A stretch of 63,986 bases of DNA, filler included, from Octopus bimaculoides (lineage: Eukaryota): the NCBI RefSeq assembly GCF_001194135.2. It is 6 parts of 6 records of this genome, joined end to end, with 100 filler letters (N's around TTAATTAATTAA, not from the genome) between each part and the next. Parts side by side here need not be neighbours in the genome. Positions count along the whole stretch, not along the records: positions 18,147 to 24,679 come from NC_068981.1; 5 more parts are not named here. The stretch is one strand, 5' to 3'. Under the pieces are notes generated by a model that was not told where the DNA came from, did not search any database, and saw nothing but the letters and a program-made list of their open reading frames with translations. Numbering within the stretch: the first letter of the stretch is position 1; every line of letters begins with the position of its first letter. Positions 1 through 63,986 of the stretch are shown here, piece by piece. The position numbers were made by a program, and so were the translations under genes.

Positions 1-33
<33 letters not shown>

Positions 34-35
34 TG

Positions 36-68
<33 letters not shown>

Positions 69-883
69 ATATACATACATGTACGTACATATATACAGAA
101 CTACACAAATATTTATATATAACTGTATTCTTATCGTGATGTAAGAAGAATTCGTACTTTACTATTGAGGAAGTTATATACTACGTTTGGTCACGATCAT
201 CTTCAAGTATTTCAAGTGACATTTTATTTAATAAGCATCTGTAATGTTTCGTATGGAAGGACTTAATTTACCTCATAATCTTCGCTAGATCTCTTGCCTA
301 GTCTTTAATTAATTATCTCTTGCTACGACTAGAAAGCCTACTGTTAAGAGACTGAATAGCACTTCATTACGTACATTATTTATAACCAACTTGTTCACTT
401 CTAAGACATAAGAACCTCTCTTGCCCTCGCCCTGAATTATCACTACAATACGAGAAACCGTTAATTAGGCCTTTATATATTGCTACCTCTATGATATCAT
501 CATGTCTGACTATTACGATTCGTCTATTACTTTAACTTTACATAGGCCTCTACGACATTATATAGGAAGATAATTATACATCCGTAAGTTTACTGCTGTA
601 TAAGCTACCACATCTAATAACTACGCTATATACTTGTGTAACATTCACACACAGCTACTGCTACACTGTATATTGGTGTAAAATCTCATAGAACATTGCC
701 TAAATGTATATGAAAATAATACTCCACACACAAGTATAATATTTAATATTACTATATTATCGCAGTGAAAATTGAAAAGTGTACATACTTTGAAAACTAT
801 ATCTATATATATATATGTATATATATATATATAGTAGGCCTACTCTACTGAAATGCGACATTGTAATATACGACGTCACGCCT

Positions 884-1200
884 CCATCTTTATCATCATT
901 GTCGTCGTCATTATCGTCATCATTGTCATCATCATCATCATCGTCATCACCTTCCTTGGTCATCATTCATTTTGACTTGCATCTTCCAAGCTGTCATCCG
1001 TTCGAGGACTGCATCAAGCTCCATTGTCTGCAGTGGAATTGTTTCCACGGCTGTTTATCTTTCATAAAGCCAACCATTGTTTTGCAGAGTGTGTCTGGTG
1101 TCTTTTCGGCGGCACTGACACCAGTGTGGTCATGAAGTAACTCGCAAGGCAAAACTCCTTTGTTCAGTCGCGAGGTGTTATAAGGGAAATACCTTTGTGC
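884..1200 (-). mobile_element. Probable decayed 3' end of an RTE-like LINE with (GAT/GAC)n tail
   Basis: Minus-strand peptides LPCELLHDHTG..KTPDTLCK and VLERMTAWKMQVKM loosely resemble RTE ORF2 C-termini and run directly into a (GAT)n tail at about 884-952. Confidence 0.4.
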
Positions 1201-2485
1201 CAGATGATAGGAGGTTAAAGTAATACAGAGGGGCAGAAAGAAACATTTTACTGTGTAGAGACTGTTAATTTTTTTTTATTAGAAAGTGGTGGGTAGTATA
1301 AAAATACTGAAAGGTAAGAACAGAGTAGGCCAAACGAGCATTCTAAAGAGACACTGTGCATAGCCACAGTCGTAAAAGAAGTTAGTAACTTTGAATATTG
1401 TCGTTACACAAGTTATAATATGACTAAAAGCCAGCAATGAAAATATAAATGAAATTTAACAATCTGATTCTTCCTGTAGGTTGGAAAACTATAGGTCTGT
1501 TGGCCTGTAATTTAGTTGTTTGACAAGAACCTACGAGAAGCGATCGCTATGAAATATTGAAAAGTAAAACGATTAGTCAAGCATCATGTACTAAACAAAA
1601 AATTCTAAGTCACTGAATTTAACATTACATGAACACGAGATGTTCATGGACTGAGAAGTCTTACAGGTTTGTCTAAATGTCATTATTAATATTGTGAAGC
1701 AAATATTTTACTGCAGCAGAAAATATTTCGCAAAACACTTTGTTGGATTTCCAACAAATAATATAAATAATATATCGAATTTAACGGTTAAAAAAATTGT
1801 AACACATTTGACAAGTAACAAATCTAGTGTTTATGGTAAACAATAAACTGTGTAAATACGTCAATAAGATATTTACATTAATAATTCAGGCAAAAAATAA
1901 AGAAAATACAATTTAACTTGGATGAAATACTTTGACGATGTGAAGTGGTGAGAAGTATCAACAGTTCCATTGCTGGAAGGTATCATTACAAATTTTCCAA
2001 TGTGTTTGATAGCTACAACATTAATGACTACTTGGAATCAAATATGAATTGATGCATCACTAAAAGGAACGAAGTGATTTTAATGATGCGAGTCAGAGGT
2101 AAATGACCTTGCTGAAAATAACATAATCGAAAGTAAAAACTGGTTGTAAAAGTAGGAGAAAATTTAACACAAAAGTGAAGATATAAGAAGAAAATATAAA
2201 TAAATAAATAGACGATATGAATAAATTGTTGATATCGTTCAAATAAATGCGATTGTAGTAAAAAGCTAAACAAAAAAGATATCCGAATTTGTTTGGAAAA
2301 ATGCACTTTTTCAATGAAATTTTTTGTGTTCAAATATAAGGCAATTTGCAATATATATTAATTGTAAGATAATAATGCGTCACAACATCAGAGACTGAAG
2401 AGGTGAGTGAAAGTAAGAGAAATATTACAGGTAATTAATCATGGATTAACTCTTCAGATAATAAAAAAAAATTACTGAAGGATTA

Positions 2486-2698
2486 AGACGGCAAGCTGGC
2501 AGAATCGTTAGCGCGCCGAGCAAAATGCTTAGCGGCATTTCGTCCGTCTTCGCGTTCTGAGCTCAAATTCCACCGAGGTCGACTTTCCCGTTCAACCTTC
2601 TGGAGTCGATAAATTAGGTACTGGTTGAACACCGGGGTCGATGTAATCGACTTTCCTCCTCCCTCAAAAGTGCAGGCATTGTGCCAAAATTTAAACTC
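2486..2698 (+). mobile_element. tRNA-derived SINE, family A
   Basis: A-box GAGCTGGCAGAATCG-like and B-box G(T/C)TCAAATTCC head, then central GAGGTCGACTTT..CCTT..GGGTCGATAAA (resembles the MetaSINE Meta domain, from recall), ending in a (TAT)n tail. About 12 related copies occur in the window. Confidence 0.9.
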
Positions 2699-2699
2699 A

Positions 2700-2726
2700 T
2701 GATTATCATCATCATCATCATTATTA

Positions 2727-2787
<61 letters not shown>

Positions 2788-2788
2788 C
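2700..2788 (+). repeat. (CAT)/(TAT)n microsatellite, SINE tail
   Basis: Directly visible. Confidence 0.95.
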
Positions 2789-2797
2789 AACGTGATG

Positions 2798-2975
2798 AAG
2801 GCTGCGATTTGGCAGAATCGTTACCGCGCCGGGGAAAATGCTTAACGGCATTTGCTCCGACGTCGACCCTGGCTTTTTATTGTTTCGGGGTCGATAAAAT
2901 TGAACAGTGAGGTCGAGGTAATCGACTTAATCTCTCCTTCGAAATTTCAGGCCTTGTGCCAATATTAAAAACGAT
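2798..2975 (+). mobile_element. SINE family A, internally deleted
   Basis: Same head and 3' motifs as 2486-2698, with the B-box region missing. Confidence 0.85.
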
Positions 2976-2977
2976 TA

Positions 2978-3323
2978 TTACCTCCGCCTTAGCGAAGGCG
3001 GAGGTATTCTTTCAGTTATGTTTATTTGTTTGTTTGTCAGTGGACAAAATATCTCAAGAACCGCTGGATGGATTCGGATGAAACTTTAAGATATGTTTGG
3101 CATTGTAACTGGCACGTACTGATTAGATTTTGGTATTGATCCGTTATCGGACAAAGATTTTAGATTATTTTCCTGTTTTTTTTTACTTAATTTTTGAGAG
3201 CGCTCGGGTTCATTTTTAGTATTCTCGTTTATGAGAGCAGTCGAGTTTATTTCAGATATTCTCGATTTAAAAATCACCCCCGGCTAATCGTTGGCGGAGG
3301 TTTGCGCTCTTTGCGTGCACTTG
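2978..3323 (+). mobile_element. Non-autonomous Helentron (DINE-1/HINE-like) element
   Basis: Subterminal inverted repeats CCTCCGCC (2981) and GGCGGAGG (3293), a short 3' stem-loop, (TTTG)n near the 5' end, and a GGATGGATTCGGATGAAACTT motif. Confidence 0.7.
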
Positions 3324-3345
3324 ATATGATTAATATTATGGTTAT

Positions 3346-3520
3346 GGCAGCGAGCTGTCAGAATCGTTAGCACGCCGAGAGAAACGCTTTTCATCCTTTT
3401 GGGGTCGATAAATTACGTACCATTTACGCACTGGGGTCGATGTAAACGAGTTAATCCCTTTGTCTGTCCTTGTTTGTCCCCACTATGTATAGCTCCCTGT
3501 GTGTAATAAAGAAATAAATA
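3346..3520 (+). mobile_element. SINE family A, alternative-tail subfamily
   Basis: Family A head with an internal deletion; tail TTAATCCCTTTGTCTGTCCTTGTTTGTCCCC..GTAATAAAGAAATA is shared with 49116-49345. Confidence 0.85.
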
Positions 3521-3525
3521 TCATG

Positions 3526-3529
3526 GTTG

Positions 3530-3611
<82 letters not shown>

Positions 3612-3613
3612 CA
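3526..3613 (+). repeat. (TAT)n microsatellite
   Basis: Directly visible. Confidence 0.95.
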
Positions 3614-3615
3614 TC

Positions 3616-3835
3616 AGGGCAGTGAGCTGGCACAACCGTTAGCACGCTGGACGAAATGCTTAGCGGTATTTTGTCTGTCGCTATGTTCTCTGTTCAAATT
3701 CCGCCGAGGTTGACTTTGCCTTTCATACTTTCGGGGTCGATAAATTAAGTACCAGTGAAAGAGTGGGGTTGATGTAATCGACTAGTCCCCTCCCCCACAT
3801 TTCAGTGCTTGCGCCTATAGTAGAAAGGATTATTA
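3616..3835 (+). mobile_element. SINE family A, full length
   Basis: Head, central domain and tail match the other copies. Confidence 0.9.
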
Positions 3836-4433
3836 TTAATGATGTGGTACCCATGTTGAACACTTATGATTAATGAATATTTTATCTAATACTATTTTAC
3901 TGTGCCGTCGAACTCATTAATTTCTCAATCTAACAAAATTTTGTTTAAAATTAAATTACTCTACACCTGAAAATTTCAGTGAATATAATCACTGCAGTCT
4001 ATTTGCAAATGTGAAATAACGATTCGAGACGTACTGCATAAAACGCAAAAGAACTCCTTGGAATCATCCAAACCTTACTTTCCTTCCCAAACACATGTCT
4101 ACCTTTATACTCATCAAAAACAGTTTCATATGTAGCTCATTACGTTTGCTTACACTCAAACCTAACCATTCCTTTATCTACAGCTATTTATTACATTCGT
4201 TGCAAATAATTCTGAATACTCTGTCCCCTCTCACCATTTTCCTCATTTCTTAATTACGCTGCAGGTTGCAGGTACAGGAAAAACATTAATATATATATAT
4301 ATATATANNNNNNNNNNNNNNNNNNNNNNNNNNNNNNNNNNNNNNNNNNNNNNNNNNNNNNNNNNNNNNNNNNNNNNNNNNNNNNNNNNNNNNNNNNNNN
4401 NNNNNNNNNNNNNNNNNNNNNNNNNNNNATACA

Positions 4434-4464
<31 letters not shown>

Positions 4465-4550
4465 GTACACATTTATGTATATCTATATATAATATATATA
4501 TTTATACTCATACGTATATATACTTATATGTATATTTGTATATAACATGC

Positions 4551-4628
<78 letters not shown>

Positions 4629-5766
4629 CACTTTCCTTCATGCAACACCCGAAACCGTTTCTTGATGTTACAAGAAAATTCGAAAGGGAAGAAAACTAAA
4701 ACAAATATCCTACTAAGAGGTGGGAATGAGAAATTACAGAAAAGCTTCTGCGGAATAGTCACCGAACATCTAGAGGATTCGAAGATAAATTCAATTACAT
4801 TTATATATTACTCCAGCTGTGTTTTTTCGTGAATGTTTTCTCGCTGCCTTGCCTGTAGTTAATTAATTTAAGAGCTCTTAATAGGTGGCTTCATTTAACA
4901 TACCCGTAGTTCTCCGAATATATCCAATATTATAAGAAGAGTAGTGAGCAAAGCGGTAAACCAGGCGTACACCATAATATAATGGAAAAATTAGAAAATA
5001 TATCCATCACATCTTTAGCAGCATTTAGAGTAAGAAACTTCTATTTGAAGCAATGTCAAGCATCAACCAGAATCGAGTTTGTTAAATATTAAGTAGTTAG
5101 GGATCTCAACATGATTTATTCTGTATTTATCAAATCTAAGACAAAATAGATTTAAGAGAATATCGACGTAACCCCTGAATTAATGAAGACTGCGAGAAAG
5201 GGAGGGATCTGGAGAGAATAGAGTTCTACCATAACAGAAAAAAACATAAAAACATCTGATTTTGGAGAAGAAATAATGAACAGGAAGGGAAGGAATGTTA
5301 TACAGTGAGGAATTTGTAGAAGTTTATGGAAAAAAAAGAAGTAAAAAAAAAAACTGCAAAGTAGTTCAAGTTAATTAAATCTACAAATAGATTTTAATAG
5401 AATATTCAGTAGAAATAAATGGTTTATTAAGATGTGTATGTAATTTGAATTGAACTTTATCCATCATGAATATTGGTAAAAAAATTGAAAGTTGTGACAT
5501 GAAGGCAGTGCAATTTTTGTAAGAAAAAAAAAGAGAAACATTTCATCTGGTATCGTGATGCAAAATACGTGATGAGAATAATTATGCGGAAATACATGAT
5601 TTTACGTTTATGATCCTTGAAATAGTATGATTAAAGCAAGCAAATAATGTTTTAAATACGGTTTACTGGTACTGGATTCAGTCAAATGCTGTGGCCATGT
5701 TGGGAGGAACTGCCTTAAGTGTGACGGAGATTTTATTTCTTACTAACTTCTCGGCTTTCTCTCCAG

Positions 5767-5953
5767 AATTTTTTCTAGTGAATTAGCCAGTTGGACAGAG
5801 CTTCTGTTCTTTGTGTTTCCTGCCACGATATGCGTTCATCTGATACCTAAGATAAAAACCTGTCCAAATGTTGCTTTAGAAACATTCACATCAACGCTTA
5901 GTCGATATCTGAGTGTTTGGCGGAGCGAAAATCCTAGAGCCGTTAGAGTACTG
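5767..5953 (+). CDS. Candidate coding exon, product unrecognised
   Basis: TACTAAC branch point (5741), a pyrimidine tract and CCAG acceptor (5766), then 62 stop-free codons IFSSELASWTELLFFVFPATICVHLIPKIKTCPNVALETFTSTLSRYLSVWRSENPRAVRVL. No strong donor site. Confidence 0.3.
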
Positions 5954-6123
5954 TGACCCGGCTCTACGTGGTGAGGACAGAATCACTGGATCATTGCATT
6001 CGTTCGATCTAATTCTTTATATTATAGAACCATATATGATAGTTAGATTGTAGCTTAATTTTGAAACTTAAATGTTGTTCTTATGATTGTTATATGACCT
6101 GCAATATAGTTCGATGGAAGATT

Positions 6124-6290
6124 TCGGGCGGTGAGCTGCCAGACTCTTTAGCACATGAGGCAAAATGCCTAACAGCATTTCACCTGTCCCTACGTTCTGA
6201 TTTCAAATTCACACAAGGTCGACTTTGCCTTTTACTCTCACAGGGGTCGGTAGAATAAGCACCAGCTGAGCACTGGGGTCAATGTAATCT
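6124..6290 (+). mobile_element. SINE family A, 3'-truncated and diverged
   Basis: GGCGGTGAGCTGCCAGA head, TTCAAATTC B-box and central domain. Confidence 0.85.
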
Positions 6291-7230
6291 ACAATATAGT
6301 AGTCTTTTTGCTTTTGAATAGCTATAGACCATTCTTTACAACAAAGAATAGAAGTGACATGGGTTAAAGTTTGTAGATTTCTGGATATGGACAGCAAAGA
6401 GCACAGTATTAAATTTTAAGAAATAACCAGGAAAAAATCAGGTAATTAGTGGCTCTAGTATGCTGGTGATGAATTCTTACCAGCCATTTGAATGGATCTA
6501 ATTGGAATATGTACAGTATGTTTGTGTAAAATAAACAGAGTAGGGACATTATATATATAACTCACTACAAGAAAATCGGATTCAGTTTTTACAGAGCAAT
6601 CGGCAAAAAACAGGTATATATAACAACAATCACAGATTATGAAATGCTAATCATATCACCATTGAATTTTAATTTTTATTTTAATTTCATTTCTTCGATC
6701 ATACTTTTCTCTCAGTTTATCCATTCAGGATATTATGATCTGTAACCCCAAAATATTGTTTAACATTCTTTTGATCATATTCATCTATATATCTACCCAA
6801 CCGAACAACCGACTCTGCCTCTCAGTATTTCTACCACGCATCATATATAGCCCGCTCTTCCCACACAGAAGCATACATTTCTCACAAAGATCATAATTTT
6901 ATGTAGTATTAAAAGGAATATGTAATAAACTAGGATATGTGTAACATGGAATGGAACAACAAACTTCGGTTGCAGTTAGTGAGACAGTGAGTTACAAAAA
7001 AGAGAACACTTCACTTTTTGAATTCGAATTATGCTAAAGTTGACATGATGTATCACAACAATGTAAGATGAAATAACAATTCAGGGCTAGAATATACTAT
7101 GACAAGCAATGGCACGTTTAGGTGTCCTACTTGATAAAAATTGCGAATGCATCCACGTGCATAAGCATGGTGGAACACAGTGGATTGAGACTAGAAACAA
7201 CAGCAGCAACTAATAGACTGGTGTTGATGA

Positions 7231-7434
7231 TGTTTCGTTACTGTATTTATTTTGAGATGCTCTTTAAATATAAACAATAAGTTAGTAAAATAGCTTAGTT
7301 ATCATTCAGCTAGTGTTAGGGACATAAATTGTGACTAAGGTTTGGTGGAAGATTTTAATTCAAAACTTATGAAAACAAGACATTTGTACTCAGAGTCAGA
7401 GCCGGTTTGAACCGGGTTGGTAACGAAAGGCTAA
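7231..7434. mobile_element. Short MITE, possibly piggyBac-like, with decayed TTAA-CCC ends
   Basis: Inverted termini TTTCGTTAC (about 7233) and GTAACGAAAGGCTAA (7420-7434). Confidence 0.5.
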
Positions 7435-9476
7435 TCTAACAATTTTGAATCTGGAGCAACTTCATGTTAGAGACGTTCTGACCACGATTATCGTGTCTCT
7501 TTTTACAGATGCCTTTTATCAAGATCTACATTATCTTCCATTGCATTCTTAAAAAAAGAAGAAAAAAAAGAAGAAAAAAAAAAGAAAAAACAGTTGGGTG
7601 AGATTTGAGGATAGTGTAGAGACTCCTTCTTTGTCTGGTAGTGATGATGATGATGCTGATGGCGATGATGATAGTGTTTGATTTCAATAACACACAAATT
7701 CAACTTTTATTACAAATGATTTGACAGCATAGAATATAATAAATATTGTCTGTTCTGTTTCCATGGTTGTGATACACGATGTCAACTGTAGCATAATTTG
7801 AATTTACAAAGTAAAGCGCTCTCTGTTTTGTAACCAGCTCTCGTTGTCTCACTAATTACAACCGAAGCTTGTTGTTCCAGTCCATGTTACACACAGCTTC
7901 GTTTCTTACGTATTGCTTTTAACACTACAGAAAATTATGATCTTTGTGAGCAATTTGTGTTTATCTGAGTGTTTCTGTGTTTGTGTAATTGTGTGTAGAT
8001 GTGTAAGATGTGAGAGTGATTAACAAATTGATGGATAGAAAGTGGTAGGAATATTAAGAGGCAGATTTGGTTGTTTGGCTGTGTAGATATATAGATGAAT
8101 GATTATGATCAAAAGAATATTAAACAGTATTTTTGGTTATAGATGGATGAACTGAAAGAAAAAGCATGATCGAAGAAAAAAATAAAAATAAAAATAAAAA
8201 TTCAGTGGTAAAAAAGATTAAAATTTGATAAATTGTAATTGTTGCTAGAACATGGAAGTAAAATCAAAGATGTACAAGAAAAATTATGTATAATGTAAAT
8301 AAGGAAACAATGTTATATAATTGGATAGTTAGACGGAAGAAGTAGAAAGAATAGGAATACAATTATGGTATCGATTAGCTTGAAGACATAAAGACAAAAA
8401 CAAAAACAAACAAAAAACTAAACACATGTCAGAATCCCATGCATTTCTTTGCGATAGAAAGAAAGGATAAAGGCAAAACGTGTTGTCTCATTGATGTAAT
8501 TCATTCACCGGGACACGTTGGGCAGATGACTCTTTATCAATAACTTTAAGCAAACTAGTTTTGGCATGCAGCAGTTATTGAGAGAATAGCTGTATGCATA
8601 CATTAGTAAGTGCAAATCACACAGAGCTGTCATTCTGTGAGACCAAAAAAGAAGAAGAAGGGAAGAAAAATATATGTAGTATCTTGAATAGAAAATAAGG
8701 TAAAGAATTTTTGCGTTAAACAGAGAAGCCAGCTGCAGGAAAATGAATGACGAAAAAAAAAAAGGTAAAGATGTATATAGAAAAGAAAATAATGAAAGAG
8801 AAATTGGGAATTTTCTGCCTCTGTTTGATTCTCTGATTTTCTTTACAAGCTTCAATGCTGTCACTTCAATTGACAAATATTTCATTCAGTTCATCTCTGA
8901 AAAGTTTATTCTGATAGTCGCAAAACCTTCGGGATGTTTGCAAGAAATGTATTTGTTGAAGTCAGGTTTGCTCGTCAGTTTATTTAACATTCGCTGACAT
9001 TCTATAAGTAACGTAAGATTTAGTAAAGCTTGTGTTATGTATTAGATTAAAGAAAGATAATAAATCGAAAGACATTGAAATAAAATAATATTAGCAGAGA
9101 AAATAAAACTTATTTCAGTTACATTGATTAAACCAAAATCAATTATTCTATTCTTGCATTTGAAATTTGGAATTGTATATTGTTATCTTTTTAAACGATC
9201 GTCGTTTTCCTTTACTTCTATACTCTAACAGCATACAACTACAGATTCTTTAATTTTAAATTCACCAACTCAACACAAGTATCTTCAGTTGTACGGCACC
9301 AAAGATATCTTTTTAAAGACGTCCATATTCCTAACGGTTCAGGAATCGATTTTGCATCCATTCAATCTAGGTCAAGATGCTACTACAAATGATTTGGGAT
9401 TCTATATCCGTGTGTTCAGAAGAATATAAATGATGTGAATATATGAAATTAATTATTAATTAACATTCATCGTGAC

Positions 9477-9542
<66 letters not shown>

Positions 9543-9586
9543 ACATGTATGTATCATGTATGTGTGCATGTGTATGTATATATGCT

Positions 9587-9620
<34 letters not shown>
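9477..9620 (+). repeat. (CTAT)n / (GTAT) / (AT)n compound microsatellite
   Basis: Directly visible. Confidence 0.95.
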
Positions 9621-9621
<1 letters not shown>

Positions 9622-10125
9622 GGTATATTGTTCCCAGAGCAAGTTAATTTTCAGAAACATAATGTAATATTAACAAAAGATGTTTTAATTCGCATCAGAA
9701 GTTCTCGAGTGAAAGCTGTCTGACATTCTTCAGGGAATGTTTGATCTCTGACAATGTAACGAATAAATTCGACTTCGCATTTGATCGATCAATCTTCAAA
9801 TAAAACCTCAAAACTAATGCATGCCATTCTTTTGTAACATTATGTCATGTGACTTAGTCTTTCCATAAGTTCATATCAGTATCCTCAAGGTAAGGATATC
9901 TAGAAATTATGAAACAGTCATTCCTCTTTGAGATTCAGTCTGATTTATTTCATCTCTTTCAGATCTACTGAAATATTTTATCAAATGCTTATTGAAGAAA
10001 ATGTCTTCATCAATCACTGGATATGCAAAATTCCACTACATATAACTATATATGAAAATGGAGAGAAATAGTAGCGGTTTCTGTACAAGGATGTTAAAAC
10101 TGTTTAATGAATTGTTAAATTAGAA

Positions 10126-10378
10126 CAGTGGTCCTCAACCATTATTTGCCTATGGACCCATTTCATTCCTGTTTTATTTTACTGGGCCCCTACAACCATT
10201 CAATGTATATTAAAATCTTACCGTATTTTCATGATGAAATATTATTAGGAATTGTATAAGAAAAATTAAAATATTTTGTAGATTGTAGAAGTAGAGCCAA
10301 TTTATTGTAGATAAATTATAAAAGTAAGATCTTATACGGACACAAAAGAGCCATATGGACCCTGGTTGAGAACCATTG
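10126..10378. mobile_element. hAT-type MITE, 253 bp
   Basis: TIRs CAGTGGTCCTCAACC and GGTTGAGAACCATTG; perfect 8-bp TSD AATTAGAA at 10118-10125 and 10379-10386. Confidence 0.92.
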
Positions 10379-10544
10379 AATTAGAAGGGAATTATTATAA
10401 GATACTAGATGACCGTCATAATCACTTAACAGTAACCTTAGTTTTAGTTACTCTCGAACAGTTGTCCCGTACATTGAGCGCAAGAAATCTCCAATAATCC
10501 TAGTTCATTATAACCCTAGTTTATTATAAGCCAATAATCCTAAT

Positions 10545-10945
10545 TTATAGCCACCTGAATCTTCTCAGCTAAAGCTAAGTTGGTTCAGATCTTCTTTGAA
10601 AGTAGTGCACAATGATTTATTGGGTCTCTCTGTAATTCTTTGCCCCTCTAGTGCTATCCATTGTATAGCTGTCTCAGGCATTTGTTCTTGTGGCTCTCAG
10701 AGAAAACAAAGCCTGTAATTCTCATTCTTCTTTCCGTTACACTCATCAGCAGGTTTCAAAAAGATTGCTATTCTCAGGACTTCAAAGTCTGCGATTTTGG
10801 CCGTGTGAGAGTATTCTGCATTGACTCCAACGGTGGAATGCCTTCAACCTCAGAGTGTTCTTGGCAGTCATCTTCCAAGTTTCTTCTGCATACACTACTG
10901 TTGGCATAGCAATACCATAGTACAGCAGGATCCTTACAGGATTGC
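10545..10945 (-). mobile_element. RTE-clade LINE ORF2 C-terminal fragment (decayed)
   Basis: Minus strand translates ILLYYGIAMPTVVYAEETWKMTAKNTLRLKAFHRWSQCRIL...TERRMR...TAIQWIALEG...TFKEDLNQL, typical of the RTE post-RT region, with frameshifts. Confidence 0.85.
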
Positions 10946-12219
10946 TAATTCTATTTAAATAGAGATTGAAAGCACGGAGATTAAGATATTACATATTTCT
11001 ATGCATTTAACATAATCTTATGAATTAAATCTATCTTAAAACCTTGATTTATAAAGCCTGAAATTCTGAACGTTATAATCGATATAGTACTTGACTGATT
11101 TCTTTTTTACTGGTGATCGACAAGCAAAGATAACCACGCAACTTATAAGATAATTCCATGGCTACAGTGGGATTCAAATAGAAACGAAAGTATCAATATA
11201 GGTTATTGACGCGGAATATTGCAGAGTGGGCTGTTACTAGCATTACTGATATAGCATTTAAGATTTGTAATATCATGTTTTGATATATCCTGTTTTAATA
11301 ATATGACAAACATTTGTGAACGATATTTTCTTCTGATATTAAATTCTAAACAGATGTCCACTGAGCAAAACACACTGAAAACAAGAACGAGAACAAAAAT
11401 GAGAACGAGAACAAAAATGAGAACGAGAAAGGAGGAGCGGGTATCATTATTATTTTTTTTTTTTCATGATACTGGCGGTTAAATGCTTACTACAGCTTCT
11501 GGAAAAATATTTCAGATTGCGATGGCTGATTATAGAAAGCCTATTTTTAACCAAGAATAAAGTGCTTTACATCATGTATGGCGAGAGTATACCTTATAAA
11601 TGACGCTGTTGCATATTTTTTTTTCTGTAATAGCAGTAAATTGTATAGTCATGATGACTAAAAAATTTTACAACTTCAACAACAAAAATAATATGAACCA
11701 TAAGCAGATCAACAACAGTAGCAACTTATGCAGACAGTTAAGATATATAAAGTATCGTACGTAAATGGCATAAGAAATTTAGAAATTGTAATCTTAACAA
11801 TTGAATTATTTCGGATGAATGATTTAGCCACTTATTAGTTTTTTTTTATATCTGAAATCAAATTAAATGCAGTTCTGCAGCATCTAGAAGTTTTAAATTT
11901 TAATATCACGATACATAAATAGTAAATAAAGATAATAAAACGAAATGAAATAATCAATATATCAAATTATATATTTTTATATTTAAAATATAAATTTCTA
12001 AGAAATTAAATTTGGAGTGTATACTCCATCTTCGCTGCGGTTCGGCGTGGTTGTAGAATTTAAACATTTTTCCTAATTTCAACATTCCCCGTAGTCACTT
12101 TGGTGTCGAGTAAAAATCTCAAAATAACCGGATAAAAATGAAAAACTTCCAAACACACGTGAGTTCAGACAATTAGTGTTTCTGTAACTTCAGGCAATGA
12201 TAAAGAAATGACTGTATAC

Positions 12220-12266
<47 letters not shown>

Positions 12267-15200
12267 TATATTATATTATATATATTATATATATATATAT
12301 ATTATACATGCATATATATATATATATATTATACATGCATATATACATACATATACACACAGACATACGCACACATACATTCATATGTGGTTACGAGTAT
12401 ATGTATGTGTGTCTGTGCATATACTATGATACTGTAAATTATGTTCATTGATTAACCTACGTGCGAGATGGGAGAACAGAGTTTCTCCATACACTCCTGT
12501 CCTGTCAAAGCTTTATCTTCATCCTGTCATTCAATGCGAGTGTTTCGACCGTTTTAACCCAGTGACAGAAATTCCTGACACTTTCTGAACAGCTAATTCT
12601 TATTCAACCTAACAAATACAGTTTCTCACCAAACCAACGAATGAGTCATCAGTTCCGTTTATTTATGTCTCCAGATGTTACATGAATTGATTTGCTAGCG
12701 ATGGGGCTCTGAAGTTGTTGTATACAAAATCATTTTCTCTGCCACACGTATTTCATCTTGTATTGCGTTTCGTTAATTGTGTATAAACTCTACTTGGAAA
12801 AATTGATTATATGATGCTACTACTTGTTGAATAGGGAAAAACCTATGATGCATTAAAAGATATAATTGCTTCATTCAAACTCGTAACAAGTTTAATGATG
12901 TATCGTATGGAATAATTGTTAAGATTTTAACGTAACTGATCATTTATATTATAAGCACTAATTTGGGGAGAGACAAATCAACTGGACTCATTAACGTTTT
13001 TCCATCAAATGTTGGGTCTTGGTAATAAATAGCATGCTGGCAATTTATTCTACTGAAGTCCAGCATTGTGAAGCGTACAAGTTTTATGTATAACTGTTAT
13101 CTATTTTCATGATGTAAAATGCATGGTTACCTCATGATAACACATTATGCAATTTAATTGCAACAGCTACATCAGCTATCTAAAAAAAAATGTCTAGTAA
13201 ACTATCTCCTATATAAAGTTCATACAATAGCCTTTCACGCTACAAGAAAGTAAGAGAAAAATTAAATTATAGTTGGAAAAGTCAAAGATAATTTATGGTA
13301 CAGAAGTCGGCATATTAGCATGGCAGGTGAGTTTTAATGTAATCACGAACAAAATCTCGCAATATACGTGACAGATATATAATTTGGGATTCATTGTGTA
13401 TTTCATGCTTCGTTTAAATAGATTTTTACGAATGACTAACTGTTGTGGTAACAAAATATATCAATGCTGGTTTGGCCACGAGATTAACTTTTATGAGGTG
13501 ATATAAGTTTTATGAGTGGCATCGTATTTGGCATGCATAGAAATGTACTAAGAAAAATTTATACAAATGCCCTTTATAAAATGTCTGAAATAAGCATACT
13601 AATGTCGATATGTCGTAAAAACGACTAAAGCAACATGATAAAAAACGGAAAACAGGAACGGAGTGAAGGTTTTACAGCGAATAAAGGAATAAACTTCATA
13701 TATATGTAAAGCTATGCACTCTCATTTATATACTCGACGTCGAAGCGTATATCTTATTAATCTTGTTACGTATAAACTAATTATCTTAGCATTGAAAATA
13801 GCGAATAAAGAAGCTAATCATATTGAGTTATATAAAACAGACTTTATTATTTTCTGCTTTCTTTTAGACTTGTCACTGCCTATGTTCTTCATTAATACGA
13901 TTTCCCGCTGTACATCATGAATAACGATTACAATAATTAATCTACCAGGTGTTTGAACGAACCAATTATTATAACTTTTAATATATTTTGGTATACAACG
14001 TTCACATCTTGAAAGAATAAAAACCTCGGAAGTGTTTGTCTGCACACCCATTTGCGCACAAAATCTATATCGCTGCACCACATAATGTTTTCCTACGATT
14101 ATAAATTAAATCCGACATATCTACCCTCATATACCCAGCAGTATAATCTGACACGATAATCTTATTACTGTTTCTGTTTTATTTCCCATTTTTAATTTTC
14201 ACAATTCTTTTCTCCCCTTTACGCCACAATTCTAGTAAAAACTAGTTAAGCACATTTTTCATTTTCTCTTTTGTTTTTCATTTCCTAATTATTTAGTGAT
14301 ACATCATGAATTGGTGACAGTAGCCCATTACGCCTAATATCTCATTTATAGAATTTCCATGGACATTTCAATATCAGACAATGATTTATAGAAACAAATA
14401 CCTAAATAGTGATAACAGTAAATTAATTTTGCAATATCTAGCCAAAGCTTGGCAATTATTTAAAACCAATTCGTATATTCTGTATAGTGAGCAGCTAATG
14501 CTTTCACAAAATATGGTGGCTTGTATAATCCGAATTTATCATTGGATGCGCTCATATTTATTTTTGGTAGATTTCAAATCTATGTCTATAAATCAAGCCT
14601 ACATGCATGAAGAAAACTGCAGAACTGTGCAAAAACGCTACATGTTTGCTACATGTTTTTTTTATTCTGAATAGAATATAACGCTTGTAATTTCATTAAC
14701 CATATCATCGGTCTTAAAAAATATGGGAAGCTGCCTTTTGGATATAATCTAATCTTTAAAAGCAGTTTCGTTTATTCCAGTTAACTGAAATAAAGAGAAA
14801 AAATTGTATCACACATTAAAAAGTTACATTAACATCTTAGAAGTATGTTAGTTTAATATTTTGTCACTTTAGTTAGATATGACCATGATGGAAAACAAAC
14901 CAATGAGAAAAAATACTCCACATCATCACATGGTCATCTAGAAACCACAGCCAAATTTTAATTCAAATCACTCTATAGCACCATGTGATTAACGAAGGGC
15001 ATTTTTAATAAAGATATCTGGGAAAAAATATCGATATCTCAATTTCTTGATCGATAATAAGTAGTGAACTTCCATGCAATGGAGGTGGGAGTAGCTATAA
15101 TATGGGCTCAGCAGAGGCGATATAAAATCTGTCTAGTTTAATTAATTAGCATAATGAATTTTTGATCCACTACTCCCACCTACCTAATAATTCTACAGAA

Positions 15201-17639
15201 CGAACTTAGCTAATTTAGCTGATTTTAACGATATTAATGCTAGCAATTTTACCGTTTTAACTCGGTCAACTCCCATTTAATGTTAATTTAATTATTGGTG
15301 ACCCAATATTCTAGACTCCAGTACGAATGTTTTCTGTGCCTCTATTCTAGACCCATTCATTTCTTTCTTGCTTTATGTTAGTTTTTTTTCTTCTTTCTAT
15401 TTTTCTTTTTCATACTTCTATTAATTTATTTCCTGGTACCTCTGAGATTTTAGTAGTAAATCAGCGCCTGTTTGATCTTTCCGGTTTACTTTTTAACTTT
15501 GTTTTTCCAGCACTAAATATACATGTAAATAATAAATTTGACTACCATTTGACCCGTGAGCGACAGTGTACTGGTTGATTTCTGCTAGATCAAATGAGAG
15601 AAACTGATATATATTGTCTTCAATATTCATCTTCTGAGATTACGCCAAGGTAGTGTGACAACATACATAATTTATTCGGTACCCTACCATCTACAATATA
15701 TTTGTGCGGAATAGTGTAAAATGTATTCCTGTATAGCAAATTTAATCATATCCAAAGAGATGTTGATAATCACATTGTTAATTAATTGTTGTATGGATTT
15801 ACATAATTATATGTACATGCGTGTGCGCCTTCAGCCTCATATATATGAGATCGTTGATACGATTCGCGGACCATGGTGTGCTTTGAGTTCTTGTGCAAAA
15901 CGCTTTAACACTTCACCTTTTGTTGCTCAGCGATCACTATAAGATCTCACATGTGATACAAAATCTCACATGTGGTACAAGGCCGATTTGGTGGAGTGAG
16001 TGAGCTAATGTATAGGACAAATATTTGACCACTATAAACATATAACATGTGAACGTTGTACAGCAAGAAGTTACGGAACCCTCAGCTGACGTCTACGACA
16101 AGAGTGTCTACGGCATACATACACACATATAAGCATGCACGCACGCACGCACACATACACATGCATAAAAGACAAGCGTAAGTCTATAGGCAGAGAACTA
16201 CACATACCTTTTATTAATAACTAGATATTCCGTTCCTGGAGTGAACCTATTAGTTCCACACTGACGTGCTTCTCATTTGGACTGAATGTCAATTATCACA
16301 GCCTCACAAATAGTTATTGATGAAAAGAGTAAATATATATGGAGTTTGAACTATAACGCCACACTTTCTAATGAGATACGCTATGGCGGAACTAAAAGTT
16401 CAAATGTAAAACTAGAAATCCAGCTAGTACCACAATACGAACATTAGATATAGATGTACATATATGTATGTGAATCTACGTGCTCATACATACGTTCATA
16501 GACAAGGATATATATATATATATATATATACATATATACATAGATACATACGTACATACATACATATATATATATATATNNNNNNNNNNNNNNNNNNNNN
16601 NNNNNNNNNNNNNNNNNNNNNNNNNNNNNNNNNNNNNNNNNNNNNNNNNNNNNNNNNNNNNNNNNNNNNNNNNNNNNNNNNNNNNNNNNNNNNNNNNNNN
16701 NNNNNNNNNNNNNNNNNNNNNNNNNNNNNNNNNNNNNNNNNNNNNNNNNNNNNNNNNNNNNNNNNNNNNNNNNNNNNNNNNNNNNNNNNNNNNNNNNNNN
16801 NNNNNNNNNNNNNNNNNNNNNNNNNNNNNNNNNNNNNNNNNNNNNNNNNNNNNNNNNNNNNNNNNNNNNNNNNNNNNNNNNNNNNNNNNNNNNNNNNNNN
16901 NNNNNNNNNNNNNNNNNNNNNNNNNNNNNNNNNNNNNNNNNNNNNNNNNNNNNNNNNNNNNNNNNNNNNNNNNNNNNNNNNNNNNNNNNNNNNNNNNNNN
17001 NNNNNNNNNNNNNNNNNNNNNNNNNNNNNNNNNNNNNNNNNNNNNNNNNNNNNNNNNNNNNNNNNNNNNNNNNNNNNNNNNNNNNNNNNTATATATATAT
17101 ATATATATATGCACATATATATGTATATGTATGCATGTGTGTGTGTATACGTGTACACTTTTATTATCTCTTTCTGAGAAGTTGAAATTATTTCCTTTCT
17201 TCTATGTCACTGAAAGGTTAATCTCAGGGAAGCAATTTTCTGTGGTGATATAGCTTAAGGGTATTCATTTGTCGCCTCTATTAGTGACTGATTTTAATAA
17301 GATACTTGCAGCATGCATTTCCGATTTCATTTCTTATCTATAGTTAAAATTCCAACTCCAAACGAAGTAATTTTCTTAATAGAAGCAACATGTCGATGCC
17401 TTTATATTTAGCAAACAAGTGTTAATTAATTTGTCATGAGTTTTACTGCTATATGATTTCTTAGATATTGTGGTAGCAGAAAGATTTATGTTGGAGACAG
17501 CGTTAATACGTAAACGCGTTGCCAAGTCAATTAAAATGTTATGGAACTAAAGGTGGATGAGTCGGTCCGTTGAAAAGCCAAATATTGGAGTTGATGGCAT
17601 TTCAAGGATATAGTACATGTAAATGTGTATGCGTGTGTG

Positions 17640-17676
<37 letters not shown>

Positions 17677-18046
17677 GACGGACGTGCTGTCACATCGGCT
17701 GCAGAGGTAAACCTCTTTTTGACATTTTATTGCCCACATTTTGTTGGGATTTATTAATAATTTTGTTGCGAAGCACCTAGGCTTCATTTCTGTGTATTTT
17801 CAAAGGCAGGAATTGGCCCCCAGGGAAAGGAAAGAGGAAGCGCAGTAAGAAGAAAACAAAACAAAATGCAAACACAAACAAAGCAGGGAGATTCACATCT
17901 CCCGAAAATACTCCTAACACCAATAGTAATATGCAAAAAACAATGCTAACAGCAATAGACAGTACAAACACAGAGTTGCTGAATTACATCAACTTTAAAA
18001 CAAACATCACAAATAACGACATCAAAACAAACAACCACCCACGCAC

Positions 18047-18146
18047 NNNNNNNNNNNNNNNNNNNNNNNNNNNNNNNNNNNNNNNNNNNNTTAATTAATT
18101 AANNNNNNNNNNNNNNNNNNNNNNNNNNNNNNNNNNNNNNNNNNNN
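18047..18146. other. Scaffolding gap marker: 44 N + TTAATTAATTAA + 44 N
   Basis: The identical 100-nt construct also occurs at 24680-24779, 52187-52286, 61396-61495 and 62728-62827. Confidence 0.95.
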
Positions 18147-19022
18147 ATGTATATATAATTACTGTGGCTTAAGTATTCGATCATGTTAATCCTCAGTAAG
18201 ATGGCTGATCACACAAAAAGAGAGCAGAACCCTAACCCGTTGTTCTTGTTGCTTGTCCCCTCATATATCTCGATCTCTGCGTAACATAACAAAATGGCAA
18301 CAAAGGGCTTTCATCCATTATCTTTAAGAAGCCAACAACAATCATTACCCCCAAGACATGTTCTTAACATACACAAACCAACTTCCATATTCAAATCATA
18401 TTTTCGACACAGCATTATTCCTTTCTCTCGTTGATTTTAAGAATTGATAGCAAACCCCAGATTGTTGTTTTTATTCGTTGTCTTCATTTTTCTTCGTTAT
18501 TCTTGTCAATGATAGCAACACATTAAGCAATTATCAATATCTTTGGAGGTGGGGGTTTTGTTACGGGGGTGCTACTTTTTGTTGCGGGGTATTATTTTTT
18601 CTGAATGTACCTAGGTGAACGGTTTCGTACATTGATACGACAAAGTGTACATTGATACGACGGGGTGTATATTGATACGATAGAACGTCTGATAATAATG
18701 TTAATTAGTATTACACTCAAACGCGTAGAGGGAACACACGAAATTCTCTACTGGGGCAGAAAATTGAACAAACTCAGCGACCTTGGAACGAGTTCCTTGA
18801 AGAACCGATTCCAAGCAGTCAGCAGAATAAACAAACTGAGAAAGAAAATATGGTGGAGGCGGGTGAGGTAGGAAAAGAAATCCGATGTTATATTAAGGGA
18901 AAAAACGAAAAGGGAATCTTCAGATGGTTGTATTAAGGGGAAAAAAATCCATCTTTACTGTTTGTTTTTGCAGATGTACAATTTGTCAGTATGTATACGC
19001 CTATATTATATANNNNNNNNNN

Positions 19023-19058
<36 letters not shown>

Positions 19059-20641
19059 TGTGTATGCATGAATGTATATATTTCCTTGGGTGTGTGTGTA
19101 TGAATGTTTATGTATGTATAAATGTGTGTATGTACTTGTATATGTTTAGTAGAGAGAAAGAAAGAGAGAAAGAAAGAGAGAAAGAAAGAAAGACAGAGAG
19201 AGAAAGAAAGAGAGAGAGGAAAAAGAAAAACCAAACAGAGAGAGAGAGAGAGAGAGAGAAAATGGCTTTGTCCTGAAGTTCCCCTCTCAGTCGTGTGATT
19301 CCGAGTTCGACTCCACTACACGATACCTTAGAAAAGTATGTTTTATTTCCCCGGGTTGGTCAATATTTTGCAACCGGAATTTCGGACGTGGAGACTGTGC
19401 GGAACTTAACCCAGGCTTACTATCCCTACAAGAAGTGCAAAAAATCGTGTTAACTGGAACGACTCATGTACTGAGAAGAGCATTATCGCTGTGAAAACAA
19501 CATCTATTCATGAATTTCTTTATTTATTTGTTTATTTATTTATTTATTTATTTTAAATACTATTTTATCTGTGAATTTGCGTGTGTAAACTGGGAATGCA
19601 TACAATGAGCTTCTCTGCCCTAGGTGTACGGAAAACACTCGGCGAGAAATGGAAGAAAATTTGAAGAAAGAAGAAATAAAAAACATAATAATAATAATAA
19701 TAATGATAATAATAATAATAATAATAATAATNNNNNNNNNNNNNNNNNNNNNNNNNNNNNNNNNNNNNNNNNNNNNNNNNNNNNNNNNNNNNNNNNNNNN
19801 NNNNNNNNNNNNNNNNNNNNNNNNNNNNNNNNNNNNNNNNNNNNNNNNNNNNNNNNNNNNNNNNNNNNNNNNNNNNNNNNNNNNNNNNNNNNNNNNNNNN
19901 NNNNNNNNNNNNNNNNNNNNNNNNNNNNNNNNNNNNNNNNNNNNNNNNNNNNNNNNNNNNNNNNNNNNNNNNNNNNNNNNNNNNNNNNNNNNNNNNNNNN
20001 NNNNNNNNNNNNNNNNNNNNNNNNNNNNNNNNNNNNNNNNNNNNNNNNNNNNNNNNNNNNNNNNNNNNNNNNNNNNNNNNNNNNNNNNNNNNNNNNNNNN
20101 NNNNNNNNNNNNNNNNNNNNNNNNNNNNNNNNNNNNNNNNNNNNNNNNNNNNNNNNNNNNNNNNNNNNNNNNNNNNNNNNNNNNNNNNNNNNNNNNNNNN
20201 NNNNNNNNNNNNNNNNNNNNNNNNNNNNNNNNNNNNNNNNNNNNNNNNNNNNNNNNNNNNNNNNNNNNNNNNNNNNNNNNNNNNNNNNNNNNNNNNNNNN
20301 NNNNNNNNNNNNNNNNNNNNNNNNNNNNNNNNNNNNNNNNNNNNNNNNNNNNNNNNNNNNNNNNNNNNNNNNNNNNNNNNNNNNNNNNNNNNNNNNNNNN
20401 NNNNNNNNNNNNNNNNNNNNNNNNNNNNNNNNNNNNNNNNNNNNNNNNNNNNNNNNNNNNNNNNNNNNNNNNNNNNNNNNNNNNNNNNNNNNNNNNNNNN
20501 NNNNNNNNNNNNNNNNNNNNNNNNNNNNNNNNNNNNNNNNNNNNNNNNNNNNNNNNNNNNNNNNNNNNNNNNNNNNNNNNNNNNNNNNNNNNNNNNNNNN
20601 NNNNNNNNNNNNNNNNNNNNNNNNNNNNNNNNNNNNNNNNN

Positions 20642-20677
20642 AACGAGTCAAGTGCTTTACCTTTAAGCTAAACTGAC
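20642..20677 (-). pseudogene. 5' half of a second tRNA-Thr(CGT)-like copy, running into a gap
   Basis: Reverse complement GTCAGTTTAGCTTAAAGGTAAAGCACTTGACTCGTT, with an intact GCTT/AAGC D-stem. Confidence 0.55.
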
Positions 20678-20731
20678 TGCGAGTTGTTCAGCAATTTTAG
20701 GATTTAGAAATTGCAGAACAGTTCGTTACTG

Positions 20732-20803
20732 GGCAGTTCAGCCGAAAGGTAAAGCACTTGACGCGTAATCACAGGGATGTCAGTTCGAATCTCATGGCTG
20801 GTC
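20732..20803 (+). pseudogene. tRNA-Thr(CGT)-like pseudogene or SINE head
   Basis: 72 nt, with D-loop GGTAA, CTTGA-CGCGTAA-TCACA anticodon arm, GTTCGAATC T-loop and acceptor GGCAGTT/GGCTGGT. Every stem carries mismatches. Confidence 0.6.
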
Positions 20804-20898
20804 GTAACGACATTTCCCCCTGCAATATAAGGATAGTTTTTCCTGTTCATGCTTTTGTATTAGCATTATCATGCATTTGAGAATAAATTATTACTGTA

Positions 20899-20971
<73 letters not shown>

Positions 20972-21002
20972 CACATATATATGTGTGTGTGTATGTGTGT
21001 GT

Positions 21003-21241
21003 ATACGACGGGCTTCTTTCAGTTTCCGTCCACGAATGTCACTCACAAGACTTTGGTCGGCCGGAAGCTATAGTAGAAGACACTGCCCAAGGTACCACGA
21101 AATGGGTCTGAACCCGGAGCCATGTGGTTGGAGCAACGTGAAATAAAGTGTTTTCCTCAAAGGCACAACGCGTCACCGGGAATTGAACTCACGACCTTAT
21201 GATTGTGAGCCCCATACCCTAACTACGAAGCCACGCGCCTT

Positions 21242-21243
<2 letters not shown>
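21003..21243 (-). mobile_element. SINE family B fragment fused to a family D-type tRNA head
   Basis: ACGACGGGCTTCTTTCAGTTTCCGTC..AGAAGACACTGCCCAAGG, followed by the reverse complement of GAAGGCGCGTGGCTTCGTAGTTAGGG..GAGTTCAATTCCC. Confidence 0.8.
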
Positions 21244-21285
<42 letters not shown>

Positions 21286-22427
21286 ACGCGCTCGCTCTTA
21301 GAAATGTATAGTATCTGTGTATGTATATGAGTGTATATGTGTGTGTGTCTGTGTATTTCTATATATATACATGTGTTTTGCACTCGGTGCATTACGTACA
21401 GCGAATTTACTAAGTCAGACCGTATTACCCGAAAACAAACAAAGAATCTGTCAGTAAGGGTTTCATTTTACCAGTGATACCCAGGGGTGATGCCGGGACA
21501 TTTGTCTCGTCATATTGATGTAAAGATCGAAGACGGAGATAAACAGGGAGAGATTTTCTGGATCAGGTGACACTGAGTGTGAACAAACAGCGTAGAGTTT
21601 GCATAATTAAAAAAAAAGTGTGTGTGTGTGTGTGNNNNNNNNNNNNNNNNNNNNNNNNNNNNNNNNNNNNNNNNNNNNNNNNNNNNNNNNNNNNNNNNNN
21701 NNNNNNNNNNNNNNNNNNNNNNNNNNNNNNNNNNNNNNNNNNNNNNNNNNNNNNNNNNNNNNNNNNNNNNNNNNNNNNNNNNNNNNNNNNNNNNNNNNNN
21801 NNNNNNNNNNNNNNNNNNNNNNNNNNNNNNNNNNNNNNNNNNNNNNNNNNNNNNNNNNNNNNNNNNNNNNNNNNNNNNNNNNNNNNNNNNNNNNNNNNNN
21901 NNNNNNNNNNNNNNNNNNNNNNNNNNNNNNNNNNNNNNNNNNNNNNNNNNNNNNNNNNNNNNNNNNNNNNNNNNNNNNNNNNNNNNNNNNNNNNNNNNNN
22001 NNNNNNNNNNNNNNNNNNNNNNNNNNNNNNNNNNNNNNNNNNNNNNNNNNNNNNNNNNNNNNNNNNNNNNNNNNNNNNNNNNNNNNNNNNNNNNNNNNNN
22101 NNNNNNNNNNNNNNNNNNNNNNNNNNNNNNNNNNNNNNNNNNNNNNNNNNNNNNNNNNNNNNNNNNNNNNNNNNNNNNNNNNNNNNNNNNNNNNNNNNNN
22201 NNNNNNNNNNNNNNNNNNNNNNNNNNNNNNNNNNNNNNNNNNNNNNNNNNNNNNNNNNNNNNNNNNNNNNNNNNNNNNNNNNNNNNNNNNNNNNNNNNNN
22301 NNNNNNNNNNNNNNNNNNNNNNNNNNNNNNNNNNNNNNNNNNNNNNNNNNNNNNNNNNNNNNNNNNNNNNNNNNNNNNNNNNNNNNNNNNNNNNNNNNNN
22401 NNNNNNNNNNNNNNNNNNNNNNNNNNN

Positions 22428-22502
<75 letters not shown>

Positions 22503-22559
22503 TAGATATATATTATATAATATATATGCATATATGTATGTGTGAAGGTTTGTATAATG

Positions 22560-22597
<38 letters not shown>

Positions 22598-23193
22598 AAG
22601 CGCATGTGTGCGTGCATGAGTTTTGCTAGAAATTCGGAACTGTATGAAAAGCAATACCAAAAAAAATTAATAGGGCGGGAAATAGAAAATATCTATATTA
22701 TAATGAGACCAGGAACGAATGGAAAAGGAAAAGAGAGAGAGAAACAGCAAATAAGAAAAGGAACGAACGTGTGAGAATGTGAAGGAAAGAAAGAAGGATT
22801 AAGAAAGAGGAAATACAAAGAGAGAGAGAGAGAGATGGAGAGAGAGAGGGGGAGAGAGAGAGAGAGGGGAGAGAGAGAGAGAGAGAAAGTAAAGGTGTAT
22901 GCGAGTGTAATGAATGAGAAAGACTTGATAAGTTGATAAAACAGATAAACAATGACACGATAAGACATGTAGAGTAGACAGAGATAAAATGGTAAAGAGA
23001 TATGATATGGTAGAGAGAAAGAGGGAGAGATAGGGAGGAACAGAGAGAGATTAGAATTTGTAATTCTCTTGCATTCAAGGAACTTTAAAATGTAATCACA
23101 ATGGAAGCAAACTTTATTCATCAAGCACTTCGTCATCGGCATCACAACATATTCTCACACTCTCACGCACTTAAGCTAAGAGTTCAGGCCGCC

Positions 23194-23237
23194 TCTGGCT
23201 GAAGAGACTCAGCGTGTCGAAACACCAGTGTTCCAGA
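23194..23237 (+). ncRNA. Type I hammerhead ribozyme motif
   Basis: TCTGG-CTGAAGA-GAC-TCAGCGT-GTC-GAA-ACA-CCAG-TGT-T-CCAGA. All conserved core nucleotides are present, stems I (5 bp), II (3 bp) and III (3 bp) are fully paired, and the cleavage triplet is GUU. Confidence 0.8.
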
Positions 23238-23519
23238 ATGCCGTGCACCAATGGAAAGATTGATGAACGTACTGTCGTCGGAAAAATTATTCTCCTACGA
23301 TGGCTTTAAAAATCACTTCTGCCCCCTTTGCATCGTCTTTATAATAAGCCACTTACCCACAGAGCCGCGCATGCGCAAACCCCTGGATAACACGTTTCTT
23401 ATATGATCTCGAGTTGTGAATGGAAATTGGTAAGCTGTGATAAAGAGAAGGGTATAGGAATATATATATATAAAGAGAGAGAGAGAGAGAGAGAGAGAGA
23501 CGCAAGCATATATGAATAT

Positions 23520-23765
23520 GTAGTAAGAACTGCAAAGTTACGGGGACGTAAACAAACCAACATCGATTGTCAATCAGTGATGGGGAACGCACACACACAT
23601 AGAGAGAGAGAGACGATAGGCTATCGTCAGCTGCCATATACCAAATCCACTCACAAAGCTTTGGTCGGCCCGTGGCTCAAGTAAAAGACACTTAGCCAAA
23701 GCACCATGCAGTGAGACTGAACCTGGAACCACGTAGTTGGGAAGCAAACGTCTTACCACACACCC
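23520..23765 (-). mobile_element. SINE family B (CORE-like, OR2-type)
   Basis: Reverse complement of the tRNA head GTGTGGTAAG..GGTTCAGTC..GC, followed by a CORE-like CTTCTACTATAGCC..GACCAAAGC..GTGAGTGGATTTGG segment. Confidence 0.85.
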
Positions 23766-23812
23766 ACAGCTGCTTGTGACTTTTTAGATTGCTTACTGAA
23801 TTATTTCAATAT

Positions 23813-24030
23813 GGAAGGCGGTGAGCTGGCAGAATCGTTAGCACGTCGGGCGAAATGCTTAGCGGTATTTCGTCCGTCTTTACGTTCTGAGTTCAAATTC
23901 CGCCGAGGTCGACTTTGCCTTTCATCCTTTCAGGGTCGAGAAATTAAGTACAAGTTACGTACTGGGGTCGATCTAATCGACTGGCCCCCTCCCCCAAACT
24001 TTCGGGCCATGTGCCTGGAGTAGAAAACAA
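23813..24030 (+). mobile_element. SINE family A, near-consensus
   Basis: Full head, central domain and tail. Confidence 0.92.
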
Positions 24031-24034
24031 TATG

Positions 24035-24395
24035 GAATACGGCAGACGACGCGCAATCGCAGGGTCGCGGTTTCGATTTCCAGACCGGACGTTGTGAGTG
24101 TTTATTGGGCGAAAACATGTAAAGCTCCACGATGCTCCGGCAGAGGGTGGTGGCGAGCCTTGCTGTACTCTTTCACACATTTTTCTATCACTTTTTCTTC
24201 CTGTTTCTGTTGTACTTGTATCTCAAAGGGCCAGCCTTGTCTCACTCTGTGTCACGCTGAATATCCCCGAGAACTACGTTAAGGGTACACGTGTTTGTGG
24301 AGCTGGCTTAGCCACTTGCACGTTAATTTCACGAGCAGGCTGTTCAGTTGAACCGATCAACTGGAACCTTCGTCGTCGTAACCGACGGAGTGCCA
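24035..24395 (+). mobile_element. tRNA-derived SINE family C
   Basis: GGTTTCGATTTCCAGACC B-box; the body is homologous to the minus-strand copy at 34270-34859. Confidence 0.85.
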
Positions 24396-24441
24396 TGATA
24401 TATATATACACACACACAAATATGTTATACATACACATATA

Positions 24442-24492
<51 letters not shown>

Positions 24493-24794
24493 TGGCAAAG
24501 ATAGCGATGATGATAGTAATGGAGAGAAAGACTAAATATAGTGGTGGTGGTGGTGGTGGTGGTGGTGATACATTCGATGAACCGATAAGATGCTGCAAAC
24601 ATTAGAGAAAGGAGTATATGTGCATGCGTATATGGATAATGTTAGGTGGGTGCATGTGACAACAAGATGTCTGTTTTATNNNNNNNNNNNNNNNNNNNNN
24701 NNNNNNNNNNNNNNNNNNNNNNNTTAATTAATTAANNNNNNNNNNNNNNNNNNNNNNNNNNNNNNNNNNNNNNNNNNNNATATATATATATATA

Positions 24795-25130
24795 CTACAT
24801 ATGTGGGAAATTCTGTCTGTGGGTGTGTTTGTGGAGTTGTTAGCTAACTCCTCCTACATTGTTTTATCGATTTTGATGAAACTTGACACGTGAGTAGAAC
24901 TCATGTCTGGAAATCTCATGGCATACCCAGATTGTTGAAAAATCAATAATAGGGCCCCTGGAAGGGATCCTTATATTTGTCTAATATATCTTATTTTAAA
25001 AGCCAAGGGAAATAACTCATTCGCCCCTGGGAGGTATCTTTATATATAGCCAAGGGAAATAACCCATTCATTTTCCTAAATTATTTGGTATAAATCAAAC
25101 TGAGTATGCTTATTTCTTAGTATTTGAACT
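24795..25130 (+). mobile_element. Helitron/Helentron-like non-autonomous fragment
   Basis: 5' TATATACTACATATG..CTGTCTGT and ATCGATTTTGATGAAACTTGAC motif; internal direct repeat AGCCAAGGGAAATAAC x2. Confidence 0.45.
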
Positions 25131-26571
25131 GTTAGTCATTTTCGCAATTTATCTAGTACAACCCTTAGACAAGTAAATAGTATTTTCCTAAACAATAGAT
25201 CCACTTATTTTAGATAATGCCTTATTCATGAATATACCAACACTAGCGCCGTTGAGGGTAATATTCTCTAGGAACGCACAAAAGTCCTTTTCAGAGTTAT
25301 TTACTTTGAATTGTTATCTCATATCTGATTAGTCAGTTATTACGTAACATGCTTCACGATTTTAGTATACATACTTTATTAGTATTTCTTCCTACGTTCT
25401 ATTTACTCTGGGAACGCATTAAAGCCCTTTTCGGGGCTACTTTATTTGAATTCTTACTATCGGTAAATAATTTTATATGTATGTGTTGTGTGCATGTGGG
25501 TGTGCACGTGCGTGTGAATGTTCCAAACACAATTTTGCACGCTGGTCTTCCTGACAAAATTTCACAAATATTCCACACCCTAGCGACAATAAGATGTTTA
25601 AACTGCATCATTTTGGCATTTGGTGTTTTGCTGCCTATTGCTGATGATTTGCAATTTTCGATGAAATCACGTAATGCAACAGTGCCATTCGCCGGTGCTG
25701 ACAAAATGTTGTCAACCGATATAATCTGTGCTTTTTAGTACCTAACGCCTGTACTATAGGATTTATCATGACGTCTACCGTACTCTACTGCGTTCAAAGC
25801 AACGCTTCCAACATATATACGTGTATATTTAACACATTCTTTTAAAAGGGAACATGCAACGTATTCTATTCGCTGCCACTTGATTTGATGTGTTTTTGCG
25901 CACTAAGGGAACACAGAGGAAATTTTCTTTGAGGCATTATCTCCCAGCGAATGCTTTTCATGTTGTAGTGTACGCCAGCTCTATATACCTCTTTAGTTTG
26001 ATGCTCGCTACTTCGTGAACTTATACTACGGTGTGTGTGTTGTAACCATGTGGCACACCGCCGTCCCATTCAAGGAAGTGGGGATTATGTGATCCCAGTC
26101 ACATATAGACCTTGAAGACTAGGTAACCATCCTGATGAGTACTAAAGCTTCGAAGAAACAGATATACAATACACTAGATGCTTTCAGGTATATACTAAAG
26201 ATTTCTTGGTAGTCCAACTACAGTACAACCAGGTACCTTAAGTTTTCACCGTTCATTTTATTAACTACTAGCTATTCCATACATATCTATATAATTTTAA
26301 ACAGTTTGATTCAGTTCTGTGCGACTTAAATTTTCGCGGGCCTCTAACAGAAATACGTTTGTTTCGGGCTTAGATGCAGACCTCTAAGAAAAACCCGTTT
26401 CTTTCAGGTCTAGATTACCAAATCGGTATTCTATAGCCTGAAAGAGACGGGCTTCTTTTAGAGGCCCGCGAAAATTTAAGTCGCATGGAGCCAAAACAAA
26501 CTGTTTTAAATAATACATGTAGCTCCCACTAAATGTGTTGAGTACCTTTTCCTTTCGTTTGTTCACTTACG

Positions 26572-26618
<47 letters not shown>

Positions 26619-27127
26619 ACACATGCATTTATATGTATGTATACATGTATGTTTGTGTATGTACATATATGTATACAAACACATGCATATATGNNNNNNN
26701 NNNNNNNNNNNNNNNNNNNNNNNNNNNNNNNNNNNNNNNNNNNNNNNNNNNNNNNNNNNNNNNNNNNNNNNNNNNNNNNNNNNNNNNNNNNNNNNNNNNN
26801 NNNNNNNNNNNNNNNNNNNNNNNNNNNNNNNNNNNNNNNNNNNNNNNNNNNNNNNNNNNNNNNNNNNNNNNNNNNNNNNNNNNNNNNNNNNNNNNNNNNN
26901 NNNNTATATATATATATATATATTAATGATTGCTCTTATGTTAAGTGATATATAAAAGCAGTTTAACATGAAACTGGAGAAGTACGTTTTAGTAGAGTAC
27001 GTATTTATTCGTTTTTACAAGGAAAATGTTGACAGTATTTTCGCCGTTTAGGATGGCGCTCTTTCATCAGACTGTGATGACGTCAACTTCAATGTCACTG
27101 CTAACCACTTCCTTGTAAAAGTTAATA

Positions 27128-27178
<51 letters not shown>

Positions 27179-27360
27179 TATCTATCTATCTATATACACA
27201 CAGAGACACACTCACACACATATAATATGCATGTACACATATACATATATATACACAGACACACACGCGTACTTATACATATATAAATATACACACACAC
27301 ACATAAACACACACGTATATATGTATGTATATGTGTTTACCCAATCTAGTCTTTTCTGTT

Positions 27361-27400
27361 TATTCTGATGAAGGAGTAACGTCCGAAAGGTTAAAACTCT
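27361..27400 (+). ncRNA. Minimal Penelope-type hammerhead variant (probably mutated)
   Basis: CTGATGA-A-GGA-GTAACG-TCC-GAAA-GGTT-AAA. Stem II is paired; stem III is one change away from the self-complementary AACGTT. Confidence 0.5.
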
Positions 27401-27652
27401 TTCCTTTCTTTCAAGCATTAATCTAATACAGGTAATCGTTAAACCTTATCCCTCCTGTGCTGCCTTTTTCTATTATTGTTCATTGCATTTACAATATACC
27501 TATACATATATGTATACATGCATATATACATATATACATGCACACATATATACATACGTACATTTATTCCCAAACACGCATACACGCATGCACACACGCA
27601 CACACACATACATGTATATATATATATACACATACATATACATACATACATA

Positions 27653-27698
<46 letters not shown>

Positions 27699-28377
27699 NN
27701 NNNNNNNNNNNNNNNNNNNNNNNNNNNNNNNNNNNNNNNNNNNNNNNNNNNNNNNNNNNNNNNNNNNNNNNNNNNNNNNNNNNNNNNNNNNNNNNNNNNN
27801 NNNNNNNNNNNNNNNNNNNNNNNNNNNNNNNNNNNNNNNNNNNNNNNNNNNNNNNNNNNNNNNNNNNNNNNNNNNNNNNNNNNNNNNNNNNNNNNNNNNN
27901 NNNNNNNNNNNNNNNNNNNNNNNNNNNNNNNNNNNNNNNNNNNNNNNNNNNNNNNNNNNNNNNNNNNNNNNNNNNNNNNNNNNNNNNNNNNNNNNNNNNN
28001 NNNNNNNNNNNNNNNNNNNNNNNNNNNNNNNNNNNNNNNNNNNNNNNNNNNNNNNNNNNNNNNNNNNNNNNNNNNNNNNNNNNNNNNNNNNNNNNNNNNN
28101 NNNNNNNNNNNNNNNNNNNNNNNNNNNNNNNNNNNNNNNNNNNNNNNNNNNNNNNNNNNNNNNNNNNNNNNNNNNNNNNNNNNNNNNNNNNNNNNNNNNN
28201 NNNNNNNNNNNNNNNNNNNNNNNNNNNNNNNNNNNNNNNNNNNNNNNNNNNNNNNNNNNNNNNNNNNNNNNNNNNNNNNNNNNNNNNNNNNNNNNNNNNN
28301 NNNNNNNNNAAAAAAAAAAAAAAAAAAAATAACTGAGAGTTTCGTACAACAGTACAAATATTATTATAAGATTTAAA

Positions 28378-28590
28378 AGGTGAAGAGCTGGTAGAAACGT
28401 TAGAACGTCGGGCTAAATTCTTAGCGGTATTTCGTCTACCTTTATGATCTGAGTTCAAATTTTTCCGAGGTCGACTTAACTTTTCATCCTTTCGGGGTCG
28501 ATAAATTAAATGCCAGTTGCGTACTGCGGGTGGTCTAATCGACTGGCCCCCTCCCCAAAAATTTCGGGCTTTGTGTCTAGAATAGGAAAT
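28378..28590 (+). mobile_element. SINE family A
   Basis: Matches the family head, central domain and tail. Confidence 0.88.
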
Positions 28591-28922
28591 ATTATTATAA
28601 GATTTGAACCTGATGACTGTCATTTTTTCTCGTGCAGTGACTTATATTTCACATCATTTTCGTTCAACATATTTGCGACAACTCTGCTCTGTTTACTCAT
28701 TAAATTCATTTATTCCACATAATGACTTTCAGTAACTTCTATTTTGTTTTTCGCACTGTAGAGTCTTTATACAAATTGTGCTGTTTACTTTGATTCAAGG
28801 TCATATGGCAAGCAATATCTTTGACTTTATCTTTTGTGTCTGTCATTGGACTGAGACCACGTTGGAGCACTATCCTAGGAGGGTCTAGCTGGACAAATCC
28901 CTACCCTAGTTTAACATGCTTT

Positions 28923-29498
28923 GGATCTTTTTTAAAACGGGGGCCACATTTTTCATTAACGAAACACTTTGAAACTTGGAACACTGGTAGAATGTGTCAT
29001 ATAAAACATCTTTTTCTCTTAGTCTTCTTAAAAAAAAAAAGAAAACCATAACTTATTCCATGTTAAAGTTGTCGTATTTCTGTAATTTCAACCAATCACT
29101 GACGTCCATTCAGCCGATATACATTAAGTGCCGACTACATAAACAAACAATTCTGAAACAATTAACCCTAACCCTAACCCTAACCCTAGGGTTAGGGTTA
29201 GGGTTAGGGTTAAAGCAAATTTAAAATGAAAAAAGCAAATAAAACGTAGGTATGGAGATTAAATACGCTTTACATCGCGTATTTAAGGAGTAAATGTAAA
29301 CAACTGAATACTTGTCAGTGATTGGTTGAAATTATCGAAATAAGACAATTTTTTACATGAAATAAATTCGAATACAAAAATATTTTTCTGTTCTATAACA
29401 CAAAATAGATGAGTATACGAAGTTTGAAAGTCTTTCGGTACCAAAAACACTACGTAAAACATTAATGAAAAATGTGGCCCCCGTTTTAAAATAGATCC
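28923..29498. mobile_element. MITE, 576 bp, GG termini, 8-bp TSD, central telomeric palindrome
   Basis: About 37-bp TIR GGATCT(T/A)TTTTAAAACGGGGGCCACATTTTTCATTAA; perfect TSD CATGCTTT at 28915-28922 and 29499-29506. Confidence 0.93.
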
Positions 29499-29529
29499 CA
29501 TGCTTTTTTAAAGTTTGGTTCTTATTCTA

Positions 29530-29596
29530 TTAGTGTCTTTTGCCGAACGGATAAGTGCGGGGACATAAACACCAGTTGTCAAGCGGTGGTGAGGTC

Positions 29597-29639
<43 letters not shown>

Positions 29640-29790
29640 GAGCTTCCATACAGTTTCCGTCTGCCAAATTCATTCACAAGACATTGGTCGGCCGGGTGCT
29701 ATACTTGAAGACACTTGCACAAGATGTTGCATAGTGGGACTGAACCCGAAATCACGTGGTTGCAAAGTAAGCTTCTTAACGACACAGCAA
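29530..29790 (-). mobile_element. SINE family B
   Basis: Family B motifs with an internal (CA)n. Confidence 0.85.
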
Positions 29791-30281
29791 TGCTTGCGTT
29801 TATACTCAATATTTTACATTTATAATACGTTGATTTGTAATTTAGTCTTTCAGCTATGGCTGTTTTCATTGCAGCTTACGTAGTTTATGATTTAATATTC
29901 TAAATTTTATTATCTCGAAGCAATTTCTTTCACAACCATCGCAGGTTCATGAGATGGTTGTGATATATAAAGAGTTTTGCATAGGAAACAGAAAGAGAAA
30001 ATGAACACTCAATGCGCATGTGCACACTGAATTCATAAAACGGAAGAGAATAAAAACGCAAAGCGCATTTCAAACTAAAAGGGGAGAATAAAACAAATTA
30101 TATGATGGTCTGCATGCTACGTCTGACACCACTATCACGCAGCTTTGCTGCAATTTTCTTGTTTCTGATCGTTTTTCATTTGGTTCTTTCGTGTATATGA
30201 ATGGATGTATGCATGCATACATGTATGTATGCTTCTTTCTTTTCATATTACCCAAATTCTTCTTACGTATATCTACAGATG

Positions 30282-30905
30282 AAAGGCGGTGAGCTGGCAG
30301 AATCGCTAGCATGTCGGACAAAATGTTCAACGGCATTTCTTCCAGCTCTTTACATTCTGAATTCAAATTCCACCGAGGTCAACTCTGCCTTTCATCCCTT
30401 CGCGGTCGATAAACTAAAGTACGGGTCAAGTACTGGTGAGCCACCTGAACTTCTTCGATACCAGGACGCTTCGCAGGATTATGGGTTGCCGTTGGTTGGA
30501 TATGAAATCCAACCAACACCTCAAATCAGAAACTAGGATGCGTCCTGTTACTTGTATAATTCGGGAGCGCCAACTCAGACTTTTTGGTCATGTTGCTCGA
30601 TTTTCCGAGTTAGACCCTGCTTACCGTGTTCTCTTGACTGAGGATGTGGCCGGGTTGACGGTTTGTGTTGGTTGACCACATGTCACATGGTCACGGTAGG
30701 TGAGGAGGTGTCTCACGGAGACAGTGACTAACTGGAACTCTATCCGACGGGTCACTCGGGAGGACCCCGGAATATACCGACAAATGATGAGTGTAGCCAC
30801 GCGCTGTAATAGTGCATGTCCCCACAGCTGACCTGGTCTAACCAAGTACTGGGGTTTCGATGTAAACTTATTTCCCCGCTCAAAATTTCTGGTCTAGAAC
30901 CCTGC
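30282..30905 (+). mobile_element. SINE family A split by an RTE insertion
   Basis: Head and central domain at 30282-30436; the tail resumes at 30843. Confidence 0.88.
30437..30842 (+). mobile_element. 5'-truncated RTE LINE, 406 bp, with TSD
   Basis: SHLNFFDTRTLRRIMGCRWLDMKSNQHLKSETRMRPVTCIIRERQLRLFGHVARF..G*PHVTWSR*VRR..VATRCNSACPHS*, a CTGAC/CTAAC-like tail, and TSD CAAGTACTGG at 30427-30436 and 30843-30852. Confidence 0.93.
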
Positions 30906-30985
30906 AACGGACCGGCGTTCCGTTCAGGGGAATTGTGTGGTCTCGGCACAGAAACTCAGTAACAGGCTTATGAGTCCTAGAGTTG
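30897..30985 (+). mobile_element. V-SINE-domain-like fragment
   Basis: AACCCTGCAACGGACCGGCGTTCCGTTCAGGGG resembles the V-SINE central domain (from recall). A related minus-strand copy with tRNA head lies at about 45950-46125. Confidence 0.5.
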
Positions 30986-32439
30986 AAGATAAATATCTAT
31001 AGACGATATAAAAACGAACAAAGCAAAACAAAAAAGCTATATTGAATACCTAACTTTTATTAGATTTGAACCTTTATCCAATGGTTTATAGTGAAGATTA
31101 ACATATGATGGGAGAATAAATCCTTTTCATTAATGCAATACAAATTACTAAACTTTAACTGGATTTAAACAAAAGCGAGAAAAGGAAAATTGAACAATTC
31201 TAACTGGATGGAAAATAGTGTCACGTGAATAATACAAAAAATAAAATTGTATTAAAGAAACTATATTGAAGAAACAGACGATAATAAAAGAGGAAAGAAA
31301 GGGAAAGAAAAGAAGTGATAAATAGGGAGGGAGAAAAAGGAAGAAAAAAAACAAAGTATTTTTTTTAAATCTAGAAAAAGAAAGCGGAGAAGGATGATAA
31401 AAAGGATGGGATGCAAGAAGAAGAAAAGGAAGACGTGTCTGTCTGTTGCTACTCTAGAGACTTCAAATCCATTGTTTACCCTTAAGGTCGGCCGGCCGGG
31501 TCGGTCGGTCGGTCGGTCGGACAGTTTGTAACAACAACAAAAACACTTCCTGCTTCTTCTACTACTCACTCTCTCTCTCTAACCAGCCTCGGACATACAC
31601 ACCAGCGCGCGCTAACAGACACACTCAGAAATATATAGACGCACACAAGCATACTCACTCTCACAGACAGAACAATTACGTTGCACGGATACAATTTTTA
31701 TAGCTGATTTTTTATGTATTTTCTTTTTATTGTTCGCCAGACGAATTTGATGCGGTGGCGTCGACGAGGCAACGCCAACGCCAACAACAACAACAACAAC
31801 AGCAATAACAACTGTTACTACTAGCTTCTACATGGTCGCTCTACGAGTTGGAAGTTGCCAAATCTTTAAAATTACACCTCACCGTCTTATTACATAATGT
31901 AATCCCAAATACACTTACCTCCTTGCCTCACGACTCCCTCCCCTAAAACACAGGACGGTCAGGTTATACTTGATCTGGGGTTAATCAACATCAACAATAC
32001 TTTTATATAAGTCAACGAGGAAGCCACAGCGTGGTCTGTCAAGCTATTAGAAACACCAGCCAAATCTCCTCTCAAATCATATTCTGCCATGTTTAAAACG
32101 AGGGCAGAGCACATTGAATAGCTTTGCGTTGTCCTAGATAAACTGTCTGGAAATTGCAAGCGGTGATCACGAGTGGAACGCTTGTGATGAAGGCTGACCT
32201 AGACTTAAATAATAGCAGCAGTAATACAATTGCACTCTTTACTAACTCTGAGACACAGCAAGAGGAAAGGAGGGAAAGGAGCAGTCATCTCCACCCCGAC
32301 TCCACATCGGGCACAGGTTTCATAAGGGGGCTCGAAATTTCTGGCCTGCCATGTTAATCAAGGTAGGGGCGCTAAAAGACTCTTTGTCCCCGGGCAAGCA
32401 AGCTTTTGGCGCCCCTACTGTAATTGATTGACTAAAATT

Positions 32440-32860
32440 AATATACTACTACCACTACTACCCTACTACTACTACTACTACTACTATTAGCATCTTAATC
32501 AGCACAACTATCAAGACCAGCACCATCGTCCACCACGATCACCACCATATTCATCACTGTTTCCAGCAACACCATTATCACCACCACCATCATCATCATC
32601 ATCATCATAACTGTTACCACCATCACGCCATCTCATCACCGCTATAATCACCACCACTACCACCATCACATCACCACTAACACCACCACAACTGCCACTA
32701 TCACCATCACTAAACACCATTACAATACCCACTACCCCCAACACAATTACCACGACACGCAACCGTCCCCTTTCACCACCACCACCACTATATCGCAACG
32801 TCCACCTTCATCGCCAGCGCCACCAGCGCCGTCGTTCGTGTTACTACTACTACTACCACC
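32440..32860 (+). repeat. Degenerate (CTA)/(CAC)/(CAT) trinucleotide tract
   Basis: Directly visible. Confidence 0.85.
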
Positions 32861-33281
32861 ATTATGTCGATAATATTTTACCAAATGACCAACCAGTTCG
32901 AAAGCCAACTGAACGGCCTAACACTACATGGCAGCAGCTCTTGTTTCTTTTTTAGGATAAAACGTTGAGAGAACGCCAGACNNNNNNNNNNNNNNNNNNN
33001 NNNNNNNNNNNNNNNNNNNNNNNNNNNNNNNNNNNNNNNNNNNNNNNNNNNNNNNNNNNNNNNNNNNNNNNNNNNNNNNNNNNNNNNNNNNNNNNNNNNN
33101 NNNNNNNNNNNNNNNNNNNNNNNNNNNNNNNNNNNNNNNNNNNNNNNNNNNNNNNNNNNNNNNNNNNNNNNNNNNNNNNNNNNNNNNNNNNNNNNNNNNN
33201 NNNNNNNNNNNNNNNNNNNNNNNNNNNNNNNNNNNNNNNNNNNNNNNNNNNNNNNNNNNNNNNNNNNNNNNNNNNNNNNNN

Positions 33282-33538
33282 GACCAAAGCCTTGTGAGTG
33301 GATTTGGTAGACGGAAACTGAAAGAAGCCCGTCGTATATATGTATGTATATGTATATATGTTTGTGTGTCAGTGTTTGTCCACCCACCATCGCTTGACAA
33401 CCGTTGCTGGTGTGTTTACGTCCCCGTAACTTAGCGGTTCGGCAAAAAGAGACCGACAGAATAAGTACTATTTTCTCGACTAAAGGCGGTGCTCCAGCAT
33501 GGCCGCAGTCAAAAATGACTGAAACAAGTAAAGAGTAA
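33282..33538 (+). mobile_element. SINE family B, 3' portion
   Basis: Family B core, internal microsatellite and tail ..GACTGAAACAAGTAAAGAGTAA. Confidence 0.9.
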
Positions 33539-33559
33539 TCTGTAGTTATCTTCTTTATT

Positions 33560-33926
33560 TTTTGTTACTCATTTGTCATTAGACTGCGGCCATGCTGGTG
33601 CACTGCCTTGAAGAAATTTTAGTCGAATGAATCAACATCCAGTACTTTTTTCTTTTAAAGCCTACTACTTAATCTGCCCTTTTGCCGAACCGCGAGTTAC
33701 AGGGACGTAAACATACCAAAACTGGTTGTCAAGCGGTGGTAGGAGACAAACACACACACACACACATATATACGTTGAGTTTCAGTTTCCGTCTACCAAA
33801 TCCACTTACAAGGCTTTGGGTGGGCTGAGGCTATAGTAGAAGACACTTGCCCAAGTTATCACGCAGTAGGAGTGAACCTGAAACCATGTGGTTCAGAAGC
33901 AAGCTTTTTACCACATAGCCACGCCT
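33560..33926 (-). mobile_element. SINE family B, full length
   Basis: Reverse-complement copy including the tRNA head. Confidence 0.88.
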
Positions 33927-34269
33927 AGATAAAAATGTTACTATGATGTACTCTTCCAAGTGTTAACTAAGTTAAACAAAAGCAAACACATAAAATATAA
34001 CTAAAAAAAAACTAAAATATAGGAGAGAGTAGAGTGTGATCTAAGTAGTTATGTACAGTTGCAAGTAGATTAATAACATTATAATGGACTCCTCCATGTG
34101 TGAAATATGTTTGAACAAAACAACAGACTGTAAGACTTGGCACTAGGCCAATTTTATAGACTCGATGAGTATTAATCGATTGAAATTCAGGACGACACCC
34201 ACCACAACCACCACCATCATCATCGTCGCCGCCACAACCACCACCACTACCTTCCAAGAGACTGCTTTG

Positions 34270-34859
34270 CCCGAAATGTTGTTGTTGGCACTCCGTCGCT
34301 TACGACGTCGAGGGTTCCAGTTGATCAACGGAACAGGCTGCTCATGAAATTAACGTGCAAGTGGCTGAGCACTCCACAGACACGTGTACGCTTAACGTAG
34401 TTCTCGGGGATATTCAGCGTGACACAGTGTGACAAGGCTGACCCTTTGAATTACCGGTACAACAGAAACAGGAAGTAAGAGTGAGAGAAAGTTGTAGTGA
34501 AAGAGTACAGCAGGGTTCGCCACCATCCCCTGCCGGAGCCTCGTGGAGCTTTAGGTGTTTTGGCNNNNNNNNNNTCCACAGACACGTGTACGCTTAACGT
34601 AGTTCTCGGGGATATTCAGCGTGACACAGTGTGACAAGGCTGACCCTTTGAATTACCGGTACAACAGAAACAGGAAGTAAGAGTGAGAGAAAGTTGTAGT
34701 GAAAGAGTACAGCAGGGTTCGCCACCATCCCCTGCCGGAGCCTCGTGGAGCTTTAGGTGTTTTGGCTCAATAAACACTCACAACGCCCGGTCTGGGAATC
34801 GAAACCGCGATCCTATGACCGCGAGTCCGCTGCCCTAACCACTGGGCCATTGCGCCTCC
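34270..34859 (-). mobile_element. SINE family C, full length (contains an artefactual 192-bp duplication)
   Basis: Head GGAGGCGCAATGGCCCAGTGGTTAGGGCAGCGGACTCGCGG..GGTTTCGATTCCC (tRNA-Arg-like) and a CAA tail. Confidence 0.9.
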
Positions 34860-35353
34860 ACTTTGCCCGTAATACTCAACAAAGTCGACATATCCAGTGT
34901 AGTCTCAACGATCTAAAGGTTTTAAAGGATTCGTTACTGGCTGCATTGAGAGATGAAGGAGTTAATGACGAAACCAGGGGCCAGCAAAGTGTCCAGTAAT
35001 AACCTCTGGGAAGGGATCTCTATGTGGCTATCAAAGGGGTTGATATTCGGATATCAATATAATTTAGCTGCATTTTTATTGTTCATTATCAATTTCGCTA
35101 AGTATTTTAATTAAATTTCTTCAAATATTTCTTATTAGAAAGAATGAAAGAATTAGTTTTTTTAAATCAAGATATTTTTTTATTATAATTTTATTTTAGA
35201 GCTCCGCTATATGCAACAGAAGCGGTGTTAGATTAAAACAGACATCTGTGTATCATACTTAATGCAAATACATTAGGAAAGGCAAATTATCTGCAGTATT
35301 CGTCCGGAGGTAATAGCTTTTATGGACCTACTCTGTTTCAAGACACAAAACTA

Positions 35354-35633
35354 CATCAGTAGCAGACGAGAATTGCCGAACAGCGGCGGTAGGAACGTTA
35401 GATACCCACTTTCACCTCGTTGGGCTTTGTCGTTAGCATGCATTCATTGACGACTGCATGCTAAGACAAAACCCGTCGCTATTGAGATAATAAACCAGGG
35501 GTTGCAAATTTGCTGACGTTGTAGGCATGCAGTTGTCAGTAAGTACATGCTACTGACAAAGCACTAGAGGACAGATATGTGCATCTAGCATTCTCACTTG
35601 CCGATTCTGAACGACTTTCGTCTGCTACTGATG
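35354..35633. mobile_element. Foldback MITE, 280 bp, TA TSD (Tc1/mariner-type target)
   Basis: Perfect 16-bp TIR CATCAGTAGCAGACGA flanked by TA at 35352-35353 and 35634-35635; the internal arms are also inverted copies. Confidence 0.85.
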
Positions 35634-35934
35634 TAAATTTGTCGACTCCTACTCTATACCGTTATTCTGCCTGTTAGAAATAGTAACTAAATACCCCTCA
35701 CATCACATTCTACAACTATAGTGTTGAATAGCTCTCTACGTGGTAGCAGCACTCACTGATATACCTCTGTTGCCCATCGCTATACTTCGGCTACGGTTAA
35801 TATACAGTCAGGTCCGGTACTACGAAGTGCGGGGCTCAATTAGAGAATTGTCAGTGGGGCTCTCTACTCTACAAAAGCTGAAGATTGATGTTTTATTCTT
35901 CGTGTAGTGCACCAGTCCCAGCCAAAAGGCTTAA

Positions 35935-36005
35935 GACTTGGGTTGACCAAAGCCTTGTGAGTGGATTTGGTAGACGGAAAATGAAAGAAGCCCGTCGTAT
36001 ATATG

Positions 36006-36083
<78 letters not shown>

Positions 36084-36280
36084 TACCCCTAGTATTGCTT
36101 GACAACCGATGCTGGTGTGTTTATGTCCCCATCACTTAGCGGTTCGGCAAAAAGACCGAGAGAATAAGTACAAGGCTTACAAAGAATAAGTCCTGGGGTC
36201 GATTTGCTCGACTAAAGGCGGTGCTCCAGCATGGCCGCAGTCAATTGACTGAAACAAGTAAAAGAGTAAAAGAGTATATA
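35935..36280 (+). mobile_element. SINE family B with expanded internal (TA)(TG)n
   Basis: Near-consensus core and tail. Confidence 0.9.
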
Positions 36281-36864
36281 TATATATATCGAGACAGGAA
36301 GAGAGAGTGAAAGAGGGGTGGAGAGAGAGACACAAACACAGAGAAAGAGAAAGCGATCTTTTGTTCTCCCAGTTTTTTCTTCTATTATTCAACTGACAAT
36401 TGTTCGACAACTGAAGACAAGACTCGTTGAACAACAATCAAACAAGCACGTTTGTTCTTGATACATGGCGTGCTTACGTACAAACATGGATACAACACAA
36501 ACACAACAGCCTCACCACCACTATCAGCAACAACAACAGCGACTACCACGACTACGACTGTGAAAACGATTTCTTTCGTGAATACAAGGCCAACTTGTGG
36601 CGGAATACACTACAATGTGAGTCGATACAATTATTCTCGGTGCATTTATCATTTATCTTTTACTTGTTTCAGTCTTTTGACCGCAACCATACTGGGACAC
36701 CGCCCTGGAGAATAATCATACACCTCTTTGATCTTACTGTCCTCGGTAGGATCAAAGACAAAGTTGATCTCGATAGAATTTGAACTCAGGCCTTAAAGTG
36801 CAGGAACTTATGCAATGAATTTTGTCCGACGCTCTACCGATTCCTCTACTCACCCCTATTATTA

Positions 36865-37045
36865 TAATATTGGTTTCGAATTTTGGCACAAGGCCAGTAA
36901 TTTTGGGGGAAGGAGTAAATTGATTACATCGACCCCAGTGTTCAACTGGTACTTCTTTTATCGACCACAAGAGGATGAAAGGCAAAGTCGACCCCGACGG
37001 AATTTGAACTCAAAACGAAAACGGACGAAATGCCGATAAGCATTA
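36865..37045 (-). mobile_element. SINE family A (a second partial copy lies at about 36770-36845)
   Basis: Reverse complement of the family A body. Confidence 0.85.
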
Positions 37046-37274
37046 TAACATTAATAATTATGCCAAGTAAGTATTATGCTTGTAGGCATGTATGTATGTA
37101 TATATGTATGTATTTATGTATGTATGTATGCATGTTTGTATTATGTATGTATGCATGCATGTATGTATGCATGTATGCCTTCTCTTTCTCTTCATAATTT
37201 AGAGTAAATTTTGACCGGCCACCGAGTTGGTTTAGTAAGGTTGTGAAGGAAAGTATCTTTATTTAACCGCCATC

Positions 37275-37924
37275 CTTCAAATCTTAAGAAGGGCTTGCAG
37301 ATTTTTATAGTTTCAAATGTCATGATCGTTTATAGCCTATTCCAAGTTCAGTCATACTTTGCTCCAAAGGGTTGGTATATATTCTGTTGCTCCAATAATA
37401 ATGGTAATCCAGCTGCTCTAATAATCTTTGCTTTGCGGGAGTAACTGATTTGACGAAGACGCATCTAGTCCTAACGCTCGCAATGCGGAGTAGATAAAAC
37501 AGCGGACAACTGATGAAGGGATTGTTCTTTATGTTGCCTGTCTCGTTTGTTTCTTTCGTTGTCCTCTTTCTTTTGTATTTTTCTAACCACACTCGTGTCC
37601 AGGGGAAGCTGATTTCCACAACAGAACATATTTTTCTTTGTGGTCCCACACAACGATGTTTGGTCGGTTGTGTTTTAACTTAGGCTGTTTTAATTTTCAA
37701 GTACCACTAGTATCCTTTTAACCCATCGGTCTCAATATGGTCAACTCTGTAAGTATTCTCCATTTTTGTTATCCTGTTTCAGAAACGTTCTGCCCGCTGT
37801 ATCATGTCTCATGGGAAGATAATATCTGGTAGACATTCTCTCACCATTGGCAATAATGTGGTTAATGTCTTCAGTCTTGGTCTTGCACAGTTACATTTAT
37901 TATCTGTCAACGTTTTCTGTCTTT
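37275..37924 (-). mobile_element. R4/Dong-like RLE non-LTR retrotransposon, 3' part (zinc knuckle and endonuclease)
   Basis: Minus strand: DNKC..TEDINHII..MSTRYYLPMRHD; KHNRPNIVVWDHKE..CSVVEISFP; PIIIGATEYIP; ETIKICKPFL. Multiple frameshifts. Confidence 0.85.
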
Positions 37925-38686
37925 GGATCTTTGGGGTTTGACGGGCAACATTTGTTTTCTTAACGAAACACTTTCAAACTTGGGACACTGATAGAATGTG
38001 TCATATAAAACAACTTCTTCTCTTAACCTTCCTAACAAAATTTTGTACATCGCAAGTTATTTCATGTTAAAGTTGTCGTATTTCTGTAATTTCAACCAAT
38101 CACTGACGTCTATTCAGCTGAATATAGTTACTGCTGTCCAGTCATAAAAATGTTATGCTCTGTGACATATTTCATCCGGTTTAATCGTAATTTATACGCA
38201 TATATTGTTTATATAATAAATTACGCTGTGCGTATCTGTGTGTGTNNNNNNNNNNTAACCCTAACTCTAAAACCCAAACCCTAACCCTAAACTAGAGTTT
38301 GATTTAAAGAAGATTTGGCTGCTATTTCTAGGAAATGAAGCACTTGGAGGTGCATTAATAATTCTGCCAGCTCCAATAACAAGTGCAGGCAATATTCAAG
38401 TATTTTGATGGCTTTTCGCCCTTTGTTTACGAACAGTCTAGTTAATCGGAAATGTCAGAACTAACGGGGATTAATACGATATACACCGTTACAGCGCTAA
38501 CTGTTTTCAACTGAATAGACGTCAGTGATTAGTTGAAATTATCGAAATAAGACAATTTTTAACGTGAAATAACTTCGAATACAACATTTTTTATCTGTTC
38601 TATACCACAAAATATACGAAGTTTGAAAGTGTTTCGGTACCAAAAACACTACATAAAAAATGTTGCTCGTCAAACCCCAAAGATCC
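37925..38686. mobile_element. MITE of the same GG/8-bp-TSD family, different TIR subtype
   Basis: TIR GGATCTTTGGGGTTTGACG(G/A)GCAACATTT; TSD CTGTCTTT (37917-37924) / CTATCTTT (38687-38694); subterminal arms homologous to 28923-29498; CCCTAA-like repeats at 38256-38290. Confidence 0.9.
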
Positions 38687-39065
38687 CTATCTTTTATATT
38701 GTAGATACTTTGTAGGGATCTCTTGTTTTTGGATTGCATGGATGTAGCCTTCAAAGTGGGATGAAATAAACTTGTCGGTATTCCATGTCAAGCTGCTGAC
38801 ATGATCAGTCCTTTCTATGGTTTGTGTTTTATGTGCCAAGTACCCGTGTATTATCTTCTCAGTGAACTGGTTCTTCTGATAAATAGATTTTAGCAATGCT
38901 CCTTGAGGAGAGATCTGTATCAGTTCTTATTTCACCAAGTTCATTAGCTATCCTAATTATGTTGTTGATTTCATGGTCACAAACCTGGGTAAGATAGTTA
39001 CTGGTCTCTTCCCTCTGCTGCAGATGTTGTTTCAATGTCACAATCCGTGCTTCATATGACATCAA
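38687..39065 (-). mobile_element. R4/Dong-like element, upstream part of the same copy
   Basis: SYEARIVTLKQHL..IHGYL..SLTWNTDKFISSHFEGYIHAIQKQEIPTKYLQYKR, matching the post-RT motif of R4-clade ORFs. Confidence 0.85.
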
Positions 39066-39111
39066 TACAGATCGTACATACATACATGCATACATACATG
39101 CTTCATATATA

Positions 39112-39535
39112 CGAAGGCGCATGGCTCAGTGGTTAGAGCGTCGAGCTTACGGTCGTGAGGTTGTGAGTCCGAATCCCGGATCGGGCTGCGTGTTGTGTTC
39201 TTGAGCAAGACACTTTATTTCACTCAGCTGTAGAAATGAGTTGCGACGTCACAGGTGCCAAGCTGTACCGGCCTTTGCCTTTCTCTTGGAGAACACTGGT
39301 GGCGTGGAGAGGGGAGGCTGGTATGCATGGGCGACTGCTGGTCTTCCATAAACAACCTTGCCCGAACTTGTGCCTGGGAGGGTAACTTTCTAGGTGCAAT
39401 CCCATNNNNNNNNNNGGGAGGCTGGTATGCATGGGCGACTGCTGGTCTTCCATAAACAACCTTGCCCGAACTTGTGCCTGGGAGGGTAACTTTCTAGGTG
39501 CAATCCCATGGTCAGTCACGACCGAAGGAGGTCTC
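39112..39535 (+). mobile_element. tRNA-derived SINE family D
   Basis: GAAGGCGCATGGCTCAGTGGTTAGAGCG..GAGTCCGAATCCC head, GTGTTCTTGAGCAAGACACTTTA, and a (GTAT)n tail. Confidence 0.88.
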
Positions 39536-40204
39536 AGTATATGTATGTATGTACGTATGTATGTATGTATGTATGTATGTATGTATGTATGTATGTATGT
39601 ATGTATGTATGTACGTGTGTGTGTATGTATGTATGTATGCATACACACACTCACACATACACATACACGCATATATATCCACACTCACACATTACATAAT
39701 GATTTCAATTTATGCAATATCACAAAATTTCTCTTGCATGTTTTTTCAAGTTTACTTCACCAAAAGATAAATCACGGATATCTCTACAGATAAATAGCCA
39801 AGCAGCATGTTGTAGTTCTCACGACATTGACGACATTGACGCTGAATGCAGCCAAAAAATATGAGCTCACAGTCCTTCAGTTGTTAAAGATGTTTACCCT
39901 CGCTGTATTTAGCTACAAATTTATTTTAGAACAAACCTAATTACATATTCTTGTGGATAATTAATTAGCACTTGTCTTTTGTTGTTGGAAAATTTGATCA
40001 AGTTGAAAATTATAAATAGAATATTCGCAAACAACGGCTGTCTTTTCGACTGTTATTTTAGACGAATTGCTATCAAGTCTTTTGGTCTTCATGACTCTTT
40101 TACAGAAAATATAATTTTCATAATGTAGGCAAGTTGCTTTCCGATATTTTATTATACGCGACAGGTCGTTGGTATTCAGAAAAGAAATGCAAGACTGTCA
40201 AATC

Positions 40205-40640
40205 TTTTTACTCTCTTTTACTCTTTTACTCCTTTACTCTTTTACTTGTTTCAGTCATTTGACTGTGGCTATGCTGGAGCACCGCCTTTAGTCGAGCAAA
40301 TCGACCCCAGGACTTATTCTTTGGAAGCCTAGTACTTATTCTATCGGTCTCTTTTGCCGAACCGCTAAGTTACGGGGACGTAAACACACCAGCATCGGTT
40401 GTCAAGCGATGTTGGGGGGGGGGGACAAATACAGACACACAAACATATACACACACATACATATATATACATATACATATATACGACGGGCTTCTTTCAG
40501 TTTCCGTCTACTAAATCCACTCACAAGGCTTTGGTAGGCCCGAGGCTATAGTAGAAGACACTTGCCCAAGATACCACGCAGTGGGACTGAACCCGGAACC
40601 ATGTGGCTGGTAAGCAAGCTACTTACCACACAGCCACTCC
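40205..40640 (-). mobile_element. SINE family B, full length, near-consensus
   Basis: Head at about 40640, core, internal (CA/TA)n, and an (AAAGAGTA)-type tail. Confidence 0.93.
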
Positions 40641-41675
40641 TGAAAATATAATTTTTATAATGTAGGTAAATTAATCATTGTAAAAATGGAACGCTATAGC
40701 ACCTCATTTTTTTCGTTAGAGATATTGGTTGTCGATATTCAGGGAAAAAATCTAAAACTGTCAAATAGTTTTAACTGAAAATGTAAGTTTTAAAATGCCG
40801 GCAAAATGGTCATTGTAAAAATGGAACTCGGTCGTTTCTTAATGTTTTATATCCAAAGACTGGTCGTTGGTATTCAGTAAAAGAATGTAAAACGGTCAAG
40901 TTTTTTGCTCATTACTCTTCTCAAAGGAGACAAAAACATACAGAAATTAAGGGACAATAGCAGACAAAATCTCAGGATGTAGGCAAACGCAAATCCTCTA
41001 TTACAATATAAGACAACATAAAATCTCTATATAATAACATCTGATATAAATGCTTGTTTGTAGGCTGGTTGATTGATTTAGCTAGTCACGCCTTCCTATC
41101 GTGTAGAGAGAGAGGGAGAGAGGGTGAAAGTGAAAAACAGAGAATTAATGTTAGAAGTGCAATATGAGTACACACATTAGGTTTGGTGGCAGGAAATGAG
41201 TAAAGGAATGCTAGTGAGAGAGATAGAAGCACAGAGGAGGAGGAGGAGGAGGAGGAGGAGGAAATGTCAGAGTAGTTGGCTGTTGTTGAAAAAAGGCTTC
41301 GTAATAGTTAATATTTATTAGAATGAAATTTTCCTTAGCTGCTTTTCAAGTAAGCTGCTCGTTAGCAGAGTAAACTGCTTTTGTTTTTTTTTGCATTAAT
41401 CACTGAAGTAATCGCTAACAAAAGGATTTGTAGCAAACTGTTCAAATGAATATATCACTGCAATTGCTACAATAATATTAGTACACTTTCTCCATCATGG
41501 GTAATATCTGGAAATACAGCATAGATACAATAATTATAACTTAACTTTTTATAAAATTACCGTTGGCAGCAAAAGTATACTTCCAAAGTTACCCATCATA
41601 TGGCGAGTAACATCGATTGTAATAATAATTGTGTTTAATATCGGCCGAAGGTCTAAAACTCTGGGGAATAGGGCT

Positions 41676-41850
41676 AATCAGTTAAATTAAATCCTGTACT
41701 CGACTGGTACTTTATTTTATCGATTAAGGAAGAATGAAAAGTAAAGTTGGCTTCTGCGAGAATTGACCTCCGAAAGCAAAGAGCCGGGGAAATATCACGA
41801 TGCATTTTTTCCGACGCTTTAACGATTCTGTCAAGCCACTTGCCTTTTGA
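41676..41850 (-). mobile_element. SINE family A, old diverged copy
   Basis: Reverse complement of the head and central domain. Confidence 0.7.
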
Positions 41851-41859
41851 AGATATAAT

Positions 41860-43440
41860 ACCTTCAGACCAAGCTGCACTCAATTTAATAAACGTGTGGA
41901 GAGACATTAATTTTGTGCAACATACCAGTAAGTTCGACTATATCACTCGGAAATCTAGCCCGGATGCACTCCACAGTTCCACAAAGAACTGAAGGTTTTA
42001 CCCTTATAACGATTTACCTGGGAGAAAAAGTGACCTTCAGTAAAAATCTTAGCTTATCATCAAGCCACCAGAACTAGACTTCAAGTGGGCGGTGAAATGT
42101 GTGGTTTTTGAAGACCTTGGCACACTGCTAGAAATAAAAAGATTCCGAGCAGAAAATTAGATTGGGATGGGGTTGGAGTTTTTGATTCAGGTGAAACCCG
42201 AGACACTAGACAAAATCCCTTACCTAGACAAAATCCCAGGAAGGCAGAATCTGCAGATGGTTATGGAGTGTAGAAGGACTCAACGCTACAACTGTGGAAG
42301 TACCAATCACTTCAAGGTTTTCTGCTCCCAACAACACCAGAAAATGATAATTGAAAGGCATCCACTACCGTCAACAAAACAAGTTCAACATCAACAACAA
42401 TAGCAGACAACCACAACGCAAATAATCACAGTAACTACAACAACAGCATGCAGATTGCAGCAACAGCTGCAAGACAGGAAGCATCAGCTACAACACCAAC
42501 GGGAACAACAATACTAAGAGTGGAATCAACTGCAGCAAAAGCAACAAAAGAATACCATCCTCTATATCCTCCACATCACCACCAACAACAGCAACAGAAA
42601 ACCCTTAATGAACAACAAAACAAAAACACACTGATCCCAAGATATTCCCTTTCCCGCATGGGGCCACTTAGATATATCATGCGGAAGCGGTAACGCTGAG
42701 GAGTCTAAACGGCAAAAAGTTACTTATGCAAAATAACGAAGAAACGAAAACATACCTACAAAAAGAACTTGCAGATATAAACAACTGGAGGAGTGCTTTT
42801 GAGCAATAATGCGCCAACACGACCCCAACAGCAGCTACACTAGATCTATCAATACTATCGCCCTCATCATCATTACCACTACAGTCACAGACACCACTAT
42901 TATAAGCACAAGAACAACTAATTTGCACTAACAACAGTCATAACACATCACCCAACACGAACAAAAATAAATTATTACCTACACGGCCATAAACACGTTA
43001 TTTAAAAAAAACTAATGGATCACATGCACTAGCTTACAAGCATCGCACACAATAATTGCATTACATTAACAAATAACATTCCAGCATGCATAAAATCATC
43101 CAAATACAATACACCTACATCTTTAAAAAATAAATGCCGAAGGAGTAGGAGACTTTAGTGGAAATATAAGCAAATATATAAAAAAAAAGTACAGCTTGTG
43201 AAAAAAACCCTACAACCAACCGGAGGGATGGAGAACCTGTCTTCAATAGGAATAAGATAGGTGGGGCTTTCACACCCTCCTTCTAATGGCTTTACTTAGA
43301 AGAGGTAGTATAATGCACCTAGCCTGGAGGTGCCTTAGAAGCAACTTGCTAAACTACCTTAGATCACTACAAACAGATGTGGTGGCCATCAGTGAGACAA
43401 AAATTTCTGAGCCACGAGTTTTCACACTTATTATCGGATG
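41860..43440 (+). mobile_element. Decayed 5' half of an L1/Tx1-like LINE (ORF1 and start of the ORF2 APE domain)
   Basis: Gag-type knuckle (R)YNCGSTNHFKVFC at 42284-42325, a Q/T/A-rich ORF1 tail, then LLNYLRSLQTDVVAISETK (APE DxxxLxET motif, 43376-43402). Confidence 0.75.
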
Positions 43441-44269
43441 ATAGATAGGGAGAGAGAGAGAGCATTTGCCCCAGTGTTCAGTGTGGTCATGGTTTTGTGG
43501 GGTTTCATAGAATCGTCCAGCTTTTTGTGAACCCGTATTGGTTAATAACGATGTCATCATCATCGTCATCGTCTTCGATGTCATCTTCAACATTATCATC
43601 ATCATCGTCATCATCATTATCATCTTCTAACTACAAAAAAAAAAGAAAAAAAGAAAAACGCGAAAAAGCATGATGTTATGAATGTTTCATAATTTGATAT
43701 ATACTTTGCAGAAACTATATAGTCAGTGATAAAACTAAAATCTAGTCGCATATCTAGAAACTTGTTTGGAAACACAGCTGTAATTACCAGGCCATATCTT
43801 CAGATAACGTCTAGATCGTGTATTGTGACGAAAACTACCAAAATTATATTTCTACTGTATAATGACAATAATCCCACCCTGTATCCTTTCATAAAATGTC
43901 AAAGGTACACGAACTCAACAAACCAGACAAGCCTAAATATTTTGAATTTGTTAATTTATGTAAAGCCAAGCATTCGCTCACTTTCATACCTTGTGATGAC
44001 GCATATTTTCACCTTGATGGGAAAATGAACAGTCATAACTATGTAAAAGGCAAAACAATTATTCTTAAATAGTTTAAGATTAATTCAGGAAACATCGTTG
44101 AAGAACAAGAAATATTCATCTGATCGTTATCTTGTTACGGCATGTTACAATCTCATCGAGTTAGAAAACGCTCATAAATAATAAATAAAACAAACGAGTT
44201 TTTATCCGAGTTTGCGCACCATTTTTACATTTTTGGGAAACCGCCACAAATATGTAATATCTTTTACTT

Positions 44270-44670
44270 TTTATCGTTTACTTGTTTCAATCACTGGACA
44301 GCGGTCATGCTGGGGCACCGCCCTGAAGAGCTGTAGTCGAACAAATTCATCTCATTACTTACGTTTATTTTTTGAAAGTGGTTATTCTGTTGGATTCTTT
44401 TGCCGAACTCCTAAGTTATGGGGACATACTCAAACCAATACCTGTTGTCAAATAGTGTAGGGAACACACACACGCACACATAAACACACACATACATACG
44501 TAAATACATACATACATACGGTGGTCTTCAACAGTGTTTCCGTCTATCAAATTTACTCACAAGGCATTGGTCGGACTGAGGCTATAGTAAAAGACATTTG
44601 CTTAAGGTTCCGTGCAGTGAGACTGAACCCAAAACAACGTGATTGCAAAGCGAGCTTCTGAACCACACAG
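44270..44670 (-). mobile_element. SINE family B
   Basis: Family B motifs in reverse complement. Confidence 0.85.
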
Positions 44671-45567
44671 CTATGTCTACACCTATATGTTTTTACAAAT
44701 ATTTTTACAGCTAAAGACGTTAGTTTTCTCGTAGATGTCCAAGTGAACACAGACGAAATTTGCATTGAGGACACTAAATCATATTTCATTGACGTGTTTC
44801 CCATGCGTGGAGGCCAGGCTTCCTTGGAGAGGTATGACCATGCCCCCTTTTAAGGGGACCTGTAATAATTGAAATTTTATACTTTTATACTTCCCACGTT
44901 ATGGAAACAATCTGGCGTATAATAGATACACAACTAAAACTATCAAGTTCACAGTAAACACCTGGCCTGAACAAAAGTGTCTACGTAAACAGAGACTGTT
45001 TAGTCTGCATTCAAATTTTAAACTGCACGCCATCGGTTTAAAACTTAATATCTTAACAATAACTTAATATAATTTACAAATACCTATGAATTTGTAAAAT
45101 TAAAGGCGCAGGCGAAACTGTATGGTAAGAAGCTTGCTTCCCAACCACATGATTCTGGGTTCAGTCTCACTGCGTAGCACCTTGAAAAGGTATCTTCTGC
45201 TATAGTTTTGGGCTGACCAAATTTTGTTAAATACAGCAGTTTGCGTGCCCCTTTTCAATCTTCTCAGGGTCCCTTTCCTACGAGAAACGGGGCAAACCAG
45301 GTTGGCTTCAGTTGAGCTTTGGCCTCAATTTTACCCTGATCAATTTGTCGGCCATATTTTTACTACTCCTCACTGACTCCTCTAAGGAAGCTAACACTTC
45401 ATGGGGTCACACTCCTCCGAGGGAATTGTGCCCTCCAAAGTGACCAATCCCCGCCAAGGAGCTGTAGATCTCAAACTGACAAATACCGGAACAACTACCC
45501 GCAAACACACACACACGCATGCGCACACACACGCATGCGCACACACACGCACACACACGCACACACA

Positions 45568-45626
<59 letters not shown>

Positions 45627-46838
45627 TATAAGTGGTATTTCTTCACTAGGAAACAAACTAGGGTTTGCTCTTCACCCCATTAGTTCTTTTTCCCCCATGA
45701 TATTTGACAACATTAAAACAGTATAAAACTACCTTAATTTTATAAAAAGCAGTTTTATACTTTTCTCCGCGATTTGCTCATCCCCTTCCCCATTCTGCTT
45801 TACTTGGCTGCTCGATCTGCTAAAAATAGCGACCAAAATTTCCCTCATATCACGCCGTATCGTCTTGAGCAAAAAATGTAAAGTAAGTAAATACTGCCTC
45901 GAATCCTACGACTCATAAAACCCGTTACCCAGTTTCCGTCGCGTCTGAGTAATCGAAATCACAATATTACCCCTTGAACGGGACGCCAGGATGTCACAGG
46001 GTTACTAGTTTAAAGCTGGAGCAACAAGAAACGAAATGTTTTGTTCAAGAATACAACGCACCGCCTGGTCCGGGAATAGAAACAATGATCTTACGGTCGT
46101 GAGTGCAAGACTCTAACTACAAGGTTACGTATTTACACTGAAAATAAAGCGATAACACTTTTAATAATGATGTCCTATATATAAACTTAGACTGAGGAAA
46201 AGTACAGATGATTGTACCTGTCTAGTGTGCCTTTGATCACAGTTCTCCTTTATTAGGATTCACCTATGACTAAACAACAACAGCAACAACAACAACATCA
46301 TCATCGTTTACGACTCCATAATTAATAGATTGCTAACATTGCAGCCAAAAGATAAGAATTTCTGTTCAGTGTCAGGAAATATTTCAGGCCTGATTAGTTG
46401 CTGACCCTCTGCTTCTAAGTGCATATATGTCGTACATTACAGTAAATTACTATCACGCTCAAATAATCCAGACAACATACCGGTACAGATCATCCAGCAG
46501 ATTGACAAAGGCTTACTTACCCTCACCTCTACAAACCTTTTGCCGTCTGACGAGCTGTTCTCTTATTTTTTCTTCTTTTGTTAATTATTTTATTGTTTGT
46601 ATAAAGACTATATTTTATATGTATTATGTAATATATAATAATACATATACGATATATAATGTAATACAATATAGTATTGTGTGTGCGTGCGTGTATGTGT
46701 ATATGCGTATATATACACACACACATACATACATACATGAGGACTTTTGGTCGATATCTGATGAGGGATGAACATGTCAGCATCTTGTGTATTTTTCTGT
46801 TCCCTTGTCGTCCTCCTGAGCAATTTTTTGAAATCTTA

Positions 46839-46869
<31 letters not shown>

Positions 46870-46880
46870 CATACATACAT

Positions 46881-47406
46881 AAGAACCCACAGGATGGTGG
46901 AAGCCATAACCACTCATAATAAAAAAGAGTACTGGTAGAATGTCCACCAGTGAAAACCTCAATAAAATGTAAACACAATAGACCTGATATAATGATTTGG
47001 GATAGAGAAGAGAAACTATGTACAGTTGTGGAAATCATCTGCCCACTGGATGTTAACATAAAGCTGGAGATGAGTGAAAAAAGTGAATACCTACACTGTG
47101 CTATTGGGAAATTTGTGGTTACTCTAATCAGATTATAATTTCAGGTTTATACCTGTAATCATTGGGACATTGGGATATGTGACATGCTACCTAAATACCA
47201 ATCTTGAGAAACTAGGCTTCTCAAAACCAGAAAGAGGAAAGCTAATTCGAAGATTACAGATCCAAGCCATCACTGGAACTGTGGAAATCTGTAAAACTTT
47301 CCAGAAGTTAATTATTTAAATATATATGACCCTGTCTAGATATGTAACTATATGCATGAGAATATATACATAAAGCATACAAATCTGCACATACATACAT
47401 ACATAC
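46881..47406 (+). mobile_element. 5'-truncated R4/Dong-like element (RLE domain and 3' UTR)
   Basis: KTSIKCKHNRPDIMIWDREEKLCTVVEIICP (PD-(D/E)xK) ...IPVIIGTLGYV...RRLQIQAITGTVEICKTFQKLII* (stop at 47317-47319); (ACAT)n on both sides. Confidence 0.88.
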
Positions 47407-48634
47407 AAAAATACCGCGTTGTTGAAATTCCAATGAAGGAGCCTTGGATCTAGGTTAGAAACCGGCTCTTTCTCTATTGGCAAATAAAACTGAATAATGA
47501 CATTATATATATAATTATATATANNNNNNNNNNNNNNNNNNNNNNNNNNNNNNNNNNNNNNNNNNNNNNNNNNNNNNNNNNNNNATAATAAAAATGAAAC
47601 AATATACATGAAGTACAGGACATCATCAGCGAGCGAAAAATACGTGAACACACAACGAGAGACAACTACGGGACAAAATACAAAAGAAGTCTAACTCCTC
47701 CTCAGTTGTCGACTGTTTATTACTACCTGTTTCGTGCTTTTAACGACAAGACAGGAAAACTTCATAAGACAGCAGTATCCAGAAATTTTTAAAATAAAAA
47801 AAATTGTGGAGAGTTAGGGCTTCGAACGAATAAACGACACCAGAGTGGACGTATGGAAACGATCGACGAAGACAACACATATATACATACACACCTCAAT
47901 ATGTACAGTCATACATATCTATCTAGCTATCTATCTGTCTCTTCGTTCTCTTTCCCCTCTCCATACATAGATGTGTGTATGTAAGCATCCTAAATTGATG
48001 AAGAGTAGCCGGTGCGCAGAAAAAGCTGTTGAAATATATGAAATACAGTCTCAGGCAAATAGGAAAGATATTGGTTGCATGCATAAACCTGTGCACACAA
48101 AATTGTTGACATTTTGATAGAACTTCATAGTGGTACAAAATCAAAAGTAAACTATTGTCTGCAATTGTTGCTGAAAACGAAATGTAGCAAGGAGACATTT
48201 TGCCCCCTTTTTCCTTTGTTTTCTTCCTCATATTATTTCGCTGTAACTCTCATAATTGCTTTTCCAGGATTGTCATATTGTTCCTTCGTTTTCTTGTAAT
48301 CGACATTTATTTATTTATTTATTTATTTATTTATCTCTTGACTCGGGTAGCCTCAAAGCGAAATCCATATCAGCTACAACATCTAGCTGTGTTTTCAGAA
48401 AGTGACATGCAGTGAATTTTCTGTGACTCATAAGACAGCTGAAAACAAAATGGCTACTTATACGTGTCACTGGAAATCCTCACAAAACATCGAAGTTATC
48501 AGCATTTACACGAAGCACTAATCTTTTTTGTGATTGATCAGTTCATTTATTTGCTTTCATATTTCGCTACTTTGAACGAGAAAAATTAGTGGCTTTTACA
48601 GGTTGCATGACCGAATGTGTTTTTGCCTTTTCCT

Positions 48635-48706
<72 letters not shown>

Positions 48707-48716
48707 TGTTTTCTGC

Positions 48717-48755
<39 letters not shown>

Positions 48756-49115
48756 TAAATGCTTAATCATGTCGAGTTATATATAAAAACATTTTAGCAT
48801 TAAATTGAAGGTTTACTCAATACATTTTCGTTTTACAAGGAAGAAGATGACAGAGACTTCGAAGTTTCGGTTTGCTCGCCTAACCACCCCCATGTACGCA
48901 TACAAAATACTGTGATGTATAAGTATTTTAAGTTCTAACACTTTCTTTATTTGTACAACTACAGTTAAACGGAAACATCAAATATATGCTTAATTTGTGT
49001 GTGTATGTATGTGTGTATGTGCGTTTGTGTGTGTGTGTATGTGTGTGTGTGTGTGTGTGTGCTTTTATACTTCTTAGTGTATTCATTTGTTTATCAGATA
49101 ATGTTTCCATCATGT

Positions 49116-49550
49116 AAGGCGGTAAGCTCGCAGAAACGTTAGCACCCCGGGCGAAATGCTTAGCGGTATTTTGTCTGCCGTTACGTTCTGAGTTCAAATT
49201 CCGCCGACGTCGAATTTGCCTTTCATCCTTCGGGGTCGATAAATTAAGTACCAGTTACGTACTGTGGTCGATGTAATCGGCTTAATCCTTTTGTCTGTCC
49301 TTGTTTGTCCCCTCTATGTTTAGCCCCTTGTGGGTAATAAAGAAATAAAAAACGTTAGCACGCCGGGCGAAATGCTTAGCGGTATTTCGACTGTTTTTAC
49401 GTTCCAAATTCAAATTCCGCCGAGGTTGACTTTGCCTTTCATCCTTTCTGAGTCGATAAATTAAGTACCAGTTGCGTACTAGGGTCGATCTAATCGACTG
49501 GCCCCTTCCTTCAAAATTTCGGGCTTTGTGCCTAGATTAGAAAAGAATAT
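49116..49550 (+). mobile_element. Tandem/nested pair of family A SINEs
   Basis: The alternative-tail copy (49116-49345) is followed by a copy restarting at AAACGTTAGCAC. Confidence 0.9.
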
Positions 49551-49905
49551 TTGCATCATGTAAAAAATAATATTTTCATATACTTTACAACAACTACTTT
49601 TCACTACGTATATAGACGTGGCTGTGTGGAATAGCCGCTATAGCCTCGGGCCCACCAAAGCCCTGTGAGTGGTTGGCGGAAACTCAAAGAAGCTCGACGT
49701 ATGTGTGTGTGTAAATGTAAGATCCAAGGATCTAAGTAAAAGCTTCGAGCAGTCCGAAGCAGTCTGTTTTATTCGTATGTTACCCTTCTTTCCTTTCTAG
49801 TCAGCACCGTGCATTCCTTACTCTTTCCCTCTCTACTGGCAGACAGCCACTTCTACACTATCAACTACCAGCCAGCGAGCGAACTTGTCACTGCCACTAC
49901 AATTA

Positions 49906-50390
49906 CCGTATTTTCCGGTGTATAAGCCGCTATTTTTAGTGTACGGCTTATAGAAAGGTGCGCCTAACATGTGTACTTTTTTTATAAGTTTCAGGAGGAA
50001 AATAATTTGTGAATGGCGATCGACTGATTCCACTGATTTTTTCAGAGGAAAGGTCGGTTGGTGAACAACGTGAAAGATTACGGCTACATTGGTGCCTGGA
50101 AGAAAACAAAGCATATTTGTTTTGTTTTACCTTCATGTTTTGATAATGTTATTTTTAATCTAATAAAGACTTTTATATTGATGAAATGTGTTTGTTGTTG
50201 ATTATAGTAAGATAAAACAATAACAATGATAATACATCTCATAGTTGTAAAAAAAGTCATCTTGAACCTACATACCCATCAACAACAAAAAAGCTAGGTC
50301 TCTATAGGTCTTTTAAACACCGGTGTGCTTTAAGTGTAGGTAAGCCCAATTTTTCCCCCAAAATTTGACCCTGCGGCTTAAATACCGATG
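49906..50390 (+). mobile_element. Tc2/pogo-like DNA transposon remnant
   Basis: TA|CCGTATTTTCCGGTGTATAAGCCGC terminus and repeated GCGGCTTA subterminal motifs; the right end was not found. Confidence 0.55.
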
Positions 50391-51229
50391 TCAGGCAAAT
50401 GAATAAATATATGTAAATAATATTTCTTCCCTCTTGGTGTTGATTCTTCGATGTTTACTGGTTACTCCGACGCGAGAACCAAATATAAAAAATAAGCGTG
50501 TAATATGTAACACAGGCAGTAAACAAAAAATAAAATAGAACAGACTGGTGACATTTAGTAGAGATGACCCAGAAGTTGTTCCTCTTCGATTACTATCGCA
50601 AACAGCAGTAGCTTTCTTCAACTGAATACACGTCGTTGATTGGTTAAAATTATCTAATACAGCTTCAACACGAAATAACTTCTAAAATACGAAATTTTGT
50701 CAAAAATGTTCAAAGCAAACCGTCTTCTGCATGAGAAATTATACCAGTATACAAAGTTTCAAATTGTTTAGTTAAAAAATTAATTAAAAAATCTGTAAGC
50801 CAAACTGAATTCATCCAGTATATCTAAATACAGAAAGTAATATAGATAATAATAGAAGAATATATTGTACGAAAGTTATAAAAAATTTACGGAACTTCAA
50901 TATATACAATGTTTTTAACTTTTTTCTTTGGAGCACATATGAAGAGCTTCCTACTGTCGGATAACCTACAGTGGGCTTCTTACTCTGGAACAATCTATAT
51001 ACAATTGACCATGTGAGAAACAGCTCTGTTCTATCTCTTCTATATGGAGACCGGCAACCTATAGTGTTTGACCTTGGGACTTGTTAATGGTCAATGCGTA
51101 ACTAATATTCACTGGGAATTTCAATCATTTGAAAGGAAAGGGGACACCTGTCGGTATTAGTGGTATTCTAGGTATAAATTCAATGTCTCCCTTACCACAT
51201 CCAGTGAGGATTTTTGCTTCGATAATGGT

Positions 51230-51639
51230 CAAATTAATTTAAATGGCACGAAAAGCCTGAAATATTATCAATTTTATTTAGTGCTTTTAGCGGTCACCAT
51301 ACAAACAAACAAACTGCTTTTTATATTAAGTTTTTTTTTTCAGCAGTCAACGTTTTATTCAGTGTTTTCAGCGGTCAACGTACAAACAAAGAAACAAACT
51401 TTGCTTTTTATAAGGATAGAGATGAGATACAGACATTATGGTGAAATAGTACGTAGAAATAGGAGCCAATACACCACCAACACCACCCAACCAATCCGTT
51501 TTCGGAAAATAAGTGCACAGTTATCTACGGCATTGTCAAATTAATTTAAATGACACGAAAAACCAGAAATATTATCACTTTTATTTAGTGTTGTCAGCAG
51601 TAAACGCACAAACAAACTTTGCTTTTATAAGGATAGAGA
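51230..51639 (-). mobile_element. Helitron-like non-autonomous element(s) with repeated 5' ends
   Basis: A^TCTCTATCCTTATAAAA(A)GCAAAGTTTGTTT starting at 51639 and again at 51422; direct repeat 51231-51330 vs 51537-51625. Confidence 0.55.
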
Positions 51640-51649
51640 TATATCTTTT

Positions 51650-51990
51650 ATCTTCTTCTTTCAGTCATTGAACAGCGGCCATGCTTGAGCACAGCCTTGA
51701 AGGGTTTAGTCGAAAAAGATCGCCCCAGTGCTTATTTTTTTTACAGCTTGGTAAACACACACGTTGCCGAGTCGAGATGGATGTAAACAAACACACAAAC
51801 ACATATAGCATAGGTATATACATATACATACGACGAGCTTCTTTCAGTTTCCGTCTATTACTTCCATTCACAACTCTTTGGTCGCCCCATGGTTGAAGTA
51901 GAAGGCGTTGTCCAAGGTGTCACGTACTGGGACTGAACCCGGAGCCATCTGGTTGAGTAGCAGGTAAGCTTCATACCACACAGCTACTCT
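51650..51990 (-). mobile_element. SINE family B
   Basis: Family B motifs in reverse complement. Confidence 0.85.
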
Positions 51991-52142
51991 TTGCTTTCTC
52001 TCATTTTGCATGTATACACACGCGCGCGCGCGCACACACACACACACATTTATATACATCCATTCATCAATCCATCCATCCATCCATACGTACATATATA
52101 TGTGTGTGTGTAGTTATATATGTACTTACATATATGTATTTA

Positions 52143-52186
<44 letters not shown>

Positions 52187-52885
52187 NNNNNNNNNNNNNN
52201 NNNNNNNNNNNNNNNNNNNNNNNNNNNNNNTTAATTAATTAANNNNNNNNNNNNNNNNNNNNNNNNNNNNNNNNNNNNNNNNNNNNGTATGTATATATAT
52301 ATATATATATATATGTGTGTGATAAGCATATATACTTATATATAAAGTATGCTCAAGTGGGTATGATCATGTGTTGTATGTTCGTTCGGTTTCTTTCTGT
52401 TCTTCGTTTCTTTTGACTGATCACACAACAACCTACTCGGCAGCCTTAGAGATCCTAATCCTATATTATGTATTTTTATTGATTTTATGGTATTTCATTA
52501 TAAACTGAAAAAGCTAAAAATCCTGTACGTCTCTGTAGCATATGAAAGAGAGATACAAAACATATAAGCAGACCACAAAACATGAAAAATGGGACGAATT
52601 AAAATGGTTTTAGCATCAGCGAATTTTATCATTTTTTCAATAACATATTAAGCCTTAAGGAAATATGTTAGTAGCGAATGAACGCATGGAAGATTGATTT
52701 AAATATCTAAATGTTCATGAAATAATCCAGGCGATGGAATGTGTAGTTATTGTACAGAAAAAATCTAACATATATCTTTCTTTTTCTTTCGGAAATTTGA
52801 ATTTGAATATTCTTATTATATTTATAATCCACAGTTATATATTTGCGGATTTTTATATACATATTCACACACATTCGTGGACGCG

Positions 52886-52923
<38 letters not shown>

Positions 52924-55729
52924 ATATTATATTATATTGTATTGCATATTATAGAATATTTTGCAGAAGCGCAAAAATATCCCTAAAATCTTAGCCTTTA
53001 GTTTTGTCAATGGTTAATATGTTTTGATTCCTATTAAACTATATTGCATTCAGTATTCTTCCTTCTTCCTCGTGCACCGCGTCCATTATTTTCTTCAAGT
53101 TNNNNNNNNNNNNNNNNNNNNNNNNNNNNNNNNNNNNNNNNNNNNNNNNNNNNNNNNNNNNNNNNNNNNNNNNNNNNNNNNNNNNNNNNNNNNNNNNNNN
53201 NNNNNNNNNNNNNNNNNNNNNNNNNNNNNNNNNNNNNNNNNNNNNNNNNNNNNNNNNNNNNNNNNNNNNNNNNNNNNNNNNNNNNNNNNNNNNNNNNNNN
53301 NNNNNNNNNNNNNNNNNNNNNNNNNNNNNNNNNNNNNNNNNNNNNNNNNNNNNNNNNNNNNNNNNNNNNNATTTGCCTGTAAAAGTTTTATATACATTAA
53401 GTATGAAAAATAATTAGCTATTTAATGTATCTCAATTAACAACGTCTAGTGAAATCACCCTGAAATATTAACCAGTGAATAAATAATGAATTAAGAAATA
53501 CCACTCGAAACCAAATATTATTGATTTCTCTCGGTTGAAGGCGAAAAGAACAGAGTCCGCAATTCACTGAGCGGAAAGAAAAGCACAAGAAATCCGAAGT
53601 ATCATATTATTCTGCATTATTTTCATGGCAGGATTCTCAGTCTAAAAACATTTAGTGTAACAACACTTAAATCTAACGGATTAAATAGAATTATGTTAAA
53701 TGTTTCTAAGTAATTTTAGTTTCTATGTATGGATTTGCGCAAAAGTCTTTCAGATGAAAATGTTTACTCATGCCATGTTATGCATGTTAAAACCACTTAC
53801 ATAAATAATTTGAATGAATTAGTCAAGGAATTTCGTTTATGATACTGAGCTAAGAAGAATTACTGCAACAGACTGACAAATAGAGGTTTGCTCTGGATGT
53901 TGCTGAAAACTATTTAGAAAACTGTAGCATTCTGTTGACTTGCATAAAACAAATTTGGTCTGTAGTTTCTATATAAGTTCTTTGTGCTTTCATTTTGTTT
54001 TCGTTTTATTATACATCATTAAGAACACGGACTCACACAATATGGAAGTAATTGGACGCAAGGCTTATGACGCTGCATTGAGAATTGTTACAACAGATAC
54101 AAATGCTATAAAATTAGAGATCTGACTGCTTTACAAGGATGACATCCAGCCAATTAGGGATCCTTTGGGAGAAACGTCAGCGATGATTATTACACTGGGA
54201 ACGGTGGCTAGGCCATGTGTGTATCGTGCATATAATAGAAAGATGATTAGCGGAGATACAAAAGAATCTGTTCAGTGAAACGATGAAAAGAACATTGATG
54301 AAAATGTTAGGAATATTATATGACATGGAATGGGGAGGATTCCCAATTTTCAGCAAGTTGCTTTGAGTTGCCTTTTGATATGTATAAGGATTGTTGGTTA
54401 TTACATGCACTATGCTCGTTATGTTATGCAATGCATTTATCATGGTTTATGAGTAATGTTTTAAAGTAGATATTTTGTTGGTAATCTGGTATGAAAGCAA
54501 GAAACTAACAAAAGTCTCAATAGTTCTTAAATGATCCTCTTAAACAAAAAAATAAGATTGTTATAAAAAAGAGGAAAAACATCTACAAAATGCATTTTCG
54601 CTGAAGCGAATAGCAGCTAACCAATATACAACTCTCCCAAGCACTCCCAAAGTCGTACCCTTCTTACTGGCAGGCTTATACAAGGTGTTTCGGAAATCTT
54701 TTACATTATAACTTTATTGCCAGCTGACAAAGTCTTACTAGATAGTTTTTACTTTCTTTTTCGTTGCTACCGTTGCCCTTTAAAAGATTAAATTATTATT
54801 TTAGTAATGCTATTGTTTCTAGATTCATGTTTTACCTTGGGTACAATCGGTTATTTTGTAAGTTTTTCACGTCAGCAAAAAGTTATATGAGTAATTGAAA
54901 TAATAGAAGAAATATCTCATGTGGAAAATGGGAAGCGTAACGTTTAGAACAGTAACTTTTGAGAGGGAATTTCTAGGCAATGAAGGAGAAGTAGAAGATA
55001 TTAAAAGAGTTAAATGACGATAAGAACGAGAAGAAAATGAGAAACCCTGATGCTTTGACAACCAATATATAAAGGGGAAGATGTAATACAGAATATAATT
55101 TATAACTACAATATCATAGTTTTAATTCTTTTGTCCATAATTTCAAAGTAAAAACCCCTCTTGAGATTACTTTAGCTTCCATTTCGCTCAATTAAAAAAA
55201 ATTAATCAACCACATTCAAATAATGATTTCTGAAGCCTAATTAAGGAAATACAAAACTCAGTTGATTTGATATTAAACAAAAAATGCAAGATGTTGTGAT
55301 TCCCTGATTCAATCGTTTTGTTTTCATCAAGAATGCAGTTTGTAATTAAGGATCAATCTATTTCTCCATTTCTGCGTTTTCTGTTTCAACCGCTGTCAGC
55401 CTTGATTCGGCTTATCTCAAATGAAGAGCGTTTCAGCAGTTATAATTTCATTTTCTTTATATTTTTTGTCAATATATTCAGTTTCGAATTACTTTATTCA
55501 ATGTGTCCTTTCCTCTTGTATGAGTTTACAGCATAATATAAAGAATTTGACAATTATTTCTATCAAGTGGAACGATAGTGTACAGTTACCCTTGTTGTCA
55601 CATAAGATGCAGAACGCAAACAAATAAATTTTTTTACTGTTGAATTCTTCCATTTCTCATTGGTCGTATATATACGAAGTGGCATCAAAACTTTTCCGGA
55701 TTAGTTCTCTAACGCAGTGAGAGCTAGCA

Positions 55730-56290
55730 GTGTGCGCACATGTGTATGTAAGTGTGTGTGTGTGTGTGCATGTGTGCGTGACCAAATAGTGTGCATGTAT
55801 ATAGTGTATATTTGTGGGCGAAAGTTATCTTCGTCTATGCGTGTTGTGTGTTTTTATTCGTGTTGCGTGTGCGTGTATATATATTGTCTGTGTTCTGGTA
55901 TTATGTGCTTGTGTGGCTATGGGAGTGTGTATGGTGGTATGTGTATTAAGTTAAACAGTGTATGTGGCTGCTGGAATAGGGGTATGTGTGGTGACGCTAT
56001 TGAAGATTGTGTGGGGCTATGTGGATAATGGTGTTAGTATGGGTGTTGAGAAGTGGTCGGTGCTAGTGTGTGTGTGGAGTGGGAAGTTGCTGTGGGTCTG
56101 TGTAATGGTGATTGAAGTGAGTGATGAGTTGAACAATGTATATGAATGTGTGTATCGTGGTGTGTGGGTGTTATGAGGGTACCGAGGTAGGCGGTATGCC
56201 GGTGTGCAGGTGGAGGGGGAAGTTGAATGTGGCAGGTGTGCAGCAATCTGTGTGGGGTTGGTGTCAGACGAAGAGAGGAAGTGAGTTGAG
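55730..56290 (+). repeat. Cryptic GT-rich low-complexity tract
   Basis: Degenerate (GT)n with a strong G+T excess on the + strand. Confidence 0.8.
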
Positions 56291-56439
56291 CCCATATTGC
56301 CCTAGTGTCTGAACAGAGATTTTTCCGACTAAAACCTGTAAAGTAGTCCCCAGTATGGCCGTTTTCCTATGACTAAAAGAAGGAAAGAAGTAAATAAAAA
56401 AGTTACTGATAGACGTTTGAATTATGGAGATATAGGTGC

Positions 56440-56805
56440 AAGAGTGGCTGTGTAATAAGTAGCTTGCTTACCAACCACATGTTCCAGGGTTCCGTCCTAC
56501 TGAGTGGCACCTTGGCTAACTGTCTTCTACTATAGCCCCGGGCCGACGAAAACCTTGTAAGTGGACTTGGTAGACGGAAACGGAAAGAACCCCGTCGTAT
56601 ATATGTGTGTGTGTGTTTGTGAGTCTGTGTTTGTACCCCCAACATCGCTTGACAACTGATGCTGGTGCGTTTACGTCCCCGTAACTTAGCAGTTCGGCAG
56701 AAGAGACTGATAGAATAAGTACTAAGCTTACAAAGAGTAAGTGGTGGGGCCGATTTGTTCGACTAAAAGGCAGTGCTCCAGCATGGCTGCAGTCAAATGA
56801 CTGAA
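56440..56805 (+). mobile_element. SINE family B, full length
   Basis: GAGTGGCTGTGTAATAAGTAGCTTGCTTACCAACCACATG head, core and tail. Confidence 0.92.
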
Positions 56806-57356
56806 AGAAACGTAGAAACGACCAAACAGTTATATTTGCTTCATACCCAATGTGTCTAGTAGAAGATAATTTTATTTCAGCATACTTGAAAAATCATCAT
56901 TGATTAGTACACGCAGAAAATATTAGTTAATCGATATTTTGTAAAATTTCCTAGCTTCTAAATTACAATTTAGAATATCATTGGAATTCAAGTCCAGTCA
57001 AGAAAAGTATAATTATAATTGCATTGTCTGCATTAATTTGATTTTGTCACATACGTTTATTGTGTGCAAAATAACATAATTAAAAAACAGAAAAGCATTT
57101 ATATGTTCCACAAAATCTTGGTGTTTGAAATCGGAAATATAAAGTTTTAAAAATTTAAAAAAAAAAATGCTTTTCAACTGAGTGCAAACTAAAACAAACT
57201 GAAAAGTGTAAAAAACTATGCTTTTAAAATTATCAACTGTTTTCACCACAGTAGTAATTAAATGACTCAGTAGATGTTTGTTTAGATACAGTGTAATTTA
57301 CAGTTTTGTCAGTGCTAATGTTTGTATTTCGGTTTATATACAAATATCCCCGAGGA

Positions 57357-57556
57357 GGTGCTGAAAAGTTCTTGGCTTCATGGGTGTACAGAAAGGTCTG
57401 GCTGGGGGCCCAACCACCTGAGTTCTTTTACAGGACTTAGAAAAACAGAAGGGCTGCCGTAATATGTGTTTGAGCGTGAGAGGGGAATATGTGGAATAAA
57501 TCGTGATTAACTGATCCTCTTGCATTTTCTTTTACCCAGAGCAGGGGACTTTTCGG

Positions 57557-57560
<4 letters not shown>
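57357..57560 (+). mobile_element. Mariner deletion derivative
   Basis: Left TIR CGAGGAGGTGCTGAAAAGTTC; internal RNMCLSVRGEYVE* resembles the mariner transposase C-terminus; decayed right TIR. Confidence 0.65.
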
Positions 57561-57592
<32 letters not shown>

Positions 57593-57657
57593 TTGATTTT
57601 GCTGAGGTGTACCGAACCAGTAAACAGCTGCAACAAACTCAATAAACGTAAGGATTG

Positions 57658-57917
57658 CAGTAGCTCTCAACGATTTTCTTTTTACTTATCGACCCCTCTG
57701 ATTCCTGTTTATACTGATGGACCCCCATAGCCATTCGATGGTTAAAAAAAATCCTATTATATTCTTATAATTAAATATTTTCAGAAATTGTATTAAAAAA
57801 ATTAAAAATATTTTGTGCATTGTAGTATTTTAACCAATGCATTGCATACAAATCTTAACAATAAAGCCTTATGAGGGACCCCCCCAAAAACAATATGGAT
57901 CCCGTTGAGAACCACTG
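57658..57917. mobile_element. Older copy of the hAT MITE family at 10126
   Basis: TIRs CAGTAGCTCTCAAC / GTTGAGAACCACTG and internal homology; no TSD retained. Confidence 0.75.
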
Positions 57918-59185
57918 GTTTCCAGTAACGCATCAAGTCAGTACAGAATCGAATATCAAATAATGAATAACAGAACTAAAATTCTGTAATCACATTCATG
58001 AGCTTAAATTTATTTCTGCTATAAAGAATTTTGCACTCAGCTCTGAAAGAATGTGTAACATCCTATGGCTTCTTACCGAAGTAACAGTCGTAAACTAATG
58101 TAGATTTTTGCGTAAGTCTTGTTCTTTATATTACTAATTGATATATAAATATGTTTGTGTGTGTGTGTGTGTGTGTGCGTTTGTATGTGCGGTTGCGAAG
58201 TAAGAAGTTTGCTTCCCACCCACATGATCTTGGGTTCAGTTCGTCTGCGCGGCACCTTGAGCAAGTGACTTCTACAATAACCTCAGGCCGACCGAAAATA
58301 AATTTTAGCTGAAAACTTAAACTTTAATCACTGGAGCACATACGAATGACTCCTGTCCATTCTCTCTCTCCTGGCAGATTAAATTTACGTGTCTTGACTG
58401 TATCTAATCATGTTCGCTCTACTGTGTCAGCCTTAATTTTCTGCGCAAAATTTACTGTCACTTGACATTGATGCACGAACATTGCAGAAAATCTTAATCA
58501 TGCACGTGATCATTCTCTACAATACTTGCCAGGAAACTCTCAGACAATTGATTATGTAGTGCTCCCACTAGTCATGTTAACTCAACCGTGTCAGCCTTAA
58601 CGCATGACTCCAAATATTGTCACTTAACATTAGCATACGCAGGTAGCGAGGAACCTACATACATTTCTAAAACCAGTCATGTGACTATCCTCTACCAATC
58701 AACTCTTATCCAAAACATATCCTAATTTGAGCCATGTATTTCCTATGAAAATAGGACAAGCTTCAAACACTAGTCAGAATCAACACATTTGCAGCATGAC
58801 CAGCATCTTTCTATCAACGTTTGAAAATCAGTGTCTTTTGTGAAACCGGTTAAATATTTGAATATGATAAACAAATTCTATCTATTCTCACGGCAATTAA
58901 AGTTTGTATTTTTTTAATATTTCTACCCATTTGATATATATATATATATATATATATANNNNNNNNNNNNNNNNNNNNNNNNNNNNNNNNNNNNNNNNNN
59001 NNNNNNNNNNNNNNNNNNNNNNNNNNNNNNNNNNNNNNNNNNNNNNNNNNNNNNNNNNNNNNNNNNNNNNNNNNNNNNNNNNNNNNNNNNNNNNNNNNNN
59101 NNNNNNNNNNNNNNNNNNNNNNNNNNNNNNNNNNNNNNNNNNNNNNNNNNNNNNNNNNNNNNNNNNNNNNNNNNNNNNNNNNNNN

Positions 59186-59221
<36 letters not shown>

Positions 59222-61512
59222 CATATATACAATATACATATGTGTGCATCTATGTATGTGCGTAAGCACGTGCGAATAGTCTTGCTATATTTAGTTAATA
59301 AGATCCCCAATATGAGTTATAATGCTAGTTCAATCGGTACTTAATCTTTGGAAGAGAGCTTAAAGTATTTCTCTGTTTCTGGATAAGAAAGTTCTAGAAA
59401 ACCTCTGAGGAAGCACTAAATTATTGGGAGTTGACTTTTTAAGTCATGTCTTTGTCTTTATTTGAGGAAACTAAAGATATGAAGTAAGTGGCTGCTATAT
59501 TACAAACGATAAACAGACGTGTAGATTGGAGTAGGGAAAATATGAAATTGATGTAGTGTATTGTGCGGCAGTCTATAAAAAAGGAAGTGACTACAGATTG
59601 GTAGACAGATTTTATTAGGGTACAGGCTGACTGAAATCGATGTAGGTTTTGTGGGAGGCCAGACTTATGAAATAATGATAACGATTAAGAACGAATGTAG
59701 TGAAATCAGTAAAACAGAGACATATTAGTTCTTAAATCCGTTAATTGATTGAACGTCATGCTTCTCCTTCCCTAGTGATTTTTGTAAACTATTGAGTGAA
59801 ATTTCCATCGGTCAACTATAGTGTCTACCGATATCTGCTTCTGTGTTGCCTACTTGAAGGCCAAATATGCATCCAGCTTCTAGGGCTGATCATTATACTG
59901 ATACTTGTACTAGTGTCACTTTCCTCACAACGACACAATTCAAATTTTTCATATCGTACAATAACATTACCCACCGAGGCCATAATTGAAATACCTCATC
60001 TTTGGTACTTAAAATTTGCTTGCTTCCATAGGTTCAACCATTTGTTATTAATTTTGGACAAGAGATTTAGGTCATATAGGAGGAAAAATAACAGGGAGTA
60101 AATTTAAATTCCAATAAAAATGTTCGGTTCAAACGTGGGAAAGTGTCGTCTACTGGAACCTCGGGCCAACCAAAGCCTTGTAAGTGGATATAACTGGTTG
60201 TTATATATTTGAGTGTATCTCTGTGTATGCTTGTCTCTTACCACCGCTTAAAAACCTATGCAATTGTTTCACCGTCGGCCTGAATTAAATTGCAAGAAAG
60301 TTATCAGTTATTTCAGCTTTTTTTTCAATGCTGACAATTATTTCTTCTGTTTCCTGTCAATCAATTTGAAATTAGTAAATATGTTTTCACAAGTTCAACT
60401 GCTTTTCACTAATTTCTATTCCTCTGATCCTATCAATTTTCGTAAAGTGATTCGCTGTGATGTATCTATCTAATACAGTACATATAACAATATATATGCA
60501 GTTTAACACTGGAAAAATATGTGCATCGGTAACAATTCTTGAGTATGAATATCTCACTCTTTATTGTGGAGATGCAGTAACGTGTTTACAAAGAAAAATC
60601 TGCTTACACTATTTCTGTTATGAAAGTTTTCACGGTCTTACGTTAAAACACGTGTGACAGCTTGTTCATCATTTTAGAGCATATGTTATACATACCGTAT
60701 AGGTAAACTCTATACATATATAATTTCGTAAACTGAATTCATTGTTTCTATGTGATATATTTCCTTGTGTTATATAAAATGTTTGTTAATGAAATAAATG
60801 TTTTGAAATTAATTTGTAAATTGTTTTAAAATAAATATAGACAATAGATTCCAGAAAGAAGATTTTTTCTAAGCATTTTCTGAGATAGCTGTATTTTAGT
60901 GGCAGAAATTATTTTAATCGCAAGCTTGAAATTTAGGATTTTATTAAAATTCTCATAAACTTGAACTTTAAACAGCTTATATGTATATGAAGAGATAAAA
61001 TACCGATTTATTTGGTAGCATATGATCATGGAAAAATATATATTTTGATTAATAGTTTATTTCCTTCAAAACCTGGTAACAGATTTCGTTTTATGACTAT
61101 CATAGACATAAGTTTTTATTTGCTTTTAACTCTTTAGATAGATTCGTTATTTATACTTGAAATGTTAAATCAGGCACCATATTTTCTATATAAAAAAAAA
61201 TTGTTTTGAAATGAGAAAAAAGCTGTTTGAAGAATGAAAATTCAATGTATTTTCTCGTTTTAATGAGAATGTTTTAAACAGAAAAAAAATGAGGCACAAT
61301 ATCGCACACACGTAAAATATTACGTTCATTTACACTGAAATACGCATAACACAGAAGAAGAGAAAGGCACGCCCACACATAAGTATATATATATANNNNN
61401 NNNNNNNNNNNNNNNNNNNNNNNNNNNNNNNNNNNNNNNTTAATTAATTAANNNNNNNNNNNNNNNNNNNNNNNNNNNNNNNNNNNNNNNNNNNNCTGGA
61501 ATGGACTCTGAC

Positions 61513-61589
61513 CGTTGTCTGTTCAGGCGGTTGAGGAATCGTGAAATTGAAGATTATGGTGTCATTCTTCAAGACCGGTATACCGTTGG
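61513..61589 (-). CDS. Candidate coding exon, possibly from an extracellular protein, unrecognised
   Basis: Strong acceptor CCCATTTTTTCTGTTTCTACAG|. Only one frame is open (xNGIPVLKNDTIIFNFTIPQPPEQTT, two N-x-T sequons). Possible donor ACG|GTCAGA. Confidence 0.35.
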
Positions 61590-62827
61590 CTGTAGAAACA
61601 GAAAAAATGGGCCGCTTGGGAATTAGAGATGAATGATAATATGGAGAGGAAACATTGAATGTACTGGATAGTGTGAGATCTGAAAAATTCAGTGGTACAC
61701 AAAATAAGTGACGAGAGAAGTGAAGGGAGTCGGAGACAAAGCAAGACAATCGTCGAAGAGTTAGAAAAAAACAGAAACTAACAGAATGAGAAAACAACAG
61801 TTCGTCTTTNNNNNNNNNNAAAGAAGAAATTGTGAATCGTTGATCAGCGACTTTATATCAACCAATTGCTTGATCCTTTTTTGCGTGCGGTCTCGGATAT
61901 TTGTATTTGTTACCAGAAATAAGATGTCTATGGTATATTCTACGATGTCATGGCGGCTGTATTTAGGCTTTATATTTCTCCTGCGTGATTATATAGTAAT
62001 ACAGCGATCAAATATTGTTTCTTTTCCATGCATGGCAATAAAGTCTTAACATTACAGATCACCATTTTCCTTCACAGATATTCTTTGTTTATTTTATTTT
62101 ATGAAAACATTTCACCATCATATAAATAAATAGCTGAACATTTACGTTTTTGTATAATGAATATTCAAATNNNNNNNNNNTGCAGAAAATATCACTTTAT
62201 TCTATGCACCCAAAATAGATAGTGTATAAAAATCACGGTCGAAATAGTCTATATTTATGTCGGCGTGATCGATGCGCAAATAGCCTGCGCGCATTTTTAG
62301 ATACAGATAAATATTTAGATCATTAACTTGAAGCGATTTTTGTAAATATGCATATATACAAAGGCGCGTGGTCCAGAAGTAAGCCGTNNNNNNNNNNATA
62401 TACAAAGGCGCGTGGTCCAGAAGTAAGCCGTGTGGTACTGACGTTGGTGAGATTGTGGTTTCGATTCCCAGACCGACTGTCAGTTGTTGTTTTGAGCAAA
62501 ACGCTTCATTCCCGGTCCGTGTCTGTATCCATTATAGAAATCATAGTTTTGAACTTTGATATAGTCATGGCACTACATAAACATATGTATGTCAACACAC
62601 ACATATATATATATATATTTATATAATATATATAACTTACCTAATAACCTTACTTACAAGCATTCATAAGTACGTACACACACATTCATACTTACATACT
62701 CTTGTACACATATTCAGAAATAGATAANNNNNNNNNNNNNNNNNNNNNNNNNNNNNNNNNNNNNNNNNNNNTTAATTAATTAANNNNNNNNNNNNNNNNN
62801 NNNNNNNNNNNNNNNNNNNNNNNNNNN

Positions 62828-63986
62828 AAAGACGGGGACCTATAATTGAACACTGGCCATAAAGTCGGGGACCAAAATCGCACACTGGCCATAAAGACGG
62901 GGACCAAAAATTAAACACTGGCCACAAAGTCGGGGACTATAGATAGCATAGTGGCCATAAAGACGGGGACCTAAAATTGAACACTGGCCATAAAGTCGGG
63001 GTCCAATAATTGCACATTGGCCATAAAGACGGGGACCTAAAAGAGAACACTGGCCATAAAGACGGGGACCAAAAATTGAACACAGGCCCTTAAATCGGGA
63101 CCAAAAATTGTACACTGGCCATGTAGTCGGGGACTAAAAATCGCACACTGGCCATAAAGACGGGGACCATAAATTGAACACTGGCCATAAAGTCGGGGAC
63201 CATAAATAGCATAGTGGCCAAAAAGACGGGGACCTAAAATTGAACACTGGCCTAAAGTCGGGGACCAATAATTGCACATTGGCCATAAAGACGGGGACCA
63301 AATGTTGAACACTGCCCATAAAGTCGGGGATCAATAATTGCACATTGGCCATAAAGTCGGGGACCAAATGTTGAACAGTGGCCATAAAGACGGGGACCAA
63401 AAATTAAACACTGGCCATAAAGTCGGGGACTATAGATAGCATAGTGGTCATAAAGATGGGGACCTAAAATTGAACACTGGCCATAAATTCGGGGTCCAAT
63501 AATTGCACATTGGCCATAAAGACGGGACCAAAAATTGAACACTGGCCATAAAGTCGGGGACCTATAATTGAACACTGGCCATAACGACGGGGACCTAAAA
63601 TTGAACACTGGCCATAAAGTCGGGGACCATAAATAGCATAGTGGCCATAAAGACGGGGACCTAAAATTGAACACTGGCCATAAATTGGAGGCTGAAAAAT
63701 TGCACATTGGCCATAAAGACGGGACCAAAAATTGAACACTGGCCATAAAGTCGGGGACCTATAATTGAATACTGGTCATAACGACGGGGACCTAAAATTG
63801 AACACTGGCCATAAAGTCGGGGACCATAAATAGCATAGTGGCCATAAAGACGGGGACCTAAAATTGAACACTGGCCATAAATTGGAGGCTGAAAAATTGC
63901 ACACCGGCCATAAAGACGGGGCCCGAACATTGTAAGCTGGCCATAAAGTCGGGTACCAAAAATCGCACACTGGCCATAAAGACGGG
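62828..63986. repeat. 33-bp minisatellite, about 35 units, with higher-order structure; open at both ends
   Basis: Unit CACTGGCCATAAAG(A/T)CGGGGACC(A/T)AAAATTGAA; a 197-bp six-unit block is repeated at 63521 and 63718. Confidence 0.95.

What the first reader, a model, noticed from the sequence alone, without database searches (positions are those of the whole stretch)
23182..23248. Structurally complete type I hammerhead ribozyme
Seen: stem I TCTGG(23194-98)/CCAGA(23233-37); core CUGAAGA(23199-205); stem II GAC/GTC with a 7-nt loop; GAA-A; stem III ACA/TGT with a CCAG loop; cleavage triplet GUU, predicting a cut after 23232. Stem I can extend past a 4x2 internal loop (CAGGC 23185-89 with GCC-G-TG 23240-45). 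Established: type I hammerheads use loop II/stem I docking, and in animals they occur in Penelope-like element LTRs, retrozymes and satellite transcripts. Inference: a possibly still active self-cleaving RNA, marking a Penelope remnant or a cephalopod retrozyme family. The upstream ITMEANFIH weakly recalls a GIY-YIG C-terminus. I see no second tandem copy in this window.
Basis: partly seen in the sequence, partly recalled or inferred. Interest (0 to 1): 0.85.

Follow-up and report, generated by a model that had tools for sequence, protein, structure and literature searches.

The report
Lone hammerhead ribozyme motif in octopus DNA
A complete, well-formed copy of the small self-cutting "hammerhead" RNA motif sits alone in repeat-rich octopus DNA; it is most likely a leftover of a ribozyme-carrying jumping gene, a known kind in animals, and nothing yet shows that it still cuts.

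Summary
Positions 23193-23238 (+) carry every invariant hammerhead core nucleotide and three helices in type I topology, with the predicted cut after U23232. It is the only such motif in the piece. Rfam Hammerhead_1 matches it end to end at 25.8 bits, below the curated cut-off of 34. The chance expectation for this piece is about 1e-6 by the Rfam model and 1.6e-5 to 5e-4 by my own descriptors.

The piece is octopus DNA: its SINEs match Octopus vulgaris and O. bimaculoides sequences.

Nothing beyond the motif supports a specific element:
- no second or tandem copy
- no reverse transcriptase or GIY-YIG reading frame
- no Pfam hit for the "ITMEANFIH" peptide
- no homologous copy in the 40 kb of O. 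vulgaris DNA I could fetch, or in any searchable collection
- the surrounding ~390 nt does not fold unusually well

Helix geometry (5/3/3-4 bp, near-palindromic helix III) resembles the canonical retrozyme-type hammerhead more than the minimal Penelope-type.

Best reading: a genuine but solitary hammerhead relic of a Penelope-like element or retrozyme lineage. Activity is untested. It is a new member of a known kind and of modest interest.

The parts
23185..23189 (+). Distal part of helix I, 5' strand (CAGGC). It pairs with 23240-23245.
   Evidence: Read from the sequence. Adding these pairs lowers the energy of the hammerhead fold from -5.4 to -8.6 kcal/mol.
23190..23193 (+). Internal loop of helix I, 5' side (CGCC). 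CGC 23190-92 is complementary to GCG 23212-14 in loop II, a possible tertiary contact.
   Evidence: Sequence. Three or more contiguous Watson-Crick pairs between loops of these sizes arise by chance with p about 0.14, so this is only a suggestion.
23194..23198 (+). Helix I proximal, 5' strand (UCUGG).
23199..23205 (+). Catalytic core box C3-A9 (CUGAAGA, N7 = A).
23206..23218 (+). Helix II hairpin: GAC / 7-nt loop UCAGCGU / GUC. The conserved G10.1-C11.1 pair is present.
   Evidence: The helix has only 3 bp, and its pairs have about 2% probability in the predicted ensemble.
23219..23221 (+). Core G12 A13 A14.
23222..23231 (+). Helix III, ACAC-CA-GUGU. It can form 3 bp plus a CCAG loop as a hairpin. 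It is near-palindromic, so two copies could form an 8-bp helix with a central 2x2 mismatch. A15.1-U16.1 and C15.2-G16.2 are present.
   Evidence: It has the same 4+2+4 layout as the coral retrozyme hammerhead ACAG-UA-CUGU.
23232..23232 (+). U17. The predicted self-cleavage is 3' of this base (triplet GUU).
   Evidence: Its position follows from the hammerhead numbering applied. Cleavage itself is not tested.
23233..23237 (+). Helix I proximal, 3' strand (CCAGA).
23238..23245 (+). Internal loop, 3' side (AU), followed by the distal helix I 3' strand GCC(G)UG with a bulged G23243.
23046..23472 (+). The stretch that hosts the motif. It lies between an AG-rich microsatellite (about 22720-23050) and the (AG)n run 23474-23500 that abuts a minus-strand SINE. 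Whether it is a repeat unit is unknown.
   Evidence: No blastn match in 40 kb of O. vulgaris DNA or in the rest of the piece. GC content is 0.41-0.43. The RNA fold is no better than shuffles (z = +1.3).

Best explanation
This is a genuine type I hammerhead ribozyme sequence. It descends from a hammerhead-carrying retroelement lineage: a Penelope-like element terminal region, or its non-autonomous derivative, a non-LTR retrozyme. It sits as a single dispersed copy in repeat-rich, non-coding octopus DNA.

In such elements the ribozyme works as follows. Longer-than-unit transcripts fold so that helices I-III bring C3-A9 and G12-A14 around the scissile phosphate. The 2'-OH of residue 17 attacks, leaving a 2',3'-cyclic phosphate and a 5'-OH. 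The unit-length RNA is then circularised by a host tRNA ligase and copied by a Penelope-type reverse transcriptase. For this copy the cut would fall after U23232.

Shown here: the motif, its statistical improbability, the octopus origin, and the lack of a partner copy or coding region.

Inferred: descent from a mobile element, and any catalytic competence. As a lone monomer with a GUU site, a 3-bp helix II and a competing hairpin, it is probably a weak or silent cutter today.
For: - All invariant core positions and the type I topology are present, and this is the only such site in the piece.
- Full-length Rfam Hammerhead_1 alignment at 25.8 bits, E=1.2e-4.
- An independent model built from validated retrozyme hammerheads hits only this site.
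- Chance expectation is 1e-6 to 5e-4 per piece.
- Several features that my descriptors did not require match natural hammerheads: the G10.1-C11.1 pair, the C15.2-G16.2 pair, the G2.1-C1.1 pair, a near-palindromic helix III laid out like the coral retrozyme ribozyme, and a helix I continuing beyond an internal loop.
- The host is an octopus. Octopus genomes carry Penelope-like elements (PMC13282606), and all such clades except Naiad and Chlamys carry hammerheads (PMC8557442).
- Monomeric dispersed retrozyme copies are common in animal genomes (bioRxiv 10.64898/2026.07.22.740005).
- The host stretch has low GC content and is about 390-430 bp long, as in mussel retrozyme units of 350-390 bp.
- The energy gap between the hammerhead fold and the lowest-energy fold (6.9 kcal/mol) lies within the 2.3-7.4 range of four validated ribozymes.
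Against: - The Rfam score is below the curated threshold (25.8 against 34).
- No homologous copy was found anywhere I could look, so there is no covariation evidence and no copy number: 40 kb of O. vulgaris DNA, two protein searches with six-frame translations, and pattern scans of the viral, metagenome and prokaryote collections.
- There is no tandem repeat, no second motif and no reverse transcriptase or endonuclease frame.
- The host stretch is not highly self-paired (z = +1.3 and +0.2), whereas the coral control gives -3.9 and the axolotl controls about -1.9. The mussel control is only -0.4.
- GUU is an uncommon site triplet.
- Helix II has 3 bp, and helix lengths of 5/3 differ from the canonical 6/4.
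- The loop nucleotides do not match the archetypal tertiary-contact set. This last judgement comes from my own knowledge and was not tested.
Confidence: 0.62

Rival explanations
1. Chance match: unrelated octopus sequence that happens to satisfy the hammerhead consensus.
For: - A 2.7-Gb genome is expected to hold about 0.6 chance matches at this Rfam score, about 9 to a compact descriptor and about 270 to a lenient one.
- The finding was picked out because it fits the motif.
- The score is below Rfam's gathering threshold.
- No relatives, no tandem copy and no coding partner were found.
- The hammerhead fold is not the predicted lowest-energy fold, and the 67-nt region folds no better than shuffles (z = +0.67).
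Against: - The expectation for this particular piece is only 1e-6 to 5e-4.
- The motif is compact, like natural ones.
- It carries several natural-consensus pairs that the descriptors did not require (G10.1-C11.1, C15.2-G16.2), a near-palindromic helix III and an extended helix I.
- Real hammerheads number thousands to over 100,000 per genome in other animals that carry Penelope-like elements (PMC4209133, PMC7229834), which far outweighs the chance rate.
Confidence: 0.18
2. One reading: a 5'-truncated Penelope-like element. The peptide upstream of the ribozyme would be the end of the GIY-YIG endonuclease, and the motif would lie in the pseudo-LTR.
For: - Penelope-like elements carry hammerheads near their 3' ends, are usually 5'-truncated, and prefer microsatellite targets (PMC8557442). 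The stretch is bordered by AG-rich microsatellites.
- Octopus genomes contain Penelope families.
Against: - No Pfam match for the upstream peptide, even at E<=10.
- No homologue for any frame of the stretch among 5.8 billion proteins.
- The architecture is not the metazoan Penelope 'minimal' type (helix II of 7-8 bp, an extra base after A9, helix III nearly absent).
- Microsatellites are everywhere in this piece. The right-hand (AG)n run is more simply read as the tail of the adjacent minus-strand SINE.
Confidence: 0.12
3. A host-retained (exapted) single-copy hammerhead with a cellular role, like the intronic HH9/HH10 ribozymes conserved in amniotes.
For: - The motif is fully intact while its neighbours are decayed repeats.
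- No other copy was seen in the small sample of octopus DNA.
- A GCGCATGCGC palindrome lies 130 nt downstream. Such palindromes are promoter-type motifs; this comes from my own knowledge.
Against: - No gene or exon is detectable in the piece.
- No conservation data exist.
- 40 kb is far too small a sample to show that the stretch is single-copy.
- Weak helix II and a GUU site are not what selection for cleavage usually keeps.
Confidence: 0.05

Closest known systems
Canonical metazoan type I hammerhead of non-LTR retrozymes and satellite transcripts (coral Amil224, mussel Mg353, axolotl Ax330/Ax353; Rfam RF00163)
   Same: - Type I topology and an identical invariant core, with the G10.1-C11.1 and C15.2-G16.2 pairs.
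- A short, near-palindromic helix III. ACAC-CA-GUGU here compares with ACAG-UA-CUGU in coral and ACACGUGU in axolotl.
- Helix I continues past an internal loop.
- The host stretch has low GC content and is about 400 bp long, like mussel units.
   Different: - Solitary rather than tandem.
- Helix I has 5 bp and helix II 3 bp, instead of 6 and 4.
- GUU instead of GUC or GUA at the site.
- The loop nucleotides are not the archetypal docking set.
- The host RNA is not strongly self-paired.
- The Rfam score is below the gathering threshold.
Minimal hammerheads in the pseudo-LTRs of Penelope-like elements (Cervera and de la Pena 2014, PMC4209133)
   Same: - Type I, the same core, the G10.1-C11.1 pair, and a short helix I of 4-5 bp.
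- Palindromic tendency at 15.2-16.2 and in loop 3.
- Mostly found as single dispersed motifs from truncated elements.
- The host phylum carries such elements.
   Different: - Those have a long helix II (6-8 bp), an unpaired base between A9 and 10.1, and little or no helix III.
- Here helix II has 3 bp, there is no extra base, and helix III has 3-4 bp.
- No reverse transcriptase or GIY-YIG frame lies nearby.
Schistosoma Sm-alpha SINE-like hammerhead elements
   Same: A type I hammerhead within a short non-coding dispersed element.
   Different: No pol III A or B box on the ribozyme strand and no tRNA-like head. No evidence of a repeat family.

Membership tests
Hammerhead ribozyme, type I (Rfam RF00163) | Invariant core: C3 U4 G5 A6 N7 G8 A9, G12 A13 A14, the A15.1-U16.1 pair, and H17 | tested here: met
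   CUGAAGA 23199-205, GAA 23219-21, A23222-U23231, U23232.
Hammerhead ribozyme, type I (Rfam RF00163) | Three helices around the core, with helix I open and helices II and III closed by loops | tested here: met
   Helix I has 5 bp (plus 5 distal), helix II 3 bp, helix III 3 bp. The Rfam alignment covers model positions 1-45 of 45.
Hammerhead ribozyme, type I (Rfam RF00163) | Score at or above the curated gathering threshold (34 bits) | tested here: not met
   25.8 bits, E=1.2e-4 in a 131-nt search. Not reported in the 6.5-kb search.
Hammerhead ribozyme, type I (Rfam RF00163) | Helices supported by covariation among homologues | not testable with these tools
   No homologous copy could be retrieved. 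No cephalopod genome collection is searchable here.
Hammerhead ribozyme, type I (Rfam RF00163) | Mg2+-dependent self-cleavage 3' of residue 17 | not testable with these tools
   Needs an in vitro transcription and cleavage assay.
Hammerhead ribozyme, type I (Rfam RF00163) | Loop II / helix I loop tertiary contact | tested here: inconclusive
   An internal loop lies 5 bp from the core, and GCG (loop II) is complementary to CGC (internal loop). That much complementarity arises by chance with p about 0.14.
Metazoan non-LTR retrozyme | Head-to-tail tandem repeats of 150-450 bp, each with a type I hammerhead | tested here: not met
   No tandem repeat of period up to 500, and no second motif in the piece. 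Assembly gaps at 21635-22427 and 19732-20641 leave some uncertainty. Dispersed monomers of retrozyme families are known.
Metazoan non-LTR retrozyme | Low GC content (<50%) and unit size of a few hundred bp | tested here: met
   GC content is 0.41-0.43 over 23046-23472. The true unit borders are unknown.
Metazoan non-LTR retrozyme | Unit RNA predicted to be highly self-paired | tested here: not met
   z = +1.3 (23052-23445) and +0.2 (23100-23400). Controls: coral -3.9, axolotl -1.8 and -2.0, mussel -0.4. The mussel control shows that this criterion is weak.
Metazoan non-LTR retrozyme | Expression as linear and circular unit-length RNA | not testable with these tools
   No transcriptome data are available here.
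Penelope-like element (pseudo-LTR hammerhead) | Adjacent reading frame with a telomerase-like reverse transcriptase and a GIY-YIG endonuclease | tested here: not met
   No long frames. Pfam gives nothing at E<=10 for the upstream peptides. No homologues among 5.8 billion proteins.
Penelope-like element (pseudo-LTR hammerhead) | Minimal hammerhead architecture: helix II of 6-8 bp, an unpaired base after A9, helix III absent or tiny | tested here: not met
   Helix II has 3 bp, there is no extra base, and helix III has 3-4 bp (compared with the description in PMC4209133).
Penelope-like element (pseudo-LTR hammerhead) | A second hammerhead in the other flanking repeat, about 3 kb away | tested here: inconclusive
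   None was found with filters off. However, 1,713 of the 6,533 bases are N, including the stretch about 3 kb upstream.

The most novel reading that the evidence does not exclude
The motif marks a so far undescribed cephalopod family of hammerhead-bearing retrozymes, or a host-retained single-copy ribozyme. In this reading it still self-cleaves and yields small circular RNAs in octopus tissues. I found no paper in the searchable library that reports hammerhead ribozymes in cephalopods.
Probability: 0.15. Interest if true: 0.5.

Novelty: new member of a known kind. Interest (0 to 1): 0.27.

Why it matters
Hammerhead ribozymes are already known by the thousand in animal genomes, including molluscs, as parts of Penelope-like elements and retrozymes. 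One more copy changes little. It would matter somewhat if genome-wide searches showed an active octopus retrozyme family. Those elements produce abundant circular RNAs, and cephalopods are not yet on the published list. It would also matter if the motif proved to be conserved at one locus across octopuses, which would suggest a domesticated ribozyme.

Tried and rejected
- **Rfam on the whole piece**. Only microsatellite-driven false microRNA hits appeared. The hammerhead showed up only when a short stretch was searched.
- **Thermodynamics.** The hammerhead fold is 5.5-7 kcal/mol above the lowest-energy fold, and helices II and III have low ensemble probability. I first read this as evidence against function. 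I dropped that reading after four validated retrozyme hammerheads gave gaps of 2.3-7.4 kcal/mol.
- **Rod-like fold of the host stretch**. It is not rod-like, but the mussel control is not either.
- **GIY-YIG or reverse transcriptase remnants.** Six-frame translations, Pfam and two large protein searches found nothing.
- **Exact look-up of ten reading frames** of the piece in the protein collection: none is present, so the source contig could not be retrieved.
- **DNA pattern scans** for the ribozyme in the viral, metagenome (two scans) and prokaryote collections: zero hits.
- **Sampling octopus DNA.** The third protein search, with SINE peptides, gave two O. vulgaris loci of 20 kb each. The element has no match there. 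P0002 was not on record.
- **tRNA or pol III promoter** on the ribozyme strand: none.
- **CpG decay as an age marker**. CpG observed/expected is about 1 across the piece, so it is uninformative. I dropped the idea that the loop CA arose from CG.
- **Literature.** No cephalopod hammerhead report was found. No supplementary sequence files were held for PMC8557442 or PMC4209133.

Full report
**1. What is in the sequence**

The piece (18147-24679) holds 4,820 real bases and three runs of N. It is packed with microsatellites.

- helix I: UCUGG / CCAGA
- core: CUGAAGA
- helix II: GAC / GUC, with the loop UCAGCGU
- GAA
- helix III: ACA / UGU, with the loop CCAG
- U17 at 23232
- a possible distal continuation of helix I (23185-89 with 23240-45) beyond a 4x2 internal loop

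A type I descriptor of my own finds this as the only match on either strand.

**2. Is it more than chance?**

Rfam's Hammerhead_1 model aligns the site over its full length at 25.8 bits with E=1.2e-4, when 131 nt are searched. That is below the gathering score of 34. Infernal's filters lost it in the 6.5-kb search.

Rescaling that E-value to one family gives about 1e-10 per base. That is about 1e-6 for this piece and about 0.6 for a 2.7-Gb genome.

Planted-core simulations with the piece's base composition give:
- 5e-8 per base for a very lenient descriptor with loops up to 39 nt, or 4.8e-4 per piece and about 270 per genome
- 1.7e-9 per base for compact loops like those seen here, or 1.6e-5 per piece and about 9 per genome

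I also built a covariance model from four experimentally validated retrozyme hammerheads. These are coral, mussel and two axolotl ribozymes, with sequences taken from the supplement of PMC7229834. With filters off, the model again picks only this site in the piece, at 16.2 bits and E about 0.002.

So the motif is very unlikely to be there by chance in this piece. A genome-wide handful of chance matches still means chance cannot be dismissed outright.

**3. Where it is**

Peptides translated from two repeats next to the motif hit Octopus vulgaris and O. bimaculoides proteins at 78-90% identity. The piece's repeats match many copies at 70-89% identity in two 20-kb O. vulgaris loci that I fetched. 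These repeats lie at 21002-21136, 23527-23773, 23815-24036 and 24038-24442. The host is therefore an octopus.

The motif lies in a stretch of about 430 bp (23046-23472). An AG-rich microsatellite lies to its left, and an (AG)n run that abuts a minus-strand SINE lies to its right.

That stretch shows:
- no match to the rest of the piece
- no match in the 40 kb of O. vulgaris DNA
- no tandem structure
- no tRNA or pol III boxes on the ribozyme strand
- no protein-coding signal: Pfam finds nothing at E<=10, and two searches of 5.8 billion proteins with its translations found nothing

Pattern scans of the viral, metagenome and prokaryote collections found no copy of the ribozyme. None of the available collections covers cephalopod genomes. 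Copy number and stem covariation therefore remain untested, and those are the decisive tests.

**4. What kind of hammerhead**

Cervera and de la Pena (PMC4209133) distinguish two kinds:
- canonical metazoan type I motifs: helix I of 6 bp, helix II of 4 bp, and helix III of 1-2 bp with a small palindromic loop
- the 'minimal' motifs of Penelope-like elements: helix II of 7-8 bp, an extra base after A9, and almost no helix III

This motif has helices of 5, 3 and 3-4 bp and no extra base. Its helix III, ACAC-CA-GUGU, is laid out like the coral retrozyme ACAG-UA-CUGU and the axolotl ACACGUGU. It is nearer to the canonical retrozyme type than to the Penelope minimal type, without fitting either exactly.

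Helix III is almost self-complementary. Two copies could therefore pair into an 8-bp helix with a central 2x2 mismatch, which is the dimer mode known for newt and axolotl ribozymes.

**5. Can it work?**

The core is intact and the conserved G10.1-C11.1 pair is present.

Points against strong activity:
- The site triplet is GUU. The Rfam consensus has GUC.
- Helix II is short.
- The lowest-energy fold pairs the core bases GCUGA with loop II UCAGC, and pairs GUGU with ACAC. This puts the hammerhead fold 5.5-7 kcal/mol higher.

The same calculation on the four validated ribozymes gives gaps of 2.3-7.4 kcal/mol, so this is only a mild negative.

The host stretch is not unusually self-paired: z = +1.3 and +0.2. 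The coral and axolotl retrozymes are (-3.9, and -1.8 and -2.0), but the validated mussel retrozyme is not (-0.4).

A three-base complementarity between loop II (GCG) and the helix I internal loop (CGC) could give a tertiary contact. It has a 14% chance expectation.

**6. Interpretation**

Three facts from the literature frame the reading:
- Octopus genomes contain Penelope-like elements.
- All such clades except Naiad and Chlamys carry hammerheads.
- Retrozymes appear to be their non-autonomous derivatives and often occur as dispersed monomers.

The best-supported reading is a genuine hammerhead left by that lineage as a solitary copy (confidence about 0.6).

**7. Known or new?**

The kind is well known, including in molluscs: the mussel genome holds about 5,000 copies. 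I found no paper in the searchable library that reports hammerheads in cephalopods. I therefore file this as a new member of a known kind, of modest interest.

**8. Side observation**

My own model also flagged an identical pair of hammerhead-like motifs in O. vulgaris locus L001, at 1576-1626 (-) and 5511-5561 (+). They lie near the outer ends of a 900-bp inverted duplication.

They have a perfect core, a 6-bp helix I and a 4-bp helix III. However, positions 10.1-11.1 form a U.U mismatch, and Rfam gives no hammerhead hit. They share no flanking similarity with the window's stretch.

This is a weak hint that hammerhead-like motifs are not rare in octopus DNA.

Noticed in passing
L001:1576-1626 (-) and L001:5511-5561 (+) (O. 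vulgaris OX597819.1): Two identical hammerhead-like motifs: AGCUUC CUGAAGA UUUC-UCUU-GAAU GAA ACAG-N8-CUGU A GAAGCU. They lie near the outer ends of a ~900-bp inverted duplication (arms 1556-2458 and 4681-5581). My model scores them at 19.1 bits. They have a U.U mismatch at 10.1-11.1 and get no Rfam hammerhead hit even at E<=10. No reverse transcriptase frame lies between them.
   Followed up: partly
window 23198-23213: The core bases GCUGA (23198-202) are complementary to loop II UCAGC (23209-13). GUGU (23214-17) is complementary to ACAC (23222-25). These alternative hairpins make up the predicted lowest-energy fold and would hide the catalytic core.
   Followed up: yes
window 23190-23192 and 23212-23214: CGC in the helix I internal loop is complementary to GCG in loop II. 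This is a possible pseudoknot-type tertiary contact. The chance expectation is about 0.14.
   Followed up: partly
window 23367-23376: A perfect palindrome GCGCATGCGC lies 130 nt downstream of the ribozyme. It resembles the NRF1-type promoter motif; this comes from my own knowledge and was not tested.
   Followed up: no
window 21002-21136, 23527-23773 (-), 23815-24036 (+), 24038-24442: Copies of very abundant octopus SINE-like repeats. Each matches several copies within only 40 kb of O. vulgaris DNA at 70-89% identity. Peptides translated from them hit annotated O. vulgaris and O. bimaculoides 'proteins', which suggests that those gene models are repeat-derived.
   Followed up: partly
window 20903-21005, 21237-21386, 24391-24497; many sites in L001 and L002: Microsatellites ((AT)n, (GT)n and mixed) give numerous sub-threshold Rfam 'microRNA' hits (mir-3149, mir-297, mir-1277 and others). 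These are artefacts of low-complexity hairpins.
   Followed up: yes
window 23089-23202: The open frame NVITMEANFIHQALRHRHHNIFSHSHALKLRVQAASG ends on the UGA inside the ribozyme core CUGAAGA. It has no Pfam or database match, so this is probably coincidence.
   Followed up: yes
window 23046-23480 (+): There is no run of four or more T on the ribozyme strand across ~435 nt at 28% T. By my arithmetic about 2.7 are expected. The stretch therefore holds no pol III terminator, which is mildly unusual.
   Followed up: no
L002:16110-18754: Two reverse-transcriptase-like reading frames: 252 aa on the - strand, and 493 aa on the + strand with a YADDLAL motif. They look like LINE remnants rather than Penelope-like elements. 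This judgement is by eye; no domain search was run.
   Followed up: no
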